DNA from: a virus
Lineage: Duplodnaviria > Caudoviricetes
Virus record (IMG/VR): IMGVR_UViG_3300028485_000001
Coordinates: 21,360-85,359 of that record
DNA: 64,000 nt
Reading direction: 5' to 3' (one strand)
The number at the start of each line of letters is the position of its first letter. Within the stretch, counting starts at the first letter, position 1. Positions 1 through 64,000 of this stretch are shown here, piece after piece. Under the pieces are notes generated by a model that saw nothing but the letters and a program-made list of their open reading frames with translations, ran no database searches and was not told the origin of the DNA. The translations under genes were made by a program, and so were the position numbers.

Positions 1-81
1 GGCGTGTGGGGCGGCATGACCGCCGACGAGCGCATCGCCGAGCGACGCAACCGCCAGCGGCGCGTCAAGGAGGTCGCGTGA
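1..81 (+). CDS. WhiB-family transcription factor, 3' end only
   Basis: Frame 1 reads GVWGGMTADERIAERRNRQRRVKEVA*. GVWGG followed by a basic tail is the WhiB C-terminal signature. The TGA overlaps the next ATG. Confidence 0.75.
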   Translation, partial: GVWGGMTADERIAERRNRQRRVKEVA

Positions 82-887
82 TGTTCCCCCACGGGACCCG
101 CGCCGGATACACCTACGGATGTCGGCAGTCGTGCTGTCGGGCAGCGGCCACCGCTGACGAGAACCGACGATCACGCCTCGCTGCCTACGGCCGCCCCACC
201 ACCAACCTCGTCGACGCTGAGCCCGTCCGACAGCACGTCCTACGGCTCAAAGCCGCTGGGTTCTCCGTCAAAGCGCTCGCCGAGCACACCGGAGTCGGAC
301 AGGCCAACATCCAGCGCTTGGTGTACGGGTACCCCTCGGCCAACCGAAAGCCCGCCAAGCGAATTCGCCCTGAGACCGCAGCCGCTCTGCTGGCCGCTCG
401 CGCAGACATGGACAGCTTGCCCGGATTCGCTCTGATCGACTCTGCTGGCACCCGTCGGCGGGCCATGTCCCTTGCGCTGCTCGGGCATTCGCTGAGCTGG
501 CAGGGGGCTCAAGTTGGTTACCGCAAGGAGCACTACCTGCGAGCTGTTGTTGCTGGCCCCACGGTGACGGCTGCGTTCGCTTGCAAGGTCCGTGGTCTCT
601 ATGACGCCTGGTGGGACCGCCCGTCGGAGTCGCCGCGAGCGGTGTGGGTGCGTCAGTGGGCTGAGCGCTCGGGTGCGCTGCCGCCAGCGGCCTGGGACGA
701 CGACTTGATCGATCTCCCGGAAGCCGACCTTCAAGCCGAGCTGTCCCGCCGTGTGGATGCGATGGACGACGCCGAGTTGCGTCGCTGCTCCAGCGCGTAC
801 AAGTCCGACGGGGACAGGACTCCGCTGATCTCCGCTGGTGCCCGTGAGTGGCGCCGACGTCTCGAATCCGACCGCGCCGCCGCCTGA
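81..887 (+). CDS. Phage HTH DNA-binding protein with N-terminal His/Cys motif
   Basis: ATG at 81 coupled to upstream TGA. HGTxxxYxxGCRxxCC, then HTH-like SVKALAEHTGVGQANIQRLVYG. Confidence 0.6.
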   Translation: MFPHGTRAGYTYGCRQSCCRAAATADENRRSRLAAYGRPTTNLVDAEPVRQHVLRLKAAGFSVKALAEHTGVGQANIQRLVYGYPSANRKPAKRIRPETAAALLAARADMDSLPGFALIDSAGTRRRAMSLALLGHSLSWQGAQVGYRKEHYLRAVVAGPTVTAAFACKVRGLYDAWWDRPSESPRAVWVRQWAERSGALPPAAWDDDLIDLPEADLQAELSRRVDAMDDAELRRCSSAYKSDGDRTPLISAGAREWRRRLESDRAAA

Positions 888-955
888 CCCTGTACCGCCC
901 GCCGTGGCTGCTGACCTGCTCCGGTCACGGCGGGCCCCAAGCCGAAGGAGACCCC

Positions 956-1243
956 ATGAAGTACCGCCTCAAGCCCCGCGACGTCGAAGCCGCCCAGTGG
1001 TCCATCGACCGTCCTGGTGACGTCATCGGAATGCTCGCGAACTGCGGCCTGGACTGGGAGCGAGACGGCGACAACCTGACCGTCGTGTGCATGGACAACA
1101 CCCGCTTCCCCATGGCCCCCACGTGCTGGGTGGTGGTCGACGAGGAAGAGGCCGGCGAAGAGGTCAAGGTCTACGCCGACGCCCGGTTCCGCGACCTGTT
1201 CGAGGCGCGCATCACGCGCGGCGCCACGCCCCTCGTGGGCTGA
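956..1243 (+). CDS. Hypothetical phage protein
   Basis: AAGGAG RBS, then ATG; MKYRLKPRDVEAAQW... Confidence 0.6.
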   Translation: MKYRLKPRDVEAAQWSIDRPGDVIGMLANCGLDWERDGDNLTVVCMDNTRFPMAPTCWVVVDEEEAGEEVKVYADARFRDLFEARITRGATPLVG

Positions 1244-1310
1244 CCCCGTTCCGCCCGCCGTGCCTATGGCGATCCGAAGACACGGCGGGCCCACCCCCCA
1301 AGGAGGGGAC

Positions 1311-1586
1311 ATGGACTTCAACGACTACAGCCAGATGCTCTACCCGGCGCCAACGCCGCCCTCTTTTACCGTTCGTCGGCAGCAGCGCTGGGTCATCCCC
1401 CAGTTCGCGACCCGGGGCACCACTTTGTGGACGCTCCAGCAGGCGATCACCGAAGCCAAAGCCGCCTACCACAGATCCTCGGAGCAGACGGGTGGGCCGA
1501 CCGCCGAAGACGCCATCACCGCCCGCATGGAAGGCGACGACCTGGTGGTCGCCTTCGAGTCGAGCAGCGGGGTGAGTGCGGAATGA
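1311..1586 (+). CDS. Hypothetical protein
   Basis: AAGGAGG RBS; MDFNDYSQMLYP... Confidence 0.55.
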   Translation: MDFNDYSQMLYPAPTPPSFTVRRQQRWVIPQFATRGTTLWTLQQAITEAKAAYHRSSEQTGGPTAEDAITARMEGDDLVVAFESSSGVSAE

Positions 1587-1939
1587 ACCACGCCCATCGC
1601 TACCTCGCCCAGCTCGCCAACGCCATCACCGACTGGGACGCCGCTCTCATTCGCCAGGCCGTGCTCGTCACCGCGCACCTGAACGGTGGTCGGGTGTCTG
1701 CGAACGACTTCCGCGACTACCTCCCCGAGGTCGCCCAGGGCTCGGTCGGGTTGATCATCCGGCAGCTCCCCACGCCCAAGCACGGCGCGCTCGTCCGCAA
1801 GGCCACCGTCCAGGGCCACCCGATCACCGTCCCCTCAACTGCCGAGTCCACGCACGGCAAGCCCCTCCAGGTGTGGGAGCTGACGCCCGCTGGGTGGGAT
1901 GCGGCGAAGGCGCTCATGGAAGGGCAGGTGGCGGCATGA
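1583..1939 (+). CDS. Hypothetical protein, possible winged helix
   Basis: ATGA overlap; MNHAHRYLAQ...STHGKPLQVWELT. Confidence 0.55.
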   Translation: MNHAHRYLAQLANAITDWDAALIRQAVLVTAHLNGGRVSANDFRDYLPEVAQGSVGLIIRQLPTPKHGALVRKATVQGHPITVPSTAESTHGKPLQVWELTPAGWDAAKALMEGQVAA

Positions 1940-2121
1940 CTCACGACTACGACCCGTTCCGCGCCCCCGCGACCACCAGCCAGTACGACCCCGACGCCGA
2001 ACACGACCAGGCGGTTCGGGAGAAGTTCGCCGCCGAACTCGCGGTCATGTTGGACGAGCACGGCCAGGACTACGCGGCGACGTTGGTCCGAGGAAACCCC
2101 ACCGACGGGCAGTGGCCATGA
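1936..2121 (+). CDS. Hypothetical protein
   Basis: ATGA overlap; MTHDYDPFRAP... Confidence 0.5.
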   Translation: MTHDYDPFRAPATTSQYDPDAEHDQAVREKFAAELAVMLDEHGQDYAATLVRGNPTDGQWP

Positions 2122-2168
2122 GGCACGCCGAAAAGCCCGCACAGCGGCGGGCTGATGCGAGCGGCCAG

Positions 2169-2390
2169 CTACTTCCTCGCGGGTTCGATCCCGTTGTCAC
2201 GCGCCACCTTGCGCACGTAGGCCGCAGTGAACGGGCTCGCGTTCACGACCTCTGTGGGCTTCACGCCGGCGCGCAGGGCGGTCAGCACGATCCCGATGGT
2301 TTCGTCGCGTGCTTCCTTGTGGGCCTTCTCGGTGCGGCGGTACTTGCGGGTGCTGCCCTCAAGGGCTTGGAGAGCTTCGTCCTTGTCCAT
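2169..2390 (-). CDS. Small coiled-coil/HTH regulator, leaderless
   Basis: MDKDEALQ...PTEVVNASPFTAAYVRKVARDNG. TACTCT lies 7 nt before the ATG. Homologous to 61643..61876. Confidence 0.7.
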   Translation of the reverse strand: MDKDEALQALEGSTRKYRRTEKAHKEARDETIGIVLTALRAGVKPTEVVNASPFTAAYVRKVARDNGIEPARK

Positions 2391-2482
2391 GCGCAACAGA
2401 GTAGCGCAACGGGCTTGCGCTAGTCCATGGCGATCGCTACTGTGATGCGTAACGGAGAAGCGCAACACAGAAGCGCAACTAG
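2391..2482. promoter_or_regulatory. Divergent promoters with GCGCAAC operator array
   Basis: + strand TTGCGC(2415)-N17-TACTGT(2438); - strand TGGACT-N18-TACTCT. GCGCAAC at 2391, 2404, 2460, 2473. Confidence 0.65.
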
Positions 2483-2502
2483 AGATCGTTCTGAGGAGCC
2501 AC

Positions 2503-2703
2503 ATGACCGACCACGAAGGATGCCGCGAGGAAGTCCGATCCGGGATGGCTGCACTGGGGATCGAGGCGACCGTCAGCACCGCTGAGCCGATCATCGTCGG
2601 CCGCTACCCCGCCCACGGCCACATCTGCCCGCACGGCACCACCTACTGGGTCGAGCCGACCAGTGAGCAGATCGCCCAGTGGCGCCGCGACGGCGTCCGC
2701 TGA
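2503..2703 (+). CDS. Hypothetical protein
   Basis: GAGGAG RBS; first gene after the promoter. Confidence 0.6.
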   Translation: MTDHEGCREEVRSGMAALGIEATVSTAEPIIVGRYPAHGHICPHGTTYWVEPTSEQIAQWRRDGVR

Positions 2704-2997
2704 CCACCCCCGCAGGGCAGCAGCCCAGCCGAACGAAGGAGATCCGCATGAGCAAGCCCGTCCGCGTCGAGCTGATCGTCGAACACGACACCGCCGACAC
2801 CATCACCGACATCGTCGAGATCGACCGCGCCGAGTGGGACGAGATGACCCCCACCGAGCGCGAGAAGTGGTGCACCCAGGAAGCCGAGGAGCTGCGCGCC
2901 AACGTGTGCAGCAGCGGCTTCCAGGTCCTCGACGGCATCGACATCGACACCTGACCACCCAAGCAAGACAGCCCAACCGAACGAAGGAGTTCGCATG
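2701..2997 (+). repeat. Intergenic direct repeat, two copies
   Basis: TGACCACC...CAGCCCA(G/A)CCGAACGAAGGAG..CGCATG at 2701-2750 and 2952-2997. Confidence 0.75.
2748..2954 (+). CDS. Hypothetical acidic protein
   Basis: AAGGAG RBS; MSKPVRVELIVEHD... Confidence 0.6.
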   Translation: MSKPVRVELIVEHDTADTITDIVEIDRAEWDEMTPTEREKWCTQEAEELRANVCSSGFQVLDGIDIDT

Positions 2998-3276
2998 GCC
3001 ACCCTCACCGCCGCGCAGACCGCCGTCCTCGCCGACGTCCGCCTCCGCCTCGACGCCGCCGGGCTCACCGACCACCAGATCACCCCGCCCACCACCACCG
3101 CCCGCTGGACCGCCCACGACACCCGCTGGGGCACCACCGTCTACGAGGAGATCCCCGACCGGCCCGGTCACGCGTACTGCGTCCTCGCGGGCGACGAGCC
3201 CGTCGACGACCCCCAGCCCGAGGACGCCGCGCACATCAGCGACCTGGAGCGGATGGGTTTCGTCCGCGCCGCCTGA
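2995..3276 (+). CDS. Hypothetical protein
   Basis: AAGGAG RBS; MATLTAAQTAVL... Confidence 0.6.
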   Translation: MATLTAAQTAVLADVRLRLDAAGLTDHQITPPTTTARWTAHDTRWGTTVYEEIPDRPGHAYCVLAGDEPVDDPQPEDAAHISDLERMGFVRAA

Positions 3277-3361
3277 CCCCACAGCCCACGCCGCCCTACG
3301 GGGGCGCACCGGATCACGACCGGACGCGGGCACGCAGAACCACCGACCGAAGGAGACGCGC

Positions 3362-3625
3362 ATGGACCTCCCGCACACCTACAACGACGCCGACGGCAAC
3401 ACCCTCAGCGTCGACGCCGAACGCATCACCCTCATCGACGCCTACCGCATGAGCGACGAGATGACCTCCCCCAAGGGCGAGGACGCTGTCGATCTCGCCG
3501 AGGCCATCCTCGCCTCCGGGGCTCCGGACCACGTCGTCATCGCCAAGGCGGACCTCGCCGACGGAATGCGCGCCGCCCTGCGAGCCAAGGCCACTCCGGC
3601 TAACGACGTCGAGGCCGCGAAGTGA
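3362..3625 (+). CDS. Hypothetical protein, paralogue of 4273..4680
   Basis: AAGGAG RBS; shares LP..Y.D and P.G.DAVDLA.A.L motifs. Confidence 0.6.
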   Translation: MDLPHTYNDADGNTLSVDAERITLIDAYRMSDEMTSPKGEDAVDLAEAILASGAPDHVVIAKADLADGMRAALRAKATPANDVEAAK

Positions 3626-3801
3626 AGGCCCGTCGCCTCCGCCGACGGATGACCCTCCTCGACCACGGCCACCAGTTCCGCATCACCGCAATCCGTCGGA
3701 GCTTCTGGCGTCGCACCGTGGCCGCTCGGGGGTTCTACGTCCCCTCCGGAGCGCCCGGCACCTACGTCCTCAGCCCGAAGCACGACGTGGAGACCCAATG
3801 A
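3622..3801 (+). CDS. Small basic hypothetical protein
   Basis: GTGA overlap; 59 aa VKARRLRRRMTLLDHG...; absent from the ORF track. Confidence 0.4.
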   Translation: MKARRLRRRMTLLDHGHQFRITAIRRSFWRRTVAARGFYVPSGAPGTYVLSPKHDVETQ

Positions 3802-3848
3802 ACCCCTACGAGATCCAGCCCGACCACGAAGACGCCTAGGAGGCGCAC

Positions 3849-4217
3849 ATGAGCACCACGACCACCGACACCCGCTGTTGGACCCTCAAGCACGCCAGCG
3901 GCCCCGACATCGGCGACTACTACGACGACGGCGAGGGTGCCCTCCACTTCCCCACCCCCGAGGCCGCCATCGCATGGCGCAACGACCAGGGCGACGGCGA
4001 CACCGAACCCGCCCGGTTCCCGTTCATCTGCCACGCCATCACCTGCGCCACCCCCGGGTGCGGCTACCGGCACGAGCAGGACTCCGACGACGCCACCGTC
4101 ACCCACTTCCCCAGCCGGGAGGAAGGCGTGAGGTGGGCGCTGGCCACTGGCTGGGGCGCCAGCCCGAACGGCCCGATCTGTTCCGGATGCGTCGAAGACG
4201 CCCGCCCTACCCCGTGA
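3849..4217 (+). CDS. Cys-rich hypothetical protein
   Basis: GGAGG RBS; CxxxxC and CSGC motifs. Confidence 0.55.
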   Translation: MSTTTTDTRCWTLKHASGPDIGDYYDDGEGALHFPTPEAAIAWRNDQGDGDTEPARFPFICHAITCATPGCGYRHEQDSDDATVTHFPSREEGVRWALATGWGASPNGPICSGCVEDARPTP

Positions 4218-4272
4218 CACAGCAGAGGACCGGGGCGTATACGCCGCCCCGGTCCCGCACCCACCGTACCGA

Positions 4273-4680
4273 ATGGAGACACCCGTGGAACTCCCGTACC
4301 GCTACACCGACGAGGACGCCGAGCTTGAAGTCTCCGCGACGGAGATCTCCCTCTACGAAGAGTCGGAACCGCGCGCATCACGGATCAACGCCCCCACCGG
4401 CCCTGACGCGGTCGACCTGGCCCGCGCGGTCCTCGACGCCGCCGGAAACACCGGGCACGAGGTCGTTGACAGCGCCGAACTGGCCGACACCGACCGCGAG
4501 CTCCGCATCGCCCGCCAGCAGGTCACCGACCTCCGCGACAAGGTGCGGGAGTTGGAGGGTGCGGTCCACGACCTCCGCGAGCGGGCCGCCGACCTGGTCG
4601 AGACCTCCGGTGACGCAACCGGCCTCGAAGCGATCGCCCACCGCGTCCGCAACCTGCCGCTGACCACCACCAACGCCTAG
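4273..4680 (+). CDS. Hypothetical coiled-coil protein
   Basis: ORF with C-terminal heptads; paralogue of 3362..3625. Confidence 0.55.
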   Translation: METPVELPYRYTDEDAELEVSATEISLYEESEPRASRINAPTGPDAVDLARAVLDAAGNTGHEVVDSAELADTDRELRIARQQVTDLRDKVRELEGAVHDLRERAADLVETSGDATGLEAIAHRVRNLPLTTTNA

Positions 4681-4689
4681 GAGACACCC

Positions 4690-5115
4690 GTGAGCACCGA
4701 CCCGTTTGCCACCTGGCCCACCACCGAGGCCGGCACCGCCGACCAGCTCGCCCGGTTCTACACCACCCGAGCGATGTGGCACTACGGCGCCGCCGAATCC
4801 AGCCACGACCGGCCCGTCCAGGAGCTCAAGGCCGCAACCGGCGCGTTCGTCGACGGACACACCATCGCGCACCTGCTGCGGGAATGGGCCAAGACCGACC
4901 CCGAGCGCGCCAACAAGGCCACCCGCGAGCTCCTGGAGGCCTACGAGCTGATGCCGGCGCCCCTGCACGACCTCCAGGAGTGGCTGACCGAGTACGGCGT
5001 CGCCCCGGACGAGGTGGTCAGCTCTGGCGTCCAGGCCGCCAAGGAGAGGCACCGCCAGGACGACGAGGCCCGCGCCGCTGCCCGCACGCCCCTCACCGCC
5101 GACACCGACGCCTAG
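4690..5115 (+). CDS. Hypothetical protein
   Basis: AGGAG RBS, GTG start. Confidence 0.6.
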   Translation: MSTDPFATWPTTEAGTADQLARFYTTRAMWHYGAAESSHDRPVQELKAATGAFVDGHTIAHLLREWAKTDPERANKATRELLEAYELMPAPLHDLQEWLTEYGVAPDEVVSSGVQAAKERHRQDDEARAAARTPLTADTDA

Positions 5116-5123
5116 GAGAGAAC

Positions 5124-5450
5124 GTGAGCACCAAGACCGCCGCCACCCGCACCCTCACCGTCGCGCAGATGCGCGCCGAAGCCCGCGCCCGGTACGGCCC
5201 CGACATCCGCACCTGGGCCTACCAGTGCCCCGCCTGCGGCCACGTCGCGACCGGCCCCGACATCGTCGAGTTCATCGCGAAGAACCCGGCGGCACTGCTC
5301 GGGGTCCACGGCACCCCCATCGACGCCGGTCAGGCCCTGGCCCAGCACTGCATCAACTGCTTCGCGGCTGCCTGCGACGCCGGAACCACCGTCGTCACCA
5401 CCCCCGAAGGTCAGAACATCCGCATCTTCGAGCTGGCACCCACCCCCTGA
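5124..5450 (+). CDS. Zn-binding hypothetical protein, VVA0879-like
   Basis: AGGAG RBS, GTG start; WAYQCPACGHVAT...QHCINC. Confidence 0.45.
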   Translation: MSTKTAATRTLTVAQMRAEARARYGPDIRTWAYQCPACGHVATGPDIVEFIAKNPAALLGVHGTPIDAGQALAQHCINCFAAACDAGTTVVTTPEGQNIRIFELAPTP

Positions 5451-5547
5451 CCCCCAGCCCGACCGGACCCACAGGGCAGCCGGGGACCGCGAGCAGGCCG
5501 CGGACGGGCGCCAGAACAGACCAGGACGAGACCCCCCAGGAGGGCAC

Positions 5548-6366
5548 ATGGACAACGAAGACCAGGTCAGCCAGCAGATGGAACGCCTCACCGTCGCCGC
5601 ACAGAACGTGATCACCCACTGGTCCGACACCCAGGTGCGCGGCCACCTCAAGGAGCACCCCGACTTCGTCGAGCACAGCCTCACGCTCATCGAGGACACG
5701 GCCCGCACCGTGCGCGCCGCCGTCAAGAAGGAGCGTCCCGACTGCGGCAACGTCGCCAGCGGGGAGCCCGAGAAGGACTTCGACAACCAGGTCGACGCCT
5801 ACCGGGCGCACACCTGCGACTGCGACTACTGCTACCAGCAGGAGGCCGAACCCGTCGCCGAGCCCATCTTCGAGTCCTTCGGTGCCCCCGCGCCGGAGTG
5901 GGAGCTTGGGCAGCCCTACGCCGGATGCAGCCGGAACGACCTCATCTACCTCCTCGGACTGGCTAAGGACGAAGCCACCGAGACCACCAACACGATCATC
6001 GCTGCCGCCGAAGCCGCCGCCAGCTCGGGCCCTGACGCCGCGGTCGCGATTATCGCCCAGTACGTCCTCGACAACGGAAACGTCCGCGAACCCACCGAAG
6101 CCACCGACGAACAGCTGGCCGCGCTGACCGCCTACCCCCACGGCCCCGACGGGCGCTTCAAGGAAGCGCTCAACCTCTGGCGCGTGACGTGGGACTTCAC
6201 CACCACCGGCTGCTCCAGCGCCCCCTCCGAGGACGATGTCACCACAGCCTCAGAGGTCATCCGCACTTCCATCCGCGTCGGCATCGAGCAGGAGCACATC
6301 CTCCAAGCCGCACGCGACGCCGGCGAAGCCCTCCGATCCGACATCGCCCACTTCCTGCCGAACTGA
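5548..6366 (+). CDS. Hypothetical protein
   Basis: AGGAGG RBS; 272 aa with CDCDYC motif. Confidence 0.55.
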   Translation: MDNEDQVSQQMERLTVAAQNVITHWSDTQVRGHLKEHPDFVEHSLTLIEDTARTVRAAVKKERPDCGNVASGEPEKDFDNQVDAYRAHTCDCDYCYQQEAEPVAEPIFESFGAPAPEWELGQPYAGCSRNDLIYLLGLAKDEATETTNTIIAAAEAAASSGPDAAVAIIAQYVLDNGNVREPTEATDEQLAALTAYPHGPDGRFKEALNLWRVTWDFTTTGCSSAPSEDDVTTASEVIRTSIRVGIEQEHILQAARDAGEALRSDIAHFLPN

Positions 6367-6376
6367 AGGACCCGAA

Positions 6377-7129
6377 ATGACCAGACAGCAAATCGAAACC
6401 ATGCACCAGATCAGCGACATCATGGACGCCGTCATCAACCAGATTCGCGCCCGCCAGAACCACACGCCCACCGGCGAACTCGACGGCGACATGACCATCG
6501 AAGCCCTTCCCAGCTGGTACGGCGACACCACCTTCCGCTCCAAGCTCGAAGCTGACTGGGCCGCCACCCTCGACACGTTCGGCATCGCCTGGGAGTACGA
6601 GCCCGAGACCATCACCCTCCCCTCTGGCACCGTGTACATCCCCGACTTCTGGCTGCCCCAGATCGGCACATGGCTGGAAGTCAAGGGCCCCGGCGTTCCC
6701 CGAATCGAGAAGGCCCACGAACTCGCCGCGGCCCGGGCCTGCTACTGCCAGGGGCGGTGCTCCTGCACCCATCACGGCGGCGAACTCGTCCTGATCGGAC
6801 ACATCCCGACCCCGCTCCAGCACCGCGACGACGACCGCTACTGGTCGGACTACTGGGAGCGCCGCCGTCACGACAACGAGCGCAAGCGCACCCCCGGCCA
6901 CCTGGCATGGACAGTCGCCCACGGACCCGAGGCGTACATGGCTACCTGCCAGCGATGCGGAGTCACCGGGTGGGCGCCGTTGCGCTATCCGGGCTGTAGG
7001 GCCTGCCGTAAGCGCTTCGACAACACCCCCGTGTACCGGTCCGGAGCGAAGGAGCTGTTCTTCGTGAACTCCGACGGACTTCCGCGACCAGAGGCGTCCG
7101 TTCCTGCTCCGGCGCCCGCCACCGCTTGA
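6377..7129 (+). CDS. PD-(D/E)XK nuclease-fold protein
   Basis: FRSKLEADWA...WEYEPE...YIPDFWLP...WLEVKG; C-terminal CxxC pairs. Confidence 0.7.
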   Translation: MTRQQIETMHQISDIMDAVINQIRARQNHTPTGELDGDMTIEALPSWYGDTTFRSKLEADWAATLDTFGIAWEYEPETITLPSGTVYIPDFWLPQIGTWLEVKGPGVPRIEKAHELAAARACYCQGRCSCTHHGGELVLIGHIPTPLQHRDDDRYWSDYWERRRHDNERKRTPGHLAWTVAHGPEAYMATCQRCGVTGWAPLRYPGCRACRKRFDNTPVYRSGAKELFFVNSDGLPRPEASVPAPAPATA

Positions 7130-7161
7130 CCCACCAACGACCACTACCAACCGGGGGAGCC

Positions 7162-8184
7162 ATGGGGGTGCGCCTGATGGTCGAGATCTACGACCACTGG
7201 AGCGACTTCGGGCTGACGTCCGGCGAACGCAGCGACCTGCTCGTCATCGCCGAGAACGCCAACGACAAGACCCGAGAGACGTTCGGCAGCATCCACGCGC
7301 CGTACATCCTCCACCGCGCCGGCGACAAGTCTCCGGCCGCGTGGAAGAACACCATCGGCAAGCTCATGAAGAAGGCGGCACTGGAGTACGCGGTCGAGGG
7401 TGGCAGGGAGGTTCGCGGTCACCCCGGCCAGACAGCCCGCTACCGGATCCCGCACCTGTGCCCGCTGCGTGATCACGACGGCTTGTGGGGTCAGTGCAAG
7501 CGGACCGAAGAATGGGTCACCCCTCAGGTGACCCATTCGGACCTAGGTAGTGATCGGACCGACGGAATGGGTCACTTCCCAGATGACCCATCCGACGGAA
7601 TGGGTCACCTGACAGATGCGGAATGGGTCACCTCTCAGGTGACCCCTACCCCTCCTACCCCTCTTACTACTTCCGCCGAAGCGGAAGCAGGGGACGCCGG
7701 GACTCTCTTCGACGTCGACAAGCCCAAGCCGAAACCGAAGAAGGCGCCCAAGCCCCCGACGTCCGCTCAGATCGAAGCCCGCAAGATCGCCAGCGGCTAC
7801 ATGAAGAAGTACGGCAACGGCTCCAGCCAGACCGAGACGGCCGTCCGCAAGATCGTCGAGACAACCATCAACAACGGAACCGACCGCGACACCGTCGCCT
7901 GGTCCGTGGACGCCATTGGGCGCACCGGAAAGTCCATCACCTCCTGGCGACTCACCGACACCATCGCCGACGTCCGCGCCCGCCGCGGTGACACCCCCGG
8001 CTCCATGGCGTCCCGCCGGACCGCCGCTGAGTGCTCGGAGCACTCCATGCCACTGGCGTGCTCCGCGTGCCTGGGCGACATCCGCGCCGGCGACGACGAG
8101 GTGCCCCGCCGCCTCCTTTCCACCTATGGCTCCGAGGTCCGCTGGGACCTCGCCGAACGACTCAACAAGGGAGAAGCCGCCTGA
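7162..8184 (+). CDS. Replication initiator (lambda O-like position)
   Basis: Directly upstream of and coupled to DnaB; contains internal iteron repeats; C-terminal CxxH/CxxC. Confidence 0.6.
   Translation: MGVRLMVEIYDHWSDFGLTSGERSDLLVIAENANDKTRETFGSIHAPYILHRAGDKSPAAWKNTIGKLMKKAALEYAVEGGREVRGHPGQTARYRIPHLCPLRDHDGLWGQCKRTEEWVTPQVTHSDLGSDRTDGMGHFPDDPSDGMGHLTDAEWVTSQVTPTPPTPLTTSAEAEAGDAGTLFDVDKPKPKPKKAPKPPTSAQIEARKIASGYMKKYGNGSSQTETAVRKIVETTINNGTDRDTVAWSVDAIGRTGKSITSWRLTDTIADVRARRGDTPGSMASRRTAAECSEHSMPLACSACLGDIRAGDDEVPRRLLSTYGSEVRWDLAERLNKGEAA
7510..7645. repeat. Iteron cluster, putative replication origin
   Basis: GAATGGGTCAC at 7510, 7565, 7598, 7621; perfect 10-bp inverted repeat 7511-7520/7528-7537. 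Confidence 0.7.
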
Positions 8185-9548
8185 TGACGGTTCACGACAT
8201 CACCCCCCGCATTCCGCAGGACGACTCGACTCCGCCGCACGACGTCGGTGCCGAGCAGATCGTCCTCGGCGCGGCCATCCTCGACTCCCGGGTCCTGCGG
8301 GACCTGGGCGACCTGATCACCCCGATGGACCTGTACCGACCCGCGCACCAGGTCATCTTGGAGACCGTCATGGGCATGGCGGACCTGGGTTTGCCGATCG
8401 AGCCGGTGGCGGTGCACCGGGAGCTGGTGAAGCGCAAGCAGGCCACCGCGGTCGGCGGCGCACCGTACCTGTACGAGCTTGTGGACAAGGTCCCGACGGT
8501 ACAGAACGCGACCTGGTACGCGAAGGTCGTCGCGGACCTGTCGTTCCAGAGGCGCCTGATCGAGGCGGGCACGCGGATCGCTCAGATCGGCTGGGAGGGC
8601 GAGGGCGAGCCGACCGTCCTTGCAGAGGTCGCCGACGAGGCTCTGCGGTCTGCGGTTGCCGCCGGCGCGACGGGGGAGCCGGACACACAGCTCCTCGGAG
8701 ACGACGCGGAGTTCATCGACGCGCTGGAGAAGCCGCTGTCGACGGAGAACATGGTGCCCGCTCCCTATGTCGACCTTGGCGAGCGGATCGGCGGAGGGTT
8801 CAAGCCGGGGCAGCTGATCTGCATCGCCGGTCGGACCGGTGGCGGCAAGTCCGTGGTGGGTCTGGACATCGCCCGACACGCGGGGATCCGCCATCGGATG
8901 CCAACCCTGTACATCAGCCTGGAGATGCCCGCTGACCAGATCCGGGAGCGCATCTACGCCGCCGAGGCGAAGGTCCCGGGGAAGCGCATCACCGACCACG
9001 AGCTCACGGACGAGGACTGGTCGAAGATCGCAAAGGTGCGGCCCGCGATCAACGCCGCGCCGATCTGGGTGGCTGCGCCGGCGCAGTGCACGCTCAACAT
9101 GGTCAGGCAGCGCCTTCAGGCGATGGAGCGCAAGGGCCACAAGCCGCGGCTCCTGGTGGTCGACCACGTGGGCCTGATGTCCTCGACCGGGAAGAACGAG
9201 TCCCGCTACACCGAGGTCAGTGCCTACGCCCGCGGGTTGAAGCTGATCGCGATGGAGTTCAAGATCCCCGTGGTCATGCTCTGCCAGGTGAACAGGTCGG
9301 TGGGCCAGCGCCCGGACGCGATCCCGCGGGTGTCGGACCTGCGCGACTCCGGCGAGCTGGAGCAGTCCTCCGACCTGGTGGCGATGGTGCACCTGCCGGA
9401 CTACGACGTGAAGGACAAGGCCGAGGGGCACGAACGCGCCGGCGAGGTCGACCTGTACCTCGCGAAGAACCGCAGTGGTCCGACCGCTGTCGTGACGCTG
9501 TCGGCTCAGTTGCACTACTCGCGCTTCGCCGACATGGCGCAGGGGTGA
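8184..9548 (+). CDS. dnaB: Replicative DnaB-like helicase
   Basis: PPHDVGAEQIVLGA, Walker A AGRTGGGKS, SLEM, VVDHVGLM, LCQVNR, DLRDSGELEQ, AKNRSGP. Confidence 0.95.
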   Translation: MTVHDITPRIPQDDSTPPHDVGAEQIVLGAAILDSRVLRDLGDLITPMDLYRPAHQVILETVMGMADLGLPIEPVAVHRELVKRKQATAVGGAPYLYELVDKVPTVQNATWYAKVVADLSFQRRLIEAGTRIAQIGWEGEGEPTVLAEVADEALRSAVAAGATGEPDTQLLGDDAEFIDALEKPLSTENMVPAPYVDLGERIGGGFKPGQLICIAGRTGGGKSVVGLDIARHAGIRHRMPTLYISLEMPADQIRERIYAAEAKVPGKRITDHELTDEDWSKIAKVRPAINAAPIWVAAPAQCTLNMVRQRLQAMERKGHKPRLLVVDHVGLMSSTGKNESRYTEVSAYARGLKLIAMEFKIPVVMLCQVNRSVGQRPDAIPRVSDLRDSGELEQSSDLVAMVHLPDYDVKDKAEGHERAGEVDLYLAKNRSGPTAVVTLSAQLHYSRFADMAQG

Positions 9549-10663
9549 TGGGGATGCCCCTGACGATCGGCTCCCTCTGCTCTGGCTATGAGGGCCTGGG
9601 CATGTCTGTCCAGTCCGTCCTCGACGCCGAACTCGCGTGGGTCGCGGACCCCGATCCGGGCGCGGCGAAGATCCTCGCCCACCACCACCCCGACGTGCCC
9701 AACCTCGGCGACATCACTCAGACCGACTGGTCGACCGTGCCCCCCGTCGACATCTTGACCGCCGGGTTCCCGTGCCAGGACATCAGCAACGCCGGCAAGC
9801 GCGCCGGGATCGAAGGAGAACGAAGTGGGATCTGGTCGAACGTCGCCGACGCCATTCGCGTACTACGACCCCGAGTCGTCTTCCTGGAGAACGTCTCAGC
9901 CGTCGTTGTTCGGGGGCTCGACCGAGTTGTCTCCGACCTGGCCGCGGTCGGGTATGACGCGAGCTGGATGTGCCTACGAGCTTCCGACGTCGGCGCTCCG
10001 CACCGTCGAGAGCGCTGGTTCTGCGTCGCCTGGCCTGCCGACGCCGCGGGCCCGCGACTCGAAGGGGCGGGGGTTCTCGGACGGGTTGCCGAACGTCGTG
10101 GAGGACTTGCTGCCGACGCCGACCACCTCGGAGGCCACTGGGGCGGGGGCGCCGGATGGGAACCGCAACGACACGCTGCGGGCGCGGGTGCGGCTCTTGC
10201 CCACGCCGACGGCGACGCCCTACGGCAACAACCAGTCGCCGTCGGCGGGCGCGGCGGTGCGTCCGTCACTGAACTCCCTGGCAGCGGATGGGGCACTCTT
10301 GCCGACCCCACGGGCGTCGGACACGGGCACCCCCGGCCGCCGGGCCTCGGAGGGGTTCCGGCCGCCACTGTCGGAAGTGATCTTGCGTGGGGCGCGTACT
10401 CAGGGGCGATCCGCCGCTGGGAGCACGTCACCGGACGTCCTGCCCCTGTTCCCACTGAGCCCGGACGAAACGGACAGCCCCGCCTGAGCCCCGTCTTCGT
10501 CGAGTGGTTGATGGGTCTGCCCTTGGGATGGGTGACGGCGCCGGAGATCGGGCTCACCCGAACCCGGCAGCTTCACGCCTTGGGCAACGGCGTGGTCCCG
10601 CAGCAGGGGTCTCACGCTCTCCGTCTCCTCCTGGAGCGCGTGACCGCCGACGTGGCCGCATAG
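9548..10663 (+). CDS. DNA (cytosine-5)-methyltransferase
   Basis: SLCSGYEG (I), GFPCQD (IV), ENV (VI), HRRERWF (VIII), VEWLMGLP (IX), LGNGVVP (X). Confidence 0.9.
   Translation: MGMPLTIGSLCSGYEGLGMSVQSVLDAELAWVADPDPGAAKILAHHHPDVPNLGDITQTDWSTVPPVDILTAGFPCQDISNAGKRAGIEGERSGIWSNVADAIRVLRPRVVFLENVSAVVVRGLDRVVSDLAAVGYDASWMCLRASDVGAPHRRERWFCVAWPADAAGPRLEGAGVLGRVAERRGGLAADADHLGGHWGGGAGWEPQRHAAGAGAALAHADGDALRQQPVAVGGRGGASVTELPGSGWGTLADPTGVGHGHPRPPGLGGVPAATVGSDLAWGAYSGAIRRWEHVTGRPAPVPTEPGRNGQPRLSPVFVEWLMGLPLGWVTAPEIGLTRTRQLHALGNGVVPQQGSHALRLLLERVTADVAA
9825..10487 (+). CDS. Nested alternative-frame ORF inside the methyltransferase, with LPTP repeats
   Basis: AAGGAG at 9813-9818, 6 nt before GTG; 220 open codons; four LPTP repeats; WPRSGM motif. 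Confidence 0.55.
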   Translation: MGSGRTSPTPFAYYDPESSSWRTSQPSLFGGSTELSPTWPRSGMTRAGCAYELPTSALRTVESAGSASPGLPTPRARDSKGRGFSDGLPNVVEDLLPTPTTSEATGAGAPDGNRNDTLRARVRLLPTPTATPYGNNQSPSAGAAVRPSLNSLAADGALLPTPRASDTGTPGRRASEGFRPPLSEVILRGARTQGRSAAGSTSPDVLPLFPLSPDETDSPA

Positions 10664-10696
10664 GTGCGCCCCGCCAGCTGGTATCTGGCGGGGCAC
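10664..10696 (+). terminator. Hairpin after the methyltransferase gene
   Basis: GCCCCGCCAG/CTGGCGGGGC 10-bp stem; no U-tract. Confidence 0.45.
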
Positions 10697-10817
10697 GCCC
10701 CCGATCCTCTCATGCGCCCGCACAGCGCACGCTGACGCCCGTACAGGACTGTCAGCACCCCGAGTCACACTCAAGTTTCCTGAGCGCCTGACGCTCACTA
10801 CAGCCCCGGGAGGGGAC

Positions 10818-11156
10818 ATGTCCGACACCGACCTCCTACGAGAAGCCGCCGCGAGAGTGCGCGAGACCGCCACCGCTGCCGCTCCCGGCCCGTGGCACAT
10901 GGACGAGGGCCAGCGCATCTATGCCGAGGATGGCGCCTACGTCACGTCGCCGTGGACGAACGACGAGCGAGACGACGACCTCGACCACATCGCCCTGTGG
11001 CACCCCGGGGTTGCGCTCGCCGTCGCCGACCTGCTCGACAGCGAAGCCACCCACCACGTCGACGACCCCTCGTTCGAGCGCGACACCGACCCGCTGTGCG
11101 ACACGTGGCCGCACGCGGTCCGGATCGCCCGCGCCCTGGTCGGGGAGGGGGAGTGA
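10818..11156 (+). CDS. Ead/Ea22-like phage protein
   Basis: AAAPGPW...DHIALWHPGVALAVADLL. Confidence 0.5.
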   Translation: MSDTDLLREAAARVRETATAAAPGPWHMDEGQRIYAEDGAYVTSPWTNDERDDDLDHIALWHPGVALAVADLLDSEATHHVDDPSFERDTDPLCDTWPHAVRIARALVGEGE

Positions 11157-11350
11157 AGGCCTCCGTCATCCGCCACGGCGGCCACACCCACCGGCTCGCC
11201 CCCGCCAAAGAAGACCCCGACCGCGGATACGCGACCCGGCGCACCCGCACCCTCTGCCGTATCCCGCTCGACGACACCATGCCGCCGTCGCCCGCAGGCA
11301 CAGCCGTGACCTGCCCGCGATGCAAGCGGCTCAGCCCGAAGGAGAACTGA
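11153..11350 (+). CDS. Small Cys-containing hypothetical protein
   Basis: GTGA overlap; CPRC motif. Confidence 0.5.
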   Translation: MKASVIRHGGHTHRLAPAKEDPDRGYATRRTRTLCRIPLDDTMPPSPAGTAVTCPRCKRLSPKEN

Positions 11351-11787
11351 TGGACCTGCAAGAGGCGACCCAGCTCGCCGCCCAAGCCCACGCCGGACAG
11401 GTTGACAAAGCCGGACGCCCCTACAGCGAGCACGTGTTCGCGGTTCGCGACCTGCTCGCACCCCACGGTCCGCACGCCCAGATGGCCGGGGTCCTGCACG
11501 ACACCCTCGAAGACACCGACCTCACCGCCGACGACCTGCGCGCCCACGGATGCCCCGAAGAGGTAATCCGCGCCGTGGAAGCCGTCACCAAGCAGGCGGG
11601 GGAGACCTACGAGGACGCCGTGCACCGAGCGGCGGCCGACCCGCTGGGGCGGCTGGTGAAGCTTGCCGACAACGCCCACAACTCCGACGAGGGCCGACTC
11701 GCTCTGCTCCCGATGGAGAAGGCGGACCGGCTGCGAGTCAAGTACGCGCGGGCACGCATCCTGCTCAACGCCACCCAGGAGTCCTGA
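11350..11787 (+). CDS. HD-domain small alarmone hydrolase-like (Mesh1/SpoT type)
   Basis: AHAGQVDKAGRPYSEH, VLHDTLEDT, VKLADNAHN. Confidence 0.8.
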   Translation: MDLQEATQLAAQAHAGQVDKAGRPYSEHVFAVRDLLAPHGPHAQMAGVLHDTLEDTDLTADDLRAHGCPEEVIRAVEAVTKQAGETYEDAVHRAAADPLGRLVKLADNAHNSDEGRLALLPMEKADRLRVKYARARILLNATQES

Positions 11788-11788
11788 C

Positions 11789-11941
11789 ATGGCACTGCCG
11801 CCCGTCCCGAATGCCTGCATCGCCTGCGGTGTGAGCGCATGGCATCACGCCTCAGCAGGCCACGCCTACCAAGCGCCAACCCCAGGCGAGCGATCCGCCC
11901 GGATGGACTCCTGGATCAACCTCAACTCGAAGGAGAACTGA
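11789..11941 (+). CDS. Small Cys/His protein
   Basis: AGGAG RBS; CIACG...H...H. Confidence 0.45.
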   Translation: MALPPVPNACIACGVSAWHHASAGHAYQAPTPGERSARMDSWINLNSKEN

Positions 11942-11942
11942 C

Positions 11943-12479
11943 ATGGCCAAGCTCGTGTTCCTCGACACCGAAACCACCGGCCTCAACCCCGAACTCCACG
12001 ATGTGTGGGAGATCGCCGTCATCACCAACGACGGCGAGGAACACCGCTGGACCGTTCGCCCCGATCTCACCCACGCCGACCCGAACGCGCTGAAGATCGG
12101 CGGGTACTACGAGCGGGCGCGACTCAACTCCCTCGGGCCTGATGCCGAGAACGTCGCTGGGCAGCTCGCCCGCCTCCTCGACAGCGCGACGGTCGTCGGT
12201 TCCAACCCCTCGTTCGATCAGGCGTTCCTCACCCGGTGGCTGCGCAAGTACGGCCAGTGCTGGACGGCGCACTACCGCACCGTCGACATCGTCACGCTCG
12301 GGCACGGCTACCTGGTGGGGTGCGAGCCCGGGTACAGCCCCGCCGAGCACATGCCTCCGGCCACGCACGACGTCTGCCGCGCTTTCGGTATCGACCCGGG
12401 CGGCTACGACCGGCACACCGCCCTCGGGGACGCGCGCATGGTCCGCGACCTGTACACCGCCATCACCAAGGAGTCCTGA
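11943..12479 (+). CDS. DnaQ-like DEDDh 3'-5' exonuclease
   Basis: FLDTETTGL, NPSFDQAFL, HTALGDA. Confidence 0.9.
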   Translation: MAKLVFLDTETTGLNPELHDVWEIAVITNDGEEHRWTVRPDLTHADPNALKIGGYYERARLNSLGPDAENVAGQLARLLDSATVVGSNPSFDQAFLTRWLRKYGQCWTAHYRTVDIVTLGHGYLVGCEPGYSPAEHMPPATHDVCRAFGIDPGGYDRHTALGDARMVRDLYTAITKES

Positions 12480-12667
12480 TGGCCGCTGCCGTCCGTGTCC
12501 TAGCCGCTCTTGCTTTCGCCGGGATCGCCCTGGCCGTCGTCGGGGCGATCCACTCGGTCATCGGCGGGACGTGGTCGCTGCTCCTGTGGCAGCTCATCGC
12601 TGCCTTGTGGCCCGTGTCCGTCCTGATCTTCGTCCACCGCATGCACCAGAACACCAAGGAGAACTGA
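12479..12667 (+). CDS. Small two-TM membrane protein
   Basis: Two hydrophobic stretches; TGATG coupling. Confidence 0.55.
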   Translation: MAAAVRVLAALAFAGIALAVVGAIHSVIGGTWSLLLWQLIAALWPVSVLIFVHRMHQNTKEN

Positions 12668-12668
12668 C

Positions 12669-12818
12669 ATGGCCCTGCCCAGCATCACCGTGACCGCGCG
12701 TCTCGTCGACGTCCCTGAGATCAAGTGGAGCCAGTCCGGGACTGCCGTGGCGAAGTTGCGCCTCGTGTCGAACGAGCGCCGCCTCAACAAGCAGACCAAC
12801 GAGTGGGGCGGGAGCTAG
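12669..12818 (+). pseudogene. ssb: Truncated ssb, N-terminal 49 aa
   Basis: MALPSITVTARLVDVPEIKWSQSGTAVAKLRLVSNERRLNKQTNEW, then GGS*. Aligns with the N-terminus of the intact SSB at 13612. Confidence 0.75.
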
Positions 12819-12967
12819 GAGCGGCCAGGAATCTCCAAGTCCAAGGCGGTTTCGAGCAGGTGGACGATCTCGGAGTTGAGCGACCGTCGGTCCTCCTTGG
12901 CCCGGTCGGTGAGCCGGTCGTGGAGGTCTTCGGGCAGGCGGAGAGTGATTCGCGTTGCGGATTCCAT
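12815..12967 (-). CDS. Arc-family ribbon-helix-helix repressor, leaderless
   Basis: MESATRITLRLPEDLHDRLTDRAKEDRRSLNSEIVHLLE; TACCAT-N6-ATG; absent from the ORF track. Confidence 0.8.
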   Translation of the reverse strand: MESATRITLRLPEDLHDRLTDRAKEDRRSLNSEIVHLLETALDLEIPGRS

Positions 12968-13020
12968 GCCACCATGGTAACGCCCCCATGGTGGTATAGT
13001 GGTGTCATCGTGACACCACT
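12968..13020. promoter_or_regulatory. Divergent promoter region with two palindromes
   Basis: CCACCATGG-N8-CCATGGTGG and AGTGGTGTCA-TCG-TGACACCACT; -10 boxes TATAGT (+) and TACCAT (-). Confidence 0.6.
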
Positions 13021-13033
13021 CGGGGGGCGAACT

Positions 13034-13615
13034 ATGGCAAACGAGGACCCGTGCTTAGTCGAGGGGTGCGAACGATCGCCCGAGAAGCGTGGCTGGTGCA
13101 ACAGGCACTACAAACGCTGGCGACGGTGGGGTGACCCTCTCGGCAGTTTCCAGCCCAAGCCAGTCGAAGAACGCTTTTGGGCCAAGGTCAACAAGAACGG
13201 CGCCATGCCCGCTCAGGGCATCGCACCAGGGGCCTGCTGGGAGTGGACCGGAGCGATCACTTCTTGGGGGTACGGCCAGTTTCGCCCGGATTACCCCGAC
13301 TACAAGGTCTGTTCTGTAGTGCACCGCTACTCCTACGAGCTTCATGTCGGCCCCATCCCTAACGGCTTCCAGGTCGATCACCTGTGCCGAAACCGGAAGT
13401 GCGTCAACCCGAGTCACCTGGAAGCCGTTACGCAACTGGAGAACATCCGTCGGGGTTTCAGCCAGGCCACCATCAATCGGCTCAGGACTCACTGCCCTAA
13501 GAGGCACCCATATTCCGCAGCGAACACCTACATTGCGCCCAAGGGCGGTCGGTACTGCCGGGAGTGCGCGCGTCAGCGATCCAGATTTGCCCATCAAAAG
13601 AGGAAGTCAGCATGA
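13034..13615 (+). CDS. Free-standing HNH homing endonuclease
   Basis: CWEWTG...GYG, HRYSYELHVGPIP, VDHLCRNRKCVNPSHLEAVTQLEN, THCPKRH. Confidence 0.9.
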   Translation: MANEDPCLVEGCERSPEKRGWCNRHYKRWRRWGDPLGSFQPKPVEERFWAKVNKNGAMPAQGIAPGACWEWTGAITSWGYGQFRPDYPDYKVCSVVHRYSYELHVGPIPNGFQVDHLCRNRKCVNPSHLEAVTQLENIRRGFSQATINRLRTHCPKRHPYSAANTYIAPKGGRYCRECARQRSRFAHQKRKSA

Positions 13616-14103
13616 CCCTGCCCACCGTGACCCACACCTACCGTCTCGCCGCCGACCCCGAGGTCAAGTTCCTCGACGATGGCAAGCCCATGGTTCGCCT
13701 GAGGCTGGCAGCGAACGCGAACCGTAAGAACGACGCTGGCCAGTGGGAGAAGACCGACGAGCTGTTCATCACCACGACTGCGTTCGGTGACCAGGCTCAG
13801 GCCATCGCTGACGCGAATCTGTCGGTGGGGCAGGAGGTGATCGTGTCGGGTCGTCTGCGTACCCGGTCGTGGGAGCAGGACGGGCAGAAGCGGTCTGCGA
13901 TCGAGATGCGGTTGGACGCGATCGGCCCGAAGATCAGCGTTCCCCGCCAGCAGCAGGGCGGCGTGGGCGGCGGTTTCGGCGGCGGTCAGTCGCAGCGGTC
14001 CTACGGCCAGCAGGGCGGCGGGTTCTCCGGCGGGCAGCAGCAGGGCGACCCGTGGGGGCAGAGCGGACAGTCCGGGTTCAACGAAGACCAGCCGCCGTTC
14101 TAG
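13612..14103 (+). CDS. ssb: Single-stranded DNA-binding protein
   Basis: OB-fold motifs DPEVKF, VIVSGRLRTRSWEQDGQKRS; Gly/Gln linker; acidic PPF tail. Confidence 0.92.
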   Translation: MTLPTVTHTYRLAADPEVKFLDDGKPMVRLRLAANANRKNDAGQWEKTDELFITTTAFGDQAQAIADANLSVGQEVIVSGRLRTRSWEQDGQKRSAIEMRLDAIGPKISVPRQQQGGVGGGFGGGQSQRSYGQQGGGFSGGQQQGDPWGQSGQSGFNEDQPPF

Positions 14104-14112
14104 GAGGTCATC

Positions 14113-14487
14113 ATGCCCATCCGCCCCGAGAACAAGCACAGGTACCCCAAGAACTGGCCGGACATCTCCCACCGAATCCGCTTCGACCGCGCACAGGGCC
14201 GCTGCGAGTGCACCGGCCAGTGCGGGCGCGGCACCCACGAGGGGCGCTGCCCCAACCGACACGGGGGCGACGCTTATGGCACCGGCTCCAAGGTCGTGCT
14301 CACCACGATGCACCTGGACCACACCCCGGAGAACTGCGACGACAGCAATCTCCTCGCGGGCTGCCAGGGCTGCCACCTGCACTACGACAAGGACCACCAC
14401 GCACAGACCGCGCGGGCCACTCGCGAAGCGGCGCGGCTCGCCGCTGGGGAAGTACCACTGTTCGAGCTGGACGAAGCGATCCCATGA
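14113..14487 (+). CDS. HNH-like nuclease
   Basis: MPIRPEN..RYP..W, RCEC, VLTTMHLDHTPENC..NL...CQGCHL.YD. Confidence 0.7.
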   Translation: MPIRPENKHRYPKNWPDISHRIRFDRAQGRCECTGQCGRGTHEGRCPNRHGGDAYGTGSKVVLTTMHLDHTPENCDDSNLLAGCQGCHLHYDKDHHAQTARATREAARLAAGEVPLFELDEAIP

Positions 14488-14699
14488 CCGCGCTTCGTGG
14501 TTTGGACGGAGTGGGTCGGATGTACGCGGTCGTGTGCGCCATGTGCGGCACAGACCACCGTCCCCGGCTCACCCCGCGCACCGCATCGGACGCCCGCCAT
14601 CTGGCCCGGAAGGACGGGTGGCGGGCACCCACCAGCAAGGCCAAGCGAGGCCGGGGCGATCTGTGCCCCGACTGCCGGACGAAGGAGAACCATGTCTAA
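14484..14699 (+). CDS. Zn-finger hypothetical protein
   Basis: CAMC...GW...LCPDC. Confidence 0.5.
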   Translation: MTALRGLDGVGRMYAVVCAMCGTDHRPRLTPRTASDARHLARKDGWRAPTSKAKRGRGDLCPDCRTKENHV

Positions 14700-15027
14700 C
14701 CAGCGGGCCTATGAGGCCGTGTACGCGTACATCGACAGCATCGGCATCGCCCTACCCACGGACGCCGCCCGCCGCAACGCCATGATCTGGACGGCCGTGC
14801 AAGCAGCCCTCGAAGCAGACGAGCAGACCGAAGCGGTGAACACCGTGGCGCGCATTCGGCAGATCCACCAGCCCGACCCGAACCCACGCAGCGGATGGAA
14901 CGCCGACGACAGTGCCCCTTCCGAATACGGCACCATCGAACGCGCCTGCCGCGAGTGCGGGGCTACCGACATGGCGGTGCCGTGGCCCTGCCCGACCCTG
15001 CGCGCGCTGGGAGGCGACGATGCCTGA
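14692..15027 (+). CDS. Hypothetical protein
   Basis: AAGGAG RBS; RQIHQP...CRECG...WPCPT. Confidence 0.55.
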   Translation: MSNQRAYEAVYAYIDSIGIALPTDAARRNAMIWTAVQAALEADEQTEAVNTVARIRQIHQPDPNPRSGWNADDSAPSEYGTIERACRECGATDMAVPWPCPTLRALGGDDA

Positions 15028-15613
15028 CACCCTGACCCGCCTCGCGGACGCCCTGCACGCTGAGCTGTGCCGACAGCACGACGTGCAGCCCGAGGGGCAC
15101 AGCCTCACCGGGGACTACGCGGCGCTGGGAGATGATGCGGCCAAGCTCGCGGAGATAGCGCAGCCGTACCTCGACGCCGCATGGGAAGCAGGCCGCAAGC
15201 ACGGGCTACGGCAGGCGCGGAAGCCCCACGACGGGCGGGTGAAGCAGCTCGAAGAGGAGATCGAGGGCGCGCTCGCGCTGGAGGAAGCCACCGGGCGTGC
15301 GTGGGCGCTCCAGTGTCTCCGAGTGCGGGACCTCGAAGAACAGGTCCGAGACCTCGAAGCAGAGGTGGAGCGACTGCAACTCGAAGCCAAGGGTGCCGAC
15401 TGCGCGCGGGAGCTCGCGCAGCAGCGGGAGCAGGATGCGCGGTGGCTGCTCGATCGCGCCACCGAGTTCGTCGTCCACGGCCCGCGCGGACCGGTTGTCG
15501 TGCGATGCGGCGAGTTCTCCAACTGGACCACGGCGAGTCACCAGAGCGGCCGGGAGGAGCATCCCGACCGTGCCGCGGCCCTGGCGCGGGCGCGGGAGAT
15601 CGCGGGGGAGTGA
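15020..15613 (+). CDS. Coiled-coil protein, C-terminus paralogous to 55713..56156
   Basis: GGAGG RBS; ends AALARAREIAGE. Confidence 0.55.
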   Translation: MPDTLTRLADALHAELCRQHDVQPEGHSLTGDYAALGDDAAKLAEIAQPYLDAAWEAGRKHGLRQARKPHDGRVKQLEEEIEGALALEEATGRAWALQCLRVRDLEEQVRDLEAEVERLQLEAKGADCARELAQQREQDARWLLDRATEFVVHGPRGPVVVRCGEFSNWTTASHQSGREEHPDRAAALARAREIAGE

Positions 15614-15656
15614 CGAAGGGCGGCCCGCTCCCGCCCCTCCCACGAGAAGATGAGAC

Positions 15657-16322
15657 ATGGAAACTCACCAACTTGTGATATCCGGCATTCAGATCGCCGT
15701 GACCATCGTCGCCCTGTTCGCCCCTTGGATTGCGGCTCGTGCCGTCTACAAGAAGCTGGAGCCAGAGCTTCGGCTTCTTCATCTGCAAGGCGAGCAGCTT
15801 GAGGCAGAGGAGCGAGAGCGCAGAAAGACGAAGACTCTTGGGGTCACTGCTCACATCTGGCAGATGCCCTACGACACAGGCTGTGACAGCTATAACACGG
15901 CGGACCAGTACTTCCGAATCATGATGAGTGAACTGCTTCCCCAGTGCGATCATGCCGAGAAAGCTTTAGTGGTGGAGGTTCGCAACACAGGGGAAGCGCC
16001 GGTCGCTCAAGTTCTTGTCAGCGCTGGCTCACGGAACGCGGAGTCCTCCTTGCGCGGGCCTGACTACGATGAACTGCGGAACTCAGCTTGCGACCCTCGT
16101 GTTTCTGACGTCAGAATTCCTCCCCTTGGCAAGGTCGCTTTTGCCTTCGAGAGTCTCGAAGCACACCGTGATGCGGAGCAAGTAGCAGTCCACTTCACCG
16201 ACGAAAGCGGCTACAGGTGGACCAAGGATCTTCACGGAGTAGTGGCTCAAGAACACAGCACGGCGGCTGAACGTTCGCCGTGGCACAAGCGAATGATTCC
16301 CCGTGTGACATGGGATCGGTGA
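15657..16322 (+). CDS. N-terminally membrane-anchored accessory protein
   Basis: TM, coil, beta-rich domain ending VHFTDESGYRWTK; visibly lower GC than neighbours. Confidence 0.6.
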   Translation: METHQLVISGIQIAVTIVALFAPWIAARAVYKKLEPELRLLHLQGEQLEAEERERRKTKTLGVTAHIWQMPYDTGCDSYNTADQYFRIMMSELLPQCDHAEKALVVEVRNTGEAPVAQVLVSAGSRNAESSLRGPDYDELRNSACDPRVSDVRIPPLGKVAFAFESLEAHRDAEQVAVHFTDESGYRWTKDLHGVVAQEHSTAAERSPWHKRMIPRVTWDR

Positions 16323-16385
16323 TGTGCTTCCGTCATGAGACCTGGTCGAACAGGGGTACCATCCCCGAAAGCCAAGGGAGGGCTC

Positions 16386-16496
16386 GTGATCATCGCTCTA
16401 CGCATCCTCGGCACCGAGGTGTTCGGGTTCTCCGACGGTTCGCACACTCACCTGGAGACCGACTACCGGGACACCAGCGAGGAAGTCCAGGTGTGA
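16386..16496 (+). CDS. Very small hypothetical protein
   Basis: AAGGGAGG RBS, GTG start, 36 aa; coupled to the next GTG. Confidence 0.35.
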   Translation: MIIALRILGTEVFGFSDGSHTHLETDYRDTSEEVQV

Positions 16497-16690
16497 GCAC
16501 AGTGGGTACAGCGCTTCGGATCGTCGCCTTCGCGATTCTTATCGTGCCGATCATGGTGCACATGGAGGGGCCTGCCCAATGGGGTGCGGCTGCTGCTCTC
16601 TTCCTGGCACTCGCGGGCGTGGGAGCTTACGTGGACCGGTGGGTCGCACGAAAGAAGGGCCACCAGACAGAGCCAAGGGAGGCACCGTGA
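16493..16690 (+). CDS. Small two-TM membrane protein
   Basis: Two hydrophobic helices; GTGA overlaps on both sides. Confidence 0.55.
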   Translation: MSTVGTALRIVAFAILIVPIMVHMEGPAQWGAAAALFLALAGVGAYVDRWVARKKGHQTEPREAP

Positions 16691-16860
16691 GCGCGAAAGC
16701 GGCCTACTGGCAGCACGGCGAGAAGGTCGAAGAGCTCTTCGCTGACCACGAAGCGGCTCACGGACACATGATTGACCTGTGGGCCGAGGGTGAGTGCTCA
16801 CCCGTCGCTGTCGTCCATGAGGACGGCACTCGCCAGGAGTGGGGGACCCGTGACCGCTGA
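16687..16860 (+). CDS. Hypothetical protein
   Basis: GGAGG RBS, GTG start. Confidence 0.45.
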   Translation: MSAKAAYWQHGEKVEELFADHEAAHGHMIDLWAEGECSPVAVVHEDGTRQEWGTRDR

Positions 16861-17581
16861 GATCGGCGCGCAGACCACCCCCGCTCAGCAGCTCGACGCG
16901 ATTGAGCAGCAGGCCGACGAGGAGATCCAGGCGATCATCACTGCTGCGGTCGCGGCTGGCCTGTCGGGCGCGGCGATCCTCGCGGTGTTGGCGGCGCTCA
17001 CGAGCGCGGTGTCAGCGGCGGCTCAGCGGGGGTTCACGGTGGGCGCTCAGATCGTCCTACAGGGGTCGGCGGGCAGGCGTGCACGGATGCGTCAGCTCAC
17101 CGTGGAGCCGCTGCCTACGTCGATTGAGGCGGACGTCCGGGCGGTCGTGGAGGACGTCGCGAGGCGCATTGATGCCGCCATCGCGGGGGAAGCGCCCGAC
17201 ACCCAGACCGCGCCCGTCACGCCGTCGCCTGCGGCCGTGGAGTTGGTCCGGTTCCGGCGGCGGGTGACCGGGCTCGCGATCACGAAGATCCACCAAGCGA
17301 CCAGCTCCGCCACCTACTCCTACGCCCGCTGGTTGGGAGTGGATCTGGTGTGGGTGACCCGCCGCGACGGCAGGGCGTGTGCGGTGTGCACGACCATGAA
17401 CGGGCGGCGCGCGGCGGCGGGGGAGCGGTTCGAGTTGCCTCGTGGTCGCGGCATCCCCCGAACACTCTGGGCGGGGTTCCAGGGATTGCCCCCGGCGCAC
17501 CCTCGGTGCAGGTGTAGGCCAATTCCGAGGGCATCACAGAACGGGCAGGGGCCGCCATCACTTTCCCAGGTGGAAAAGTGA
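16850..17581 (+). CDS. MuF-like (SPP1 gp7 type) minor head protein
   Basis: WVTRRDGRACAVCTTMNG...LPPAHPRCRC. Confidence 0.7.
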   Translation: MTAEIGAQTTPAQQLDAIEQQADEEIQAIITAAVAAGLSGAAILAVLAALTSAVSAAAQRGFTVGAQIVLQGSAGRRARMRQLTVEPLPTSIEADVRAVVEDVARRIDAAIAGEAPDTQTAPVTPSPAAVELVRFRRRVTGLAITKIHQATSSATYSYARWLGVDLVWVTRRDGRACAVCTTMNGRRAAAGERFELPRGRGIPRTLWAGFQGLPPAHPRCRCRPIPRASQNGQGPPSLSQVEK

Positions 17582-17721
17582 TGTTCTGCCTGTTCAGCGC
17601 CCTGCACGAGAGTCAGTTGACATGACGAGAGGGCCCGCATCCCCCGATGGCAGGCCCTCCCCATTCCCCCGTAGAAGCTTCGCTCCCACTGGTCACATAG
17701 TACGCCGACCGGGGAGATTCC

Positions 17722-18522
17722 ATGACGTACCACCTGCTGTGCCGATGCTGCGACTCCGAGATGGACTTCGGCGTCGTCTGCCAGACGTGTGTGGGCGGGA
17801 TGATGGCGGACCTGAGGGCGCTGTGGGCTACGGGCGACCTGCACGGGCTCGACGTGGACCTCGACATCGCGATCGCGAAGCAGAGCCGCTTCGGTGGCGG
17901 TGGAGGCGGGCGCGGCGGCGGCGACGAAATCCCCATGCTCATCGATGACAAGGCGTCCGACGTGCGAATCTACCTGCGTTCGATGCTGTCCACCTGGTGC
18001 CGAGTCATCCTCGACCAGAGCGGCGGAACACCGCCTGCGGACACCATCCCCGCCATGGCGCAGTGGCTCCACGGGCAGGGCGTCATCATCCGGTCCGCCG
18101 AGTGGGGCGACGAGTGCGTCACCCAGATCCGGTACACGGTGCGGGAGGTGCGCAGGTGTGTGGACCGGCCAGCGGAACGCATCTACGCGGGGGAGTGCCC
18201 GGACTGCGGAGGGAAGATCTACGGGCTCGCGGGGGCGCCGAGGGCGTGGTGCCGCACGGACGGGTGCGACGGGGAGATCGAAGACCCCGAAGCGCGGCGG
18301 GACGCGGCAGTCAAGGCGGCTGTGGCAGCAGCACCGGAACGACTCGTGACCGCAGCTGAGGCGTCCATGGCGTCGCGCGCGCTCGGGAAGCAGATCAGCG
18401 ACAGGTACGTCCGGAAGCTCGCCGCTGAGGGGAAGATCGTGGCCGTGCCCGGGTCGAAGCCGGCGAAGTATCCCCTCGGGCAGATCATGGCTTTCCTCGA
18501 TCGGAAGAAGACGGCGGCTTGA
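17722..18522 (+). CDS. Zn-finger/HTH regulator, candidate late-gene activator
   Basis: CRCC..CQTC, GECPDCG..CRTDGC; C-terminal HTH-like ISDRYVRKLAAEGKI; last gene of the arm. Confidence 0.55.
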   Translation: MTYHLLCRCCDSEMDFGVVCQTCVGGMMADLRALWATGDLHGLDVDLDIAIAKQSRFGGGGGGRGGGDEIPMLIDDKASDVRIYLRSMLSTWCRVILDQSGGTPPADTIPAMAQWLHGQGVIIRSAEWGDECVTQIRYTVREVRRCVDRPAERIYAGECPDCGGKIYGLAGAPRAWCRTDGCDGEIEDPEARRDAAVKAAVAAAPERLVTAAEASMASRALGKQISDRYVRKLAAEGKIVAVPGSKPAKYPLGQIMAFLDRKKTAA

Positions 18523-18536
18523 GGGCATGACGAATC

Positions 18537-18558
18537 GCCCCCTCCTTCGGGAGGGGGC
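18537..18558. terminator. Bidirectional hairpin between the converging arms
   Basis: GCCCCCTCC-TTCG-GGAGGGGGC between convergent stops 18522 and 18572. Confidence 0.8.
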
Positions 18559-18571
18559 GTCGTTGTGTTCG

Positions 18572-18925
18572 TCAGGCGGCGAGGTCGTGCTTCGCGACCG
18601 GGGACACCTGCGAGCGGGTCTGGTGCGCCAGCAGGGCCACGATCAGCGCGTTGATGGACGCCACTAGGGTCGCGTCCAGGTCGAGCCCGTAGTAGCCGAG
18701 CAGGGGCGCGACCGTGGTCACGACGGCGGTGAACGCGGCCGGGGTGACGGGTCGGACCATGACGGCCTGGACCGCGCCGAACACAGCGCCGAGGCAGGCG
18801 ACGATCAGCGGGACGGCGGCTTCGGTCAGGTGGGGTACGGACAGGGCTACTCCGACGAGGAGCGCGGCCTGGACGATGGACAGGATCTCGACCGGTTCGC
18901 GGCCGAACAAGGTCAGGGGCTTCAT
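18572..18925 (-). CDS. Holin-like membrane protein
   Basis: Several TM segments; FGREP and RSQVSP ends; adjacent to the endolysin. Confidence 0.7.
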   Translation of the reverse strand: MKPLTLFGREPVEILSIVQAALLVGVALSVPHLTEAAVPLIVACLGAVFGAVQAVMVRPVTPAAFTAVVTTVAPLLGYYGLDLDATLVASINALIVALLAHQTRSQVSPVAKHDLAA

Positions 18926-18973
18926 GGGTCTCTCTTCGCGGTGGGTGGGGTTACAGCCAGGACCAGCCGTTGC

Positions 18974-19840
18974 TCACGTGATCACCGCCTCCCAGGCGGC
19001 CTTCCAGGTCGCGGCCCCGATCAGGCCGTCGACGCTGAGCCGCTTCTCCGACTGGAAGGTGCGGGCGACGAGCTTGGTCTGGTCCCCGTACAGGCCGTCC
19101 ACGGTGATGACCCACCCGCGGTCACGCATCCGCTGCTGCCAGCGCTTGAGGTCGGCGCGGTGGGAGTAGTAGCCGGACACGCTGTAGGCCGGGCCGCTCT
19201 TGGGTCCGAAGTAGTGGCCGGACCGGAGCGGGAACGCGGGCGCCTTGCTTGTGGGCGGCTTGGGCTTCGGCGCGGGCGCCGGGGTCGGCTTGGTGGGCTT
19301 GGGGGCGCTCGGGGTGTCGCCCCCCCACTTCGCGGCCTTGCGGAACGTGCCGTCCTTCACCATCTTGTAGGCGCGGTCGCCGGGGCAGCTCGTGGCGATG
19401 AAGTCGCGGTGGCCGAGGACCTTCCCGCTGATCGACGACGCGGGTTCCATGAGCCACTCGCGGAGCTGGCGGACGGCGTTGATCTGCGCGTCCGTGACCT
19501 TGTCCTTGGGGCCCGTCATCAGCGTCACGCTGTAGTAGGTGCTGTTCCCACCGGGCTGGGCGGCCTGCGTCTTGAACAGGCCGCGCCCTTCCATGACGTA
19601 GCCGTGGCTGCAACATCCCCAGCTGTACCCGATGTCGGCCCAGCCGCGGGAGGGCCCGGTGTGGAAGCCGCGGGTTCTCTTCCAGTAGGCGACGCACGCG
19701 CTGTGGGCCTTGCTGGCGAGGTTCTGGTCTGAGCTGTCGTAGTGGATGACGAGCCCGGACTTGGGGTTCGCGGACGACGCGGGGCTGTTCTTGGACCAGC
19801 CGAAGTCGCTGCGCCACTGGAGCTTGTCGGGTTCGGGCAT
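18974..19840 (-). CDS. Endolysin: PGRP-like amidase plus peptidoglycan-binding domain
   Basis: LVIHY, GWADIGYS, VLGHRDFIATSCPGD; Pro/Lys linker; VDGLYG and VDGLIG repeats. Confidence 0.9.
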   Translation of the reverse strand: MPEPDKLQWRSDFGWSKNSPASSANPKSGLVIHYDSSDQNLASKAHSACVAYWKRTRGFHTGPSRGWADIGYSWGCCSHGYVMEGRGLFKTQAAQPGGNSTYYSVTLMTGPKDKVTDAQINAVRQLREWLMEPASSISGKVLGHRDFIATSCPGDRAYKMVKDGTFRKAAKWGGDTPSAPKPTKPTPAPAPKPKPPTSKAPAFPLRSGHYFGPKSGPAYSVSGYYSHRADLKRWQQRMRDRGWVITVDGLYGDQTKLVARTFQSEKRLSVDGLIGAATWKAAWEAVIT

Positions 19841-19898
19841 GGTGCCTCCTGGCATGCGAAAGCCCCGGCAGAACCGGGGCAAATGTGGAGAAATCGGG

Positions 19899-20201
19899 TT
19901 AGGGCTTCGCGCGCGCCCGGTGCTTGGGGCGGCGCACCTTGCGGTGCAGCACCCACCCGCTCGCGAGCACCACGGTGGCAGCCCCGTACACGAGTAGCCG
20001 CGCCACCTCGTGCATGAAGAAGTCGCCCGCCCACACACGGACGGCGACCAGGGCGGAGATCAGCACCACGGCGGCCAGGGCCGCCATGACGACCCGCCCG
20101 CCCGGGTTGGTCCACCAGCGCACCCCCATGGCGTAGTCGAGGGTGAAGCCAAGCGCCAGCAGCGCCAGCAAGGTCACGGCCACGTTTCCTGCCTCATACA
20201 T
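19899..20201 (-). CDS. Putative holin, three TM
   Basis: Three hydrophobic helices, RWWTNPGGR loop, basic tail. Confidence 0.6.
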   Translation of the reverse strand: MYEAGNVAVTLLALLALGFTLDYAMGVRWWTNPGGRVVMAALAAVVLISALVAVRVWAGDFFMHEVARLLVYGAATVVLASGWVLHRKVRRPKHRARAKP

Positions 20202-20418
20202 CAGCCCCTCCCTCGCCCGTCAGGGCTTGCCAGATCATCGGGCCGAAGTTGTTCTCGGTGCGCTGTCGTCGGAGTCGGGCGACGATGTCGCGCACCTGCT
20301 TGTCTACTTCTGCGGTCCGGGCGGTGTCGGCGTCTGCGTCCTCTCGTGCCTGTGCGAGGTCGGCGCGGGACACAGGCGGAGGGTCGAATCGGTGGCGGAG
20401 CTTGCGGCACCACTTCAT
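20194..20418 (-). CDS. Small lysis-cassette protein
   Basis: ENNFGPMIWQAL motif; overlaps both neighbours. Confidence 0.55.
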   Translation of the reverse strand: MKWCRKLRHRFDPPPVSRADLAQAREDADADTARTAEVDKQVRDIVARLRRQRTENNFGPMIWQALTGEGGADV

Positions 20419-20714
20419 GCGTCGTCCTCCCCCGGGCCCTCTTTGGCGATGCGGCGGATCTCCTCCAGGACGTGCGCGGATGTCCGCCCGATCTCAACGA
20501 ACTCGCCTAGTTGCTCGCCTTTCCGGCGGCTGTCCGCTCGTGCTTCGTCGAGGAGTGCTTTGAGCTCCGCGATGCGTTCGTCCCGGCCTGCGAGGAGTTT
20601 CGCGACTGTCCCCGATGGCATGAGGCGGCCGGTGAAGACGAGGACGGCGACGAAGCTGAGGAGTCCTAGGGCGCCGCCGGTTGGGCCTGTGAGTAGCTCA
20701 GGCAGCGCGTCCAA
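20415..20714 (-). CDS. Lysis-cassette membrane protein (TM plus coiled coil)
   Basis: TM followed by GRLMP and heptads; AAGGAG RBS, TTG start. Confidence 0.6.
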   Translation of the reverse strand: MDALPELLTGPTGGALGLLSFVAVLVFTGRLMPSGTVAKLLAGRDERIAELKALLDEARADSRRKGEQLGEFVEIGRTSAHVLEEIRRIAKEGPGEDDA

Positions 20715-20724
20715 TCGGTTCTCC

Positions 20725-20922
20725 TTACTCTCCGGGCTGGAGCGGCGGGGGCGGGGGTTCGTTCGAGTAGTCGTCGCCCTCGCCGGGGGGCGTGTCCGGG
20801 GACGGGTCCGGCAGTGCGGGCCCGGGGTCGGACGGAGCAGGGTCCGGGGTGGGGTCGGTCGGCGGAAGGACGATGGTCGGCGGGTTCTCCGGCGGTGTGG
20901 GGTCGTGCGGTTCAGTGGTCAC
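20725..20922 (-). CDS. Pro/acidic small protein
   Basis: AGGAGG RBS, GTG start. Confidence 0.45.
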   Translation of the reverse strand: MTTEPHDPTPPENPPTIVLPPTDPTPDPAPSDPGPALPDPSPDTPPGEGDDYSNEPPPPPLQPGE

Positions 20923-20930
20923 GGGTCCTC

Positions 20931-22886
20931 CTACAGGAGTGGTTCGACGGTGATGTGGTTCGGCAGGGACAGGTCGAAGTACGCGACGCTGCCGGAGGTG
21001 ATGCGGTAGTTGGGTGTGAGCGTGTACGTGGCGTTCCCGTTGAGTAGGAACGTGTCCGCGAACATGGTCTGTTGCGACGACCCGAACCCGGCGCCAGCCG
21101 AGCGGATGAACGCGCACCGTTTCAGCGACGCCGCCATGGTCCCGCCGGTCGACAGCCGGAAGCCCACCGCCAGCGAGGACGCGTCAGAGGCGTTGTTGAG
21201 ACCGGACAGGGCGATGGTGATACGGGTCCGGCCCGACCACGACGTCTTGAACGTGAAGGCGGCCCAGGTGCCAGACGGGAAGTCGTAGAACGGGGTGCCC
21301 ACGCTGTACCCGGTGAGCTGGGTGGTGAGTTCGTCCCGGATCGGGGAGTGCCGCGCCGCCGCGAAGCTCATCGTGGACGCCAGCTCCACCACGCCATCGG
21401 CGGGGTCGCGGGTGTCCGTCTGCATGTTCCACTGCTGCTGGAACATGTGCCGGGCGCCGCTGTACGTCATGCGCGTGTACGGCCGCTCAGGGCGGGCGCC
21501 CTCGGTGTGCAGCATCGCCCGCTTGCCGCGCTCCGGCCCCTCCCCTGACGCCCACGCCGGGCCCTGGACGGACGTGGCGGCGATGTCGGAGGCGTAGCGC
21601 TGCGTGAAGATGTACCCCGACCCTTGCGTGTCGCTGGGATCGGCGGCGGGCGGGGGCGTCAGCAGGATCGACGAGTGGTCCGGGAGCGCACGGATCCGCA
21701 CCTCCGACCCCGACCCCGATGACCACGTTCCGGACGCGTCACCGGAGGTCACCGAAAGGGTGGAGCTGGGCTGAGCGGCCGAGTTCGCGGCCGAGCGGAG
21801 GAGCAGGTACGCCGTGGTGTCGGTGGCCGTGCCACGCACCATCGGTTTGCCGTCGGCGGTCTGTCCGGAGCTGTCCAGGGCGAAGATCACCTGGGTGGCC
21901 GTGGCTGCGAATCCAGCGAGCGGCGATGACGGATCACCGATGTTGGATGCCGCGAGGAAGTTCGCCTGGTCCGCGGTCGCGCCGAGGCCAGCCTGCATCG
22001 TGCCGACTCGGACCCGGTTGACGACCCCGTTCGGGACCGCCTCGATGGCGCCCGTCGGCCCTGGCGCTGTACCGATGGAGAACCGGCTGCCGGTGATCTC
22101 GCTGGCGACGATGTCTCCGGAGAACACGGCGTTGCCTGCGCTGTCCACGGCGAAGATGAGTTCGTTGTCCTCGTTGTAGCCCCTGAGCCCGTCTTCGTCG
22201 ATCTCGACCCGGGCGGCCCCGGGGATGCCTGCGATGAGGGTGGTAGCGAGCACGAGGACCGCTTCGAGCTTGTCGGCTTCCACGGCCCCCGCCTGGATGT
22301 GGACGGCTTCGATGCTGTCGGCTTCGAGGTCGATCCCGGATGTCTGCAACGGCGTGGCCGCGACCTCCGCTGACGCCTCACCCTGCACGCCCCCAGTGGT
22401 CACGGGGACCATCACGACGTAGTGCGGCACGTAGGGGAGCGGCACCACGGGGAGCATGCCACCATCACCCGCTCGGCGGATCGACCCGACGTAGGTTGCG
22501 GCCGACGGAGTGAAACCGCTGCTCGTGCTGACGTGAACGGCCATGTGGTCGAAATCGACGGGGATCGCGGGGTCTCCGTCGAGGAGTCCGTCCCACGTGA
22601 CACGGAGGCCACCGAGCGACGGGGTCACGGTCGGAGCGGTCGGCGCGGACACAGGGTCGCCGCCGATGGTGACGGGGCCGACCCGGCCGTCCTTCCACCC
22701 CCACTGGCCTCGCAGTGCACCCGTGTCGTCGCGGACCTCGATGCTCTGCCCCTCCTCCAGAGAGGAGTTCGCGAGCTGGTTGCCGCGCTGGCCGCGCTTG
22801 AGGGTCGTCACCTCAGCACGGAGCTTCCCGACCTCGCGGGCGTACTCAGCGATCGCGCGGCGAGTCTCAGCGTCCACGTCACGCAC
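20931..22886 (-). CDS. Minor tail / receptor-binding protein
   Basis: 651 aa; FN3-like PTAPTVTP..GGLRVTWDG; IEAVHI/VEADKL repeats; last tail gene. Confidence 0.75.
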   Translation of the reverse strand: MRDVDAETRRAIAEYAREVGKLRAEVTTLKRGQRGNQLANSSLEEGQSIEVRDDTGALRGQWGWKDGRVGPVTIGGDPVSAPTAPTVTPSLGGLRVTWDGLLDGDPAIPVDFDHMAVHVSTSSGFTPSAATYVGSIRRAGDGGMLPVVPLPYVPHYVVMVPVTTGGVQGEASAEVAATPLQTSGIDLEADSIEAVHIQAGAVEADKLEAVLVLATTLIAGIPGAARVEIDEDGLRGYNEDNELIFAVDSAGNAVFSGDIVASEITGSRFSIGTAPGPTGAIEAVPNGVVNRVRVGTMQAGLGATADQANFLAASNIGDPSSPLAGFAATATQVIFALDSSGQTADGKPMVRGTATDTTAYLLLRSAANSAAQPSSTLSVTSGDASGTWSSGSGSEVRIRALPDHSSILLTPPPAADPSDTQGSGYIFTQRYASDIAATSVQGPAWASGEGPERGKRAMLHTEGARPERPYTRMTYSGARHMFQQQWNMQTDTRDPADGVVELASTMSFAAARHSPIRDELTTQLTGYSVGTPFYDFPSGTWAAFTFKTSWSGRTRITIALSGLNNASDASSLAVGFRLSTGGTMAASLKRCAFIRSAGAGFGSSQQTMFADTFLLNGNATYTLTPNYRITSGSVAYFDLSLPNHITVEPLL

Positions 22887-24156
22887 CTCCGGGGTAGTCG
22901 AATCGGTCGGACCGGCGGCACGTCACGGTGACCTCGCCTGTCTCAGGGCTGGTGTCGAGGGCGGTGATGCGCACCCACAGGCGGGTCGGCATCCACCCCG
23001 TGTGGGTCTGCACGAGCACATCGTCGCCCACGGCGAAAGTGCCGATGGCGGCGTTGGGGTGGTCTCGGACAGTGAAGCCCAAGATGTCCACGACCTGCGA
23101 CCAGCGGCGAAGCTCTTCCTCAGCGGCGGCTTTGCATTCGGCGACGGTGGCCAGGTCGGGGCGATCGACGCTCTTGCCTCGGAGGAGGCGGCCGTCCCTC
23201 TTGCTGACGGTGGAGCGGAGTTGCTTGCTGCCTTCGCCGGACCCGTACACGGTGATCGAGTTGGCGTAGTCGTCGCCGTCGCGGCGGACCGCTACGAGTT
23301 CGCTGATGTTCGCGCCCTCGATGAACACCTCGCGGGTGAGGCGTTTGCCGAGTCGTGGGTAGCCGAAGTGGATGTGGCGCACGACGTGCTCACGCGAGCT
23401 GTCGGCCCAGCGGAGGGATTCGAGCCAGTCGAACGGCGTCTGCGTCGCCAACGTGGTGACTTTCTGGCCGATCTCTACGTCGTCCCACCAGGGAATTTTG
23501 TACTCCCAGTACACCTGTTTGCCAGTTGCCGCTACGGGCTTCTTGTCCTTGCCGGGGTTCCAGATCTTGTCGATGGGGACGGGCGTGGACGCGACGTCCT
23601 TCGCGGGGCCGAGCGTGCCGTCGTCTTTGAGGGCGCGGGTGTTGTGCCACGCGCCGAGACGGTACGGGGTGGTGGTGTCGTCGAGGGTGACGCCGAGGTC
23701 GCCGTCGGGTTGGCCTTGAAGCCACGCCCACAGGCCCCGGACCACGTCGAGGGGGTCGACTCCGTTCCCGGTGAGGCCGTCGGTCTTCCCGCCGTAGGTG
23801 AGGTTGTTGCGGAGCGGCTGACCCTCCAGCCATCCGCTGACCCCGGTCATGTCCAGGCTCAGCTTCGGCCCGGTCGCGGTGATGCCCGTGAGGATCCCGC
23901 CGCCGCGCAGTTGGCCGGACGCCTCGGCGACGATCATGGTCTGCCACAGCTCCAGGACCAGGCCGCCGTCGGGGGTTGTGAGCGCCTGGTACTCCGGATC
24001 GATGGTCGCGGTCATCCGCCCGGGGCCGGAGAGCGTGGTCGTCAGGCGCACGTCCGACAGCGGAAGCTCCCGGTGCAGCCACGTGCCCGTGAGGACGTTG
24101 AAGGCGTAGTACCGCCACTGCGAAGCCGGGGGGAGGGGTTCCTGCAAGGGGATCAT
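22879..24156 (-). CDS. Minor tail protein (hub/Tal position)
   Basis: ELPLSDVRLTTTLSGPG...YANSITVYGSGEG; position after Dit. Confidence 0.75.
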   Translation of the reverse strand: MIPLQEPLPPASQWRYYAFNVLTGTWLHRELPLSDVRLTTTLSGPGRMTATIDPEYQALTTPDGGLVLELWQTMIVAEASGQLRGGGILTGITATGPKLSLDMTGVSGWLEGQPLRNNLTYGGKTDGLTGNGVDPLDVVRGLWAWLQGQPDGDLGVTLDDTTTPYRLGAWHNTRALKDDGTLGPAKDVASTPVPIDKIWNPGKDKKPVAATGKQVYWEYKIPWWDDVEIGQKVTTLATQTPFDWLESLRWADSSREHVVRHIHFGYPRLGKRLTREVFIEGANISELVAVRRDGDDYANSITVYGSGEGSKQLRSTVSKRDGRLLRGKSVDRPDLATVAECKAAAEEELRRWSQVVDILGFTVRDHPNAAIGTFAVGDDVLVQTHTGWMPTRLWVRITALDTSPETGEVTVTCRRSDRFDYPGGA

Positions 24157-24164
24157 GAGGCCCC

Positions 24165-25175
24165 CTACAGTTCGGCCTGATCAGCGGCCTGCTCGCGGAA
24201 TTCCAGGTCGACTGCGAAGTTCGCCCACCCGTCCGCCACGAGGTGGTTGCCCATCCCGGCGTCCGATTTGGCGTACATGCGCAGGTCGCAGGTCATGCCA
24301 CGCATCGCGGTCGGCACGTTCATCTGTGCTGCCAGCCCGGCCGAGCATCTGTACCCATTGGTCGCGCTCGTGCTGTTGAAGTTGAAGGCGCTGGCGGCCG
24401 TATAGAGGACGTTGCCACCGGATCCGATCAGGCCGACCCTGACCTGCCCGCGCGCGTCGTAGTCACCGCCTGTGCCGCCCGGCATGGGGTACATGACGTT
24501 GAGCCAGTCCGCGCGCACCTGCACCTGTGTGGCCCAGTCGGGGATCGTGACAGTCCAGTCGTGCTGGGGCCACCGCTCGAAGTCGCTGGTGAAGTCAGCT
24601 TCGTCGTAGCGCCCGTCTTCGAGGCCCTGGCCGCGCTGGACCCGCAGTTCGCGGAGTCGCTTGGGGTTGGCCATCTGGCGGACGTCGGTGATCATCCCGG
24701 ACGTGATCGTGGCCGTTGAGGAGGGGATGTCGATGCGGGCCAGGGCGACGCCCGTGGTTCCTGGGGGGACGTCGGTGTTCGTGGAGGTGACGCCCTCGAT
24801 GACACGGAAGTAGTAGACGGGGTCCGTGGTCACGTCATGCGACCACGGGGTCCCCGAAATGTTCGGGTCCTCGACGCGGAGGATGACCAGGTCGGAGCGC
24901 CCCCCACTGGATCCGGTGGGGTTGATCGGGATCTCGGCGTCGCCCACGTTGAACGCGAAGTAGCTGCCCTGGAAAGTCGCCTCCGCCCCGAGGATCGTCG
25001 CCCCGCCGGACGTCGCGCGGACGCTCGCACCCGGGACCGCCAGCGGAAGAATCCGCAGGTGCGCAGAGTCCACCACCCCGTTCCTCGACGCCGTCCCCGA
25101 CTGAAGCTGAAGGCGGGCGATCCGCGATGACGACTGCGCCCCCTCTACCGCCCAGGAGTCCATCTCCAAAGCCAT
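24165..25175 (-). CDS. Minor tail protein
   Basis: RSDLVILRV...LARIDIP..TATIT..MITDVR; tail context. Confidence 0.7.
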   Translation of the reverse strand: MALEMDSWAVEGAQSSSRIARLQLQSGTASRNGVVDSAHLRILPLAVPGASVRATSGGATILGAEATFQGSYFAFNVGDAEIPINPTGSSGGRSDLVILRVEDPNISGTPWSHDVTTDPVYYFRVIEGVTSTNTDVPPGTTGVALARIDIPSSTATITSGMITDVRQMANPKRLRELRVQRGQGLEDGRYDEADFTSDFERWPQHDWTVTIPDWATQVQVRADWLNVMYPMPGGTGGDYDARGQVRVGLIGSGGNVLYTAASAFNFNSTSATNGYRCSAGLAAQMNVPTAMRGMTCDLRMYAKSDAGMGNHLVADGWANFAVDLEFREQAADQAEL

Positions 25176-25184
25176 GCCGGTCTC

Positions 25185-26075
25185 CTAGGGGGTCTCGTAG
25201 GCGTCACGCCATGCGATGGTGCAGGTGGACTGGCCGGAAAGGTCGGTGCCGCGGTACGCGAGGACGGTCTGGCCGACGGGGAGGCGGAAGTCCGCGAGGC
25301 CGGCGCCGAACGCCAGGCCGGCGAACGAGGCGCCGTCGTCGCGGAGGATGGTTTGTGCCCATGGGCGGGTGTCGATGGTGATGCTGCGGTCCGCGGCGAG
25401 CGTTGTGTCGAGGCGGAGACGGCGGCCGGAGCCGACGAGTTCGATCGAGGGCTGCGCGACGGGGCCTCGGATGGTGATCACTGGCCACGAGGGCTTGTTG
25501 CCCGCGTTGACGACGGCGTCCTGTCGGACGCCCTGCGCACCCCAGGTGATCGGCCAGGTGACAGGCCACGTGATCCCGGTGCCCGCCGCGGTGATCAGAG
25601 TGAGGGTGACGGACCGTCCGGCACCGTCGGGGCCGTCGGCGTAGAAGCAGGAGTCGAAAGTCTGGAAGGTCGCCGTGAGGTCGACGATGCCGTTGTCGCG
25701 TTGCCGCTGGGTGGATGGCGTGAGCCGCCTCGGCCTGCCGTAGGCGATCATCGTGGGCGACCCGGGAAGTCGCATCCGCAGCGGGATCACGGCCCGTGGT
25801 GTGGCTCTGGTCGTGCTCGCGTCCCACACGGCGGCGAGAGCTGACCACGCCGACCGGGAGTCCGCGGCGGTGGTCGTGTCGGTCCACAGGTCGAGGGTGA
25901 TCGTGCGGCCGTCGTGGTAGTCGATGCCCGCCTGCTCCCCGTCCGCGCCCGGGGTGGGCTGGTCTCCCAGCCGCATTCCCGGGTCGCCGATGGTGATGTC
26001 GTCGGACTGGATCGGCGTGAGGTCGCCGAAGACGACCCCACCCAGTTCGTACTGGCGCTCGGAGAGGTCAGCCAT
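25185..26075 (-). CDS. Distal tail protein (Dit-like)
   Basis: Directly after the tape measure; NAGNKPSWPVITIRGP, TIDTRP. Confidence 0.75.
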   Translation of the reverse strand: MADLSERQYELGGVVFGDLTPIQSDDITIGDPGMRLGDQPTPGADGEQAGIDYHDGRTITLDLWTDTTTAADSRSAWSALAAVWDASTTRATPRAVIPLRMRLPGSPTMIAYGRPRRLTPSTQRQRDNGIVDLTATFQTFDSCFYADGPDGAGRSVTLTLITAAGTGITWPVTWPITWGAQGVRQDAVVNAGNKPSWPVITIRGPVAQPSIELVGSGRRLRLDTTLAADRSITIDTRPWAQTILRDDGASFAGLAFGAGLADFRLPVGQTVLAYRGTDLSGQSTCTIAWRDAYETP

Positions 26076-29000
26076 CGGCGTACCTCCCGCCCTTGCTGAT
26101 GACCCGGATCTCGTGGGTCATGGTGTCCGCCATCTCGCGGATGCCGTCGTCAGCGGAGTGCAGGTGGAAGGACTGGCTGCCGACGAGAGGAGAAGCAGGA
26201 GTGCTGCCGCCCGCCTGTGTCGTGGCCTTGCCTGCGGTGGCGAGCATCCGCGCTGACTCGGCGTTGGAGTAGACGCGCGCCGGGTCGTCGAAGCGGGCGA
26301 GTTCAGGTCCGCGTTCGCCGACGACCGCCCACCCGGAGGCGACACCTCCGTCCGCGTATCCGGCGATGTCCCGGATCTGCCGCACCAAGGGCGACATCCC
26401 GGACCGTTCGTCCTGTTCGCGGTCCTGTCGGACGATGTCCGCGATGGACACCAGCCCGCCGGAAGCGAAACCCGCCGCACCCCAGTTCGGGCGGAAGATG
26501 GCACCGCCGAAGTACGGGGCGGCGGTGACGTTGTTGCTCTGGTTCCCGCCGATGCGCCGACCGCCACCGGGTGTGGCGATGAGGTTGACGTGGTCGGTTC
26601 CGTACACGGCGACGTCGCCGGGCATGGGCGAGTTGGTGCGCGGCATCCCGGACGTGTAGTAGTCGCCAGTCCACGCTGTGCGAGCAGCACCACCCAATGC
26701 CCGGGATGATCCTGTTTGGGCGAAAAGCCAGGAAATGAACATTGCACACCAAGCGGCACCGTTCATCCCGTACCATCCGGTGATGGCGTTCCGGTTGTTG
26801 CCGTTCGACTCCGGATAGCGGCCGATGGACGCCTCAGCAAGCGCGACCACACCCCGCGGACCCCGCGAAGAGTTCTTGTAGTCGTCGGCCATCTTGTCGC
26901 CGATGTTGCTGATCAGGCTGTTGACGAGGATGTTCCACTCAGGTCGAACATCACGCCTGTGGTCATCGACGATGTCCCACGGGTCGGCCCCCGACCCCCG
27001 GGAGGACCTGCTGACTCGTCCTCCCGTCGCGAATCCGGGCAGGTCGCGCTTGTCGATGCGCTTCTGCCTCAGGGCCTCGAAGAAACCGCCGCCGTAGTGG
27101 TCCACGACGTGCGTTGGCTCGACAAACTCACCGTCGGAGAGCATCGCGGGGATGCTGTCGGACGTCGCGGTTCCTGGCCCGAAGACGGCGCCACCCTCGG
27201 CGTAGAACGCGGGCGCACCACCGCGCGGGGAGGTGTGCGACGAGTTCTGTGTCGGGGTGGTCGTCCACGTGCCGTTCGCGGCGACCCGGATGGCGGTCTG
27301 CACCGACGACGGGATGCCGAGGTACTCGTCAGCGAGGTCCTCGGCCTCGTTCGCGGTGAGGCCCATCTGTCGGGCGACCCGGACGAATTCCTCGCGCCCG
27401 CGCGCCGCCGTGGCGGTCTGCTCCTGGATGCTCTCGCCGTTGAGCCTCGTGGCTTCGGTGTTCGCGATGGTGGTGTCGCGGATCTGGCGCAGAACCGATT
27501 CGTTGGCGCGGCCCTGTTCGGTGTTCAGGTCGAGCGTCGCTCCGTTGGTGGCGATGCTGGCCGTGGCTGCGTCGATGGCGGCTTGGAAGTTCGACTCGGC
27601 TTCCACGGCGGACACGTGCGCACCCGTGAGGGCGTCCAAGGCGGTCTTCAGATCTCTGGCTTGGAACGCGCCTTCGGCCATCGCCGTGTTGACGGCTTCC
27701 TGCTGGGCGGCAGTCTCGCCCATCGCCTCGGTCTGGCGGCGGTACGACTCACCCGCCCCATCGACCGCGTTGGCCTCGTCGGTGATGGCGTCCCGCAGCT
27801 CCATGAGCTGAGTCACGGACCCCGACCACTGCTGGTGGGTGATCTCGCCCGCGTCATAGGCGGCGTCGAGGGAGGCGATCTGACTGTCAATCGCCCCGGT
27901 GACCTCTTCGTAGGCGCCGCCCTGCCGGAGGACAGCGTCGGTGACCTTGTCGGTCGAGAAGCCCAGTCGCTCAGCGAGCTGCAGGGCTTCGTCCTCCTCC
28001 AGATTCTTGACGGCGAGTGCTCGCGCTGATTCGCCGAGGGCCCCGGCGTCGGCCTGGATGGCGGCGGTGTACGCCTCGGTCTCTTGGCGTGCGCGGGCCT
28101 TCGCGGTCGCGAAAGCTCCGAGCGCGATCACGCCCGCGGCGATGGCGATGCCCCACGGGCCTCCGAGAGCACCGACCGCACCGGACAGCGCACCGGAGAA
28201 GCGTGAGGTGCCGGTGGCTGCGGTGGTGGCGTTGGTGCCGACGGTGGACAGGCTGGACGTGTACTCGCGGATGTGTCCCGGGAGTTCGCGCATGGGCTGG
28301 ATGAGCCCGGTGTTGACCCGCCCGAACAGGCTGAATGCGACCTGCGCGGTCTTGGCTGCGATGGCAGCCTGAAGCAGCCACGGGGCTGTCTCGGCGACCA
28401 TGGAGATCGCTTCCGCGAAGACGGTGAGGCCCTGCGCGTAGATGGTGCCGAGCGGGCCGATGGCTACGCCCACGTCGATGGCGGCTCCGGCGATGGCCCC
28501 GAACATGGTCGTGAAGGTTGGACCGTTCTGGATGGTCCAGGCAATGAAGTCGGTGAAGTTCTCGCTCTCGTGGCCCCATGTGGCGAAGCGCGCGGTGGAT
28601 CGCTCAAGGCCGGGGGCGACGACGGTCCACAGCGGCTCCATGTTCATGACGAGGCCAGCGAGCCCGGACGTGAGGTTGCCGATGGAGCGGCCGAAGGTGA
28701 TGGTGCTGGGGTTGGCCTGACGGGAGACGAAGCTGAAGAAGCTCGTCCACCGGTCGTTCCCGAGGGCTTCGCGGGCTTCGTCGCCGAGGGTGTTGAGGGC
28801 CGACGCGGTACGGTTCGTCGCGGGGGTCAAGGCCCGCAAGCCCACGTTGGCGACGTCGAGACCGCTGGCGGCAGCCTGAAGGACAGGCCGGTCCGTCTCC
28901 GCGCGGAACTGGCGCCACGACGCGGTGAGTCCGCCCATGGAGTCCTGGAACGAGCGCTGTCCGATGGTGAGGTCACCGGTCGCAGCGTTGGCTTCGCGGA

Positions 29001-29574
29001 TCGCGGGGATCGCTGCGAGAGCGAAACCGGCCGCGCCCACACCAGCCGCAACGAAGCCGGACGCGACCGCGCCCAACCCCCCGGCGAGCGCACCCGCAGC
29101 GGGCACGAGCGGGGGGATGAGCGTCCAGATAGCGGCCTGCTCGGCGGGGGACATGTCCGAGAACGGCTGCTGGCCACCCCTGGAGCCACCGCCGCGTCCG
29201 CCCCCGCCCGACGCGGGGGCTTTCGGGGCCGTGGGGGTCTTCGGGGTAGCGGCGGAGATGGGGCCGCCGCCGCTGGTGGCGACGCGCATGTTGATGACGC
29301 GCCCGTCGAGCCTGTCCGCCGCCTTCTCGGCACGAACCAGGGAGGCAAGCGCGGTGCGGGTGTCCGCTGACACGGTGATGCGCGGGGTGCGGCGGCCGAG
29401 GTTGTCGACCTGGCGGCGGAAGGAGTCGAGCTCGGCCTTGGCCTTCGCGCTGTCGAGCCCGACGGGGATGTCCATGCCCCGGCTGGCGTGCTTCTGGAGT
29501 TCGGCGCGCAGCCGGGGTCCGAAGCGCTTGAGGTCGGGCAGGACGTCGACCCACACTGATCCGGCGTCGGGCAT
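26068..29574 (-). CDS. Tape measure protein with C-terminal CHAP-like domain
   Basis: 1168 aa Ala/Gly-rich; GPGTATSDSIPAMLSDGEFV; WCAMFISW...PGD...HV...GGNQ. Confidence 0.9.
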   Translation of the reverse strand: MPDAGSVWVDVLPDLKRFGPRLRAELQKHASRGMDIPVGLDSAKAKAELDSFRRQVDNLGRRTPRITVSADTRTALASLVRAEKAADRLDGRVINMRVATSGGGPISAATPKTPTAPKAPASGGGGRGGGSRGGQQPFSDMSPAEQAAIWTLIPPLVPAAGALAGGLGAVASGFVAAGVGAAGFALAAIPAIREANAATGDLTIGQRSFQDSMGGLTASWRQFRAETDRPVLQAAASGLDVANVGLRALTPATNRTASALNTLGDEAREALGNDRWTSFFSFVSRQANPSTITFGRSIGNLTSGLAGLVMNMEPLWTVVAPGLERSTARFATWGHESENFTDFIAWTIQNGPTFTTMFGAIAGAAIDVGVAIGPLGTIYAQGLTVFAEAISMVAETAPWLLQAAIAAKTAQVAFSLFGRVNTGLIQPMRELPGHIREYTSSLSTVGTNATTAATGTSRFSGALSGAVGALGGPWGIAIAAGVIALGAFATAKARARQETEAYTAAIQADAGALGESARALAVKNLEEDEALQLAERLGFSTDKVTDAVLRQGGAYEEVTGAIDSQIASLDAAYDAGEITHQQWSGSVTQLMELRDAITDEANAVDGAGESYRRQTEAMGETAAQQEAVNTAMAEGAFQARDLKTALDALTGAHVSAVEAESNFQAAIDAATASIATNGATLDLNTEQGRANESVLRQIRDTTIANTEATRLNGESIQEQTATAARGREEFVRVARQMGLTANEAEDLADEYLGIPSSVQTAIRVAANGTWTTTPTQNSSHTSPRGGAPAFYAEGGAVFGPGTATSDSIPAMLSDGEFVEPTHVVDHYGGGFFEALRQKRIDKRDLPGFATGGRVSRSSRGSGADPWDIVDDHRRDVRPEWNILVNSLISNIGDKMADDYKNSSRGPRGVVALAEASIGRYPESNGNNRNAITGWYGMNGAAWCAMFISWLFAQTGSSRALGGAARTAWTGDYYTSGMPRTNSPMPGDVAVYGTDHVNLIATPGGGRRIGGNQSNNVTAAPYFGGAIFRPNWGAAGFASGGLVSIADIVRQDREQDERSGMSPLVRQIRDIAGYADGGVASGWAVVGERGPELARFDDPARVYSNAESARMLATAGKATTQAGGSTPASPLVGSQSFHLHSADDGIREMADTMTHEIRVISKGGRYADG

Positions 29575-29586
29575 GGCGACACCCCC

Positions 29587-30042
29587 TTACTCGGCTGGTG
29601 GTGTCTTGACCAACTTCAGGTGCCGCTTCGGTGGCGCGAACCGCTCCAGGTATGCCTGTTTGCGCGGGTCAGGGCGACGCGACTGCCGCTCCTGTGCCTT
29701 CTCGCCCTTCGCGACGGGCACCGGGTACGGGTTGATGTCGGGGGGTTCGCCTTTGAGGCGTTCACCGACCCACATGACCCGCATGAGCGCCTGGATGCGC
29801 GAGTCGAGCAACGCGAGCTGGTCGTTGGTCTCCGACCATGGCCGTCCCGGGTCGCGCCCGGTGAGGGCCGCCCGCGTGCGAGGCATGCGCGCCAGGTCGT
29901 GGATGACGAGAAGGACCATGCGGCGCATGGTGATCCTCCCGGCGTAGAAGTCGACCAGGTCGACGGGGTTCGGGCGGTCGAGGAGGTCGAGCTCAACCTC
30001 GCGCGGGTGCTCCTCTAGGACGGCGAGGAGCTGCTGCCTTCC
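29587..30042 (-). CDS. Tail assembly chaperone, -1 frame extension (gpT part)
   Basis: The -1 frame is open from the slippery site to 29587: RQQLLAVLEEHPREVELDLL... Confidence 0.7.
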   Translation of the reverse strand, partial: GRQQLLAVLEEHPREVELDLLDRPNPVDLVDFYAGRITMRRMVLLVIHDLARMPRTRAALTGRDPGRPWSETNDQLALLDSRIQALMRVMWVGERLKGEPPDINPYPVPVAKGEKAQERQSRRPDPRKQAYLERFAPPKRHLKLVKTPPAE

Positions 30043-30386
30043 CCCCGGGTGGCCCCAGCCATGTCGTCGAAGTACTGGATGACGCGCCCGATTTCACGGC
30101 TGCTGCGGTCGAGGAAGTCGTTGAGCTGCTTCGGGTCCGCGAGTGCGCCGCTCATCCACGTCTCGATGTCACCGATGGCGAACGCCTTGTTCGCCGAGTA
30201 CGGCCACTCCGCGAGCGGCTTGAACGTGAACGTCGCGTCGTCGGCCATGACGAACGTGGCGTCCTGCTCCATCGCTTCGGACACCTGCGCGGCCTTGTTG
30301 TCAGGCAGGTCGGCGACAGCGATCGCGTTCGGTGCGGGCGCGGCCACGGTGGGCTTCTTCGCGGCGGGCTTTCGGGCAGCGGTCAT
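30015..30386 (-). CDS. Tail assembly chaperone (gpG)
   Basis: Between major tail and tape measure genes; ends ATRGEGSSSSPS. Confidence 0.75.
   Translation of the reverse strand: MTAARKPAAKKPTVAAPAPNAIAVADLPDNKAAQVSEAMEQDATFVMADDATFTFKPLAEWPYSANKAFAIGDIETWMSGALADPKQLNDFLDRSSREIGRVIQYFDDMAGATRGEGSSSSPS
30039..30045 (-). other. Programmed -1 frameshift site GGGGGAA
   Basis: Zero-frame CGG GGG GAA near the gpG end; the -1 frame joins the downstream ORF. Confidence 0.7.
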
Positions 30387-30470
30387 GGCGGTCTCCTCGT
30401 GTTCACGCAGGTTTGCGCAGGTGGTTGTGGGTGGATGGGCGCACCTGCGCGGACGCCCACCCACCGGTCT

Positions 30471-31289
30471 CTAGGCGGTGACGGTCACCGCGAGGGTGTC
30501 GGCCACACCTCGGTACGACGCGGTGATGGTCGCGGACCCGGCGCCGACGCCGGTGACGGTGCCGTCGGCGTCGACGGTGGCGATGAGGGGCGCGGAGGTG
30601 TCCCATTCGGCGGTCGCACTGACGTCGTCGGTGGTCTCGTTGTAGAAGGTCGCCTCGGCGGTGAGCTGCGTGGTCGCGGACACGGCGACGGTCGCGGTGC
30701 CCTCGACAGCGAGGGACTCCACTGGGAGCCACATGCCGTCACTGAGGAAGTACCTGTTGAACATGAGGCCGTCCGACGCCTCGTACACGGTCCACGTCAG
30801 ACCCGATGCGGTCACGTTCTCCGCGTTCTTGGACCGCTCGGCGCGGGTCGTGACCTCCGCGATGGCGGCGACGGTGCGCTCGTGGTTGACCCCGTCGAAG
30901 GTGTCCACGGCGAGCATGTACTTGCGCTGGCCGGTGGGCCGGTACACGGGGTAGGTGAGGATGCCGCCGGGCAGTTCCTCCATCGCACTGAGGTCGATGT
31001 TGTCGTACAGGGCCTGCGTGTACGGGTTGACCTCCCACATGGGGGTCGTGAAGGTCTTCGTCACCCCGGTGATGTCGGTGCGCACGGGGCTCTTGTAGCC
31101 CAGCGGGCGCTTCTCGTTGCGCTCTTCCTCATACGCCTCGGTGAGCCCTGCGGGGTCGATGGCTCCGAGGTCCCACCACTCGGGGCCGAAAGCGTCGAGG
31201 CCCTCCGGGAGCGCGCTGCCGAGCGGCGCCACGTAGCACTTACCGCCGTCAGTTCCGTAGGCCCTGATGGCATTGACGTTGTCCGCCAT
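30471..31289 (-). CDS. Major tail protein with C-terminal Ig-like domain
   Basis: WDLGAIDPAGLTE; C-terminal TTQLTAEAT...WDTSAPLIATVDADGTVTGV..G.ATITA. Confidence 0.85.
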   Translation of the reverse strand: MADNVNAIRAYGTDGGKCYVAPLGSALPEGLDAFGPEWWDLGAIDPAGLTEAYEEERNEKRPLGYKSPVRTDITGVTKTFTTPMWEVNPYTQALYDNIDLSAMEELPGGILTYPVYRPTGQRKYMLAVDTFDGVNHERTVAAIAEVTTRAERSKNAENVTASGLTWTVYEASDGLMFNRYFLSDGMWLPVESLAVEGTATVAVSATTQLTAEATFYNETTDDVSATAEWDTSAPLIATVDADGTVTGVGAGSATITASYRGVADTLAVTVTA

Positions 31290-31371
31290 GTCCCCTCCTG
31301 GGGTGGTCAGCCCTGGTGCGGGCATGGGAAAACCCCGGCACCAGAAGGCGTCGGGGCTGGGTGTGTTCGGG

Positions 31372-31830
31372 TCAGGTGACCCGGAAGGGGCGCAGGTACA
31401 GCTCGCCGGTGAAGGCCAAGCCGATGAGGTTGGTGTTGTCGTCGCGGAACGGGGAGGGGTTGGACTGGTTGCGGACGCATCCGATGGTGGCCGGACCGCC
31501 CGGTGTGTACGTGGTCGGAGGCAGGGTGATGGTCTGCCCGGTCATGGCGGCGAAGTGGGCGCTGACGTGTCCGGCGAGGTCGATCGCTCCCGGTCTCCCG
31601 GTGGGCTCGTCCACGCGGATGATGCACTGGATGCGGGCGATGTCGTGCACCCTGCGGTCAGCGGGCGGTGACGGGAGGCGCACGAACTGCACGATGGGCA
31701 GCAGCCCGGCGAACGAGTCGGGTTCGGGGAGTTCGGAGCACACCATGCCGACGGCGTCGCCGAGGCGCTGGCGGTGCCAGGTGATCGCGACGAGTTCAGC
31801 GTCCGGGTAGAGGATGACGGGCAGGGCCAC
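31372..31830 (-). CDS. Tail terminator-like protein
   Basis: YPDAEL...LPIVQFVRLP; neck position. Confidence 0.65.
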   Translation of the reverse strand: MALPVILYPDAELVAITWHRQRLGDAVGMVCSELPEPDSFAGLLPIVQFVRLPSPPADRRVHDIARIQCIIRVDEPTGRPGAIDLAGHVSAHFAAMTGQTITLPPTTYTPGGPATIGCVRNQSNPSPFRDDNTNLIGLAFTGELYLRPFRVT

Positions 31831-31838
31831 GATGCCCC

Positions 31839-32114
31839 CTACTGGCGCTTGGGTGGCCGCCAGGACGACGGCGGGGCCTTGCTGTCGAGGTAGGAGGCGA
31901 CGCGTTCCTTCTCCTCCTCAGGGACGCGGGGCGCGTTCGAGTCCACGACCTCCACGACGCTGGCGAGGATGGTCACGTTGATCCCGGCCGGGTAGCCCGG
32001 CGCGGACATGGTCCGGATGCCGTCGTCCACGGCGATCGCCAGCGGCTTGCCGTCGAGGGTGACTCGCTGCTCTTCGCCGTAGCGTTCCACCCGGATGACG
32101 GGAAGGTCAGGCAT
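31839..32114 (-). CDS. Hypothetical protein in the neck region
   Basis: ATG overlaps the upstream gene end. Confidence 0.5.
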   Translation of the reverse strand: MPDLPVIRVERYGEEQRVTLDGKPLAIAVDDGIRTMSAPGYPAGINVTILASVVEVVDSNAPRVPEEEKERVASYLDSKAPPSSWRPPKRQ

Positions 32115-32373
32115 CGGCGTCCTTTTCCGTCTTCGCGGGCGTGGGCCGCTTCGGGAGTGGCTTCGGAGCCTCCTGCTTCGGGGCGGGCTTGGCCTTGGGC
32201 TTCGCGGCCTCAGCGATCTTCACGGCCTCAGCGGGATCGACCTTGACGATCTTGCCCTTGCCGTCAGCGACGATCCCCGCCGCTTCCGTGCTGGACACGT
32301 ACACGGTCTCTCCCTGGACGCGCTTGGTGCCGTCGGGGGCCTTGTGCGGGTAGCCGATTCGGACGTGCGGCAT
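32107..32373 (-). CDS. Small virion-region protein with Lys/Pro tail
   Basis: GAGGAG RBS; MPHVRIGYPH... Confidence 0.55.
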   Translation of the reverse strand: MPHVRIGYPHKAPDGTKRVQGETVYVSSTEAAGIVADGKGKIVKVDPAEAVKIAEAAKPKAKPAPKQEAPKPLPKRPTPAKTEKDADA

Positions 32374-32381
32374 GGTTCTCC

Positions 32382-32780
32382 TCAGGTGTGTGTGGTGCCG
32401 CGCGCCGCCAACTCCAGCGCCTCGGCGAGGTTGTTCGTGGGGGCCGTACCGGGGTGCATCACTGAATGCACAGGGTGAGCAGTCCCGGGCCACCAGAGCG
32501 CCTTCTTATTGCGGGGCGTACCGGGCTTAGGGATTTGGTGCGGACGCGTGCCATCTTCAATCCACCACGACTTGCGGTCGCGTGCGATGACCCGCCACCC
32601 GTGAGGCTGGAGGCGTTCTGTGTCGATCGAAGACACGTAGTCGCCGGTGTCGATGGGGCCACGGCCGCGCGCCATCGCCTGCACACGGCGGGCACGGTCA
32701 CGGATGTCGTCGTCCACGGGACCCCACGAGCCCAAACGGTTGATGGTCGCCTGGTTGAGCTGGACGCGTCCCACGGTCAC
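32382..32780 (-). CDS. HK97 gp10-like neck protein
   Basis: PIDTGDY, WIEDGTRPH, HPGT. Confidence 0.75.
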   Translation of the reverse strand: MTVGRVQLNQATINRLGSWGPVDDDIRDRARRVQAMARGRGPIDTGDYVSSIDTERLQPHGWRVIARDRKSWWIEDGTRPHQIPKPGTPRNKKALWWPGTAHPVHSVMHPGTAPTNNLAEALELAARGTTHT

Positions 32781-33181
32781 CCCTCGATCCAGTCAGCCTT
32801 GAGGATCTTGTGACCCAATCCGCCCTCATCTGGAAGGACGAACGGATCGCCGTTGACCTGCCAAATCTGGTCAATGCCTTCACGAGCCGGGCGGATGGGA
32901 GGAACGATTTCCACGCCGTCAGTGGCCGTCACGTCCACATCGGGATCGTCTAGCAGCACTTGGACGGACTGTGAGCGCTGCTCTCTGCCGCCCCGCCTGT
33001 CCTCCTTAGTGGCTAGCGAAGCACCCAGCGTGGCGGAGTCCGGTTGTGCACAGGCGTCGAACGGGCCCGTGCGGACCGCGTTCTTCCAATCCTTGGTGCT
33101 GCGCGACCGGTTCCCGTGCGCGTCCTCCACGATCGGCGGACGCAGCACCCACACCTGGTGCGTGATGATCGGCAGGGCCAC
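32777..33181 (-). CDS. Head-closure (stopper) protein
   Basis: PIVEDAHGN..DW, CAQP, WQVNGDP; position. Confidence 0.6.
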   Translation of the reverse strand: MALPIITHQVWVLRPPIVEDAHGNRSRSTKDWKNAVRTGPFDACAQPDSATLGASLATKEDRRGGREQRSQSVQVLLDDPDVDVTATDGVEIVPPIRPAREGIDQIWQVNGDPFVLPDEGGLGHKILKADWIEG

Positions 33182-33182
33182 G

Positions 33183-33584
33183 TCACACCACCCGAGGATG
33201 CGCGGGGATCAGACCCTCCACACGGAGGATGGACACGGCCTGCGACGAGTACGTCTCCTCCACGACCGCGCCTGTGGTCGGCGAGGTTGCGTAGGTCTTG
33301 GACACCTTGTCGACCTTGACCGACGCGAGCTTCCCGCCGGGCTCAGCAGGCGTGTTCGACCCCTTGGGCTTGAACTGCGCCTGCGCGCAGACCGCGTCCC
33401 GCAGGGCGTCGATGACCTTCTGCTCAGTGGGCCTGCCGTTGCCGTCGACCGCGTACACGGCACCGATCAGCAGACCGTCGATGGAGAGAGAGGCGTCCCG
33501 CAGCGCCACAGTCGCACCCGCGGGCGGGTCGACCACGCCGAGCCAGTCGGCGAGCTCGGCCGGGGTTGCGTACACGGGAGCCAC
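33183..33584 (-). CDS. Head-tail adaptor
   Basis: YATPAELADWL...ASLSID...DAVCAQA. Confidence 0.75.
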   Translation of the reverse strand: MAPVYATPAELADWLGVVDPPAGATVALRDASLSIDGLLIGAVYAVDGNGRPTEQKVIDALRDAVCAQAQFKPKGSNTPAEPGGKLASVKVDKVSKTYATSPTTGAVVEETYSSQAVSILRVEGLIPAHPRVV

Positions 33585-33594
33585 GGGACACCTC

Positions 33595-34164
33595 CTACTC
33601 GTCGTCGGCCAGGGCGACCAGCTCGGCCTTGGTGAGATCAGCGGCTTCGGCTTCGGACAGGTCCGTGGTCTGAGCGATGTAGGTGACCCACGTGGCCTTG
33701 TCGTCGGCCTTGCCGGGGCGCTTCGGGGCAGGCTCGGAGGGCCCCTGGGAGACTTCGGTGTCGCCCTCTATGGCAGCCGGCTCTTGGCTAGCGTCACCCT
33801 GGCCGGAGGCTTCGGTCACCTTGGAGCCCTGCTCCTCTTCGACCTCATGGGGGGCTTCCTCGGCGGCAGCCTCTCGGTTGACCTCGTGCTCCGTGGCCTT
33901 GTCCACCAGATCCTGGTGAGTCAGCCCCTCCGCGACCTCCGGATCAAGACCCAGAACCCGCGAGGCGTAACCCACCCACTCCGCACGGGACGCGCCGTCG
34001 GCGGGGCGCTCCGGGGCGGAATCCCCGTAAAGAGACCCGTCTTCGTTGACGCGGAGCACGTGCCCCTTGACCACCCTCTGCTGGATTCCCGAGGGGAGGG
34101 GCAGGTCCATCTGCCAGATGGCCCCGCCCTCCCCTCGGAACCAGCCCGTTTCGTGGGCTTCCAT
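33595..34164 (-). CDS. Head-region hypothetical protein with two short helical repeats
   Basis: AEWVGYA...LTHQDL and ATWVTY...LTKAEL repeats. Confidence 0.55.
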   Translation of the reverse strand: MEAHETGWFRGEGGAIWQMDLPLPSGIQQRVVKGHVLRVNEDGSLYGDSAPERPADGASRAEWVGYASRVLGLDPEVAEGLTHQDLVDKATEHEVNREAAAEEAPHEVEEEQGSKVTEASGQGDASQEPAAIEGDTEVSQGPSEPAPKRPGKADDKATWVTYIAQTTDLSEAEAADLTKAELVALADDE

Positions 34165-34535
34165 CAGACCGCCTTCGGTACCCGCAGGGCGGTCACGGTG
34201 CCCGACGTCGCCGAGGACGTGAACCGCAGCGTGCCGTCGCCGTGGAGGAACCGACCCGACTCGACCGGGCCGATGTAACGCACGGTCTCAGCGGCGACCG
34301 ACACAGCCAGGTCGCCCTGGCCAGCCGCGACCGCGGGCGGGTTCTCCCCGGCGAGCAGGGTGAACGTGAGCGCGACGGTCTCGTGGGTGTTCTCCACCCG
34401 CAGCACCAGCCCCTCAGGGTCAGCGCGGACGATGCGCATGTCGTTCGTCGGCGCGGCCACGAGCGTGGTGCCCGCGGGCTGCACCGTGGACCCGTTCGCG
34501 ACGAGGTTGGTGTAGGACACATCAGTGGTTGCCAT
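34164..34535 (-). CDS. Capsid decoration-like protein
   Basis: Directly after the major capsid gene; beta-rich, PPA..AGQGDL. Confidence 0.55.
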   Translation of the reverse strand: MATTDVSYTNLVANGSTVQPAGTTLVAAPTNDMRIVRADPEGLVLRVENTHETVALTFTLLAGENPPAVAAGQGDLAVSVAAETVRYIGPVESGRFLHGDGTLRFTSSATSGTVTALRVPKAV

Positions 34536-34548
34536 GGTGGGACTCCTC

Positions 34549-35385
34549 TCAGGCGGACGGGTCGAACACGACGGTGGCCAGGGCTTCGGGGCGGATGAGC
34601 TTCGCCCCGTACACGTGCAGGCCACGGACCGCGTCCGCGAACCGGGTCTGGCTGCGGAAAGCCTCGGTGTTGACGATCTGCTCAGCGAAAGTGATCGCCA
34701 TCGGGTGACCAGCGGTGATGACCCGGTGGTCCGCCGTGGGGTTCGGGGCGTTGTTGGTCTTGTGGATGCTGAAACCCGCAGCGCGACCCACGAGGCCGTT
34801 GCGCAGGGTCTCGTTCGACCCGGAGTCACCGAGGCTGGTGAAACGCGCGTCCTTCTGCAGCAGGCCGTGGAAGCCGGGGGTGGCCGTCACCCACCGCATC
34901 TCCTCGGGCACGTCGGCCTCGTCGAGCTTCACACCCAGGTCCACGAGGGTGTCGTAGGCCTCCCCGGGGGCGTCGATGACGCGGGTTCCCAGGGCGTTCG
35001 CGCTGTTCACGCCCGTGTACAGGCCCGCGATGAAGCGGTCGGAGACATCACGCAGACCGTAAGCGGCCTCCGCCATCGCCTCCGGGGTGACCACACCCCT
35101 GGCCTGCGCCTTGTCGACGTCGTCGAGGGTGAACGCCCAGTACTTCTCCTGGTCGATGGGCAGCGTCCGCTGCGCGTCGCTCAGCTCCTCGTAGGTGATG
35201 TCGGTGTTGCGCTCGTAGTCGCGGACAGTCGGGCGGGAGATCGACGTGATCCGCACGGTGTCACCCGCAGCCTGGATCTCCCCCTCGTAGTTGCGGTTGC
35301 ACAGAGATCCGTAGACGTGCGCGGTCTTCAGCGACTGCATGAGCAGCGCCGACCAGATCTCCGGGATGAACCGGGTCACGGCCAT
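34549..35385 (-). CDS. Major capsid protein (P22 coat-like)
   Basis: FIPEIWSA, NRNYEGEI..AGDTVRI, IDQEKY..F..DDVDK.Q, VRGLHVYGAK. Confidence 0.9.
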   Translation of the reverse strand: MAVTRFIPEIWSALLMQSLKTAHVYGSLCNRNYEGEIQAAGDTVRITSISRPTVRDYERNTDITYEELSDAQRTLPIDQEKYWAFTLDDVDKAQARGVVTPEAMAEAAYGLRDVSDRFIAGLYTGVNSANALGTRVIDAPGEAYDTLVDLGVKLDEADVPEEMRWVTATPGFHGLLQKDARFTSLGDSGSNETLRNGLVGRAAGFSIHKTNNAPNPTADHRVITAGHPMAITFAEQIVNTEAFRSQTRFADAVRGLHVYGAKLIRPEALATVVFDPSA

Positions 35386-35412
35386 GATGGTGGGTCCTCA
35401 CTGTTGGGAGCC

Positions 35413-36252
35413 CTAGAGGAGGTGGTTCAGGCGCCCGTCAGCGTGCGCCTTCGCGATCTCGTCCGGGGACATGGATTCGAGCTGCTCACGTGTGATCGGC
35501 TTGGAGCCGCCGGGGGAGTTGAACTCGCCGCCGGAACGCTTGGGAGCAGGGGGCTTGGGCGGATCCGCTGGCGCGGGCGCCTTCGCCTTGAAGCGGTCGT
35601 TGGCTTCCACCTGGTCGGTGATGGCCTTGCTCAGCCGGTCGTTGAAGTCCGCGGCGGTGGGGTCCAGCCCCTCTGCGGCGCGCATGAACGAACGGGAGTC
35701 GAGCAGTAGGTCGGCGCGCGCTTCGTGTGCGCCTGCCGCGTGGTACACCGCGAGTTCGACCTGGCCGCGCCGCGCTTCCGCCTGGGAGGCTGCGAGCTTC
35801 CGGGTGAGTTCGTCGGGGTCGGGAGGGGTGTCTTCCTGCTTGAGGCCCAGCGCCTTGGCGATGGCGTCCATCTGTGCCTGCTGGCGCTTCTCGGAGGCGT
35901 CGAGCTTGTCCTCCAGCTCCTTCGCGGTGGTCCGCCTCTCGGCGGCCTCCTCGCGGAGCTTCTTGACGTAGTCCTCACCGAAGGTCTTGGGCTCCGGGCC
36001 CTTGCCCTTCGACTCGGCGTCGCCCTTGGACTCCTGGGGCAGGTGGTCGCCACTGGGAGCCGCCGGGGGCTGAGCGCTGCCGCCGTCTCCGCCCTGTGGA
36101 GTGCCGCCGGGGGCCGGGTCGCCGTCGGGGGCGCTCGGCTTGGGGTCGGGGTTCGGGTCGCCTTCGCCGGATCCACCCGCGATCAGGTGGATCGGTCGGC
36201 CGTCCTTGCGGTAGCCGATGAGGGACCCGGGGGTAGAGGTCGAATGCATCAT
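35413..36252 (-). CDS. Capsid scaffolding protein
   Basis: LIGYRKDGRPI..IAGG, DYVKKLREEAAERR, DLLLDSRSF. Confidence 0.8.
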   Translation of the reverse strand: MMHSTSTPGSLIGYRKDGRPIHLIAGGSGEGDPNPDPKPSAPDGDPAPGGTPQGGDGGSAQPPAAPSGDHLPQESKGDAESKGKGPEPKTFGEDYVKKLREEAAERRTTAKELEDKLDASEKRQQAQMDAIAKALGLKQEDTPPDPDELTRKLAASQAEARRGQVELAVYHAAGAHEARADLLLDSRSFMRAAEGLDPTAADFNDRLSKAITDQVEANDRFKAKAPAPADPPKPPAPKRSGGEFNSPGGSKPITREQLESMSPDEIAKAHADGRLNHLL

Positions 36253-37898
36253 GAGGAGCCCTCCCGGGGCTTCTTGGTGGAATCCGGCTCCTGGCCGGAC
36301 GTGGATCCACCCGCCACCACACGGGGGCGGGAAGTCTGATCGCCGTGTTCCTCGGCATTGGCGGCGTCACCGGACACCATGAGCTGCGCCCACGCGTCGC
36401 CTTGCCGGGCCAGCTCCTGGTCCTCGGCGGACAGGCGCACCAGCTCGGCCTTGACGTCGGTCTCGGACGCGTTCGGGCCCAAGAACATCTGCACCAACGT
36501 CTCCCGCGACGCCATACGCGCATCAGCCATGAGCTTCACGGTCTCCGCGATCTGCCGCGTGTCGCGGGTCGCCGCATCCGGGAACATCACCTGCGGACGC
36601 TGCGGAACGAGCCCCTGCGCGTCGAAGATCTCCACGTCCAGGTGCAGGAGCGCCTCGGAGAGCTGGGCGATGCCGGGCCGCCAGTACAGGACCTTGTCGC
36701 CGCGAGTCGCCAGGGAGCGTTCCTTGCGCGAGTTGATCTCCGTCGCGGTCGCGGGTCCGCCGTCGGCGTCCATGGCCAACGATTCGAGGCTGTACCCGGC
36801 GCTGCGGACGATCTGCTTCGTCAGCGCCTGCGCCGTCGCCTCATGCTCGGCGTACCGGATCGCGAACTGCACCTGCTCGATCCGACCCGAGGTGCCGTCA
36901 TCCACGGGGATGTTCAGCGGCGAGAACAACTCCTGCTCGGAGTTGAATGCCGCGCCCTGGCCGCGGCCCTGCGAGCGCAGATACGACTGCGGAACCACCA
37001 GGCGGGCCTTGCCCAAGCGGATGTCGCGCATCCACGACGACCACGTCTCATCAAGGGCATCCAGCTCCCCCTCACACCCGGCGATGTCCGCCCGGCCAAG
37101 ATTCGCGGCCTGCGGCAGATGCCTCCACACCCGGTTCGGGCGCATGTTCGGGATGTACGCCGCCGTCAACGGCACCGCGCCGGACAAGGCGACGTGGTCG
37201 CCGTCCGTCAGCAGATCAGCGAGCGCTCGGGTGTCGTCCACCTCCGTCAGCGGGACCGTCATACCGAGGTCGTCACGGGTCCCACGGTGCAGACTGTGGC
37301 GGATGAAACCCCGCTCGTGGCGCTCCAGATGGCGGAACACCGTCCCCTGGTCCTCCACGACCACCCGGTGGAACGTCACCGCACGCAGACGGTCATACGA
37401 CCACTCCGGGATCGCGGCATCGGCGTGCACAGCGGCGATCCACGGCCGGTCAGCCACATCCTCATCCCACACCGTGCGCAGGAACACCCCACCGAGGGCG
37501 CCACCGAGCTCCGCACCCTCGCGCAGGCCGGCGAGCATCGAGTCGTCCATGTACTCGGCCAGGCGCTCATCCGTGGCCTTGTGGCCGGTGGTGATCCGCG
37601 GCGGCGACGAGAACAGCAAGGACGCGCCGACGCCGGCGATGTCAGAGGCGAGGGGGATGTGCAGGCGTGCGGGCCGCTGCTCAGCGGGAGTGTCCGTGCC
37701 CCAGAACCACCGGTAGATCGAGTGCGCGATCCTGCCGCGGCCGGGGTTGTGGTTGTCGGAGAACCCGGGGGAGCGCCCGTGCGCGCCCCCGTACACGGCG
37801 GCGAGGTCGTCGGGGTCACCGGAGTACCAGGCAGACCAGATGGCCTGCCGGTCGAGGATGGGACGCAGGTTCTCCGGGGGCCACTGGGTGACGGACAC
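36249..37898 (-). CDS. Portal protein (SPP1 gp6-like)
   Basis: 549 aa after the terminase; WSAWYSGD, LHIPLASDIA, LDETWSSWMRDIRLGK. Confidence 0.88.
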   Translation of the reverse strand: MSVTQWPPENLRPILDRQAIWSAWYSGDPDDLAAVYGGAHGRSPGFSDNHNPGRGRIAHSIYRWFWGTDTPAEQRPARLHIPLASDIAGVGASLLFSSPPRITTGHKATDERLAEYMDDSMLAGLREGAELGGALGGVFLRTVWDEDVADRPWIAAVHADAAIPEWSYDRLRAVTFHRVVVEDQGTVFRHLERHERGFIRHSLHRGTRDDLGMTVPLTEVDDTRALADLLTDGDHVALSGAVPLTAAYIPNMRPNRVWRHLPQAANLGRADIAGCEGELDALDETWSSWMRDIRLGKARLVVPQSYLRSQGRGQGAAFNSEQELFSPLNIPVDDGTSGRIEQVQFAIRYAEHEATAQALTKQIVRSAGYSLESLAMDADGGPATATEINSRKERSLATRGDKVLYWRPGIAQLSEALLHLDVEIFDAQGLVPQRPQVMFPDAATRDTRQIAETVKLMADARMASRETLVQMFLGPNASETDVKAELVRLSAEDQELARQGDAWAQLMVSGDAANAEEHGDQTSRPRVVAGGSTSGQEPDSTKKPREGSS

Positions 37899-38016
37899 GA
37901 AACCCCCTCAGTTCACGGTGTGTAGTTGTATGAGCAGGGACGACAGAACACCGCAGTCGGTGATGGTCACGGAACGCAAACAAGGCGGGGTGGTGGCCCC
38001 GCCTTGCTCGAATGCT

Positions 38017-40275
38017 TCAGATGGTCAGGTCATGGACGGGATCACGCAGGTCCCACCGCCACTCGTGATACGTCGTCTTGATCCCGTAACGGAGGGAATC
38101 GCAGTTGTGGACGAGCACTCCGCTCGCGAAATACTCCGGGCAGTCAGCGACCGTGATGTTCCAAACGGGATGACGCCCTGGCACTTCGGTCACGGCGAGC
38201 ACACGAACGCCCGCAATACCGAGTTCGGCTGTACTTGTTGGCATGGAACGTGTCCCCGCAGAAACCGCACTCCCGAGGGACGTCATCGACACCAGAGGCT
38301 CGGCGCCACGCTGATTTGCAGGCGTTCGAGCAGAACCGATCCTCCGGGCCTCGGGATCGGGTGCTGTAGTTCGTTGAACACTGGTCGCAGGTCTTGGTGA
38401 TGGCCTCGCGGCCTTCCCAAGTCCGCTTCCCGTGTTCGGAGTGCCATGCCCGTCCGGCGTCAGAACGGTGCCACGCGGAGGCCAGTGGTCGAACGCTGTC
38501 CAAGTGGGCGAGCCGCCACGGGGTTCGGTAGTCGGTGAGCCTGGCGTGGTGTGCCAGGTGTTCGTCTGCGGTGATGCACACGAGGTTGCCCGGGGCGTTG
38601 TTGTTGTGGTCTCCGTCGGAGTGGTGGATGTGATGGCCCTCAGGAATGGATTTCCCGTGAGTGTGCATCCAGATCTCTTCGTGGAGACGCTTGACGCCTC
38701 GCTGGCGGTCTCCGATTCCGGGCGTGTAGTAACGCTGCTCGGAAAGGCCCTTGGCGTCTGGGTATCGGCGGAACTTGACTCCGTTGAAAACGATGACTTC
38801 GACACGCTTTCCCATGCCACCATTTTATCCGCGTACCGGAGTGAATCCAGACGAATCCACCCTTCCCCGTCAACCCAGACAGGATGATTCCCGGTCCCGA
38901 TGAACTCCCGCCCATTCGACAGCTCAACCCGTAAAACCTTCGCTGAGGCGCTAGAAAGCCCGGAATCGTCCACGGCCTTCCAGCCATCCCGAGTCAGCAC
39001 CCGGTCGCCAGGGCGAACGTCCTCGATGGGACGCTCTCCGCCTTCAGTCAAGACCGGAGTCCCAGCGACGAAGCAGGCATGGTCAGCTTCCTTGACCGGG
39101 GCGTCCTCGCCCTTCGCCGTGGCCTTCTCGTCCCACGAGTACGACGGCATCTCATCGATCAGGTGCGTGCACGAGGCGTGGATCTTCAACTGGCCACCAG
39201 CGAGCAACGACGACACCAGCCGGATCCCATCCGCGACGCTGTTGTCCCCCTTGCGAGGATCCAGGCCGTCATCGTGGAGCTGCGTCCACATCGACGCCGC
39301 GGACGGGTCGATGACCGTCCACTCGGGATGCACACCCACGCCCCCCGTGCCCGGGACAGGCACGTTGCCGAGCCACTCCCGCAGGTACTCCGAGTACAGG
39401 ACGTCGGTCAACTGGCGCTTCTTCGCCCGCGCGTCCCAACGCCACTCCGACGTGGCGTAAAGGATCCCGTCCGAGCCGAGGCCGAGCAGGGTCGCGTGGA
39501 AAGGATTCACGGTGCCGTAGTCAATTCCCAAGGCCACCCAACGGCGGATCACCGGCAGGTCCGACACGATGTGCCAGTCCGGATCCCACACGTCGAACAC
39601 GCTGCCTTCGCCAGCGATCCATTCCCCGGAAATAAAACGGCGATGCCAAAGACCCACATACTGGGCTTTCAGCCGCTCAGCGAACCCCTCCGGCAACCCC
39701 GGATTGTCGTCCAGGGTGAAATGCCAGTGCCGCATCCCGATTTCGTCGGCGCGCAGTAGGTAGTCGCGGCGCAGCCAGTGTGCCGGAGCATCCGGGTTTG
39801 TCGTGGCCAGGAGCTTCGCGCCCTCGACGCGCAGCCGGGACAGCATCATCGCCCAGAACCCCTGCGGGAGCAGAGTCGCCTCGTCGGCGTAGGCCAGGCA
39901 GATCGTCGACCCGCGAATCCGACCCTCGGAGCGGGCGTCGTTCGCACCCACCAGGTGCACCGTCCGCCCCAAGATCGACGCCGTCGTGCTGCCCTTGGTG
40001 TGGTGGATGTGCTTGGTCAGGTCACCGAACAGCCGCTCATCCTGCAACACGTCGATCAAGTTCCGCTCGATCGTCTGCAACGTGCGGCCGCACATGACGA
40101 TCAGGCCAGTACGAGGAGCGCGCGCCACCAGGATGAGAAACGCCAACAGCGACGCGACGGTCTTGCCCGACGCGACCGCACCTGACCACAACGCGATCTG
40201 AGGAGTCTCCAGAGCACCAGCGATCGACCGAACTTGGATCGGCGACATAACCGGAGAGAGCCGAGACAGATCCAC
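38017..40275 (-). CDS. terL: Terminase large subunit precursor containing an intein (428 aa after splicing)
   Basis: Walker A GAVASGKT, Walker B AYADEA, TTNP, GIDYG; splicing restores DHACDSLRY. Confidence 0.92.
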   Translation of the reverse strand: MDLSRLSPVMSPIQVRSIAGALETPQIALWSGAVASGKTVASLLAFLILVARAPRTGLIVMCGRTLQTIERNLIDVLQDERLFGDLTKHIHHTKGSTTASILGRTVHLVGANDARSEGRIRGSTICLAYADEATLLPQGFWAMMLSRLRVEGAKLLATTNPDAPAHWLRRDYLLRADEIGMRHWHFTLDDNPGLPEGFAERLKAQYVGLWHRRFISGEWIAGEGSVFDVWDPDWHIVSDLPVIRRWVALGIDYGTVNPFHATLLGLGSDGILYATSEWRWDARAKKRQLTDVLYSEYLREWLGNVPVPGTGGVGVHPEWTVIDPSAASMWTQLHDDGLDPRKGDNSVADGIRLVSSLLAGGQLKIHASCTHLIDEMPSYSWDEKATAKGEDAPVKEADHACFVAGTPVLTEGGERPIEDVRPGDRVLTRDGWKAVDDSGLSSASAKVLRVELSNGREFIGTGNHPVWVDGEGWIRLDSLRYADKMVAWESVSKSSFSTESSSADTQTPRAFPSSVTTRPESETASEASSVSTKRSGCTLTGNPFLRAITSTTPTETTTTTPRATSCASPQTNTWHTTPGSPTTEPRGGSPTWTAFDHWPPRGTVLTPDGHGTPNTGSGLGKAARPSPRPATSVQRTTAPDPEARRIGSARTPANQRGAEPLVSMTSLGSAVSAGTRSMPTSTAELGIAGVRVLAVTEVPGRHPVWNITVADCPEYFASGVLVHNCDSLRYGIKTTYHEWRWDLRDPVHDLTI
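38104..39075 (-). mobile_element. Class-1 intein, 324 aa, in TerL
   Basis: C1 CFVAGTPV at residue 401, block B TGNHPVW, block F/G VWNITV...GVLVHN ending at 724, +1 Cys. Confidence 0.9.
38144..38815 (-). CDS. HNH homing endonuclease nested out of frame inside the intein
   Basis: RLHEEIW...IPEGHHIHHSDGDHNNNAPGNL...EHLAHH; two CxxC...CSxxC zinc repeats; TAAAAT-N6-ATG. Confidence 0.85.
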   Translation of the reverse strand: MGKRVEVIVFNGVKFRRYPDAKGLSEQRYYTPGIGDRQRGVKRLHEEIWMHTHGKSIPEGHHIHHSDGDHNNNAPGNLVCITADEHLAHHARLTDYRTPWRLAHLDSVRPLASAWHRSDAGRAWHSEHGKRTWEGREAITKTCDQCSTNYSTRSRGPEDRFCSNACKSAWRRASGVDDVPRECGFCGDTFHANKYSRTRYCGRSCARRDRSARASSRLEHHGR

Positions 40276-40296
40276 CCGCCCACCCCCTCCCCGCGG

Positions 40297-40824
40297 TCAT
40301 CCGTCGGACGGGGCGGACTCGACACCGTCCAAGGTCTGCGCGGCTTCGGAGAACACCGAACCGAGCCGGTCGAGCATGGACGCCGCATCCGAGGACGCCC
40401 CAGTAGTGTCGACCGCCGCGATCTTCAGATGCTTGTCGAGGGCCACCGCCGACGCGGTCATCAGGTTGCGGAGGTCACCCGTCGGCGCCCGTTCGAGCAC
40501 GGCCTCGTTGTAGGTGTTCTCTTTGCCGCCGAACGAGAAGACGAGGTGCGGGTCGTCCATCTGGTCCAAGAGCTGATGGGCTTTGCGGAGGTACTTCTCG
40601 GAGACCTCAGCTCGCAACGCGGCGAGGTCGGCCTGACGCGCACGCGTGGCCTTTTCAGTACCCTCGCGCGACCATGCGTCGGTGATGCCGTTCTCCTTGG
40701 CGACCTTGCGGACCATGTTGTCGCTGACGTCGTGCCGCGCGGCTATGGCTCGTGTAGACCCGACTTTGGCTTGGATGTCAGCGAGGATCGCGGCGCGCTT
40801 CTCATCACTGATCCGTCTGACCAC
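40297..40824 (-). CDS. terS: Terminase small subunit (putative)
   Basis: N-terminal HTH (STRAIAARHDVSDNMVRKVA); directly upstream of terL. Confidence 0.7.
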   Translation of the reverse strand: MVRRISDEKRAAILADIQAKVGSTRAIAARHDVSDNMVRKVAKENGITDAWSREGTEKATRARQADLAALRAEVSEKYLRKAHQLLDQMDDPHLVFSFGGKENTYNEAVLERAPTGDLRNLMTASAVALDKHLKIAAVDTTGASSDAASMLDRLGSVFSEAAQTLDGVESAPSDG

Positions 40825-40912
40825 AATCCGCTCACCTCCTGCCGTACCGTCTCGCCCTGGTGCACACTGGTGTCCCGTCGCCCGCTCCGACGCCCCCTAC
40901 CGGAGGTGTGTC

Positions 40913-41311
40913 GTGAGGTCGTTGGTGTGTGCTGCTGTTGTCGCGTTGGTCGTGTCGGGCTGCTCGGGTGGCGTCCCCGTGGAGGAACCGTCTCCGTCCC
41001 CGTCTGAGGCTGTCGTGGAGTCCCCGACAGCGTCCCCGTCGGTGGAGGTGGACCCGCAGTCCGCGAAGTGGATCTGTGAGGATCTGCGGATGCGGGACGT
41101 CTACCTGCAAGCCGATGACCTTGCCCCGCATGAGGAGGGGTCGGCCTACGTCGCAACGGTAGACGCATGGCTGGGGGCCCTGGAGGAGGACGCGGAACCG
41201 GCGTTGCGGGAGATCGCGGAGGCGGCGGTTGATGCTGAGGGTGCGGCGGAGGAGATGATCGCGTGGTGTCAGGAGAACACTGAGCCGATCAATCCGACGT
41301 CGCCGTGGTGA
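40913..41311 (+). CDS. Lipoprotein (moron)
   Basis: GGAGG RBS; lipobox VSGC; Pro/Ser linker; opposite strand to neighbours. Confidence 0.7.
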   Translation: MRSLVCAAVVALVVSGCSGGVPVEEPSPSPSEAVVESPTASPSVEVDPQSAKWICEDLRMRDVYLQADDLAPHEEGSAYVATVDAWLGALEEDAEPALREIAEAAVDAEGAAEEMIAWCQENTEPINPTSPW

Positions 41312-41363
41312 GTCGCCCGGCCGCGCGCTACCCCCTGTGGCGGCGGCCGGGACGTGTGTGGGG

Positions 41364-41534
41364 TCAGATGTGGGCGTCCTGGTAGAGGCTGGCGAGGTTG
41401 ATCCACGTCTGCGCGACCTCGTTGTACTGGGACATCTTCGCGAGGTCGGTCTCACCCTCGGCGTACTGGAGGAGGCGGGCGGCGTTGGCCATGCATCCCT
41501 CGTAGGTGGGTAGCTGAGCCTGCGGGTCTGCCAT
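41364..41534 (-). CDS. Small hypothetical protein
   Basis: GGAG RBS; MADPQAQLPTYEGCMANA...; absent from the ORF track. Confidence 0.55.
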   Translation of the reverse strand: MADPQAQLPTYEGCMANAARLLQYAEGETDLAKMSQYNEVAQTWINLASLYQDAHI

Positions 41535-41536
41535 GC

Positions 41537-41731
41537 TCACTCCTCCACGCTGGGGTTCTCGATCTCGTCGGCGATCGCGCGCAACGCCCCGACGAGCGTG
41601 GCGTTGTACTCGTCCGGGGTGTCGGCGGTGAACTCGACTGCGACGTCCGGGCTGTTGTCCCCGAGCTGGAGGAGGACGCGTCCGGGCGCCTGCGGGTCAT
41701 CGGTCGTGGGGACGTGCGCGCCGTGCTTCAT
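41537..41731 (-). CDS. Hypothetical protein
   Basis: ATGA overlap with upstream gene. Confidence 0.5.
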   Translation of the reverse strand: MKHGAHVPTTDDPQAPGRVLLQLGDNSPDVAVEFTADTPDEYNATLVGALRAIADEIENPSVEE

Positions 41732-42198
41732 CCCCGACCGCCGATCGTGAAGCGCTTCGCGTCCTTGGCCGGGTTGACCATGTCTGGGTCGATCCGCTGG
41801 CGGATGTGCATCTTGGACGTCTCGCCCTTGTTCTCTCGCGGGGCGCGCGGGTGCTTGGGCCAGTCCTGCCCGTCAGCGCACGGCCAGCAGAAGAGCTGAT
41901 CGAGGTAGTTCTCGTAGGACACCCGGGTGGACCCGCAGTCGACACAGCGGTCGGTGCGTCCCTTGTCGCCCGGGGCGGGCACGTCGGGCTCTTCGGGTAT
42001 CCCCGCGCCGATCGTGAGCCGTCGCGGATAGATCGTGAGCGTCACCTTGAGCGGGTCGCCATCCGCGAGCGGGTGGATAGTGGGCGCTTCGGCCAGGAGG
42101 ACTGGGAGGCCGTTGACGGTGGCAGCCCTGACTATGACCATGTTGGAGTCGTGGGGGACCTCTTCGTAGAGCTCAACCACGCCTTCGTTTCTGTTCAT
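41728..42198 (-). CDS. Hypothetical protein with CxxC ribbon
   Basis: RCVDCGS...FCWPC. Confidence 0.55.
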   Translation of the reverse strand: MNRNEGVVELYEEVPHDSNMVIVRAATVNGLPVLLAEAPTIHPLADGDPLKVTLTIYPRRLTIGAGIPEEPDVPAPGDKGRTDRCVDCGSTRVSYENYLDQLFCWPCADGQDWPKHPRAPRENKGETSKMHIRQRIDPDMVNPAKDAKRFTIGGRG

Positions 42199-42314
42199 GC
42201 TGTCTCCCGAGGGCGTGAGGGCTGAGCCCCGACTGTCCCGCCCTCACAGGACAGCCGGGACGTGTGTGTCCGGTCCGGGCCTCTTCGGCTATGTGGTGTG
42301 CCCGGCCGGACGGT

Positions 42315-42665
42315 CTAAGGGGTCGAGCGCGCGAGCGTCAGCGCGTCGGCAAGTGGCACGTTCACCCACTCAGGGGTGAGCGTCACCGGATTGTCGCCCC
42401 GCCAGTCGATCTCGATGCCGTCCACGAAGATCGCACGGATCGGGTTGTGGCTGGTCTCGATGTCGATCAGGTCGATCCTGTGATGCTTCCGCAGCTCAGG
42501 CAGCAGGTACTTGCGGACGAGCGCCGCGAGGGGGAAGTCCACGCCCTGGTCGTCGATGCCGTGTTCTTCGAGGTAGTCCAGCCACTCGTCAGGGGTGGCG
42601 CCGTCACCGAAGCCCCACTTGGAGAGCAGGCCGTCCGAGAACAGGGTGATGGTCGGTTCGGCCAT
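42315..42665 (-). CDS. Hypothetical protein
   Basis: MAEPTITLFSDGLLSKWGFGDG... Confidence 0.6.
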   Translation of the reverse strand: MAEPTITLFSDGLLSKWGFGDGATPDEWLDYLEEHGIDDQGVDFPLAALVRKYLLPELRKHHRIDLIDIETSHNPIRAIFVDGIEIDWRGDNPVTLTPEWVNVPLADALTLARSTP

Positions 42666-42667
42666 GC

Positions 42668-43117
42668 TCACACCCGCGCTTTCCCGCACGCGGTCCACCA
42701 CTTGAGCCGCGCTGTGAGATCAGCATCAGCGGGAGGAGCGACGCGCGCCGCCGTGTCGATGGCCGCGTCCAGACTGCCGCCACGAGAGTGGATGGCGCCG
42801 TCGATGATGACGAGAACGTCCCGCCAGTCGCGATTCGGATTCTGGATGCGCACCACGGCACCATCCGAGCGCGCGTTCCACCGGTACTCGGTCGCGAGCC
42901 CCATGATGGCCTGATTGCGCTCGTGGACCCGGCCCATGCGCTCGATGACACCCCGGTAGTGCTCGCGTTCCTGTACGACGGACGTCACGTATGCCTCAGC
43001 GATGCCGAGGAGAGAGTCCACGGTGGTGTCGGTCGCGTCGTCCCCGAGGACGTCGGCGACCCGCTTCCGGAACACCCGGTCGCGGATGGCGTTGAGGGTG
43101 TCCTGGTTGTCGGGCAC
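42668..43117 (-). CDS. Hypothetical protein
   Basis: AGGAGG RBS, GTG start. Confidence 0.55.
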   Translation of the reverse strand: MPDNQDTLNAIRDRVFRKRVADVLGDDATDTTVDSLLGIAEAYVTSVVQEREHYRGVIERMGRVHERNQAIMGLATEYRWNARSDGAVVRIQNPNRDWRDVLVIIDGAIHSRGGSLDAAIDTAARVAPPADADLTARLKWWTACGKARV

Positions 43118-43139
43118 GGTGCCTCCTGAGGGTGGGCAC

Positions 43140-43174
43140 GAAAAAGCCCGGGAGCGTGTTCGCTCTCCGGGCTC
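43140..43174 (-). terminator. Intrinsic terminator
   Basis: - strand GAGCCCGGAGAGCG-AACA-CGCTCCCGGGCTTTTTC. Confidence 0.75.
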
Positions 43175-43205
43175 ATGATCCGATGGGTTTTTCAACCCTA
43201 TAGAG

Positions 43206-43234
43206 ATCATACGGCCATTTTCAGTTGTGCGCAA
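43206..43234 (-). promoter_or_regulatory. Strong sigma70/HrdB-type promoter, candidate late promoter
   Basis: TTGCGC-N17-TATGAT on the - strand. Confidence 0.7.
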
Positions 43235-43254
43235 CTAGGATGCGTTTGCCCAGT

Positions 43255-43635
43255 TCAACGCTCATCCCCCTCTCCCTGCCTGATCAGCACGCCCCACCCG
43301 CCGTCGTTGATCTCGCACTCCAACCCGTACAGCGTGTGGCCCTCGCTGATGCGCGCCTCCCCGACGACGACCCGCCTCTTGTCGTGGACCTTCAACGACT
43401 CCACCCACGAGTACCCGGCTGCGTCCACACCCCGCGCCTGAAGCGCACCGACGACCCACAGCCCCACCGGGTGCCACCGGGCGCTGTCCCGCCACCCGAC
43501 AATCCCGTCCGCCTTGATCAGCCCCGCGAGCTGCGCCGTGGTCAACCAACCCACCTCTCCGACGATGCTGTCGAGCGCGGCGTTCACATCCGCCCGCCCC
43601 AACCGTGGGCGCGGCGGCGCGATAGTCTCGATCAT
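43255..43635 (-). CDS. Hypothetical protein directly upstream of the candidate late promoter
   Basis: AAGAAGG RBS; 126 aa. Confidence 0.55.
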   Translation of the reverse strand: MIETIAPPRPRLGRADVNAALDSIVGEVGWLTTAQLAGLIKADGIVGWRDSARWHPVGLWVVGALQARGVDAAGYSWVESLKVHDKRRVVVGEARISEGHTLYGLECEINDGGWGVLIRQGEGDER

Positions 43636-43708
43636 GGATCCTTCTTCCTAGCCGGTTGCAGGTCCTAGGCCCGGCCGGAGGTGGTGCTCCGGCCGGGCCG
43701 ACTTCGTG

Positions 43709-44092
43709 TCAGGCGACGCGGTTCGCGATGTCGAGCAGCACATCGGCGTGACACGGGGCATCCTCAGCGCACCAGCACATGAGGGTCCGGCCAGCGAGCC
43801 CGTCACGGGCGCGGTTCGTGAGGTCTGCGTTGACCTCCAGCCACGCGCGGTACAGGTCCACCGCGACCTTGTGCGCTGCCTCACGAGTGGGGTGAGTGGT
43901 GGGCTTGATCTCCCAGCCGCCGCGCCAGTCCCGGGCGACTTCCCAGCCGCGCTCGGCTTCGATGGCGACCCAGGGGCTGCCCCAGCGGGTGTTGCGTCCG
44001 ACGTAGACCGGGCGACGGCCCTGAGGATCGAGGGGGGCGGTCCATCCTGCGATGCGACGACGCTGGATGCGCCGGGGCGCGCTGACAGTCAT
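43709..44092 (-). CDS. DUF4326-family protein
   Basis: RRIQRRRIAGW, VYVGRNTRWGSPW, LAGRTLMCWC...CHADVLL.IAN. Confidence 0.8.
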   Translation of the reverse strand: MTVSAPRRIQRRRIAGWTAPLDPQGRRPVYVGRNTRWGSPWVAIEAERGWEVARDWRGGWEIKPTTHPTREAAHKVAVDLYRAWLEVNADLTNRARDGLAGRTLMCWCAEDAPCHADVLLDIANRVA

Positions 44093-44109
44093 CCTGTTCT
44101 CCTTCGTGG

Positions 44110-44418
44110 TCATGCGCTTGCGTGCCCCCGGGTCGTCTTCGTGTCAGTCCGTCCCGGCAGGGGGACGTCGGTGGTGCTGCCCGCCGGGGCCTGCACGCCC
44201 AGGTACGCGTGCTCGGGGCAGTAGTCGCCCCTCGGGCTGGACGCCCATCTGGCGGTGCGGGCGGCTGCGAACGCGTCGGGGTTGGTGTTGAGGGTCAGCA
44301 GCAGCGCGCCGTGCTCGGACTCGCGCTGGGTGGCCTTGTGGATCTCTGGCACGACGATGGCCAGACAGGCCGGGGCGTCGCACTCCAGCACCCACGCGGT
44401 GGCACGGCGGAGACTCAT
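44110..44418 (-). CDS. Zn-finger hypothetical protein
   Basis: LECDAPAC...DYCPEH. Confidence 0.5.
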   Translation of the reverse strand: MSLRRATAWVLECDAPACLAIVVPEIHKATQRESEHGALLLTLNTNPDAFAAARTARWASSPRGDYCPEHAYLGVQAPAGSTTDVPLPGRTDTKTTRGHASA

Positions 44419-44582
44419 CGGATCTCCTCGGGGTAGGCCTTGAGGCTGTCCAGCAGCTCGATGCGCTCGTCACGGTCGGCCATGCCCTCGTCCTCAACGA
44501 GGACCTTGTGGGCAGTGATGGCCGTCGCGGGCTCACCGTCGATGTAGAAACGTCGTCCGTCGGACGTGATGTGCCTGGCCAT
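44415..44582 (-). CDS. Hypothetical protein
   Basis: AAGGAG RBS. Confidence 0.5.
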   Translation of the reverse strand: MARHITSDGRRFYIDGEPATAITAHKVLVEDEGMADRDERIELLDSLKAYPEEIR

Positions 44583-44599
44583 GTCGTTCTCCTTGCTGG

Positions 44600-44824
44600 T
44601 CATACGCTTGCGTGCTCCAGGTACCGCCGGTACGTCTCGTAGCTGATCCGCTCGGCGTCCACCTCCCTCATGTGCGCGCCGCAGACCGGCACGTCGTCGC
44701 ACAACTCCCCGCACTCGACGTCGTAGCCGAGACGGACCACCTCCACCACGCACCGCACCTCCACGTCGGGCACCTCCTCCGACAGGTAGTAGCGGTCCTC
44801 GATCGTGAGAGTCACCGAATTCAC
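44600..44824 (-). CDS. Cys-containing hypothetical protein
   Basis: C...ECGELC...VCGAH. Confidence 0.5.
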   Translation of the reverse strand: MNSVTLTIEDRYYLSEEVPDVEVRCVVEVVRLGYDVECGELCDDVPVCGAHMREVDAERISYETYRRYLEHASV

Positions 44825-45270
44825 CCCTCCGGGTCGGTGGTCATGGACAGGCGGCCGTAGACGCGCTCGATCTCGCTGCGCGCGGCGATCTCACCGTCGC
44901 CCGGCAGGGTGTAGGAGCTGCGGACGATCGCGATGTGCTTGGCCCGGCTGTCGCCCTGGTCGACGTAGACGTTGCTGCACAGGTCCCGCCAGTAGGTGCC
45001 CGCCTCGGTGGTGGGGGCGGTGCCGATGGCGGGCTGTGCCTTGATCCACGCGGCCACGGCCCAGAGCGCGTCCTCCGTGGCGGGGTCGACCACGCGGCCG
45101 GGGAAGTGCAGGCCCGCCTGGGCGCTGTCGGCGAGGTCCGGGTGGACGGCTTCCCCGCGGGTGAGGCGGTCACACACGTCGAGGCCGACGGCGAGGTTGT
45201 GGCGGAGGATCTTGTCGCGGTCGGGGAGGGTGGCGGCAAAGGCGCGGATCGTGGTGATGTTCTGGTCCAT
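44821..45270 (-). CDS. Hypothetical protein
   Basis: GAGGAG RBS. Confidence 0.6.
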   Translation of the reverse strand: MDQNITTIRAFAATLPDRDKILRHNLAVGLDVCDRLTRGEAVHPDLADSAQAGLHFPGRVVDPATEDALWAVAAWIKAQPAIGTAPTTEAGTYWRDLCSNVYVDQGDSRAKHIAIVRSSYTLPGDGEIAARSEIERVYGRLSMTTDPEG

Positions 45271-45281
45271 GGTGGTTCTCC

Positions 45282-45491
45282 TCAGGTGTGGTCGGCGACG
45301 ATACGGCGGGCGATCGCGGACAGGTTGCGGTTGATCTTGTACTTGCGGATCAGGTGCCCGGCGCCCGAGGTGCCCATGGCGGCGGCGCGACCCTCGGTGG
45401 CGTTGACGTCGAGGAACTGGCAGGCGGCGGCCACGTCGAGGCGGGTGGCGTTGGCGGAGATGTCAGCGGCGACGGTGTCGATGGTGTCCAT
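45282..45491 (-). CDS. Hypothetical protein
   Basis: AGGAGG RBS. Confidence 0.55.
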   Translation of the reverse strand: MDTIDTVAADISANATRLDVAAACQFLDVNATEGRAAAMGTSGAGHLIRKYKINRNLSAIARRIVADHT

Positions 45492-45500
45492 GGGGGCCTC

Positions 45501-45857
45501 CTATGCGGCAAGTGCGAGCAGCTCGGTACGGGCGGCCTTGAAAGCGTCGTTGCGCGGCTTGTAGCCGACGAGCCCGCCCATGACCTGCCCCTGCGTGTAC
45601 CGGGTGCAGCGGCGGCGGATCCCGTCCTTCCGGGCGAACCCCTTCACCCCGCCGTCGATCCTCTTCCGCAGCGTCGCCGCCATTCCGGTCGCGACCGTGT
45701 CGTCCACTCCGAGCGCCCGCAGGTGCCCGGCGACCGTGCGCAGCCCGTCCCGGTGTGCGGCCTTGGCGGCGGTGCGAGTGGCGACGTCGGCGCGGCGCTG
45801 GAGGCGGCGCATCTCCTTCTTGATGCGGGCTTCGGCGATGGTGGGGCGGCGGCGCAT
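45501..45857 (-). CDS. Basic hypothetical protein, first gene of its operon
   Basis: GGAGG RBS; Arg/Lys-rich. Confidence 0.6.
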   Translation of the reverse strand: MRRRPTIAEARIKKEMRRLQRRADVATRTAAKAAHRDGLRTVAGHLRALGVDDTVATGMAATLRKRIDGGVKGFARKDGIRRRCTRYTQGQVMGGLVGYKPRNDAFKAARTELLALAA

Positions 45858-45897
45858 GTGGTCCTCCGGGGGTCCGTCGTGCTGATGCCTCCAGTGT

Positions 45898-45963
45898 ATG
45901 CCTACATCGTAGCCATGGCAAGTAGGCATATGAAATTGGCCTACGCCATGACATCATTGAGGC
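45898..45963. promoter_or_regulatory. Divergent promoter/operator region
   Basis: ATGCCTAC-N16-GTAGGCAT inverted repeat; - strand TTCATA-N17-TACGAT; CATCAT-N6-ATG on +. Confidence 0.55.
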
Positions 45964-46221
45964 ATGGACAGGGACACACTCACCACAGCAGGCGAAGCGA
46001 CCCGGCATTGGAAGAGCCTCGAAGACCAGATGAAGGAGGCCAAGACCGAACGCGACGAAGCCATTCGCACCGCCGACACAGACGGGTGGACTCAAACGGA
46101 CCTGGTCAAAGAGACCGGGCTGACTCGCGAGACCATCCGACGGATCGTGAACCCCGAGGCTGCCGAAGCCGTCAAGAAGGCCGCAGCCGAGAAGCGGCGC
46201 GCAAAACGAGAGGAGTCCTGA
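45964..46221 (+). CDS. Small coiled-coil/HTH regulator
   Basis: GWTQTDLVKETGLTRETIRRIV HTH; no SD. Confidence 0.7.
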   Translation: MDRDTLTTAGEATRHWKSLEDQMKEAKTERDEAIRTADTDGWTQTDLVKETGLTRETIRRIVNPEAAEAVKKAAAEKRRAKREES

Positions 46222-46913
46222 TGGGCACCATCGACCTCTCTCACCTGGACCCTGATGACCTAGGCGACGACGCGGCAACGGCTCAAGAAATACTTAAGGA
46301 CAGCGACGCCTTGCGCCGCCTTCTTCACGAGGCCAGCCGTCCGGCGCGGGAGGCCTCGGAGCAACTGGCGAAGGTCAACATTCAAGGTCTCAGGGAGGCG
46401 ATGCTTCCCGCTGAAGAGCTCTCACGGCAGCTGACCCAGTTCCACCGGTCGTTCGCCGCGTCTCTCTCGGAGATCATCAAGCAGAGCGGCCTAGAGAGGG
46501 ACCACCTCAGCAAGCTCGCGGAGTCCGCTCGATCCCAGGCGCGAATGAGTGCGGAGATCTTTGAGAGCGCTCGCAGGCTGACTGCCCCACCGTCTGTGAT
46601 CCGCGCCGTGGAGATCTACCAACACGACGCACAGGAATCGCTTCAACGGGTCGAAGAGATCCAAAAGTTGGAGGCGGGCGCCCATGACGACGAGACGCCG
46701 GACGACATCGCTGTACGCGCACTCCAACAGTCGGTGGTGCAGACCGAGCTTGTACAGCGGCAAGGAGAGGTCTTCGAGAGCATGCTGAAGGTCCTCGAAG
46801 AACAGCTTGCTGACAGCCGCCAGGGCGAGCGGGCCGCCAACGTGAAGTGGTGGATTGCGACCGCCATCACGATCGCTTCGCTGCTAGTAGCGCTCTTTGC
46901 CCTTCTGCCGTAA
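46221..46913 (+). CDS. C-terminally anchored coiled-coil membrane protein
   Basis: TGATG coupling; C-terminal TM WWIATAITIASLLVALFALLP. Confidence 0.6.
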   Translation: MGTIDLSHLDPDDLGDDAATAQEILKDSDALRRLLHEASRPAREASEQLAKVNIQGLREAMLPAEELSRQLTQFHRSFAASLSEIIKQSGLERDHLSKLAESARSQARMSAEIFESARRLTAPPSVIRAVEIYQHDAQESLQRVEEIQKLEAGAHDDETPDDIAVRALQQSVVQTELVQRQGEVFESMLKVLEEQLADSRQGERAANVKWWIATAITIASLLVALFALLP

Positions 46914-46922
46914 CTCGATGCT

Positions 46923-46957
46923 GAAGCCCGCCCCGCTTCCCTGGGGCGGGCTTCCTC
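46923..46957 (+). terminator. Terminator hairpin
   Basis: GAAGCCCGCCCC...GGGGCGGGCTTC followed by CTCTT. Confidence 0.7.
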
Positions 46958-46996
46958 TTGGGCTCCCCGTGGCCCGATCCCGGGTAACCCCCCGAC

Positions 46997-47968
46997 GTGG
47001 ACATCGAACCCATGCTCGCCAGCGCCGTCACCGAACTCCCCACCGGCGACGGCCTCCTCTACGAGCCCAAGTGGGACGGGTTCCGGTGCGTGGGCTCGAC
47101 CGGCCCGGTGCGGATGTCCTCCAAGTCGGGTCGGCCGCTGTTCAGCCGGTTCCCCGAGATCGGGGACGCGCTGGCCGACCGGATGCCCGCGGGGGTCACG
47201 CTGGACGGGGAGATCGTCCGCTGGTCCGACGAGGGGCGCCTGGACTTCGCGGCCCTGCTGCGCCGCAACTCCGCCTCGCCCCGGCGGGCGCGCCAGTTGT
47301 CGCGGACCGAGCCCTGCCACTACGTGGTCTTCGACGTGTTGGAGCTCGACGGCCACGACTGGACCCGGCGTTCGCTCGCACGGCGGCGCGAGGCGTTGGA
47401 GGAGCTGATGGGCGACGTGGTCCAGCCATCCCCACTCACCCTCGGCTGGCAGACAGCAGACCCCAACGAAGCCATGGAGTGGTGGGAAGACCTACCCGCG
47501 GTCGGCATCGAAGGGCTCATGATCAAAGACAGCCGCCGCTCCTACCGGCCCGGCGCGAGAGGGTGGTCCAAGCTCAAGCACAGGTCGACCACCGAGGCCA
47601 TCGTCGGTGGGGTCATCGGGAGCGTGCACCGGCCTTTCGCGCTGCTCCTCGGCCGCGTCGATCCTGAGACGGGCGTGCTCCGTGTCGCCGGACGATCGGG
47701 CGAGCTGGGGTACACAGCAGCCGAAGAGATCGCCGCGATGCTCCACAAAACCTCCGGCGGCGACCACCCTTGGCCGGCCACCCTCGCACCCGGGTGGGGG
47801 TCACGGATCCGGCAGTCCTATTCGCAGGTCGAACCAGATCTCGTCGTGGAGATCTCGCCGGACACAGCCACCGCTGGCGGGCGCTGGCGCCATGAGGTCC
47901 GGTACGTGAGGCCCCGGCCCGACCTGCGACCGGAGGACGTGCCGACCGGGCTGGATACGGAGACCTAG
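46997..47968 (+). CDS. ATP-dependent DNA ligase (LigC/LigD ligase-domain type)
   Basis: EPKWDGFR, LDGEIV, VFDVL, EGLMIK, WSKLKH. Confidence 0.92.
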   Translation: MDIEPMLASAVTELPTGDGLLYEPKWDGFRCVGSTGPVRMSSKSGRPLFSRFPEIGDALADRMPAGVTLDGEIVRWSDEGRLDFAALLRRNSASPRRARQLSRTEPCHYVVFDVLELDGHDWTRRSLARRREALEELMGDVVQPSPLTLGWQTADPNEAMEWWEDLPAVGIEGLMIKDSRRSYRPGARGWSKLKHRSTTEAIVGGVIGSVHRPFALLLGRVDPETGVLRVAGRSGELGYTAAEEIAAMLHKTSGGDHPWPATLAPGWGSRIRQSYSQVEPDLVVEISPDTATAGGRWRHEVRYVRPRPDLRPEDVPTGLDTET

Positions 47969-48004
47969 CCCCACGCGGACGTCGCGGCTGAGATCATCAC
48001 CCCC

Positions 48005-48226
48005 ATGGACGACATAGTGGACGTGCGCCTCATCGGCGGCCCCATGGACGGCGCGACCCTCCCCGTGGACCGCACGGAGATCGACGTGCCCGACGACGAG
48101 CTGCCCGGCCTCACCATCATCCCCGAGGACGGCAGCAGCGCACCGGACGGCCTGACACGGGCGTCCTACGGTGCCCGCCCCGGAGAGGACCCCACCGCGT
48201 GGCATTGGGAGTGCTGGGTGCCGTAG
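48005..48226 (+). CDS. Hypothetical protein
   Basis: VRLIGGPMDG motif. Confidence 0.55.
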   Translation: MDDIVDVRLIGGPMDGATLPVDRTEIDVPDDELPGLTIIPEDGSSAPDGLTRASYGARPGEDPTAWHWECWVP

Positions 48227-48231
48227 ACGCG

Positions 48232-48258
48232 AAAAGCCCCACCGAAGGTGGGGCTTTC
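48232..48258. terminator. Bidirectional terminator
   Basis: AAAAGCCCCACC-GAA-GGTGGGGCTTT between convergent genes. Confidence 0.8.
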
Positions 48259-48297
48259 ATCCCCCGCAGAGGCGGGGCTTGCGTCTCTCGGCGGCCA

Positions 48298-48620
48298 TCA
48301 GGGGCGAGTGAGGCTGCGATCCACCTCTTGCCTGCGGACCAGGCAGTCGGACCAGGTCGCGGTGAGGTCCTCGTAGGACTCGTCGTCGCGGACGGCGAAC
48401 CCGTGGACGACCGCGTCCTCCCACCCAAACCGGGCCACGTACTCGTCGAACGGGTCCTGCGGCTCGACTCCGGGCATGAGCGGGGTGATGGCACTCTGGG
48501 CGAGGATGTCCCGGCCGCGGGTAGACATGTCCAGGCTGGTGGGGCGAACCGCTCCACCCATCCGGGGTGGTAGGTGTCCATGTGGTGGGCGCCCCGGTGG
48601 ACGCGGTCCTCGATCGTCAT
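48298..48620 (-). pseudogene. Frameshifted hypothetical gene
   Basis: MTIEDRVHRGAHHMDTYHPGWVERFAP continues as TSLDMS...DLTATW only after a 1-nt shift in a G4 run at 48541-48544. Confidence 0.55.
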
Positions 48621-48700
48621 CGTCATCTCCTCGCATTGCGAACTTGCCCACCCCAAGGGGGAAGGTCATCCCCGCCGGAGCGGGGCCCCGGAATGTCTAC

Positions 48701-49318
48701 TCAGAGCGCATTCATCAGCCCCGTGAAGTCGGTATAGCCGGGCGGCGGGCCGCCCTTGACCTTGGCCTCGTCCCGGCGGGCGTGCAGGACGCCGTTCTCG
48801 ATGTAGGCCCGCCAGCCGCGGCGGGAGGCCAGCACCATGCCGACGACCTCCAGCACCTGCGGATCCTCGTCCTGCCAGGACGGCCGGATCTCGTACCGGT
48901 CCGCACTCGTGTTGCCCCAGGCGGCGTCCACCGGCCAGACCGCGCCGTCGTCCGCCACCGCGACGATGCTCACCGGCAGGCCGGTGCCGTCGCGACCCTC
49001 GATACGGGTGTTCCTGAGCAGGACCCACAGCTCCCGGGCGGCGCTGGCCGCCTCCACGATCACGTGGTTGATGTCACGGCGGGTGATGCCGCCGTGGCCG
49101 CGCGCCCAGTCCGCGTACAGGTCCGGGCTGCGGTTGATCACCGCCCGCCACTGGGCGAGCTGCTGGCGGGCGGTGCGTCGCACGTCGTCCGGTTCCCAGC
49201 CGGGGGCGGTACGCAGGATGATCTGGCCGTCCTCGATCTCCACGAGGTAGTTGTCAGCGTCCTGGACGGCGAGCAGCACGTCCACACGCTCAGCGGTGGT
49301 CTCGATCGGGTCTGCCAC
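48701..49318 (-). CDS. Hypothetical protein
   Basis: GGAGG RBS, GTG start. Confidence 0.55.
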   Translation of the reverse strand: MADPIETTAERVDVLLAVQDADNYLVEIEDGQIILRTAPGWEPDDVRRTARQQLAQWRAVINRSPDLYADWARGHGGITRRDINHVIVEAASAARELWVLLRNTRIEGRDGTGLPVSIVAVADDGAVWPVDAAWGNTSADRYEIRPSWQDEDPQVLEVVGMVLASRRGWRAYIENGVLHARRDEAKVKGGPPPGYTDFTGLMNAL

Positions 49319-49403
49319 GTGATCTCTCCTCCAGTCGGGTAGCCCGCCCAGGCGGCGGGCCATCCCCGCGGGCGCGGGGAGCAGGGGTTACCGGATCGGT
49401 GCG

Positions 49404-50264
49404 TCAGCTGGTCTGCGCGGCGGTGATCAGCGGCTGCACGTCCAGGTGCCAGGTGACCTCCTCCATCGCTCGCTCCGCGCTGTGTTGGGGGGTGATGGGC
49501 GCGACGTCCGGTCCGACCCACACCCAGGCCCCGCCCGCCCGGTACAGCACGCACCGGGCGTCGCCCACGAAGGTCTCCCACACGTCGCCGCAACGCTCCC
49601 AGTTCCGGGAGACCTCCTGCTTGGCGACGGGCACGTACTCGGTGACGGTGTGTGTGGTGGGCAGCGGCTCCGGGGCGGGCGGCTCGACGCCGTGGGGGTG
49701 CTGGTCCAGGTACAGGGTCGCGTCCTTCAGGGAGCGGTCCTGGTCGGTGTCCTTGTGCAGGTGCGCGACCATGGACGTCGCCTTGACCCGCAGGTCTGCG
49801 GCGGCGTCCTGGGGGGGCTCCCACCGCAGCGCCCAGTGGCGGCGGCCCTGCTCCTCCACGGAGATGAGCAGCCAGGTCCGCCCGCCCGCCTGGGTCTGCC
49901 AGGTGTCGTCGGTGAGCCCGTCGTGGCGGTGGACGGTGGCCTTGGTCCAGGTGCGGGTGACGTCGCGGTTGCCGCGGTGGTCGCGGACGGTGACAATGCG
50001 TTCCATGGGGCATCGCTCCTGGTGGTTCTTGACGGCGGTGCTGACGATGTTGCGGTGGACGCCCAGCAGGCGGGCCACCTCGGACTGGCCGCCGCGCCCG
50101 GGGCGGGCGGCGACCATGGCGGCGACGACGGCGTCCCGGTAGGCGGCGGCCTCCCCGACGAGCTGGCGGGCCTGGTCCATGGCCACTCCCGCTTCGGCGT
50201 AGCGGCCCTTCTCGGCCAGGCGGTCGAGCGCCGCTGTGTCCAAGTGGACGTATCTGGGGTCCAT
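49404..50264 (-). CDS. Coiled-coil/HTH regulator fused to a second domain (possible internal start at 50006)
   Basis: QSEVARLLGVHRNIVS; AGGAG RBS before in-frame MERIV; N-terminus homologous to 58215..58652. Confidence 0.6.
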   Translation of the reverse strand: MDPRYVHLDTAALDRLAEKGRYAEAGVAMDQARQLVGEAAAYRDAVVAAMVAARPGRGGQSEVARLLGVHRNIVSTAVKNHQERCPMERIVTVRDHRGNRDVTRTWTKATVHRHDGLTDDTWQTQAGGRTWLLISVEEQGRRHWALRWEPPQDAAADLRVKATSMVAHLHKDTDQDRSLKDATLYLDQHPHGVEPPAPEPLPTTHTVTEYVPVAKQEVSRNWERCGDVWETFVGDARCVLYRAGGAWVWVGPDVAPITPQHSAERAMEEVTWHLDVQPLITAAQTS

Positions 50265-50773
50265 CAGGCCAGCCACTTCGCGACGGTGGTCTGCGACCCG
50301 CAGTCCTCGCACTCGCCGTCGCGGCGGGTGATGGGGACACCGCAGTAGTGGCAGGCGACGGTGGGGGTCGCGGGCGGCGTCGGGTTGGGCACCCAGGTGC
50401 CCTGATGCTTCTCCTCAATGACGGTGAGGGCGCGGCGGCGCTTGAGGGTGGCGTGGGCGTCGAGGTCGCCCTCGAACAGCCGCGCCTGCTCCATGCCGTG
50501 CAGGTGGTTGTCGCTGGTGGTCCTCCACCCGTGGGTAGCGCACTCGGTCTCGTAGGCGTCGCGACTCAGGGGCGCGGGCTTGGTCATGGTGTTCTCCTGC
50601 CTGGTGCGGCGGATGCCGAGGCTGATGCGGTGGGCGAGGGAGACGGCATCGATGACCCAGCGGCGACCGGCCTTGCGTGCGGCGACGGCCCCCATGCGAC
50701 ACCAGGTGTAGACGGTGGCGCGGGCGACGTCCGCGAGCTCGGCGGCTGCGGAGGCGCTGTAGGTGATGGTCAT
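50264..50773 (-). CDS. Excisionase/MerR-like HTH protein with C-terminal Zn ribbon
   Basis: AAAELADVARATVYTWCRMG...WVID; CHYCG...CEDCG. Confidence 0.65.
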   Translation of the reverse strand: MTITYSASAAAELADVARATVYTWCRMGAVAARKAGRRWVIDAVSLAHRISLGIRRTRQENTMTKPAPLSRDAYETECATHGWRTTSDNHLHGMEQARLFEGDLDAHATLKRRRALTVIEEKHQGTWVPNPTPPATPTVACHYCGVPITRRDGECEDCGSQTTVAKWLA

Positions 50774-50802
50774 TCCAGCTCCCTCGGTTGTGCTGACACC
50801 CC

Positions 50803-50842
50803 CATGCTAGGGGTACCCATGACAAGTTTGCAAGGGGTACTC
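50803..50842 (-). promoter_or_regulatory. Promoter with GGGTAC(C/T)C boxes
   Basis: TTGCAA-N18-TAGCAT; boxes at 50811 and 50835. Confidence 0.55.
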
Positions 50843-51117
50843 AAGACATTCGTGAAATGGGGCTCTGACATGCGAAAACCCCCGCCCGCCGCAGCGGACA
50901 GGGGCCGGGTCCAGCACCTCGCGGCATGCCGCGTTCCCCGCTGGACCCTCCCGCGCGCTATGCCCACTGGGCGCACGCGGGGGAATGTGGTGGGGGCACC
51001 GATTGCCACCCGGCACCCCCGTGTCCGACATCTGGCCGGACTCGTCGCTCCCCTCGCAAGGGCGACGTCAGATCCCGCGCACCCGGGACGACTGGGGAAA
51101 GGTGGTGCGCGGGAAGA

Positions 51118-51282
51118 TCAGCGGCCCTTCGGCCCCCAGTGGACACCGTCCATGGGGCCAGGCACCGGCACCTCGGCCGCGCGGGCATCGGCCTCCCACC
51201 GCAGCTCCATCGCGATCAGCTCGCCCTGACGGTCGTAGGCGGCCTGCTCGGCGGCGGTCAGCGGGGCATCAGCGCGACTCAC
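51118..51282 (-). CDS. Small hypothetical protein
   Basis: GTGA overlap, GGGAGG RBS; 54 aa. Confidence 0.45.
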   Translation of the reverse strand: MSRADAPLTAAEQAAYDRQGELIAMELRWEADARAAEVPVPGPMDGVHWGPKGR

Positions 51283-51521
51283 GACGCCTCCCGCGGGAAC
51301 GGTGCGCCCACGCGCACACCGGGCGCGCGCAGCTTCACTTCGAGTGCCGCGGCCGACTCCTCCATCAGCGTCGGCTCCACACCCTCACGGAGCGCCGTCG
51401 CCATCCAGTACCGGGGAGTCCGCCAGATCCGCCAGCCGTCCCCGTGCATGCGCTGGAGTCGTTCGAGCTCCGCGCCGTCTTTGGTGGTGGGGGACGGTGA
51501 AACCCCCGGTGAGGTGTCCAT
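51279..51521 (-). CDS. Small actinomycete hypothetical protein, leaderless
   Basis: GWRIWRTPRYWMAT...PTL; TACTGT-N6-ATG. Confidence 0.6.
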   Translation of the reverse strand: MDTSPGVSPSPTTKDGAELERLQRMHGDGWRIWRTPRYWMATALREGVEPTLMEESAAALEVKLRAPGVRVGAPFPREAS

Positions 51522-51603
51522 GGCACGACAGTAAAAGCGGACACCTGCACTGTTCCGCAGCCACCAGAAGGTAAATCACCCGCAAGATTCTGCGGGTCGG
51601 CTC

Positions 51604-52818
51604 CTACGCGACGCCCGCGCGTTGAGCGAGAGGTCGCAGCTCAGGCGTGGATCGGCGGTGCTCCCTACGCAGCAGCTCCGTCAGCACATCCGCAGTCGAG
51701 GGGTCGTGCCGCACCAGCTCCGGGGCGACCCGTTCGGCATCCAGCAGTGTGTTCACCGCCGCGGCGTCCTGCCGAGTCTGCGTGTACGCGCGCGCCACAT
51801 CGAGGTGCACCTGTGCGCGGCGACCGATCAGGCCCGCGGGCATCGACGCAACGTCGAGGTTTTCGCCGGCGGACACGGCGGACTTCGCGTCCCCGATCTT
51901 CACGCTCGTGCTGATCGTGTGAATGGCCACGTTCGTCGGCCCGAAAGCGGTCCCGTGCAGGTTCAGGTCGGCGCCGAGCCGATCCGCGGCACGCTGCGCC
52001 TGACGGAGGAAACGCGGCACCGCCGCCCGGTCGAACTCCGCAGCAGCCGCGGTCGCCGCGGCCAGCTGGAGCCCGCCGTACACGGACAGCTCCTCCGGCG
52101 TCCCAGGCCGCATCCGCCGCTCCAGAGCCGTCGCCGCGCCCATCGCCAGCTCAGCAGCCTCAGCGGGGTTCCCACGCGAGATGAACACGTAGGACAACCG
52201 GTACGCACCCACTGCAGCGAGGAGGGTTTCGTCCGCCCACTCCGCTGCGGACATGGCACGGTCCGCGGCCTGCCACGCCAGATCCCGCGCGCCCACCCGG
52301 CGGAGCACCGCCGCGGTCGTGTTGTAGACCATCGCCCTGGCGGAGCACACTGCGGGGCGGTCGGCACCCCGGGAGCGTGCCGCGGCTTCGACGTCACGGA
52401 TGAGTCGGGGGAGACGACGCCCGACCTCGTCGTACCGGGTTGCCTGGTAGGCGCCGTAGGCGCGGTTCGCCTCGTCGCGGAGCCGGGGCACGTCCACGGG
52501 CGTGTCGGTGCCGGTCTCGGACACGATGCTTTCGAGAGAGGTGTACCGCATCATGGCGCGCTCGATGGCGTCGGCGGGGGTGTAGCGCATGGTGGGGGTG
52601 CTCCCCTCGGTGGCGTCGCCAGTGAGTTCGATGAGGGGGAGGCGGAGCACGTCAGCGAGCCGCCTCAACACCTCGTGCGAGTCAACTGCGAGCAGACCGC
52701 GTTCGACCTGCGACAGCCACGACTCAGAGCGGCCGACGAGACCAGCGAGCACGGCCTGTGAGTAGCCGCGGCGTTTGCGGTGGCTGCGGATGATTTGGCC
52801 CCTGGTGGCTGCGTCCAC
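51604..52818 (-). CDS. XRE-family HTH regulator with a large helical C-terminal domain
   Basis: IRSHRKRRGYSQAVLAGLVGRSESWLSQVERG; C-terminal FGPTNV...AERVAP; GGGAGG RBS, GTG start. Confidence 0.85.
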   Translation of the reverse strand: MDAATRGQIIRSHRKRRGYSQAVLAGLVGRSESWLSQVERGLLAVDSHEVLRRLADVLRLPLIELTGDATEGSTPTMRYTPADAIERAMMRYTSLESIVSETGTDTPVDVPRLRDEANRAYGAYQATRYDEVGRRLPRLIRDVEAAARSRGADRPAVCSARAMVYNTTAAVLRRVGARDLAWQAADRAMSAAEWADETLLAAVGAYRLSYVFISRGNPAEAAELAMGAATALERRMRPGTPEELSVYGGLQLAAATAAAAEFDRAAVPRFLRQAQRAADRLGADLNLHGTAFGPTNVAIHTISTSVKIGDAKSAVSAGENLDVASMPAGLIGRRAQVHLDVARAYTQTRQDAAAVNTLLDAERVAPELVRHDPSTADVLTELLRREHRRSTPELRPLAQRAGVA

Positions 52819-52832
52819 GCTGGGCCTCCCAT

Positions 52833-53339
52833 CTAGAGAGTACGGACGGTTCGGAGTAGGTGTTCCCACGCGGGGAGTCGGGACTCGTAGGGGGCGTCGT
52901 GGTCGTAGACGAGAGTGACGGCCGGGATCGACGCGAGGGTGTCGAGGCTGCGACGAAAAGCCGGATGCGACGCGAGCTGGGGTTTGCAGTGCGGGACCAC
53001 GACGGTGGGCACGCCGTAGCCGACCATCTCGCACAGGAGCCCAACCGCGAAGGAGTCGGCGTTGCCCTGCGCGAACTTGTTCACCGAGTTGAAGGTGAGA
53101 GGGCAGGCGAGCACGGCGTCGGCGGGCGGAGACCCTTCGCCTTCTCCGGGCATCCGGTACTCGGTGCGGACGGGCGCCCCGGTGAGCTGGACGAGTTCGG
53201 CGGTGTCGTGGAAATGCACGCCCATAGGGGTGGAAAAGCACACCACACGCCAGCCGTCACCCTGGAGGAGCCGGACGAGCTCGGGGGTACCTTCGGGGGC
53301 TGGTGCGCCGGAGAGGACGAGGTAGAGGGTTTTCGCCAT
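52833..53339 (-). CDS. HFCD-family flavoprotein (EpiD/PPC-decarboxylase fold), leaderless
   Basis: LVLSGAP, STPMG, ACPLTFNSVNKFAQGNAD; TACACT-N6-ATG. Confidence 0.8.
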   Translation of the reverse strand: MAKTLYLVLSGAPAPEGTPELVRLLQGDGWRVVCFSTPMGVHFHDTAELVQLTGAPVRTEYRMPGEGEGSPPADAVLACPLTFNSVNKFAQGNADSFAVGLLCEMVGYGVPTVVVPHCKPQLASHPAFRRSLDTLASIPAVTLVYDHDAPYESRLPAWEHLLRTVRTL

Positions 53340-53426
53340 GACGGCAGTGTAGGCCGGAGGGCCTGGGAGGTAGGGTGGTTCGTGAACGGGCCTCTTGCCG
53401 CTGCGTAGGCGAGGGCCCGTTTTGTG

Positions 53427-54044
53427 TCACTCCTGCCCGGTCACCTCGGACAGGCCATTCAGTCGATGCTTGGACCAGCGCACCCCTGCCTCGTCGGTGA
53501 ACCACACTTCGAGCTGCTGTGAATCTTCGATCGTTCCTATCCAGTAGATGCTGGCGCCCTTTCCTGGCGGCACCACCGGCATGTTCCCTTCTCGGTACTC
53601 GCCTTCACCGTCAAGGACGTAGCACTTCGGTAGAGCCTGCTTCACCCTGGCCGCCACGTTGGTGATGTTCCCGGAGCAGTTGTTCACAACTTTGGCTCGG
53701 TACGTGATGGCGTCGAGCTGCAAGCCTCCTCGATACAGAGGCCCGCTAAGAATCTTGTTGTTGTCACTGGTGGAACCGACGTCGACTACAACAGATTCAG
53801 CTGGGGCGCGTTTGTAGCGCTCCCGATCCTCGTCGCGGGCCTGCTTCTCATCCGCAAGCGACTTCAGGGTGCCGTCAAGCACCTCAGACTGCTTCTCCGC
53901 GAGTTCGATGGTTTTGGTCAGCGACGCGTGCTGTTTGCTAATGAGGACGATCGCGATGATGAGGGTGCCGACGCCACCGACCGCGGCGACGATCCCTGAG
54001 ATCGCCCCGATCCAGTCGGTGATGGTGGGGGCTGCGACGTCCAT
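53427..54044 (-). CDS. N-terminally membrane-anchored accessory protein, homologue of 15657..16322
   Basis: TM, coil, VWFTDEAGVRWSK; AGGAG RBS. Confidence 0.6.
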   Translation of the reverse strand: MDVAAPTITDWIGAISGIVAAVGGVGTLIIAIVLISKQHASLTKTIELAEKQSEVLDGTLKSLADEKQARDEDRERYKRAPAESVVVDVGSTSDNNKILSGPLYRGGLQLDAITYRAKVVNNCSGNITNVAARVKQALPKCYVLDGEGEYREGNMPVVPPGKGASIYWIGTIEDSQQLEVWFTDEAGVRWSKHRLNGLSEVTGQE

Positions 54045-54134
54045 GGCTCTCCTGCTGCTGGGGATGCCCTGATCCTGCCACACTCTCCTCGCTCGCCGCA
54101 TGAGTTCGGGCCCCGCCGTATGGCAGGGCCCGGG

Positions 54135-54374
54135 TCACTTCTCCAGTCCTCTTCGTACCTGTTCGCGCAGCATGGCCCCGATGCGTTCCCACTCGGCGTC
54201 GAACTCCGCCACCGTGGTCGCCTGGATCACCTCGTGCGGTCCGCAGCACCCGCAGTCGTCCATCTCGACGGAGATCGTCCCGCCATCCTCCCGGCGCACC
54301 GCCCAGTCGCCTGCACCGTGCCAGTGGTGGCCGTGCTCGTCGGGTGTCGTCTGCTCCCAGATTTTCTCGCTCAC
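54135..54374 (-). CDS. His/Cys-rich hypothetical protein
   Basis: GGAGGAG RBS; HGHHWHG and CGCCGPH. Confidence 0.5.
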   Translation of the reverse strand: MSEKIWEQTTPDEHGHHWHGAGDWAVRREDGGTISVEMDDCGCCGPHEVIQATTVAEFDAEWERIGAMLREQVRRGLEK

Positions 54375-54661
54375 GTCTCCTCCTCCCAGTACTTCACCTT
54401 GACGCCCACGCTCTCCGCGTAGGCGATCTCGCTGGCGACCGCGTCCCCGATCGACCCGTCCGGCTTGCGCACGATGACGACCAGGTCGCTCATGCGGATC
54501 TTCGCGTGGTGGGTGTCGGTGAGGTCGGCCATCTCCTGCTCGGTGACGTCCCGCCCCATGGGGAGCGGCGCGAGCACGGCGTGCCCGGCGAGGGTGAGGG
54601 CGCGGTCCGCACGCACGAGGAGTTCGGGGTAGGCGACGGACCCGCACAGGGTGACGATCAC
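54371..54661 (-). CDS. Nucleoside 2-deoxyribosyltransferase-like fold protein
   Basis: VTLCGS...G..VLAP...H..KIRMSDLVVIV...GSIG.AV.SEI.YA. Confidence 0.6.
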   Translation of the reverse strand: MIVTLCGSVAYPELLVRADRALTLAGHAVLAPLPMGRDVTEQEMADLTDTHHAKIRMSDLVVIVRKPDGSIGDAVASEIAYAESVGVKVKYWEEET

Positions 54662-54918
54662 TGGTCTTCTCCTTCGAGCAGCTTCCGAGCGACGGCGATG
54701 ATCTCAGGGGAACCGACGATGATCGACTGCTCCACGTCGAAGCTGACACGGAACGCCCACTGCTCGAAGACGGGGGCGAGCGACTGCACAAGCTCGTCTT
54801 CGTGCGCGCGGGCGGCTTCGGCTGCGCGGCGGAGGATGCCCTCGGGGTCGTTGTCGCGGATGGCGCGGAGTCGCGCAAGGTTGTCGGCGATGCGGCTGGT
54901 CTCGGCGGTGTCGTTCAC
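54658..54918 (-). CDS. Hypothetical protein
   Basis: GAGGAG RBS, GTG start. Confidence 0.5.
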   Translation of the reverse strand: MNDTAETSRIADNLARLRAIRDNDPEGILRRAAEAARAHEDELVQSLAPVFEQWAFRVSFDVEQSIIVGSPEIIAVARKLLEGEDQ

Positions 54919-55085
54919 GGCCGCTCCTCGGGGTGTTCCTGCCGCATGTGGATGCTGTGCGCGTCCACGGCGGCTTTCCGGGACGTTGCCACGGCGGTCG
55001 CGTCACATCCGGGCGCTGTGCATTCCCATCTGACCGGGTACGCGCGGTCCTCACGGCGGCTGATCCGAACGGGCTGCTCCGTCAT
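54915..55085 (-). CDS. Small C2H2-like protein
   Basis: WECTAPGC...HSIHMRQEH. Confidence 0.5.
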   Translation of the reverse strand: MTEQPVRISRREDRAYPVRWECTAPGCDATAVATSRKAAVDAHSIHMRQEHPEERP

Positions 55086-55089
55086 GTGG

Positions 55090-55716
55090 TCACTCCTCAA
55101 TCAGACGCGTCACAGCGTCAGCGGTCATTACAAGCTCTCCCCGGCCCCAATGGGCGACCAGCGCATCGGCGAGACGCTCTACCGCACCCCACCGGGCGGC
55201 GAGGACTCCGTCGGCCTGGTCGCACATCCACGTCCAGTCCGTGTGCTCACCGCTGGCCCCGTAGGTCAGGGGAGTTCCGAAGCACTGCTCCACGACCGTG
55301 GTCGCGGCCCGACGGTCGCCGTCCGAGTGCCGCTCCGCGACCCATTCCCGGGTGGGGGTGAGCAGGCCCGCGCGGCGCATCCATTCGATCTCCGCTCGGT
55401 GTCCGGCCGCGGCGCCGATGGCGTACCCCTCCCACGGCCCGGACGAGGGCGGCAGGTTCACGGAAGCGCGAGCCTCGCCGCGCCCGGGGCCGTGGAACGC
55501 CGCGTTTCCGGTGGGGATTCCATGGCGGATGTACGCGATGATGTGTCCGGCCTCGTGGTACGCGGACCCGGTGAGCTGCTCGGCATCGGACATGCCCAGG
55601 GCGGTGCGAGTGTTGGTGATCAGGGTGCCGAGGCCATCAGGTGGCGGGGTGCGTGTGTAGTCGGTCCAGGGGGATGTGGGGGAGGGCGCGTCGGGGTTGA
55701 GGTGCCAGGTGTTCAC
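55090..55716 (-). CDS. Stand-alone M41 (FtsH-type) zinc peptidase-like domain
   Basis: AYHEAGH, AAGHRAE, SDGD, VERLADAL. Confidence 0.65.
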   Translation of the reverse strand: MNTWHLNPDAPSPTSPWTDYTRTPPPDGLGTLITNTRTALGMSDAEQLTGSAYHEAGHIIAYIRHGIPTGNAAFHGPGRGEARASVNLPPSSGPWEGYAIGAAAGHRAEIEWMRRAGLLTPTREWVAERHSDGDRRAATTVVEQCFGTPLTYGASGEHTDWTWMCDQADGVLAARWGAVERLADALVAHWGRGELVMTADAVTRLIEE

Positions 55717-56156
55717 GCCTCCTCCCCGGCGATCTCCCGGGCGCGGGACAGGGCTTCGGCCTGGTCGTCGTGGCGTTCAGTGCGTTCCCAGGATCGGACG
55801 GTCCAGGAGTCTTCACGGACGACCTCGGCGAAGCTCTCAAGGCCGTCGCCGAACACGAACGTGGTTGCGTGCGACAGGTCGCCCTTGAGCTGCTTCACCA
55901 GCTCGCCGCGCCGGTCCATGATCCGCTTCGCGTCGGTGGCTTCGGTGCGCCAGTGCAGGATGTCCCTCCGCAGCTTCTCGTTCTCCTCCTCCAGCTCCCA
56001 CACGTGGGCTTGCACGACCCCCATCACGGCGTCGGTGCGCTGGGCGGCCTTCCGCCGGGCTTCGCTGCGGACGATCCCTCCGAAAGCGGACTCGGCTACG
56101 AGCTGGTCGGGCGTCTCGTACAGCACTTCGGCGATCTGGTCTCGCAGGTCCATCAC
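55713..56156 (-). CDS. Coiled-coil hypothetical protein
   Basis: LRDQI...TDAVMGVV; ends AEALSRAREIAGEEA. Confidence 0.55.
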   Translation of the reverse strand: MMDLRDQIAEVLYETPDQLVAESAFGGIVRSEARRKAAQRTDAVMGVVQAHVWELEEENEKLRRDILHWRTEATDAKRIMDRRGELVKQLKGDLSHATTFVFGDGLESFAEVVREDSWTVRSWERTERHDDQAEALSRAREIAGEEA

Positions 56157-56362
56157 TTCTCTCCCTTCTGTTTGCATCCCTCGCACGTCACGGGCACGTC
56201 GCCGCCACCCGGCGGGATGTCGCCGTCGATGCCTGCGCGGGTCCCGCACGCCGTGACCACGGTCCGGCGCGTGGGGTCGATGCGGGCGGCGCACACGTCG
56301 GAGGTCACCACGCGGAAGCGTCCGGCCTGCGTGAGCTGGACGCGCGAGGGGAAGCCACTCAT
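56153..56362 (-). CDS. Small Cys protein
   Basis: ACG...VTCEGC. Confidence 0.45.
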   Translation of the reverse strand: MSGFPSRVQLTQAGRFRVVTSDVCAARIDPTRRTVVTACGTRAGIDGDIPPGGGDVPVTCEGCKQKGEK

Positions 56363-56529
56363 GCCCGCTCCTCCCTGCTCTGTTCCACGATGTGGGGCCA
56401 CACGCGCCGGATGGTCTGCTCCAACTGCCAGCGCTGGAACTCCACGGCCACGCTGCGGGGCTGCTCGCTGTCGGGGGCGACGATCGCAGCCATCACAGCG
56501 GCAACCTGAGCGTCAGTGGGGGCGGTCAT
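56359..56529 (-). CDS. Hypothetical protein
   Basis: Coupled on both sides. Confidence 0.45.
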   Translation of the reverse strand: MTAPTDAQVAAVMAAIVAPDSEQPRSVAVEFQRWQLEQTIRRVWPHIVEQSREERA

Positions 56530-56657
56530 CACTTCTCCTCGGTGGTGGGGCCGAAACGGTCCTCGACTTCGTCGCGGGTCATGAGCGCACCGGTTTCGGT
56601 ATTGCGGTACAGGTCGGTGGCGGGCTCCCACTCGTCACCGTCACGGTCGTAGATCAT
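56529..56657 (-). CDS. Small acidic protein
   Basis: GAGGAG RBS; MIYDRDGDEW... Confidence 0.5.
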   Translation of the reverse strand: MIYDRDGDEWEPATDLYRNTETGALMTRDEVEDRFGPTTEEK

Positions 56658-56660
56658 CGC

Positions 56661-56721
56661 GTCTCCTCGGTATCGTGTTCCCGGGCCGCCCCTGCTTGGT
56701 ACAGGGACGGCCTTCTGCGTG
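56661..56721. repeat. Intergenic repeat, copy 1 (copy 2 at 60429-60487)
   Basis: 31/31 identical GTCTCCTCGGTATCGTGTTCCCGGGCCGCCC plus CGGCCTTCTGCGTG. Confidence 0.85.
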
Positions 56722-56728
56722 GGCGGGG

Positions 56729-56929
56729 TCAAGCGGGCCTGTACTCCAACCGGAGCGGGCCCCAGTTCTTGGACACCTCCGCGATGGGCTGCCCGGCGGA
56801 CCCGTGGGCGTACACAGCGCCGATCGCGTACAGGTTGGCGGGGTGGGTGTCGGACGCGTACACGAACCAGAGTTCGCCGTCTGCGTCGCGGGCGAGGTCT
56901 CCGGGGCGGGGGGTGTAACGGGCGGGCAT
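56729..56929 (-). CDS. Hypothetical protein, paralogue of 60495..60683
   Basis: GDLARDADGELWFVY...WGPLRLEY. Confidence 0.65.
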   Translation of the reverse strand: MPARYTPRPGDLARDADGELWFVYASDTHPANLYAIGAVYAHGSAGQPIAEVSKNWGPLRLEYRPA

Positions 56930-56962
56930 CGGGTTCTCCTTCGGGGCGGTGCGTGCAGGCGG

Positions 56963-57310
56963 TCAGGGGGTGGGAAGCAGGCTTTCGACGTACTGGGCGC
57001 GCTTCACCAGCTCAGCCAGCCGGGGGCGAAGGGTGGCAGCCGGGCCGCCCTCCAACGGCTCGTGCTGGTCGTGGCGGTCGGCCAACGCTTCCGCGATGGT
57101 GGCCAGCTCGGAGGCGGTGAACGAGGACCGCACCAGCGGCCCGAACGCGTCGTCGATCTCCTCGTAGGTGCGGCCTTCGGGGTTGCCGGGGGTGCGCAGG
57201 ATCAGTTCGCTGGTCGGTTCCGTGCCGCTGTTGATCAGGTCGGCGTGCCACGTGGATCCGCGACTGTCGGTGTAGGTGGTTCCGGTGGCGGCGAGAGCGA
57301 GAGCGTTCAC
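56963..57310 (-). CDS. Hypothetical protein
   Basis: AAGGAG RBS, GTG start. Confidence 0.55.
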   Translation of the reverse strand: MNALALAATGTTYTDSRGSTWHADLINSGTEPTSELILRTPGNPEGRTYEEIDDAFGPLVRSSFTASELATIAEALADRHDQHEPLEGGPAATLRPRLAELVKRAQYVESLLPTP

Positions 57311-57331
57311 GGTGTGGCTCCTTGGGTTTGG

Positions 57332-57700
57332 TCAGCGGTTCGCGATGTCGAGCAGAACGTCTGCGTGGCACGGGGACCCCTCCGGGCACCAGCACATGAG
57401 CGTCTTCCCGGCCAGTCCTTCGCGTGCTCGGGTGTTGAGGTCGATGTTCGATTCCAGCCACTCGCGGTACAGGTCGACCGCGACCTTGGTTGCGGCCTCT
57501 CGTGTGGGGTGGGTGGTGGGCTTGGTGACTCAGCCGCCGCACCAGTCCCGGGTGACTTCCCAGCCGTTCTTGGTTTCGGTGATGGACCAGGGGTTGCCCC
57601 AGCGGGTGTTGCGTCCGACGTAGACCGGGCGGTCGCCGTGCGGGTCGCGGGGGGCGGTCCATCCGGCGGTGCGGTGACGCTGGATTCGCTGGGGGGTCAT
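57332..57700 (-). pseudogene. DUF4326 paralogue with an in-frame TGA at 57530-57532
   Basis: Colinear with 43709..44092; TGG(Trp) there is TGA here and the frame continues to LLDIANR*. Confidence 0.75.
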
Positions 57701-57722
57701 CGGGGCTCCTTGCTTTGTTTCC

Positions 57723-57803
57723 ATTTTACCCGTTCATGGGTGGCTTGCCACCTAGTCTCGCACACAGATTGACGGGTGGCAAGCCACCTGAGAACATGGG
57801 TCC
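57723..57803. promoter_or_regulatory. Divergent promoters with two GGTGGC-N2-GCCACC operators
   Basis: Palindromes at 57739-57752 and 57775-57788; TTGACG-N17-GAACAT-N6-ATG (+); TAAAAT (-). Confidence 0.75.
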
Positions 57804-58001
57804 ATGGCAAACCAGCACAAGCACAAACAGAGAGTCCTACGAGGCATCCCAGACGACCTCGCGGACGACTTCGACACCGCAGCGAAAAGGACAGGCTCGG
57901 ACCGTTCAGCGGTCACCCGTCAGCTTTGGGAGGCGTGGCTGGGGTACCCGGGCGCGGAGTGGCCGCCAGCCCCGGAGAGGGAGGGTGAGCGGCCGGCCTA
58001 A
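57804..58001 (+). CDS. Ribbon-helix-helix regulator, leaderless
   Basis: QRVLRGIPDDLADDFDTAAKRTGSDRSAVTRQLWEAWLGYPGA. Confidence 0.7.
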   Translation: MANQHKHKQRVLRGIPDDLADDFDTAAKRTGSDRSAVTRQLWEAWLGYPGAEWPPAPEREGERPA

Positions 58002-58043
58002 CCCCCGGGAGCCCCTGCCTGCCGGGGGTTTCCGTCCCTTGGG

Positions 58044-58063
58044 TGCACGTGCATACCGGGTAC
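58044..58063. repeat. 20-bp direct repeat, second copy at 59176-59195
   Basis: TGCACGTGCATACCGGGTAC, identical in both places. Confidence 0.85.
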
Positions 58064-58173
58064 CCTTCCGTCCGCCTGCTAGCGTGGTTCACATCCCCGG
58101 GGAACTGGGGGTGAGCCGGTGGGTCGCTGGAAACACGCACCCCATGAGGCGCCCTCTCCGCGAAAGCGGAGGT

Positions 58174-58211
58174 CGAAGAGCCGCCCAACCATCACGGTGG
58201 GCGGCTCTTCG
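58174..58211. terminator. Long hairpin terminator
   Basis: GAAGAGCCGCCCA/TGGGCGGCTCTTC 13-bp stem right after the 58215 stop. Confidence 0.7.
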
Positions 58212-58214
58212 CGT

Positions 58215-58652
58215 TCACCTCTGCGACCGCCTGCCCTCCACCTGCTCCGGTGTCGGCTCCCGGAAGTCGTGCCCGAGGTCGGGCAGCGCGGGATCATCCA
58301 GCCAGTCGTCAGCGGGATTGTCCCACTCGTCCACGGTCCGGATGGGGCCGTGCGCGGCCTCGGGGCGCCCGCAGGTGCGACACCCGTCCACCGGGTACTT
58401 TTCCGTGGCTGGTGGGGTGTTGCGGAGCTCGTGGTTCTTCTTGCGGGCCGACACCCGCGCTTCGGACATCCCGAGGAGCCGGGCAACCTGGATGCCGGTC
58501 ATGCCGGAGTTGAGCATCTCCGCGACCACTTCGTCTTGGTAGGCGGACGCGGCGGCCTTGGCTTGGCTGATGATCTTCCCGGCTTCGCGGTATCGGTCTT
58601 CGAACGGGAGCCGGTCCAGGGTCTCGCGGTTGATGCGGATGTAGTCGGTCAT
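58215..58652 (-). CDS. Coiled-coil/HTH regulator with C-terminal Cys/His domain
   Basis: TGIQVARLLGMSEARVS; GCRTCGRPEAAH. Confidence 0.65.
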   Translation of the reverse strand: MTDYIRINRETLDRLPFEDRYREAGKIISQAKAAASAYQDEVVAEMLNSGMTGIQVARLLGMSEARVSARKKNHELRNTPPATEKYPVDGCRTCGRPEAAHGPIRTVDEWDNPADDWLDDPALPDLGHDFREPTPEQVEGRRSQR

Positions 58653-59080
58653 CGCAGGCCAGCTTTCTTGAGGGCGTCGGCGGTGGCGGTGGGCCGGTCG
58701 GTTCCGGTGGCCATGGCGTTGGTGATGTCGGTGCCGACGGTGCGGCCCAGGTCGGTGAGTTCGACGTGGTACTTGGCGTCGCGGACCAGGAGGCCGGCGT
58801 TGATGAGGCGAGCGCCGCGCTCGTTGTGAGCGAGTTCGTCGCGCATGAGGAGGCGGCAGTTGCCGGTGCGGACCCAGGTGGCGATGGGGCGGAGGTCGCC
58901 GTGGGTGAGGTTCACAGTGGTGGCCTTCTTGGTGTTGAGGGCGATGCGGCGGGCGAGAGAGAGGCCGTCGATGATCCACCGGCCAGCGGCCTTGACGGCT
59001 TTGATGGCGCCGTAGCGGGCCCAGTGACGGATGGTGGGGACGGTGACCTTGGCCTGGCGTGCGGCTTCGGTGGTGTTCAT
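58649..59080 (-). CDS. Excisionase/MerR-like HTH protein
   Basis: TTEAARQAKVTVPTIRHWARYGAIKA.K..GRWIID. Confidence 0.7.
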   Translation of the reverse strand: MNTTEAARQAKVTVPTIRHWARYGAIKAVKAAGRWIIDGLSLARRIALNTKKATTVNLTHGDLRPIATWVRTGNCRLLMRDELAHNERGARLINAGLLVRDAKYHVELTDLGRTVGTDITNAMATGTDRPTATADALKKAGLR

Positions 59081-59110
59081 CGTGGCCCCTCTCGTTGTGC
59101 TGTTGGGATC

Positions 59111-59153
59111 AACTTAACCCTAGTGTTCAGATGTTGTCAACAGTAGGGTTAAG
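59111..59153 (-). promoter_or_regulatory. Promoter bracketed by a 10-bp inverted repeat
   Basis: TTGACA-N18-TAAGTT; CTTAACCCTA (59113)/TAGGGTTAAG (59144). Confidence 0.75.
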
Positions 59154-59207
59154 ATAGGTCCACAGAACCCCCTGATGCACGTGCATACCGGGTACACTGG
59201 GAGGACA

Positions 59208-59290
59208 ACCACATAAAGCGAGCCCGCACGGTGGTGGAACACCGAACGGGCTCTGACCACCTCACCTGTTACGACCAGGAAGGCGGCTGG
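59208..59290 (-). ncRNA. Putative counter-transcribed antisense RNA of the rep leader, copy 1
   Basis: - strand TAGGAT box, two hairpins, T-rich tail; conserved with copy 2. Confidence 0.5.
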
Positions 59291-59380
59291 GATGAATCCT
59301 AGTCACATGGTAGCCCGTACCCGAAACCGGGTCGCTACCCGACGCGACACACCCGTGTACCTCCCCCAGGGAGGCACGCG

Positions 59381-59716
59381 ATGAGCCTCTACCCCATCAT
59401 CTGGGCCCTGGAGCACGCCCCCGTCATCGACGCCGCTGAGCGCGCCGTCCTCATGGCACTCGCCAACAAGGGCGACTTCGACGGCTGCAACGCCTACCGG
59501 GGCTACCCCGCGCTTTCCCGCGTCGCCAAGGTCGACCCCAAGACCGTCAAGCGCAAGTGCCACGCCATGGAAGCACGCGGCATCCTGCGGCGCCAGACCG
59601 GAAAGATGCCCGAAGGCTGGCTGAAGCTCCCCGCCGACAAGAAGACCGTCGTCTGGGAAATCATGATCCCCCACTCCTACTTCAGCGCTCAGCAGCTCGC
59701 GAACACCAACGAGACA
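59381..59716 (+). pseudogene. Truncated HTH replication-initiator-like gene
   Basis: IWALEHAPV..AERAVLMALAN..D.DG...Y...LSRVAKVDPKTVKR; after NETR it runs into the antisense strand of other genes. Confidence 0.55.
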
Positions 59717-59770
59717 CGGCCCGCCCTTCACGGCGTTCACGCGCGCCTCGATCGCTTCCAGGTCCATCAC
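59714..59770 (-). pseudogene. 5' stub of an Ead/Ea22-like gene
   Basis: GTGA-coupled start; MDLEAIEARVNAVKGGP, then runs into antisense rep sequence where the family has GPW. Confidence 0.4.
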
Positions 59771-60081
59771 TGCTCTCCTTCCAGGGAGCGCAAGCGCTCG
59801 TACAGCCCACGCTCCCGAGCCTGCGACTCGGAGAGCTGCCGTTGGAGGTCGTCGTGCTCGTCGCGCACCCAGCGTTTCCAGAAGGCTGCTTCTTCCTCCC
59901 TCGCGCGTTCGACCTTGCTCTCGATGATGTTCTTGGTGAAGCCGCGCTGACGCTCCTGCTCGGCCTCGACCACGCCCATGACGGTGTCGGTGATCCGAAC
60001 CTCGTCGTCCTCGGAGGGGTGGTGGTCCAGGCCGTCTGTGTTGCAGATCGCCTGGTGGATTTGGTCTCGCAGCTCAGACAT
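59767..60081 (-). CDS. Coiled-coil protein, N-terminus paralogous to 55713..56156
   Basis: LRDQI...TDTVMGVV. Confidence 0.55.
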   Translation of the reverse strand: MSELRDQIHQAICNTDGLDHHPSEDDEVRITDTVMGVVEAEQERQRGFTKNIIESKVERAREEEAAFWKRWVRDEHDDLQRQLSESQARERGLYERLRSLEGEQ

Positions 60082-60425
60082 CAGGTCTCCTCTCGTCGCG
60101 CGTACTCCGCCGCCATCTCACGGGCCGTGGCCAGCGACACTTCGGGCTTCCTCGCGGGCAGGGGCTCCCGCTCGCTCAGAGCAGCGTTGTACTCCGCCCA
60201 CGACGGGCGGGTCTCGGCGGGCGCCTCGCTGGCCCGGTGCTGCCTCGCGGCCAGCCACCGCGACCCGAGGATCATCTCGGCGATCTCGTCGGCGTTGTCC
60301 TTGAGGTTGAGGTCCTGATGGCGGGCACCCCACAGGACGTGCACGAGCGCGGTGTGGTCGGACTCCCACGGCTCGAACGGCCCGTTGGTGCCGTTCTGAA
60401 GGGTGTCGGGGTCGGGTCGGGCCAT
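60081..60425 (-). CDS. Hypothetical protein
   Basis: GAGGAG RBS. Confidence 0.55.
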   Translation of the reverse strand: MARPDPDTLQNGTNGPFEPWESDHTALVHVLWGARHQDLNLKDNADEIAEMILGSRWLAARQHRASEAPAETRPSWAEYNAALSEREPLPARKPEVSLATAREMAAEYARREET

Positions 60426-60494
60426 CGTGTCTCCTCGGTATCGTGTTCCCGGGCCGCCCAGCTACGGACTGGGCGGCCTTCTGCGTGCGGGGGG

Positions 60495-60683
60495 TCAGGC
60501 GGCCCGGTGCTCCAGGCGGAGCGGCCCCCACCACTTGATGACGTGGTCGATGGGATGCCCCTTGGCGGCCGGGTCGTAGTCGGCACTGATGGCGTGCAGG
60601 TTGTCGGGAGGGCCGTACACGAACCACAGCTCGTGGTCGGCGTCGCGGACGAGGTCGCCGGCGCGGTGGGTGTAGGGGGTCAT
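60495..60683 (-). CDS. Hypothetical protein, paralogue of 56729..56929
   Basis: GDLVRDADHELWFVY...WGPLRLEH. Confidence 0.65.
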   Translation of the reverse strand: MTPYTHRAGDLVRDADHELWFVYGPPDNLHAISADYDPAAKGHPIDHVIKWWGPLRLEHRAA

Positions 60684-60711
60684 CAGGTCTCCTCAGCCGG
60701 GCGGTCGGGGG

Positions 60712-60927
60712 CTAGGCGGGCGCGTAGCCGGACTTGTACGGGGTGCCGTCCGCCTTCGTCGCAGACGGTCGGAGCTGCTTCGCGTCGATCCAGCGGACGT
60801 TCTTGCCGCGCGGGTCGGAGACCTTGACCCGGTCGCCGCCGTCGTACTCGTGGACGATCAGGACGATGTTGTCGAGCGGGTGGCAGGCCGCGTACCGGGT
60901 GTTCGGGCGGATGTGATCGGTGGCCAT
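60712..60927 (-). CDS. Hypothetical protein
   Basis: AAGGAG RBS; MATDHIRPNTRYAACHP... Confidence 0.6.
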   Translation of the reverse strand: MATDHIRPNTRYAACHPLDNIVLIVHEYDGGDRVKVSDPRGKNVRWIDAKQLRPSATKADGTPYKSGYAPA

Positions 60928-60958
60928 TGGGGGCTCCTTCGTTGGATGGGGTAGGGGG

Positions 60959-61555
60959 TCAGCAGTCGGCGTGCACGAACCCGTAGAAGCGCACGTCCGA
61001 GAAGTCGGACAGAAGGTCCGAGCCGTCGTAGTTGTAGGCGTCCAAGATCGCCTTGAGCTCCCTGCTGAGCTCGCCCAGCGCGGGCGTGCCCGTCCGCACC
61101 ACGTCGCCACGGTCATCCACAGACTCCGTCCAACCCCACTCGGCGGGGATGTTCCGGATGACCACGTCGATGCTGCTTCCGCCTGCGTAGGTGCGGGTGC
61201 GCACGCTGTAGGTGATCTGCGCGGGGGCGTTGGCGATCGGGTCGGTGGTCGCGAGGGCCGCGCCGTCGTCCGACTGCGCCTGTTTGCCGATCTTGCGGGC
61301 CATCTTGATGTCAGCCCGCACCAGCTTCGCGATGTCGGCGGTGCGCAGGCCCTCGGTGCTGTCGTGCTTGGCCCCGTAGGTGCGGCGGTCGACGACGCCG
61401 GTTTCACTGAGGCGGACGCCGTTCGCGCGGGCCTTGATGATGAGGCGGCGGAGCATTCGGCGGGCGGCGTCGCGCTCTGGGGTGCTGGTGCGCGGGTGGT
61501 TGATGAGCGCGTTCAGCAGGCCGACCTTGGACTTCAGCTTGAGTGTGGCGCTCAT
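60959..61555 (-). CDS. LPD29-like domain protein with N-terminal helical hairpin
   Basis: IAKLVRADIK...YSVRTRTYAGGSSIDV...YNYDGSD..SDF..VRFYG. Confidence 0.5.
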   Translation of the reverse strand: MSATLKLKSKVGLLNALINHPRTSTPERDAARRMLRRLIIKARANGVRLSETGVVDRRTYGAKHDSTEGLRTADIAKLVRADIKMARKIGKQAQSDDGAALATTDPIANAPAQITYSVRTRTYAGGSSIDVVIRNIPAEWGWTESVDDRGDVVRTGTPALGELSRELKAILDAYNYDGSDLLSDFSDVRFYGFVHADC

Positions 61556-61587
61556 CAGGTCCCCTTCTCAGTATCGGTACTTCCTAT

Positions 61588-61642
61588 GGATACAAGGTAT
61601 CCATACCTAGGCAAGAATGCAAGGTATCTATACTCTGTATCT
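61588..61642. promoter_or_regulatory. Divergent promoters with GGATAC-N3-GTATCC operator
   Basis: - strand TTGCAT-N17-TACCTT; + strand TACTCT-N6-ATG; extra GTATCT half-sites. Confidence 0.7.
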
Positions 61643-61876
61643 ATGGACAGGCAGAGGGAGACCATGAAGCAAGCAGCCGAGGACTACGGCACCGCCAAGG
61701 AGACACTCGACGAGGCGCGCGACGCCATGCGAGCAGCCATCGTGGACGCCCTCAACGCCGGGATGACCCCAACGGAGGTGAACGCCCTGTCTCCGTTCAC
61801 GCCGGCGTACAACCGGAGGATCGCGGAAGGCGCGGGGGTGGCGCCACGGCCGAAGGGGCCAAAGAAGGCGTCCTGA
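61643..61876 (+). CDS. Small coiled-coil/HTH regulator, leaderless, homologue of 2169..2390
   Basis: EARD...ALNAGMTPTEVNALSPFTPAY. Confidence 0.7.
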   Translation: MDRQRETMKQAAEDYGTAKETLDEARDAMRAAIVDALNAGMTPTEVNALSPFTPAYNRRIAEGAGVAPRPKGPKKAS

Positions 61877-61962
61877 CACGCGAAAGCCCCCGCCCGCCGG
61901 GGGCTGCACACACGAAAGCCCGGCACATGGCCGGGCTCGTGGGGCGTCTGCGGTGGATGCCT

Positions 61963-62463
61963 TCAGTAGATGGGACTGGGCCCCTCCACCGTCACCACCA
62001 CCGCTTCATCGGCAGCGTCGGTACGGCTGATCATGGCGCTTCCGCTGTACTCTTCACCGCCCCCCGGCATGGAACGCCCCCCGGCGTTGGACTCCGGAGC
62101 CGTGACCGTGATCTCCACTTCGTAGACGTCCGCTGGCGGGGCCGGGATGGTGACCTCCAGGACACACGAGGCTTCGCCGTCCACCTCCCGTACCTGGCCT
62201 TCGCCGACTTCCAGACCCCCGACATCCACCACGGTTCCAGCGCCGTCCATCACGGCGTAGGTGGGCTCATGCCATGTGCATGTCCCGTCCTCGTGGTCGT
62301 CTGCGAGCCGCCATGAGGTGGTGACTGCCTCTACCTGGAGCGGGAAGGGGCTCTGGCCGGGAGGGGTGGCGTCGGCTTGCTGAGGGGACTGTATGGCGGG
62401 CGTCTGGGAGCAGGCGGTCAGGCCCAGGGCGAGGACGACGGGGGCGAGGGGGCGGAACTGCAA
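61963..62463 (-). CDS. Lipoprotein
   Basis: Signal peptide with lipobox LTAC; GGAGG RBS, TTG start. Confidence 0.7.
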   Translation of the reverse strand: MQFRPLAPVVLALGLTACSQTPAIQSPQQADATPPGQSPFPLQVEAVTTSWRLADDHEDGTCTWHEPTYAVMDGAGTVVDVGGLEVGEGQVREVDGEASCVLEVTIPAPPADVYEVEITVTAPESNAGGRSMPGGGEEYSGSAMISRTDAADEAVVVTVEGPSPIY

Positions 62464-62524
62464 GGGGCCTCCAGGACGGCACGGTCATGTGACCCCCACG
62501 TAAAGGGGGTAAACTGGGAGGACA

Positions 62525-62607
62525 ACCAAAAAGAGCGAGCCCGCACGGTGCGTCAACACCGAACGGGCTCTGACCACCGATCCTGATTAGCGCAGGAAGG
62601 CGGCTAG
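62525..62607 (-). ncRNA. Putative counter-transcribed antisense RNA of the rep leader, copy 2
   Basis: - strand TAAGCT box, same two hairpins, CTCTTTTT tail. Confidence 0.5.
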
Positions 62608-62695
62608 GCATGAAGCTTAGCTTCAGCATACCCGGATGCTCGAACCGGGGCAGTGACTCGCGAGTCACAACCGCGTACCCCTCGGCGGTGACGCG

Positions 62696-63808
62696 ATGAA
62701 GGTGCACCGCACCAAGCACACCGCGAACTTCACGATCGCCCCGAACGCGATCCTTCGCGAAGAGCGCATGTCCGAGATGGCGCGCTTGATCCTCCTCCGG
62801 CTGCTGTCCAACGCAGACGACTTCAACGGGGCCACCGCACTCAAGATGTGGGAAGACGCCCGGAAGATCCGAGGTGACGCAGCCCCCGGCAAGCGAGCGT
62901 TCCTCCACGCCTTCAACGAGATGGAAGCGTTCGGCTACCTCGTGCGCACCAAGGTCCGTGAGGGCAGCAAGTGGGTCACTCGCGTGGACGTCTATGACAC
63001 CCCTCAGAACCTCCCAGAGGAAGAGCCCGGAGGCGACTCTCTCGGACTGCCCGGTATCGGGAAGCCCGAAGGCGAGAAGCCCGAGCCCGGGAAGTCCGAA
63101 AGCGGGCAGTCTTCTAAAAGGACCACTCAGAAGGATGTATCTAGAAGGACTACTTCCTCTTCTTCGGCTGAGGTCGAGGACATCACCCACGAGGCGACAC
63201 CTCCCGCCGTCGAGAAGAAGACGAAGCGATCACCAGAAGCCATCGTCCAAGAACGCACCGGCTGCACCGACGACGAAGCCGCCGCCGTCGTGGACTTCAT
63301 CGAGCAGCAAGGTGACAGCGGCCAGCCGATCCGCCGCATCATCCCGTGGGTGACGGGCCGGGCCGATCGGGACCTTGCCCGCGACCTCGCGCACGTGCGC
63401 CGCTTCGCTGAGTCCCCGCCCGCTGACGCCGCCTGCTCCGAGCACGGCGTGACCCTCGCCCCCGGGTACTGCTCCGCCTGCGAGGCCGACATGGCGGCGG
63501 GCGACTTCGAGACCGTGCGGAAGATCCTCGCCCGTGACGGAGCGACCGCACGCCCCGATCTCGCACGCCGCCTCGGAGCGCCCCACGTGCCCGCACAGGG
63601 CACAACAGGAGCGCCCAGCATCCAGGACATCCAAAGGGCCGAGAAGCGCGCCAGGGGCGGCTACACGCCCTACCGCAACCCCGCAAACCAAGACGAGTAC
63701 GACGGCTCGCTGCTGCCGACCCCCCGCCCGCAGGGCCTCAGCGGGGCACTCGCGCCCATCGTGACCGCAGAGCAGATCCGCAGCGGCGCAGCCGAACTCC
63801 GGGTCTAA
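62696..63808 (+). CDS. Replication initiator/replisome-organiser-like HTH protein
   Basis: NFTIAPNAILREERMSEMARLILLRLLS..D...AFNEMEAFGYL; GKPE repeats; C-terminal CSEH...CSAC like the 7162 protein. Confidence 0.65.
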   Translation: MKVHRTKHTANFTIAPNAILREERMSEMARLILLRLLSNADDFNGATALKMWEDARKIRGDAAPGKRAFLHAFNEMEAFGYLVRTKVREGSKWVTRVDVYDTPQNLPEEEPGGDSLGLPGIGKPEGEKPEPGKSESGQSSKRTTQKDVSRRTTSSSSAEVEDITHEATPPAVEKKTKRSPEAIVQERTGCTDDEAAAVVDFIEQQGDSGQPIRRIIPWVTGRADRDLARDLAHVRRFAESPPADAACSEHGVTLAPGYCSACEADMAAGDFETVRKILARDGATARPDLARRLGAPHVPAQGTTGAPSIQDIQRAEKRARGGYTPYRNPANQDEYDGSLLPTPRPQGLSGALAPIVTAEQIRSGAAELRV

Positions 63809-63887
63809 CGCCACGAAGCGGGCCCGCCCGGTGACGACCACCCGGCGGGCCCACCCCCCATCAGCGAACATGGACACAGGAGGAACC

Positions 63888-64000
63888 ATGGACCAGCGCC
63901 CGATCCTGTTCATCGACGTCGACGGACCCCTCAACCCCTACGACCGCTCCAACCGGTCCGCGCACCGCGCCGGGTACGCGCGCCGCAAGATCGAAGAGTT
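63888..64000 (+). CDS. HAD-domain protein, 5' part only
   Basis: AGGAGG RBS; RPILFIDVDGPLNPY (DxDG motif). Confidence 0.65.
   Translation, partial: MDQRPILFIDVDGPLNPYDRSNRSAHRAGYARRKIEE

What the first reader, a model, noticed from the sequence alone, without database searches (positions are those of the whole stretch)
9548..10663. Dual-coding methyltransferase gene: a 220-codon nested ORF with its own RBS and LPTP repeats
Seen: motifs I-VIII and IX-X lie in one frame, but the variable region reads as low-complexity text there. The +1 frame (9825-10487) has AAGGAG-N6-GTG, a WPRSGM motif and four ordered repeats (LPTPRARD, LPTPTTSE, LPTPTATP, LPTPRASD). Established: M.EcoHK31I needs a beta polypeptide encoded in an alternative frame of its alpha gene. 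Inference: the nested product is a second subunit or a repeat-variable target-recognition part, so specificity could change with repeat number.
Basis: partly seen in the sequence, partly recalled or inferred. Interest (0 to 1): 0.7.

Follow-up and report, generated by a model that had tools for sequence, protein, structure and literature searches.

The report
Phage cytosine methylase with nested subunit gene
A phage DNA cytosine methyltransferase gene carries a second, conserved gene in its +1 frame that encodes the enzyme's DNA-recognition repeats, a true two-frame arrangement shared by thousands of relatives and almost never annotated.

Summary

**Layout in the window**
- The main ORF (alpha, 9548-10663) holds motifs I-VIII and IX-X. 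About 117 off-frame codons lie between them.
- The +1 ORF (beta, 9825-10487) has AAGGAG-N6-GTG, a 70-residue N-terminal part written over alpha motifs V-VIII, and four LPTP modules.

**Evidence that both frames are maintained**
- Third-position GC and substitution patterns show the modules are selected in the +1 frame.
- Of 80 related loci, 67 share this layout, and none of the 67 has a stop in the alpha frame across the modules. Only 15-19 of the 63 simulated would be open by chance. One relative has just 46% GC.
- In the last 66 codons of the alpha N-domain the +1 frame has 1 stop in 5,070 codons. Elsewhere in the same genes it has 1.9-2.8 per 100 codons.
- Beta's start codon and ribosome-binding site are conserved, often built from rare alpha codons.
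- Relatives carry the same modules in cis or joined to motifs IX-X, so they belong to the methyltransferase.

**Best reading**
A two-polypeptide enzyme. It shares the gene layout of M.EcoHK31I, but the nested product differs. I found no paper describing it. The scan has flagged the same pattern in another genome. Expression and activity are untested.

The parts
9548..10663 (+). alpha ORF (371 aa): C5 cytosine methyltransferase main frame
   Evidence: ORF list and translation. PF00145 E 7.8e-36 on residues 6-162. phrog_363 and phrog_116 match end to end. The ATG overlaps the stop of the DnaB-like helicase gene.
9548..10036 (+). alpha N-domain, motifs I-VIII (SLCSGYEG, FPCQ, ENV, RRERW...VAWP)
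   Evidence: Pfam match and motif positions. In the non-overlapped part, third-position GC is highest in this frame.
10037..10387 (+). alpha-frame linker: off-frame reading of the module region (about 117 codons, G/A/R/P-rich), free of stops
   Evidence: GC is highest at beta third positions here (0.87-0.97). In 10 close pairs, substitutions peak at beta position 3. All 67 same-frame loci have no stop here, against 14.5-18.6 of 63 expected.
10388..10660 (+). alpha C-domain: WGAY...RRWE...GRPAP, motif IX (FVEWLMG), motif X (GNGVVP)
   Evidence: phrog_1008 profile positions 217-325 match alpha residues 267-369. Third-position GC returns to the alpha frame. Motif positions.
9813..9818 (+). Shine-Dalgarno-like AAGGAG, 6 nt before beta's GTG
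   Evidence: Sequence. An SD-like motif lies upstream of the aligned start in 35 of 39 class-1 relatives, often built from rare alpha codons (AAA GGA).
9825..10487 (+). beta ORF (220 aa, GTG start), +1 frame, wholly inside alpha
   Evidence: phrog_1008 E 2e-23. More than 2,000 homologues of 170-350 aa without any Pfam domain. 5,028 clusters at 50% identity match its first 83 residues, most from their own residue 1-8.
9825..10034 (+). N-beta: 70-residue N-terminal part of beta, dual-coded with alpha motifs V-VIII (SSWRTS over FLENV, WPRSGM over DLAAVGYD)
   Evidence: +1-frame stops: 1 in 5,070 codons here, against 1.87 and 2.75 per 100 codons elsewhere in the same genes. Alpha third-position GC falls from 0.854 to 0.678, in 69 of 74 loci. 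Synonymous codon identity peaks at alpha residues 107-121 and 127-141. Class 1 and class 2 are similar in the beta frame (hhalign E 3.9e-5) while their alpha frames are offset by 24 codons. AF2 gives two beta-hairpins, pLDDT 70-83.
10035..10106 (+). module 1, LPTPRARDSKG type
   Evidence: Translation. This is the commonest typed first module after N-beta in relatives.
10107..10193 (+). module 2, LLPTPTTSE...LRARV: the core type, aligned in all 18 single-chain relatives of A3
   Evidence: Invariant columns of the LLPTP..S[DE]..G.G...LR module in alignment A3.
10194..10295 (+). module 3, LLPTPTATPYGNNQS type
   Evidence: It holds the only helix predicted in the module region (residues 149-154) and reaches pLDDT about 70-76 over residues 131-160.
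10296..10385 (+). module 4, LLPTPRASDTGTPGRR type
10386..10487 (+). beta tail and stop (TGA 10485-10487): off-frame reading of the start of the alpha C-domain
   Evidence: The tail consensus G..T.PPS..G shared by homologues maps onto alpha WG.Y..AI.RWE. The frame change lies at 10385/10388.

Best explanation
The locus encodes a C5 cytosine methyltransferase made of two polypeptides from one stretch of DNA.

Alpha (main frame) carries the AdoMet-binding and catalytic motifs I-VIII, a disordered off-frame linker, and motifs IX-X.

Beta is started independently at an internal Shine-Dalgarno and GTG, 277 nt into alpha, in the +1 frame. It has a 70-residue N-terminal domain (N-beta) written over alpha motifs V-VIII, followed by four LPTP modules. 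These modules are the enzyme's variable, target-recognising region.

Beta is proposed to dock on alpha, probably through N-beta, and place the modules on the DNA. The alpha linker loops out and only has to stay free of stops.

Shown here:
- which frame is under selection in each segment;
- conservation of both ORFs and of beta's start;
- the same modules occurring in cis in relatives.

Inferred:
- that beta is translated;
- that it binds alpha;
- that the modules set sequence specificity.
For: 1. Frame use in the window. Third-position GC follows alpha up to about 10030, beta to about 10390, then alpha again.
2. Substitutions in 10 close pairs. The module region gives 0.259, 0.171 and 0.145 at beta positions 3, 1 and 2. 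The N and C parts peak at alpha position 3. The overlap is low at all three positions.
3. Shared layout. 67 of 80 loci have it, with no alpha-frame stop across 52-285 module codons. Expected open by chance: 14.5-18.6 of 63; summed log10 P about -52 to -62. Single low-GC loci are significant alone: L082 (GC 45.7%) expects 6.3 stops and L066 expects 5.9; both have none.
4. The +1 frame over the last 66 alpha N-domain codons has 1 stop in 5,070 codons. Elsewhere in the same genes it has 1.87 and 2.75 per 100 codons, and the +2 frame over the same stretch has 2.41.
5. Beta's start. 39 of 42 class-1 loci have ATG, GTG or TTG at the aligned site, 35 with an SD-like motif. Class 2 makes its ATG from ENV coded GAG AAT G.
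6. The first 83 residues of beta match 5,028 clusters, mostly from the matched protein's own N-terminus.
7. Similarity of N-beta between the two classes does not follow alpha homology.
8. The modules belong to the methyltransferase. They sit in cis between motifs VIII and IX in P0125, L055 and 17 others. They are joined to motifs IX-X in Upyo gp53 and Andrew gp44.
9. Two-polypeptide C5 enzymes are known to work: M.AquI and M.EcoHK31I (PMC3404938, PMC2836561).
Against: - There is no expression or activity data for any family member.
- For this window alone, the open alpha frame is not significant (P 0.5-0.85).
- AF2 gives low confidence for the modules, both in beta (pLDDT 55-60) and in cis (below 50). 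No fold or DNA-contact model supports the proposed role.
- No complex could be modelled.
- All six single-chain relatives examined still keep the N-beta ORF and its start, although their modules are in alpha. N-beta may therefore do something other than dock a module-bearing subunit.
- The loci are phylogenetically related, so the summed P values overstate independence.
Confidence: 0.66

Rival explanations
1. Recoding: one polypeptide is made by a +1 shift after motif VIII and a -1 shift before WGAY. The enzyme would then be an ordinary single-chain methyltransferase, and the nested ORF only a by-product.
For: Joining the frames at about 10036 and 10386 gives a sequence colinear with single-chain relatives. 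Phages use programmed frameshifts elsewhere (general knowledge).
Against: Recoding does not explain the following:
- the stop-free alpha frame across the modules;
- the roughly 100-fold lack of +1 stops over the 66 codons upstream of the junction;
- the conserved SD and start;
- the independent conservation of N-beta.

I saw no X XXY YYZ heptamer when reading 10330-10400. The return to the alpha frame lies at different places in relatives: mid-array in L021 and L060, and after WG in L082.
Confidence: 0.1
2. N-beta is the functional unit, a small overprinted protein with its own role such as a regulatory or assembly factor. The LPTP modules are attached to it only incidentally; where modules lie in the beta frame they may be dispensable or act elsewhere.
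For: All six single-chain relatives examined keep the N-beta ORF, its start and its SD, but read only junk after it. N-beta is the best-predicted part of beta.
Against: In the window type, alpha has no module in its own frame, so it would lack a variable region altogether. The modules in the beta frame are under purifying selection and are homologous to the cis modules.
Confidence: 0.14
3. Decay or neutral drift: the gene is a frameshifted relic, and the open frames are a side effect of high GC content.
For: At 68% GC, long off-frame ORFs are common. The window alone is not significant.
Against: 67 of 67 loci are open against 15-19 of 63 expected. Loci with 46-55% GC are open where 5-6 stops are expected. 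The third frame over the same stretch has stops. The split forms do carry alpha-frame stops (12 of 13).
Confidence: 0.03
4. An out-of-frame mobile insertion, like the ShiLan-domain HNH element found in related mycobacteriophage methylases: a selfish gene lodged in the methylase that keeps the host frame open.
For: The outward layout is the same: a hidden ORF in another frame with the host frame stop-free, in the same kind of phage methylase (PMC11855218).
Against: Beta has no HNH or other nuclease match. Its modules occur in frame as the variable region of relatives. Beta's 5' part overlaps conserved alpha motifs rather than lying in an insertion.
Confidence: 0.03

Closest known systems
M.EcoHK31I (alpha/beta C5 methyltransferase, YGGCCR)
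   Same: Beta is encoded entirely inside the alpha gene in another reading frame. Two polypeptides are needed for activity (PMC2836561, PMC3404938).
   Different: There beta is small and supplies motif IX, while alpha keeps the TRD. Here motif IX stays in alpha, and beta (220 aa) supplies an extra N-terminal domain plus the variable-region modules. Alpha carries a long off-frame linker where the TRD would be.
[quoted passage not shown]
   Same: The enzyme is broken within the variable region into two subunits (PMC3404938). The split relatives found here (Upyo gp54/gp53, Andrew gp43/gp44, 13 of 80 loci) have this division.
   Different: In the window, motifs IX-X are in alpha's frame, not beta's. 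Even in the split relatives, beta starts about 75 codons inside alpha (and the annotated 239-nt overlap). Whether M.AquI shares this deep overlap was not checked here.
ShiLan-domain out-of-frame HNH insertion in mycobacteriophage methylases (Arsenault et al. 2025, PMC11855218)
   Same: A hidden ORF in another frame of a phage C5 methylase gene, with the host frame stop-free and read through as a loop.
   Different: That ORF is a homing endonuclease with a patchy distribution. Beta is part of the enzyme and is a fixed feature of the family.
Multispecific Bacillus phage C5 methyltransferases (SPR, phi3T and similar; from my own knowledge, not checked here)
   Same: Tandem, exchangeable target-recognising units lie between motifs VIII and IX, and the set differs between phages.
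   Different: Those units lie in one polypeptide and one frame. No sequence similarity was tested. Whether each LPTP module recognises a target is unknown.

Membership tests
C5 cytosine DNA methyltransferase (PF00145) | Motifs I (FxGxG-like), IV (PCQ), VI (ENV) and VIII (RxR) in order in one frame | tested here: met
   PF00145 E 7.8e-36 on alpha residues 6-162. Motif positions.
C5 cytosine DNA methyltransferase (PF00145) | Motifs IX and X at the C-terminus | tested here: met
   FVEWLMG and GNGVVP lie in the alpha frame. phrog_1008, phrog_363 and phrog_116 cover the C-terminus. The Pfam alignment itself stops at residue 162.
C5 cytosine DNA methyltransferase (PF00145) | Variable (target-recognition) region between motifs VIII and IX in the same polypeptide | tested here: not met
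   The selected frame between 10037 and 10387 is +1. In the alpha frame this stretch is off-frame text.
M.EcoHK31I-type nested heterodimer | Beta ORF wholly inside the alpha gene in another frame | tested here: met
   9825-10487 lies inside 9548-10663, in the +1 frame.
M.EcoHK31I-type nested heterodimer | Beta supplies motif IX | tested here: not met
   Motif IX is in the alpha frame. Beta has N-beta plus LPTP modules.
M.EcoHK31I-type nested heterodimer | Both polypeptides are required for methylation | not testable with these tools
   Needs expression and a methylation assay.
M.AquI-type split enzyme | Second subunit carries the distal variable region plus motifs IX-X | tested here: not met
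   In the window, motifs IX-X share alpha's frame. The feature is met in 13 of 80 relatives.
Programmed ribosomal frameshift gene | Conserved slippery site at a fixed junction | tested here: inconclusive
   I saw no heptamer on reading 10330-10400. The junction position varies among relatives. No dedicated search or reporter test was done.
Out-of-frame homing-endonuclease insertion (ShiLan type) | The hidden ORF encodes an HNH or other nuclease | tested here: not met
   No Pfam, NCBIfam or PDB sequence match for beta. The only PHROG hit is 'DNA methyltransferase'.

The most novel reading that the evidence does not exclude
N-beta is an obligatory small partner of this whole methyltransferase family, created by overprinting on motifs V-VIII. 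The LPTP units are exchangeable target-recognition cassettes that work whether tethered to N-beta, to alpha or to the motif IX-X piece. Phages would then reshuffle cassettes and frames to change or multiply methylation specificity, and the stop-free alpha linker is the price of keeping motifs IX-X attached.
Probability: 0.3. Interest if true: 0.85.

Novelty: new variant of a known kind. Interest (0 to 1): 0.7.

Why it matters
- Long same-strand overlapping genes with selection shown in both frames are rare in bacteria and phages. Here about 70 codons are dual-coded, and a further 100-285 codons must stay open in a second frame.
- The pattern spans thousands of phage and prophage genes, from 46% to 70% GC.
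- It gives a probable function to a very large set of 'hypothetical proteins': at least 5,028 clusters at 50% identity.
- It shows that many annotations are incomplete. Ramsey gp69 and Darolandstone gp38 have no beta annotated, and the annotated start of Upyo gp53 lies after the gp54 stop although the ORF is open far upstream.
- It offers a natural system for studying how C5 methyltransferases tolerate fragmentation and how target specificity might be exchanged by cassettes.
- It is a caution for pipelines that discard nested ORFs or call such genes frameshifted.

Tried and rejected
- Sequencing error or pseudogene: rejected. The same layout is present in 67 of 80 independent loci with both frames intact.
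- 'WPRSGM and SSWRTS are mere shadows of DLAxxGYD and FLENV': this was my first reading. I dropped it after the stop-depletion, start-codon, synonymous-site and class 1 versus class 2 tests.
- Fused long forms carrying N-beta in frame: only one odd 423-aa protein was found (P0124), and no DNA was available for it.
- Fold of beta: low confidence (pLDDT 63). The VIA-align wide search gave one hit at Z 2.3, which says nothing.
- Fold of a single-chain relative: the catalytic domain is good, but the modules are below pLDDT 50, so there is no structural clue.
- The profile search of PDB sequences and NCBIfam found nothing for beta.
- The genome-contig scan with alignment A1 failed for lack of a conserved stretch.
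I used an internal control from the same genes instead.
- Literature searches on LPTP motifs and on overlapping methyltransferase genes in actinophages found no description of this ORF.
Full report
**What is there**

The window is part of an 85,359-bp viral contig with 68% GC. The gene lies in a phage replication module. Upstream are an endonuclease/resolvase-like gene and a DnaB-like helicase; the helicase TGA overlaps the methyltransferase ATG. Downstream are an HD phosphohydrolase, an exonuclease subunit and SSB.

The main ORF, alpha (9548-10663, 371 aa), matches Pfam PF00145 only over residues 6-162. PHROG methyltransferase families also cover its C-terminus.

The first hint came from PHROGs. 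Beta residues 2-83 and alpha residues 267-369 match different parts of one profile, phrog_1008.

**Which frame is coding where**

- Third-position GC follows the alpha frame up to about 10030. It then follows the beta frame (0.87-0.97) to about 10390, and returns to alpha from about 10480.
- In 74 relatives, alpha third-position GC averages 0.854 before the overlap and 0.678 within it. It is lower in 69 of 74 loci. Beta third-position GC in the module region is 0.827.
- In 10 pairs of close relatives, substitutions per site in the module region are 0.259, 0.171 and 0.145 at beta positions 3, 1 and 2. In the alpha N and C parts the peak is at alpha position 3 (0.208 and 0.235). In the overlap all three positions are low.

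So the LPTP modules are selected as protein in the +1 frame. The alpha text across them is off-frame.

**Survey of relatives**

A pattern scan of IMG/VR gave 80 loci. To these I added Darolandstone, Upyo, one bacterial prophage and the window. Eighty loci in all could be classified.

- 67 have motifs I-VIII and IX-X in one frame. In about 60 of them all the modules lie in the +1 frame. In a few, some or all modules are in the alpha frame.
- None of the 67 has a stop in the alpha frame between the two parts, across 52-285 codons.
- Codon shuffling or synonymous resampling of the beta frame predicts only 14.5-18.6 of the 63 simulated loci to be open. Summed log10 P is about -52 to -62; this is an overstatement, because the loci are related.
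- Low-GC members settle the point individually. L082 (45.7% GC) expects 6.3 stops and L066 (54.8% GC) expects 5.9. Both have none, while their third frame is full of stops.
- The other 13 loci are split, with motifs IX-X in beta's frame. Twelve of these 13 have alpha-frame stops after motif VIII.

**Beta's 5' part is a real, dual-coded segment**

- In the last 66 codons of the alpha N-domain the +1 frame has 1 stop in 5,070 codons. Before the overlap it has 1.87 per 100 codons, and in the C-domain 2.75. The +2 frame over the same 66 codons has 2.41.
- 39 of 42 class-1 loci have a start codon at the aligned site (29 ATG, 9 GTG, 1 TTG). 35 of them have an SD-like motif upstream, typically AAAGGA, AAGGAG or GGGAGG. 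These motifs and starts are often built from alpha codons that are rare in high-GC genomes (AAA, GGA, GAT).
- Class 2 has a longer spacing between motifs VI and VII. It makes its ATG from ENV coded as GAG/GAA AAT G.
- A full HMMER search with beta's first 83 residues finds 5,028 clusters at 50% identity. Most top hits align from their own residue 1-8.
- Synonymous codon identity in alpha peaks under beta's two conserved motifs. The ratio to expectation is 1.46 and 1.67, against 1.13-1.25 upstream.
- The first half of N-beta is similar between the two classes (hhalign E 3.9e-5). Over the same nucleotides the two alpha frames align only with a 24-codon offset. This similarity is therefore not a shadow of alpha.

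**The modules belong to the enzyme**

- Single-chain relatives carry the same modules in frame between motifs VIII and IX: P0125 (from L055) and 17 others with PF00145.
- Split relatives join them to motifs IX-X: Upyo gp53 and Arthrobacter phage Andrew gp44. Andrew gp44 is annotated with a 239-nt overlap on gp43.
- Intermediates exist. L021, L026, L060 and Ramsey gp69 have N-beta plus one or two modules in +1 and the remaining modules in alpha.
- Module number and order vary widely: 1-7 modules, eight sequence types plus unclassified ones, and 65 distinct strings in 80 loci.

**An unexpected point**

All six single-chain relatives whose DNA I could read still keep the N-beta ORF with its start, followed by junk and a stop. 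N-beta may therefore have a role beyond carrying modules.

**Structure**

- AF2 of beta gives two beta-hairpins in N-beta at pLDDT 70-83, and mostly coil for the modules.
- The single-chain relative has a confident catalytic domain, but its modules are below pLDDT 50.
- There is no fold match or sequence match to solved structures.
- The mechanism of docking and DNA reading is inference.

**Comparison with what is known**

- M.EcoHK31I shares the nested, other-frame layout, but its beta is motif IX (PMC2836561, PMC3404938).
- M.AquI shares the break in the variable region (PMC3404938). It corresponds to the split relatives, not to the window.
- Arsenault et al. 2025 (PMC11855218) describe an out-of-frame HNH gene inside related mycobacteriophage methylases, with the host frame kept open. 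That is a parallel, but a different element.
- I found no paper on the LPTP ORF.
- An earlier first-stage note of this scan reports the same pattern in another genome.

**Verdict**

This is a real and widely conserved dual-coding methyltransferase gene. It is most likely a two-polypeptide enzyme in which the nested product brings the variable region. It is a new variant of the known heteromeric C5 methyltransferases. Expression and function still need the bench.

Noticed in passing
window 9546-9550: The DnaB-like helicase stop (TGA 9546-9548) overlaps the alpha ATG (9548) as TGATG. This suggests translational coupling of helicase and methyltransferase.
   Followed up: no
L084 (Mycobacterium phage Ramsey) 840-2183: gp69 is annotated as one methyltransferase gene. 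An unannotated +1 ORF inside it encodes N-beta plus one core-type module, and it ends where the alpha-frame modules begin.
   Followed up: partly
L002 (Gordonia phage Upyo) 1261-2490: gp53 is annotated from 1789, after the gp54 stop. Its frame is open back to 1261 and reads an N-beta-like sequence, so the annotated start looks too late. No start codon was found near the class-1 aligned position, and the true start was not located.
   Followed up: partly
L021 about 2990-3010: The stop of the nested ORF and an in-frame ATG of the alpha frame appear, by back-translation, to overlap as ATGA exactly where modules switch from the +1 frame to the alpha frame. This looks like a coupled stop/start junction inside the open alpha ORF. 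The DNA itself was not read.
   Followed up: no
L086-L090 and L055: Single-chain relatives with all modules in the alpha frame still keep the N-beta ORF. It has the conserved ATG or GTG start and about 95-185 open codons (about 85-100 from the start codon), ending in junk.
   Followed up: partly
L003 3642-3947 (minus strand): In a bacterial prophage, the source's gene caller called a minus-strand ORF and the nested ORF but missed the alpha N-domain. This shows how such loci confuse annotation.
   Followed up: no
P0124 (ENA contig, no DNA available): A 423-aa protein has LLPTP units on both sides of an N-beta-like segment, then junk-like text, then motifs IX-X, with no recognisable motifs I-VIII. 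This is another arrangement of the same parts.
   Followed up: no
window 10818-11156 and 14912-15613: Two well-biased ORFs next to the methyltransferase have no PHROG match.
   Followed up: no

Follow-up and report, generated by a model that had tools for sequence, protein, structure and literature searches.

[quoted passage not shown]

Results and discussion

We propose that the terL gene of a temperate actinobacterial phage carries a composite selfish element, a class-1 intein overprinted with an HNH homing endonuclease gene, in its nuclease motif, and we put the probability of this reading at about 0.8. The element lies in the window, our name for the whole stretch of 64,000 nucleotides of viral DNA that was analysed. 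Between the splicing blocks of the intein there is a complete nuclease open reading frame on the same strand, while the intein frame itself stays open and encodes no nuclease domain. The core of this reading, an intein with a separate, out-of-frame homing endonuclease gene, is supported by homology, fold prediction, frame-specific substitutions and conservation of the layout across phyla; splicing, separate transcription, cleavage specificity and homing are inferred. The layout as such is already known from the terL gene of brucellaphages (2015; PMC4422536), from the preprints of Gosselin et al. (2025) and Phillips et al. (2026) and, as cited in these, from Gorbalenya (1998), so the caution about novelty in the earlier, sequence-only reading of this DNA was well placed. 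We found no description in the literature of this nuclease family together with this insertion site.

The terL precursor and its intein

The long open reading frame matches the Terminase_6N and Hint_2 families of Pfam and is assigned to the terminase large subunit in PHROG; it lies between a candidate small terminase gene and a portal protein gene (Table 1). A megablast search of terL against the phage collection gave no match, and relatives had to be found by searches at the protein level. Splicing would turn the 752-aa precursor into a large terminase of 428 aa, and this predicted product is colinear with the intein-free TerL of Streptomyces phage Austintatious at 59% identity.

Table 1. Features of the terL region, in window coordinates.
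Feature	Position	Strand	Basis
Portal protein gene, downstream of terL	36249..37898	-	phrog_533, E 3e-101
terL precursor ORF, 752 aa	38017..40275	-	ORF list; stop included in coordinates
Class-1 intein, 324 aa	38104..39075	-	in TerL nuclease motif DHA/CDSLRY
Intein C-terminal splicing part, residues 291-324, ending GVLVHN	38104..38205	-	AlphaFold, alignment
Nested HNH endonuclease gene, 223 aa and stop	38144..38815	-	third frame of terL
Two Cys4 zinc modules, C143/C146/C162/C166 and C183/C186/C201/C205	38201..38389	-	all eight Cys invariant
Intein-frame filler, residues 87-290 (about 205)	38206..38817	-	terL-frame reading of the HNH DNA
HNH catalytic core, His64/His65, Asn73, Asn77, His86	38558..38626	-	invariant in 57-sequence family alignment
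Intein N-terminal splicing part, residues 1-86	38818..39075	-	AlphaFold, comparison with copy L009
TAAAAT, -10-like hexamer, 6 nt before the HNH ATG	38822..38827	-	sequence; no Shine-Dalgarno
Small terminase candidate, upstream of terL	40297..40824	-	phrog_5536, phrog_1206 (terminase small subunit)

The boundaries of the intein are well defined, with Cys1 directly after DHA and a final His-Asn followed by Cys+1, and in an alignment of eight inteins Cys1, the block-B His (residue 64, in the sequence T-G-N-H of residues 61-64) and the terminal Asn324 are invariant. The Hint_2 match scores 34.1 bits against a cut-off of 28.4, and the Intein_splicing profile gives 22.5 bits, under its cut-off of 35.8. 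AlphaFold predicts a beta-rich fold for residues 1-80 (pLDDT 63-88) and strands at residues 292-309, 314-317 and 320-323 of the C-terminal part (pLDDT 64-82), which is conserved in the same alignment. Boundaries, motifs and the Hint_2 match thus bear out the class-1 intein that had been called from the sequence. Judged from its sequence, the intein looks splicing-competent, and the intact motifs and the essential nature of terL suggest that it splices.

The segment between the two splicing parts had been described as Ser/Thr/Pro-rich and free of any endonuclease motif, and this description holds: Ser, Thr and Pro make up 45.6% of residues 87-290, no Pfam family matches them, and in the AlphaFold model they have a pLDDT of 20-30 and no secondary structure. 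This filler is therefore predicted to be disordered.

The nested HNH gene

The HNH gene starts 1460 nt after the start of terL, which is 2 modulo 3, and so occupies the -1 frame of terL. Both frames appear stop-free in the ORF list, as open reading frames of 752 and 223 aa, in agreement with what had been noted. The HNH gene terminates at intein residue 310-311, in the stretch that separates splicing strands of the C-terminal part; the end of the gene was thus correctly placed inside the C-terminal block, and the last 20 or so HNH codons overlap the C-terminal splicing region.

The 223-aa product, read earlier as an HNH protein with two zinc repeats, matches HNH_3 (PF13392) with an E-value of 5.6e-11 (42.4 bits against a cut-off of 24.8), and no other Pfam family was reported for it at E<=0.1. 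It also matches phrog_15471 (HNH endonuclease; E 6e-41), and its relatives at E<=1e-3 comprise 3220 cluster representatives, nearly all of 205-230 aa. The closest database proteins are those we label P0001 and P0123. In a 57-sequence family alignment the window protein keeps 18 of the 18 invariant residues, including the His/Asn/His core and the eight Cys of the zinc modules. Its AlphaFold model has a pLDDT of 95.4. An all-against-representatives structural aligner gave a single match above Z 5, the homing endonuclease I-HmuI (PDB 1u3e), and this is a modest one (Z 6.8, rmsd 5.9 Å over 108 residues); Foldseek with the whole model returned nothing from the PDB at E<=0.001. The modelled zinc modules weakly resemble YacG and FCS zinc fingers (Z 4.2-4.6).

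Owing to the high GC content, chance could well leave the intein frame open across the window's HNH gene (P about 0.31 in synonymous-codon shuffles). In AT-rich relatives with an identical layout the chance of an open terL frame is P<=0.0005. The HNH frame is supported by the homology of its product, beyond mere openness.

Occurrence of the nested layout

Other inteins with an out-of-frame HNH, which had been suggested as a search, were found. The nesting recurs, in the same relative frame and at the terL nuclease site, in at least 15 further, independent sequences from phages or prophages. They include TJE1, Highwayman, MD07 and phiCDHM19, nine IMG/VR contigs, a Streptomyces prophage and an actinomycete MAG; their hosts are Actinomycetes, Acinetobacter and Clostridium difficile, a Rhodobacteraceae phage is among them, and their GC content ranges from 31 to 70%. 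In all of these copies the long Hint-bearing frame lies one base ahead of that of the HNH, whose gene starts 245-281 nt after Cys1 and has its stop 4-55 nt before the end of the intein. Free-standing relatives are also present: in Acinetobacter phage BP10 the gene precedes terS, and in Lactobacillus phage CL2 it comes directly 3' of terL. A tree of 16 HNH sequences has mostly unresolved branches, and the nested form may have arisen once or more often.

Among the best 150 of the 3220 relatives we found no version of the HNH in frame within an intein. The one long protein in this set, P0123, is a frame-shifted copy and not a canonical intein, as it is read first in the intein frame and, from midway on, in that of the HNH. 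In another copy, L012, the N-terminal half is in a separate frame and the gene looks split.

Start signals of the HNH gene

In every nested copy the homologous position holds an ATG or a GTG, and free-standing relatives begin at the residue homologous to the nested start. In the window the ATG follows a TAAAAT by 6 nt with no Shine-Dalgarno, exactly as had been noted (38827..38822). This hexamer occurs only twice in the window on both strands (128 kb), and TANNNT-N6 precedes only 0.43% of the window's ATGs. Besides the window, four actinobacterial copies show the arrangement TANNNT-N6-ATG: the close relatives L009 and L025 and the distant TJE1 and L010. In one more actinobacterial copy, L026, there is just a weaker GATACT-N5. 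Because the window is related to L009 and L025, the hexamer that these three have in common is partly inherited. A Shine-Dalgarno core precedes the start in six of the eight copies from non-actinobacterial hosts, against a background of 10% (P 2e-5).

The earlier proposal that the HNH gene has its own promoter is supported indirectly. The -10-like element recurs in five actinobacterial copies; a simple sigma-70 scan of 37800..41000 found no complete -35/-10 promoter, and so the promoter is argued from the -10-like hexamer only. These sequence features suggest that the HNH is probably translated from a leaderless mRNA in the actinobacterial copies, and it may be made early, independently of late TerL.

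The start signals also bear on whether the HNH has a start of its own, or is made by programmed -1 ribosomal frameshifting as a fusion of the TerL N-terminal part, the N-terminal intein part and the HNH. The HNH lies in the -1 frame of terL, and both genes share a strand and probably one late mRNA, as such a fusion would require. However, the HNH frame of the window has a stop only three codons before the ATG, and the 9 nt between them contain no slippery heptamer. In the other nested copies a stop lies 1-15 codons before the chosen start, with the exception of TJE1, where the frame is open for 90 codons upstream; as the HNH frame is closed so closely upstream, there is no room for a shift site in copies other than TJE1. 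Shine-Dalgarno cores or -10 elements are correctly spaced from the start codons. Given the upstream stops, these start signals and the homologous starts of the free-standing relatives, we reject frameshifting as highly improbable.

A bolder idea is that the nested nuclease has host-type expression signals of its own, which are re-fitted at each move to a new host group. These would be a leaderless -10 element at -12..-7 in Actinomycetes and, elsewhere, a TATAAT-like hexamer with a Shine-Dalgarno, lying partly within conserved intein residues (Arg-Tyr-Asn/Asp-Asp). We regard this as tentative and rather doubtful. If true, lysogens would make the nuclease from a silent prophage, independently of late terL, and the nuclease could cut the terL gene of intein-free relatives that enter the cell, which would at once propagate the insert and shut out competitors.

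Substitution pattern and selection

To compare the two frames we used all three pairs among the window and the related actinobacterial copies L009 and L025. In the overlap, differences at HNH codon positions 1, 2 and 3 number 51, 46 and 93 in one pair, 58, 54 and 102 in another, and 66, 58 and 112 in the last, a third-position excess with chi-square p of 2e-5 to 5e-5. The frame-specific substitution check proposed from the sequence thus came out in favor of the HNH frame in all pairs. Read in the terL frame, the overlap has its excess at position 2. On the 5' side of the HNH start the excess moves to terL-frame position 3; in the N-terminal intein part, which is 78% identical between the window and L009, the substitutions at terL-frame positions 1, 2 and 3 number 15, 11 and 40. 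Across the overlap, relatives share only 42-52% of residues when the DNA is read as filler in the terL frame, and 61-67% when it is read as HNH. By these sequence comparisons, the HNH frame of the overlap is under purifying selection.

These data allow us to weigh whether the HNH began as an in-frame intein domain, lost its frame through a pair of compensating indels or through sequencing errors, and survives only as a decaying relic. Long open alternative frames come easily at high GC, as the chance value for the window illustrates, and broken variants such as P0123 and L012 do occur. Nevertheless, the frame relation is constant in the other independent sequences, which come from several phyla and sequencing projects; the best 150 relatives hold no in-frame version; start codons and start signals of their own are present in all copies; and the HNH frame is under purifying selection with its catalytic and zinc residues all intact. 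The comparative data contradict a relic or artefact, and we reject this explanation as having very little probability.

Mobility and proposed mechanism

The N-terminal intein part is more alike between relatives than the N-extein, with identities of 78, 66 and 70% against 47, 58 and 52% in the three pairs, although the excess is small for the window and L025 (66 against 58%). The nearest phage TerLs have no insert. Together these observations fit horizontal spread of the element.

We propose that the whole insert is translated within the TerL precursor, and that the intein would then excise itself to leave the mature terminase. Its N- and C-terminal splicing halves would be held together by the unstructured linker, the DNA of which contains, in the third terL frame, an I-HmuI-like HNH_3 gene of the free-standing type with two zinc modules. 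The HNH would be translated separately from the ATG at 38815, in actinobacterial copies from a leaderless mRNA begun 6 nt after a TANNNT -10 element, and in other hosts via a Shine-Dalgarno site within the intein coding sequence. When related phages with an intein-free terL are present in the same cell, the nuclease may cut or nick that allele, and repair would then copy intein and nuclease gene jointly into it. Selection in the overlap therefore acts on the HNH protein, and the terL frame need only stay free of stop codons.

The same nuclease could instead, or in addition to homing, be kept for the benefit of the phage, either as a domesticated terminase helper, for example in nicking during packaging, or as a prophage weapon against superinfecting relatives. 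The position of the free-standing relatives beside terminase genes in BP10 and CL2 would fit a packaging role too, although homing endonuclease genes also sit beside or within their target genes. HNH proteins linked to terminases have been described (Kala et al., 2014, as cited in PMC4422536): small proteins of the PF01844 kind that terminase cutting needs. To that family belongs the brucellaphage gene that PMC4422536 relates to them; the window protein, however, is an I-HmuI-like HNH_3 protein with no reported match to PF01844. The record from which the window comes encodes a large serine recombinase, and close relatives of the phage reside as prophages in Nocardiopsis and Streptomyces, so the host-type -10 element could be active in lysogens. 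An insert that is missing from the nearest TerLs and more conserved than the exteins is, in contrast, what mobility would produce. We consider a function for the phage unlikely, and favor a homing gene nested in an intein.

Comparison with known systems

A close precedent for the layout is found in Brucella phages Tb and Pr (Perisivirus; NC_019446), whose terL intein encloses an HNH gene in another frame (Farlow et al., 2015; PMC4422536). Both systems have a terL intein enclosing a complete same-strand HNH gene with zinc modules, and in both the two frames are open. They differ in that the Brucella intein lies in the N-terminal (ATPase) half of TerL and the window's in the nuclease motif; the Brucella HNH frame is one base further on than terL and the window's two; and the Brucella HNH belongs to PF01844, with the zinc modules first and the core C-terminal, whereas the window's belongs to HNH_3. 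Similarity between the proteins is weak and local (E 2e-4 over the zinc modules). From the sequences, the Brucella system looks like an independent origin of an identical layout.

In a survey of PhagesDB, Gosselin et al. (2025) describe out-of-frame intein nucleases of the endonuclease VII family (IPR004211), with the terminase large subunit as one of four host protein types that have inteins with non-canonical nucleases, and propose that they arose when a free-standing nuclease gene invaded an intein. Their systems share with the window the strand, frame 3 and an unstructured readout of the intein frame. Their nuclease is endonuclease VII (IPR004211/PF02945) and the window's matches HNH_3 only, and tblastn with the window's protein recovered none of the phages that they name. 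While their survey is confined to PhagesDB, the family described here spans phages of Actinomycetes, Proteobacteria and Firmicutes.

An out-of-frame LAGLIDADG endonuclease is found in a cyanobacterial dnaX intein (Phillips et al., bioRxiv 10.64898/2026.09.14.751524), for which it was first proposed by Gorbalenya (1998, as cited in Phillips et al.). There the overlap shows purifying selection on the nuclease frame and relaxed selection on the intein frame, and both the overlapping frame inside an intein and the pattern of selection match the window. The dnaX case differs in its cellular host gene and LAGLIDADG nuclease, as opposed to a phage terL gene and an HNH.

Free-standing HNH_3 homing endonucleases of phages, with I-HmuI (PDB 1u3e) as the reference, agree with the window protein in family and length. 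The window gene is wholly overprinted on the intein with no intergenic space, whereas HNH_3 relatives occur free-standing beside terminase genes. In 'fractured genes' a free-standing endonuclease gene lies between the halves of a split intein (Dassa et al., 2009; PMC2677866). As in the window, the endonuclease site of the intein is occupied by a nuclease gene of the free-standing type that runs at its 3' end into the C-terminal intein part. Fractured genes have the host gene and intein split into two open reading frames, while the window has one continuous frame of 752 aa; with its unbroken intein frame it is expected to yield a single precursor that splices in cis.

Implications

This terL intein and its HNH gene open no new category. 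What they add is that the out-of-frame nuclease layout, beyond a few actinobacteriophages, makes up a large family, spread across phyla at a single terminase site, that selection on the nuclease frame holds together. Gene callers miss nested nuclease genes of this kind, and the host inteins are mistaken for decaying inteins or mini-inteins. The overlap is also a natural example of a long unstructured linker that is tolerated within an intein, and the host-specific start signals within coding sequence offer a testable case of a nested selfish gene securing its own expression.

The terL intein and its nested HNH gene

The packaging module of the window comprises a small-terminase candidate, terL and a portal gene, and the terL ORF is interrupted by an intein with Cys1, a Thr-x-x-His block, a terminal His-Asn and Cys at +1. 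Its removal leaves a 428-aa protein that aligns colinearly, at 59% identity, with the TerL of Streptomyces phage Austintatious; the latter has no intein and reads DDHS|VDALRY at the homologous site. The boundaries, the Hint_2 match and the splicing motifs bear out the intein proposed in the sequence-only reading, as do the HNH_3 match and two Cys4 sets for the proposed HNH protein with two zinc repeats in another frame. The product of this ORF matches Pfam HNH_3 (E 5.6e-11, exceeding the gathering score) and phrog_15471 (E 6e-41), and belongs to a family of 3220 cluster representatives at E<=1e-3, nearly all of 205-230 aa. In a 57-sequence alignment it keeps 18/18 invariant positions, including His64/His65, Asn73, Asn77, His86 and the Cys4 sets.

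Features of the terL region in the window
Feature	Coordinates	Strand	Size	Basis or relation
Small-terminase candidate	40824..40297	minus		PHROG match
terL ORF	40275..38017	minus	752 aa	Pfam Terminase_6N + Hint_2
Intein (Cys401 to Asn724 of terL ORF)	39075..38104	minus	324 aa	intein motifs
HNH ORF	38815 (ATG)..38144	minus	223 aa	two bases further on than terL frame
Portal gene	37898..36249	minus		PHROG match

Structure prediction indicates that the two reading frames are not equivalent over the overlap. With the same alignment as input, AlphaFold modeled the HNH-frame protein at a mean pLDDT of 95.4; the HNH homing endonuclease I-HmuI is its closest solved fold (Z 6.8, rmsd 5.9 Å, 108 residues) and the sole one exceeding Z 5, while the zinc modules show a weak likeness to YacG and FCS fingers. 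Residues 1-80 and 291-324 of the intein frame are predicted to be beta-rich (pLDDT 63-88), and residues 81-290 to lack secondary structure (pLDDT 20-30), which agrees with the Ser/Thr/Pro-rich filler described earlier (Ser+Thr+Pro, 46%). A short filler patch, G-T...H-G-T-x-N-T-E, is conserved at window positions 38330-38480 (minus strand) and at homologous places in L009-L020, the rest of the filler being otherwise unconserved; the patch is the shadow of a strongly conserved HNH-frame motif, W-H-x-S-x-E-G-R-x-W-H.

Conservation of the arrangement and selection on the HNH frame

A search for other inteins with an out-of-frame HNH, by tblastn and pattern scans, located the gene within terL in Tetrasphaera phage TJE1, Acinetobacter phage Highwayman, Rhodobacteraceae phage MD07, Clostridium phage phiCDHM19, nine IMG/VR contigs, one Streptomyces prophage and one actinomycete MAG. 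L009, a close relative of the window copy, is a prophage contig of Nocardiopsis synnemataformans. In all nested copies the Hint-bearing long ORF reads one base further along than the HNH ORF. Boundaries are complete in eleven copies, and in each of these the intein is inserted at the same nuclease motif of terL; the HNH gene begins 245-281 nt 3' of Cys1 and stops 4-55 nt ahead of the intein end. The nested layout is thus neither an artefact nor peculiar to the window.

Substitutions were compared by codon position in all three pairs of the window, L009 and a second close relative, L025. Over the overlap, changes concentrate on HNH-frame third positions (51/46/93, 58/54/102 and 66/58/112 differences at positions 1/2/3), and the terL frame has its excess at position 2. 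In the intein N part, 5' of the HNH start, position 3 of the terL frame dominates in all pairs (15/11/40 for window vs L009). Translated in the HNH frame, the overlap shows 61-67% amino-acid identity, vs 42-52% when translated in the terL frame. Decay or sequencing error as the origin of the overlap is contradicted by this selection pattern, by the frame relation conserved across copies and by the intact key HNH residues.

Both frames are indeed stop-free in the window. Shuffling of synonymous codons shows the openness of the terL frame to be unremarkable in this GC-rich sequence (P 0.31), and gives P<=0.0005 for Highwayman (GC 0.39) and phiCDHM19 (GC 0.31). Of the two frames other than that of the HNH, the one used by terL is far less prone to stops at all loci, which may be why this frame relation is the one seen.

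Initiation of the HNH gene

In all nested copies an ATG or GTG lies just 5' of the sequence for the conserved N-terminal strand, and free-standing relatives start at this same position. Synthesis of the HNH as a frameshift fusion with the terL frame is unlikely, since the copies all have initiation signals of their own and a stop closes the HNH frame a few codons ahead of the start in the window and all nested copies except TJE1. The earlier proposal of a promoter without a Shine-Dalgarno sequence is supported indirectly. The window start reads TAAAAT, 6 nt, ATG, with no Shine-Dalgarno ahead of it, and the same spacing recurs in L009 (TAAAAT), L025 (TACAAT) and the distant actinobacterial copies TJE1 (TACATT) and L010 (TATGCT); the actinobacterial copy L026 has a weaker GATACT-N5. 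TAAAAT occurs just twice on the two strands of the window (128 kb), and TANNNT-N6 precedes just 0.43% of its ATGs. A simple promoter scan detected no full -35/-10 pair. From the hexamer and its spacing we infer a separate promoter for the window gene. Among eight copies from other hosts, six have a Shine-Dalgarno core 4-16 nt 5' of the start (background 10%, P 2e-5), four of these with TATAAT or TATGAT 22-33 nt 5' of it.

In the window, TANNNT-N6-ATG occurs 6 times vs about 0.8 expected, and several ORFs of 50-168 aa, among them plausible genes, have a TANNNT 5-7 nt ahead of their ATG (53339, 51521, 12967 and 2390, minus; 61643, plus). This suggests that the phage makes wider use of leaderless transcripts.

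Variants, mobility and published systems

Several sequences depart from the standard arrangement. The IMG/VR sequence L011 (104-3898) has a terL with two inteins, one in the Walker A motif (GPAG|C...HN|TGKS) and a second, of the nested-HNH type, at the nuclease site. In L012 (1512-3766), the terL N-part and intein N-half stop 47 nt past the HNH start, the HNH gene comes next in a separate frame (2971-3681), and a third ORF (3260-3766), offset from the HNH frame as in the other copies, encodes the intein C-half and terL C-end; the locus is a natural split intein (a fractured gene), an outcome described by Dassa et al. (2009; PMC2677866), or else a frameshifted copy. The actinobacterial protein P0123 (813 aa) joins TerL-N, intein-N and about 50 Ser/Thr/Pro filler residues to the HNH frame through to its stop; it appears to be a frameshifted version of the element, and probably a broken one. 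In Acinetobacter phage BP10 the HNH gene is free-standing and lies upstream of terS (L003:2495-3136); it clusters with the nested HNH of Highwayman (L002:2489-3133; support 90/94), a hint of switching between the two forms inside one host group. Brochothrix phage BL3 (L006:2256-2387) matches only the last zinc module of the family (64% identity), across the annotated terL end and gp3, possibly a remnant of the element.

The literature check advised at the outset found the out-of-frame layout already published. Farlow et al. (2015; PMC4422536) state it in words for a brucellaphage terL annotated 'intein present'; this case has another insertion site, another frame relation and an HNH of another family than the window. 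Frame-3 'endonuclease VII-like' genes are reported in actinophage inteins (Gosselin et al., 2025), and an out-of-frame dnaX case shows the same selection pattern as the window (Phillips et al., 2026; bioRxiv 10.64898/2026.09.14.751524, which credits Gorbalenya, 1998). Our literature search found no paper that reports this HNH_3 family from the nuclease site of terL, or that reports its cross-phylum spread.

Taken together, the observation of an intein with a separate out-of-frame HNH gene is confirmed, and its interpretation is supported. Identity of the intein N part is 78/66/70% vs 47/58/52% for the N-extein (window-L009/window-L025/L009-L025), a margin that is clear in two pairs and small for window vs L025, and the nearest phage TerLs have no insert. 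This would be expected for an element moving between diverged terL genes. A less likely alternative is that the HNH serves a packaging or exclusion role, in favor of which free-standing relatives adjoin terminase genes and the phage is temperate, as judged from its prophage relatives and a large serine recombinase (733-aa open frame; G000:C1:13367-13672, locus L027) on the same virus record, outside the window.

What the first reader, a model, noticed from the sequence alone, without database searches (positions are those of the whole stretch)
59190..62696. Duplicated antisense-RNA-type control leader in front of two unrelated initiator genes
Seen: 59197-59288 and 62514-62605 are colinear 92-bp blocks. 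Each has a sense -10 at its start (TACACT/TAAACT), an antisense -10 just past its end (TAGGAT/TAAGCT) and a rep ATG 91-93 nt later. The antisense strand folds into GCCGCC-CCTG/CAGG-GGTGGT and GAGCCCG-CGGTG/CACCG-CGGGCTC hairpins with a T-rich tail. Stems are conserved while loops differ (GTCGTAA vs CGCTAAT; TTCCAC vs TTGACG). Established: plasmid counter-transcript RNAs set copy number and incompatibility through loop sequences. Inference: a ctRNA-controlled replicon family with two specificities, pointing to phage-plasmid or satellite biology.
Basis: partly seen in the sequence, partly recalled or inferred. Interest (0 to 1): 0.78.

Follow-up and report, generated by a model that had tools for sequence, protein, structure and literature searches.

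The report
Antisense RNA brake on phage replication gene
Both repeats are copies of a previously undescribed small antisense RNA cassette, common in mobile elements of Nocardiopsis and related actinobacteria, that most likely throttles the phage's DNA-replication starter protein; one copy now sits in front of a broken gene.

Summary
59190-59291 and 62507-62608 are 83% identical, and the differences avoid the stems (2/50 paired vs 18/43 unpaired positions, p=8e-6).

A covariance model finds this two-hairpin element in 49 of 51 Nocardiopsis genomes, in other Actinomycetia and in Thermobifida phage P1312. It matches no Rfam family.

Evidence that a roughly 80-85-nt antisense RNA is made:
- covariation (94% paired; 12 of 25 pairs show double changes);
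- 148 G-U against 14 A-C cells, which places the structure on the antisense strand;
- a TANNNT box at a fixed distance in 53/61 members;
- a T-rich tail.

The RNA covers the ribosome-binding site of a 28-33-codon leader ORF. That ORF's stop overlaps the rep start (ATGA/GTGA), and the rep ribosome-binding site is locked in a hairpin. This is the logic of R1 tap/repA and IncB/IncI-alpha repY.

The 5' loop is hypervariable (33 variants in 38), as expected of a specificity determinant.

- The initiators are not unrelated. RepA' is the first 111 codons of a 419-aa initiator whose C-terminus matches RepB (88%), and 59714-63154 is a recombinational replacement.
- The record has a serine integrase and DnaB and no ParB match, so a phage-plasmid or satellite is not supported.

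No transcript data were available.

The parts
59176..59198 (+). Sense (rep mRNA) promoter region of copy A: 10-bp palindrome TGCACGTGCA (59176-59185) and -10 box TACACT (59193-59198)
   Evidence: Sequence. The palindrome occurs only here and at 58044 in the window and recurs upstream of the -10 box in relatives. A sense TANNNT lies at a fixed offset in 28 of 57 members, against a background of 0.001 per position.
59204..59295 (-). Predicted counter-transcript RNA, copy A (about 80-85 nt): 5' stem-loop 59256-59287 (loop GUCGUAA), terminator stem-loop 59220-59253, T-rich tail 59204-59219
   Evidence: CM hits of 92.8 bits (R1) and 87.9 bits (R2); fold -48.7 kcal/mol, z -4.7; covariation and G-U asymmetry across the family.
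59296..59301 (-). Antisense -10 box TAGGAT, inside codons 2-4 of the leader ORF
   Evidence: A TANNNT lies at offset -1 to +1 from the 5' end of the model in 53 of 61 family members, although it lies outside the model.
59292..59384 (+). Leader ORF A (30 codons); its TGA overlaps the rep ATG (ATGA). Its Shine-Dalgarno (GGAAGG, 59279-59284) lies in the 3' arm of the target hairpin, which the antisense RNA covers
   Evidence: In 14 of 14 distinct leaders of this subfamily the frame, the length (28-33 codons) and the stop/start overlap are conserved.
59354..59380 (+). Hairpin that sequesters the rep Shine-Dalgarno (CCUCCC / GGGAGG) just before the rep ATG
   Evidence: RNAfold -17.8 kcal/mol. The same hairpin is present in all 14 leaders, in two compensating versions: CCUCCC/GGGAGG and CACCUC/GAGGUG.
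59381..59713 (+). repA': 5' fragment (111 codons, wHTH DNA-binding domain) of a P0007-type initiator. The ORF then runs on as non-homologous read-through to 59950
   Evidence: BLASTP against P0007: near-identity over residues 1-111, then none. blastn colinearity with L006 ends at 59713. phrog_1032 matches residues 1-72 only.
59714..63154 (.). 3.4-kb replacement block: minus-strand cargo genes, then leader B and the 5' two-thirds of repB. It was acquired from a B-type relative and lies inside an A-type rep gene
   Evidence: Window 57695-57973, 59177-59713 and 63155-63815 are colinear with L006 (84-91%). Window 62506-63403 matches L004/L008 (81%).
62510..62515 (+). Sense -10 box TAAACT of copy B
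   Evidence: Sequence; conserved TAnAnT in relatives.
62521..62612 (-). Predicted counter-transcript RNA, copy B: 5' stem-loop 62573-62604 (loop CGCUAAU), terminator stem-loop 62537-62570, T5 tail
   Evidence: CM hits of 93.3 and 91.3 bits; fold -44.9 kcal/mol, z -3.6.
62614..62619 (-). Antisense -10 box TAAGCT
62610..62699 (+). Leader ORF B (29 codons); its TGA overlaps the rep ATG. A hairpin at 62661-62695 sequesters the rep Shine-Dalgarno
62696..63808 (+). repB, full-length 370-aa initiator (wHTH N-terminus, Cys/His-containing C-terminal domain)
   Evidence: phrog_1456 1e-57, phrog_270 and phrog_391. Homologues are in Nocardiopsis, some carrying PF13730 HTH_36. The C-terminus is 88% identical to P0007.
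63116..63149 (+). Three ARAAGGA repeats 13-14 nt apart in a GC dip (48%) in the middle of repB: candidate internal origin (inference only)

Best explanation
Each block encodes, on the minus strand, a counter-transcript RNA of about 80-85 nt. It starts from a TANNNT promoter embedded in the first codons of a short leader ORF. It folds into a 5' stem-loop with a hypervariable 7-nt loop, followed by a GC-rich stem-loop with a T-rich tail that serves as terminator. It is fully complementary to the first ~85 nt of the rep mRNA, including the Shine-Dalgarno of a 29-30-codon leader ORF.

The rep gene's own Shine-Dalgarno is locked in a hairpin, and its start codon overlaps the leader ORF stop (ATGA). 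Rep can therefore be made only when ribosomes translate the leader ORF and open that hairpin. Pairing of the antisense RNA, probably nucleated by loop-loop contact, blocks leader translation and so blocks Rep synthesis. This gives negative feedback on replication, with a specificity set by the loop.

What is shown here is the comparative evidence: the structure, its strand, the promoter box, the tail, the leader ORF geometry and the sequestering hairpin. What is inferred is that the transcript exists, that it represses rep, and that the loop sets specificity.

The duplication arose when a 3.4-kb segment from a related phage (cargo genes, leader B and the 5' part of repB) replaced the middle of an A-type rep gene. 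This left copy A with a 111-codon stump, and left copy B driving the only complete initiator.
For: 1. Repeat and folding.
2. Family: model R1 hits 49 of 51 genomes of the Nocardiopsis genus, up to 9 per genome. R2 hits 25 of 151 sampled genomes of the family at E<=1e-8 and 13 of 151 of the class at E<=1e-6. Thermobifida phage P1312 scores 85.9 bits.
3. Structure: on 38 sequences 94.1% of cells pair, against 84.7% in shuffles and 32-47% when partners are slid. 12 of 25 pairs and 69 cells show double changes (0 of 500 shuffles reach this). The terminator helix is 100% paired, with 6 of 8 pairs covarying.
4. Strand: 148 G-U against 14 A-C cells, that is 94.1% paired on the antisense strand against 79.9% on the sense strand.
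5. Antisense promoter: TANNNT within +/-1 nt of a fixed position in 53 of 61 members, outside the model; the background rate for TANNNT on these loci is about 0.001 per position.
6. T-rich tails: 4-9 T in the first 14 nt (12 in the shortest) after the stem, in roughly 68%-GC DNA.
7. Leader ORF with (A/G)TGA overlap to the downstream gene in 14 of 14 distinct leaders and in P1312. The downstream Shine-Dalgarno is always in a hairpin, in two compensating sequence versions.
8. The 5' loop has 33 variants in 38 members (entropy 1.59 bits, against 0.57 for stems). Differences between copies A and B avoid the stems.
9. The downstream genes are phage replication-initiator-like wHTH proteins. In P1312 the gene is followed by the replicative helicase.
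10. Truncation and mosaic origin.
Against: There is no direct evidence of the transcript, and none of repression. The generic sigma-70 and terminator scan found neither the promoters nor the terminators at these sites: the -10-only promoters and the bulged stem fall outside its rules. The alignment used for the pair counts was fitted to the model on the antisense strand, which favours that strand somewhat. G·T pairs are also tolerated in single-stranded DNA hairpins. A 30-codon open frame is not rare in 68%-GC DNA, so translation of the leader ORF rests on the conserved stop/start overlap, not on its length. In many distant members no leader ORF exists and the long ORF starts directly at the target, so the coupling step applies only to the subfamily that contains the window copies. 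Copy A may be an inert remnant.
Confidence: 0.72

Rival explanations
1. The hairpins act only in the sense rep mRNA, as a cis-regulatory leader (a protein- or ligand-binding element, or a plain structure that sequesters the Shine-Dalgarno). No functional antisense RNA is made.
For: The sense strand also folds into mirror-image hairpins (z about -2.7). The 3' arm of the second sense hairpin contains the Shine-Dalgarno of the leader ORF or of the gene in all members.
Against: Ten times more G-U than A-C cells place the better structure on the antisense strand. A TANNNT box on the antisense strand is fixed in 53 of 61 members, across unrelated coding sequences. The T-rich run follows the hairpin only on the antisense strand; on the sense strand it is an A-run in front of the hairpin.
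Confidence: 0.1
2. The antisense RNA exists but works by transcription attenuation (as in pT181, pIP501 and pAM-beta-1) or by triggering mRNA cleavage, not by blocking leader-ORF translation.
For: Attenuation is the usual mode in Gram-positive theta and rolling-circle plasmids (established knowledge). Processing by RNase III would be compatible with a fully complementary duplex.
Against: On inspection, no hairpin followed by a U-run lies between the target and the rep start in either window copy. The conserved leader ORF, the ATGA overlap and the sequestered rep Shine-Dalgarno have no role in an attenuation model.
Confidence: 0.08
3. The conserved hairpins are DNA-level signals (single-strand initiation or priming site, or a binding site for the initiator or a repressor) and not RNA genes.
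For: They lie next to replication genes. G·T pairs are tolerated in single-stranded DNA hairpins. A palindrome, TGCACGTGCA, lies just upstream.
Against: This reading does not explain the fixed antisense TANNNT, the T-run, the constant register with the start codon and Shine-Dalgarno of the downstream ORF, or the hypervariable loop flanked by invariant stems.
Confidence: 0.05
4. This concerns copy A only. It is an inert scar of recombination with no selected function. The alternative is a retained 'orphan' antisense RNA that silences incoming A-type phages.
For: It precedes a truncated gene. The stump is still about 93% identical to P0007 over 111 residues and is open, which is consistent with a recent event.
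Against: Every element of copy A is intact: both promoters, both hairpins, the leader ORF and the Shine-Dalgarno hairpin. A stacked, diverged second cassette also occurs in front of another rep-like gene in a Nocardiopsis genome (L033).
Confidence: 0.55

Closest known systems
IncFII plasmid R1/R100 copy control: CopA antisense RNA, CopT target, tap leader peptide and repA
   Same: A short, structured, terminator-ended antisense RNA is complementary to the rep mRNA leader. It covers the ribosome-binding region of a small leader ORF whose translation is coupled to rep through a stop/start overlap. The rep Shine-Dalgarno is sequestered. Specificity is carried by a loop.
   Different: There is no sequence or Rfam similarity. 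The initiator is a phage O-like/HTH_36 wHTH protein, not RepA_IncFII. The host is a high-GC actinobacterium, and the element is an integrating temperate phage or prophage, not a plasmid. The antisense promoter lies inside the first codons of the leader ORF. No CopB equivalent was identified; a palindrome at the promoter may play that part.
IncI-alpha (ColIb-P9), IncB (pMU720) and IncL/M: Inc RNA/RNAI, repY/repB leader peptide, repZ/repA
   Same: A leader peptide of about 29 codons, translational coupling, a hairpin that hides the rep ribosome-binding site, and an antisense RNA that blocks leader translation.
   Different: Those systems need an activator pseudoknot between the target loop and a sequence near the rep ribosome-binding site. 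No consistent complementarity of that kind was seen here by inspection. Their antisense RNA has one stem-loop; this one has two.
pMV158/pLS1 RNAII with CopG, and the corynebacterial pGA1/pCG1 ctRNAs (Rfam ctRNA_pGA1)
   Same: Gram-positive and actinobacterial precedents for small countertranscripts that inhibit rep translation. A small HTH gene lies just upstream of the leader in relatives (L004 and L008), reminiscent of copG-repB.
   Different: Those are rolling-circle plasmid replicons with different Rep families. No Rfam model scores above noise. No leader peptide coupling is described for them (from my own knowledge).
Lambda OOP RNA next to the O initiator gene
   Same: A short terminator-ended antisense RNA encoded directly upstream of a lambda-O-like phage initiator gene, in a temperate phage.
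   Different: OOP is antisense to the 3' end of cII and acts on cII mRNA, not on the O leader. Here the RNA overlaps the initiator's own leader.

Membership tests
Counter-transcript RNA control of a replication initiator (functional class) | A promoter on the antisense strand within the rep leader | tested here: met
   TANNNT at a fixed offset in 53 of 61 members, outside the model. Sequence-level evidence only.
Counter-transcript RNA control of a replication initiator (functional class) | A conserved stem-loop structure on the antisense strand, supported by covariation | tested here: met
   94.1% paired, 12 pairs with double changes, 148 G-U against 14 A-C cells.
Counter-transcript RNA control of a replication initiator (functional class) | An intrinsic terminator that ends a short transcript | tested here: inconclusive
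   A GC-rich stem followed by a T-rich tail in all 38 aligned members, but the run starts 2-4 nt after the stem and the generic scan does not call it.
Counter-transcript RNA control of a replication initiator (functional class) | The transcript exists and represses rep in trans, with loop-dependent specificity | not testable with these tools
   No RNA run was listed. This needs Northern blots or RACE, and reporter assays.
R1 tap/repA and IncB/IncI-alpha repY/repZ type translational coupling | A short leader ORF whose stop overlaps or abuts the rep start, with its own Shine-Dalgarno inside the antisense target | tested here: met
   ATGA/GTGA overlap in 14 of 14 distinct leaders and in P1312. 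The leader Shine-Dalgarno GGAAGG lies in the 3' arm of the target hairpin.
R1 tap/repA and IncB/IncI-alpha repY/repZ type translational coupling | The rep Shine-Dalgarno is sequestered in a hairpin that leader translation would open | tested here: met
   the hairpin is present in all 14 leaders, in two compensating sequence versions.
R1 tap/repA and IncB/IncI-alpha repY/repZ type translational coupling | Homology of the RNA (CopA, RF00042) or of the initiator (RepA_IncFII / IncB RepA) | tested here: not met
   No Rfam hit at gathering thresholds or at E<=10. Pfam and PHROGs place the initiators with HTH_36 and phage O-like proteins. So this is analogous, not a member.
R1 tap/repA and IncB/IncI-alpha repY/repZ type translational coupling | An activator pseudoknot (IncB/IncI-alpha only) | tested here: inconclusive
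   Inspection of copies A and B found no complementarity shared by both between the target loops and the rep Shine-Dalgarno region. This was not tested statistically.
Rfam ctRNA families (ctRNA_pGA1, ctRNA_pND324, ctRNA_pT181, ctRNA_p42d) | A score at or near the family's gathering threshold | tested here: not met
   None is listed even at E<=10 on 300-nt stretches.
   A large serine recombinase is present and no ParB_N match was found. The window has a full tail/head/terminase block and DnaB. The record is only 81% complete, so absence of par genes is not proven.
Lambda O-type initiator (N-terminal origin-binding wHTH, origin inside the gene) | Profile similarity, plus iterons and an AT-rich patch inside the gene | tested here: inconclusive
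   phrog_391 and phrog_270 hits at 1e-7 to 1e-9 on the N-terminus. Three ARAAGGA repeats lie in a 48%-GC dip at 63116-63149. No functional test was made.

The most novel reading that the evidence does not exclude
The cassette is a portable RNA 'barcode' for replication control and mutual exclusion among actinobacterial temperate phages and integrated elements. Its hypervariable 5' loop would define compatibility groups. Orphan or stacked cassettes, such as copy A here or the tandem pair in L033, would be retained because their antisense RNA silences the initiator of incoming phages of that type. That would be an RNA-based superinfection exclusion acting on replication, not on transcriptional immunity.
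Probability: 0.2. Interest if true: 0.8.

Novelty: new variant of a known kind. Interest (0 to 1): 0.62.

Why it matters
Antisense control of initiator synthesis is textbook for plasmids of Proteobacteria and Firmicutes. I found no description of it for replication modules of actinobacterial phages or prophages in Rfam, in the papers searched, or in the P1312 genome paper.

This element is abundant: nearly every Nocardiopsis genome carries it, often several copies. It has strong covariation, so it could be added to Rfam as it stands, and it would annotate hundreds of currently 'intergenic' stretches.

It gives a testable explanation of how several related prophages could coexist in one genome, through loop-specific control.

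It also offers small, orthogonal copy-control and repressor parts for genetic tools in high-GC actinomycetes. One experimentally tractable host is available, phage P1312 on Thermobifida fusca.

The truncated repA' and the mosaic repB show that recombination swaps the control cassette together with the origin-binding domain, as a unit, against a common C-terminal domain.

Tried and rejected
- Rfam at gathering thresholds over the whole window, and at E<=10 on both leaders: nothing relevant.
- Exact-pattern scan and RepB peptide scan of viral contigs: no hits.
- Megablast of 59100-63900 against the phage collection: no match.
- Genome-contig scan with the Rep alignment: one locus only.
- The look-up of encoding contigs for P0010: not on record.
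- Sequencing runs: no RNA holder was listed, so expression could not be examined and read laying was not used.
- The generic sigma-70 and terminator scan found nothing at the predicted promoters or terminators. Its rules do not fit -10-only actinobacterial promoters or bulged stems.
- RNAalifold on a MAFFT alignment of the leader ORF region did not recover the rep Shine-Dalgarno hairpin, because indels misalign it. Single-sequence folds did.
- A pseudoknot of the IncB/IncI-alpha type was looked for by eye and not found consistently.
- The YUNR motif is present in loop 1 of copy B but not of copy A, so it was not used as evidence.
- The idea that the minus-strand RNA is a 5' leader of the minus-strand gene to its left (58649-59080, or 61963-62463) was considered. 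It was rejected because in relatives (L004, L007, L008) the gene on that side is on the plus strand.
- The mycobacteriophage RepA/RNA-origin paper (PMC7157519) describes a different system.
- Pfam gave no family for RepA', RepB, P0007 or P1312 ORF55.

Full report
**Context.** The window is bases 21360-85359 of an 85,359-bp IMG/VR virus record. It has 68% GC and a contiguous block of large minus-strand ORFs at about 20.9-38 kb, including a 1168-aa ORF of tape-measure size, that looks like a siphovirus structural module; these were not profile-searched. It also has a DnaB helicase and an ATP-dependent ligase. The record carries a large serine recombinase upstream of the window. No tyrosine-integrase or ParB_N match was found. 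The closest relatives of the complete initiator gene are in Nocardiopsis genomes and metagenomes, so the host is probably Nocardiopsis or a close relative.

**Observation.** The two blocks exist as described: 59190-59291 and 62507-62608, 83% identical over 102 nt. They are the only copies in the window and in the record. The minus strand folds markedly better than the plus strand (-48.7 and -44.9 against -39.0 and -38.2 kcal/mol). Differences between the copies avoid the stems: 2 of 50 paired positions differ against 18 of 43 unpaired (p=7.8e-6).

**It is a family.**
- Upstream regions of RepB homologues fetched from Nocardiopsis genomes and metagenomes carry the same element, with compensatory changes such as GAGCCCG/CGGGCTC to GAAGCCG/CGGCTTC.
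- A covariance model built from 7 sequences (R1) found matches in 49 of 51 genomes of the Nocardiopsis genus, up to 9 per genome.
- A second model built from 38 matches (R2) found it in 25 of 151 sampled genomes of the family at E<=1e-8, and in 13 of 151 genomes sampled across the class at E<=1e-6.
- The isolated Thermobifida phage P1312 carries a complete copy (85.9 bits). It is unannotated there and lies directly upstream of ORF55, which is followed by the replicative helicase. The P1312 genome paper does not mention it (PMC4569894).
- No Rfam family matches, and the literature searches returned no description of it.

**Structure and strand.** On the 38-sequence alignment:
- 94.1% of cells form standard pairs, against 84.7% in shuffles and 32-47% with slid partners.
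- 12 of 25 pairs and 69 cells show changes on both sides; 0 of 500 shuffles reach this.
- The terminator helix is 100% paired, with 6 of 8 pairs covarying.
- There are 148 G-U cells against 14 A-C cells, so the structure is 94.1% paired on the antisense strand but only 79.9% on the mRNA strand. The alignment was fitted on the antisense strand, which biases this somewhat, but a tenfold asymmetry is large.

Three features lend further support; the first lies outside the model and the start codons only partly inside it:
- A TANNNT box on the antisense strand lies within +/-1 nt of a fixed position in 53 of 61 members, although it sits inside the first codons of quite different ORFs (the background rate for TANNNT on these loci is about 0.001 per position).
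- A T-rich tail follows the second hairpin on the antisense strand only.
- A start codon lies 3-8 nt inside the 5' end of the model, preceded by a Shine-Dalgarno in the hairpin arm.

Together these describe a short antisense transcript that is fully complementary to the start of the sense mRNA and covers the ribosome-binding site.

**Mechanism in the subfamily that contains the window copies.** Immediately after the target lies a leader ORF of 28-33 codons: 59292-59384 in copy A and 62610-62699 in copy B. Its stop overlaps the start of the downstream gene as ATGA or GTGA in 14 of 14 distinct leaders and in P1312. The last ~30 nt of the leader ORF form a hairpin whose 3' arm is the rep Shine-Dalgarno. 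It occurs in two compensating versions, CCUCCC/GGGAGG and CACCUC/GAGGUG, and in the second version the start codon is paired as well.

This is the architecture of R1 tap/repA and of IncB/IncI-alpha repY/repZ (established knowledge). Rep is translated only by coupling to the leader ORF, and the antisense RNA blocks the leader's ribosome-binding site. On inspection, no terminator-like hairpin with a U-run lies in the sense leader, which argues against attenuation.

In more distant members the long ORF begins directly at the target. In several of them it carries an N-terminal extension that resembles the leader peptide fused in frame. There the RNA would act directly on the gene's own ribosome-binding site.

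**Specificity.** The loop of the 5' hairpin is hypervariable: 33 variants in 38 members, with entropy 1.59 bits against 0.57 for stems. The terminator loop is semi-conserved, with two main versions. Copies A and B differ at 5 of 7 positions in loop 1 and 4 of 6 in loop 2. By inspection, non-cognate loop pairing would give 2 of 7 and 2 of 6 matches. This fits loop-defined specificity groups, as in plasmid incompatibility, but it is an inference.

**What the genes are.**
- RepB (370 aa) matches phrog_1456 (1e-57) and, in its N-terminus, phage replication-initiator and O-like profiles. Homologues carry HTH_36.
- Genes behind other family members are mostly initiator-like wHTH proteins with very different N-termini. 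The cassette is therefore portable across initiator types.
- The ORF behind copy A is not a second, unrelated initiator. Its first 111 residues are nearly identical to P0007, a 419-aa Nocardiopsis protein, after which similarity stops.
- P0007's last 224 residues are 88% identical to RepB.

At the DNA level, window 57695-57973, 59177-59713 and 63155-63815 are colinear with the P0007 locus (84-91%). Window 62506-63403 resembles the L004/L008 type (81%). So 59714-63154 is a 3.4-kb replacement inside an A-type rep gene. It brought in minus-strand cargo genes (some with paralogues upstream), leader B and the origin-binding part of RepB, and it recombined in the shared C-terminal half. Copy A is therefore the intact control cassette of a broken gene. 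Whether it is still useful, for instance to silence incoming A-type phages, is open. A diverged tandem pair of cassettes in front of one rep-like gene in another genome (L033) shows that stacking recurs.

**Lifestyle.** A serine integrase, a DnaB helicase, complete virion genes, no ParB match, chromosomal copies in almost all Nocardiopsis genomes, and presence in the tailed phage P1312 all point to the early replication module of temperate siphoviruses. They do not point to a phage-plasmid or satellite. The record is 81% complete, so absent genes are not proof.

**Limits.** No RNA data could be obtained. Promoter, terminator, repression and coupling are all inferred from sequence comparison.

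**Verdict.** This is a real, strongly supported, apparently undescribed antisense-RNA family that controls initiator genes of actinobacterial phages and prophages, through a mechanism analogous to known plasmid systems but not homologous to them. Its 'two unrelated initiators' and 'phage-plasmid/satellite' parts do not.

Noticed in passing
window 58044-58063 and 59176-59195: An exact 20-bp direct repeat (TGCACGTGCATACCGGGTAC) flanks a 1.1-kb block with two minus-strand genes. It contains the 10-bp palindrome TGCACGTGCA. In relatives (L008, L010, L020, L024, L031, L047) that palindrome lies directly upstream of the sense -10 box of the rep leader, so it is a candidate operator. The left copy follows a terminator-like hairpin, as in relatives, so the block looks inserted into the rep promoter region.
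   Followed up: partly
window 63116-63149: Three ARAAGGA repeats 13-14 nt apart lie in a 48%-GC dip in the middle of repB, at the boundary between the variable N-terminal part and the shared C-terminal part (the recombination junction is at about 63155). This is a candidate lambda-O-style origin inside the initiator gene.
   Followed up: partly
L033:1369-1593 (G045:C10:81004-81228): Two antisense-RNA cassettes lie in tandem 132 nt apart, with different loops, in front of a single rep-like ORF. The duplication is in frame with the ORF.
   Followed up: partly
L011, L012, L013, L043, L044, L046, L054, L058, L060: Lower-scoring members of the same RNA family (about 39-67 bits) precede small predicted membrane proteins, not initiators. 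These proteins have an N-terminal motif of the form G-R-H-R-(K/R)-(P/R) and no Pfam or PHROG hit. Others precede unrelated small ORFs (L051/L052/L061, L056/L059).
   Followed up: partly
window 59714-59770: At the truncation point of repA', a minus-strand ORF start (ATG at 59767, overlapping the stop of the 104-aa gene 59767-60081 as ATGA) reads about 17 plausible codons (MDLEAIEARVNAVKGGP). It then runs antisense through repA'. The junction seems to have cut two convergent genes.
   Followed up: no
window 56705-56922 vs 60471-60679; 43718-44017 vs 57335-57634: Further diverged internal duplications (72-83% identity). The first pair covers a 62-66-aa minus-strand gene present both upstream of leader A and inside the 3.4-kb replacement block, with a homologue in L006.
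   Followed up: partly
L063 (Thermobifida phage P1312, KT021004.1, record 36145-36238): The complete cassette (sense -10 box, antisense RNA, 30-codon leader ORF with GTGA overlap) is unannotated in this published phage genome. It precedes 'hypothetical protein' ORF55, which is of the same initiator type as L019/L024.
   Followed up: yes
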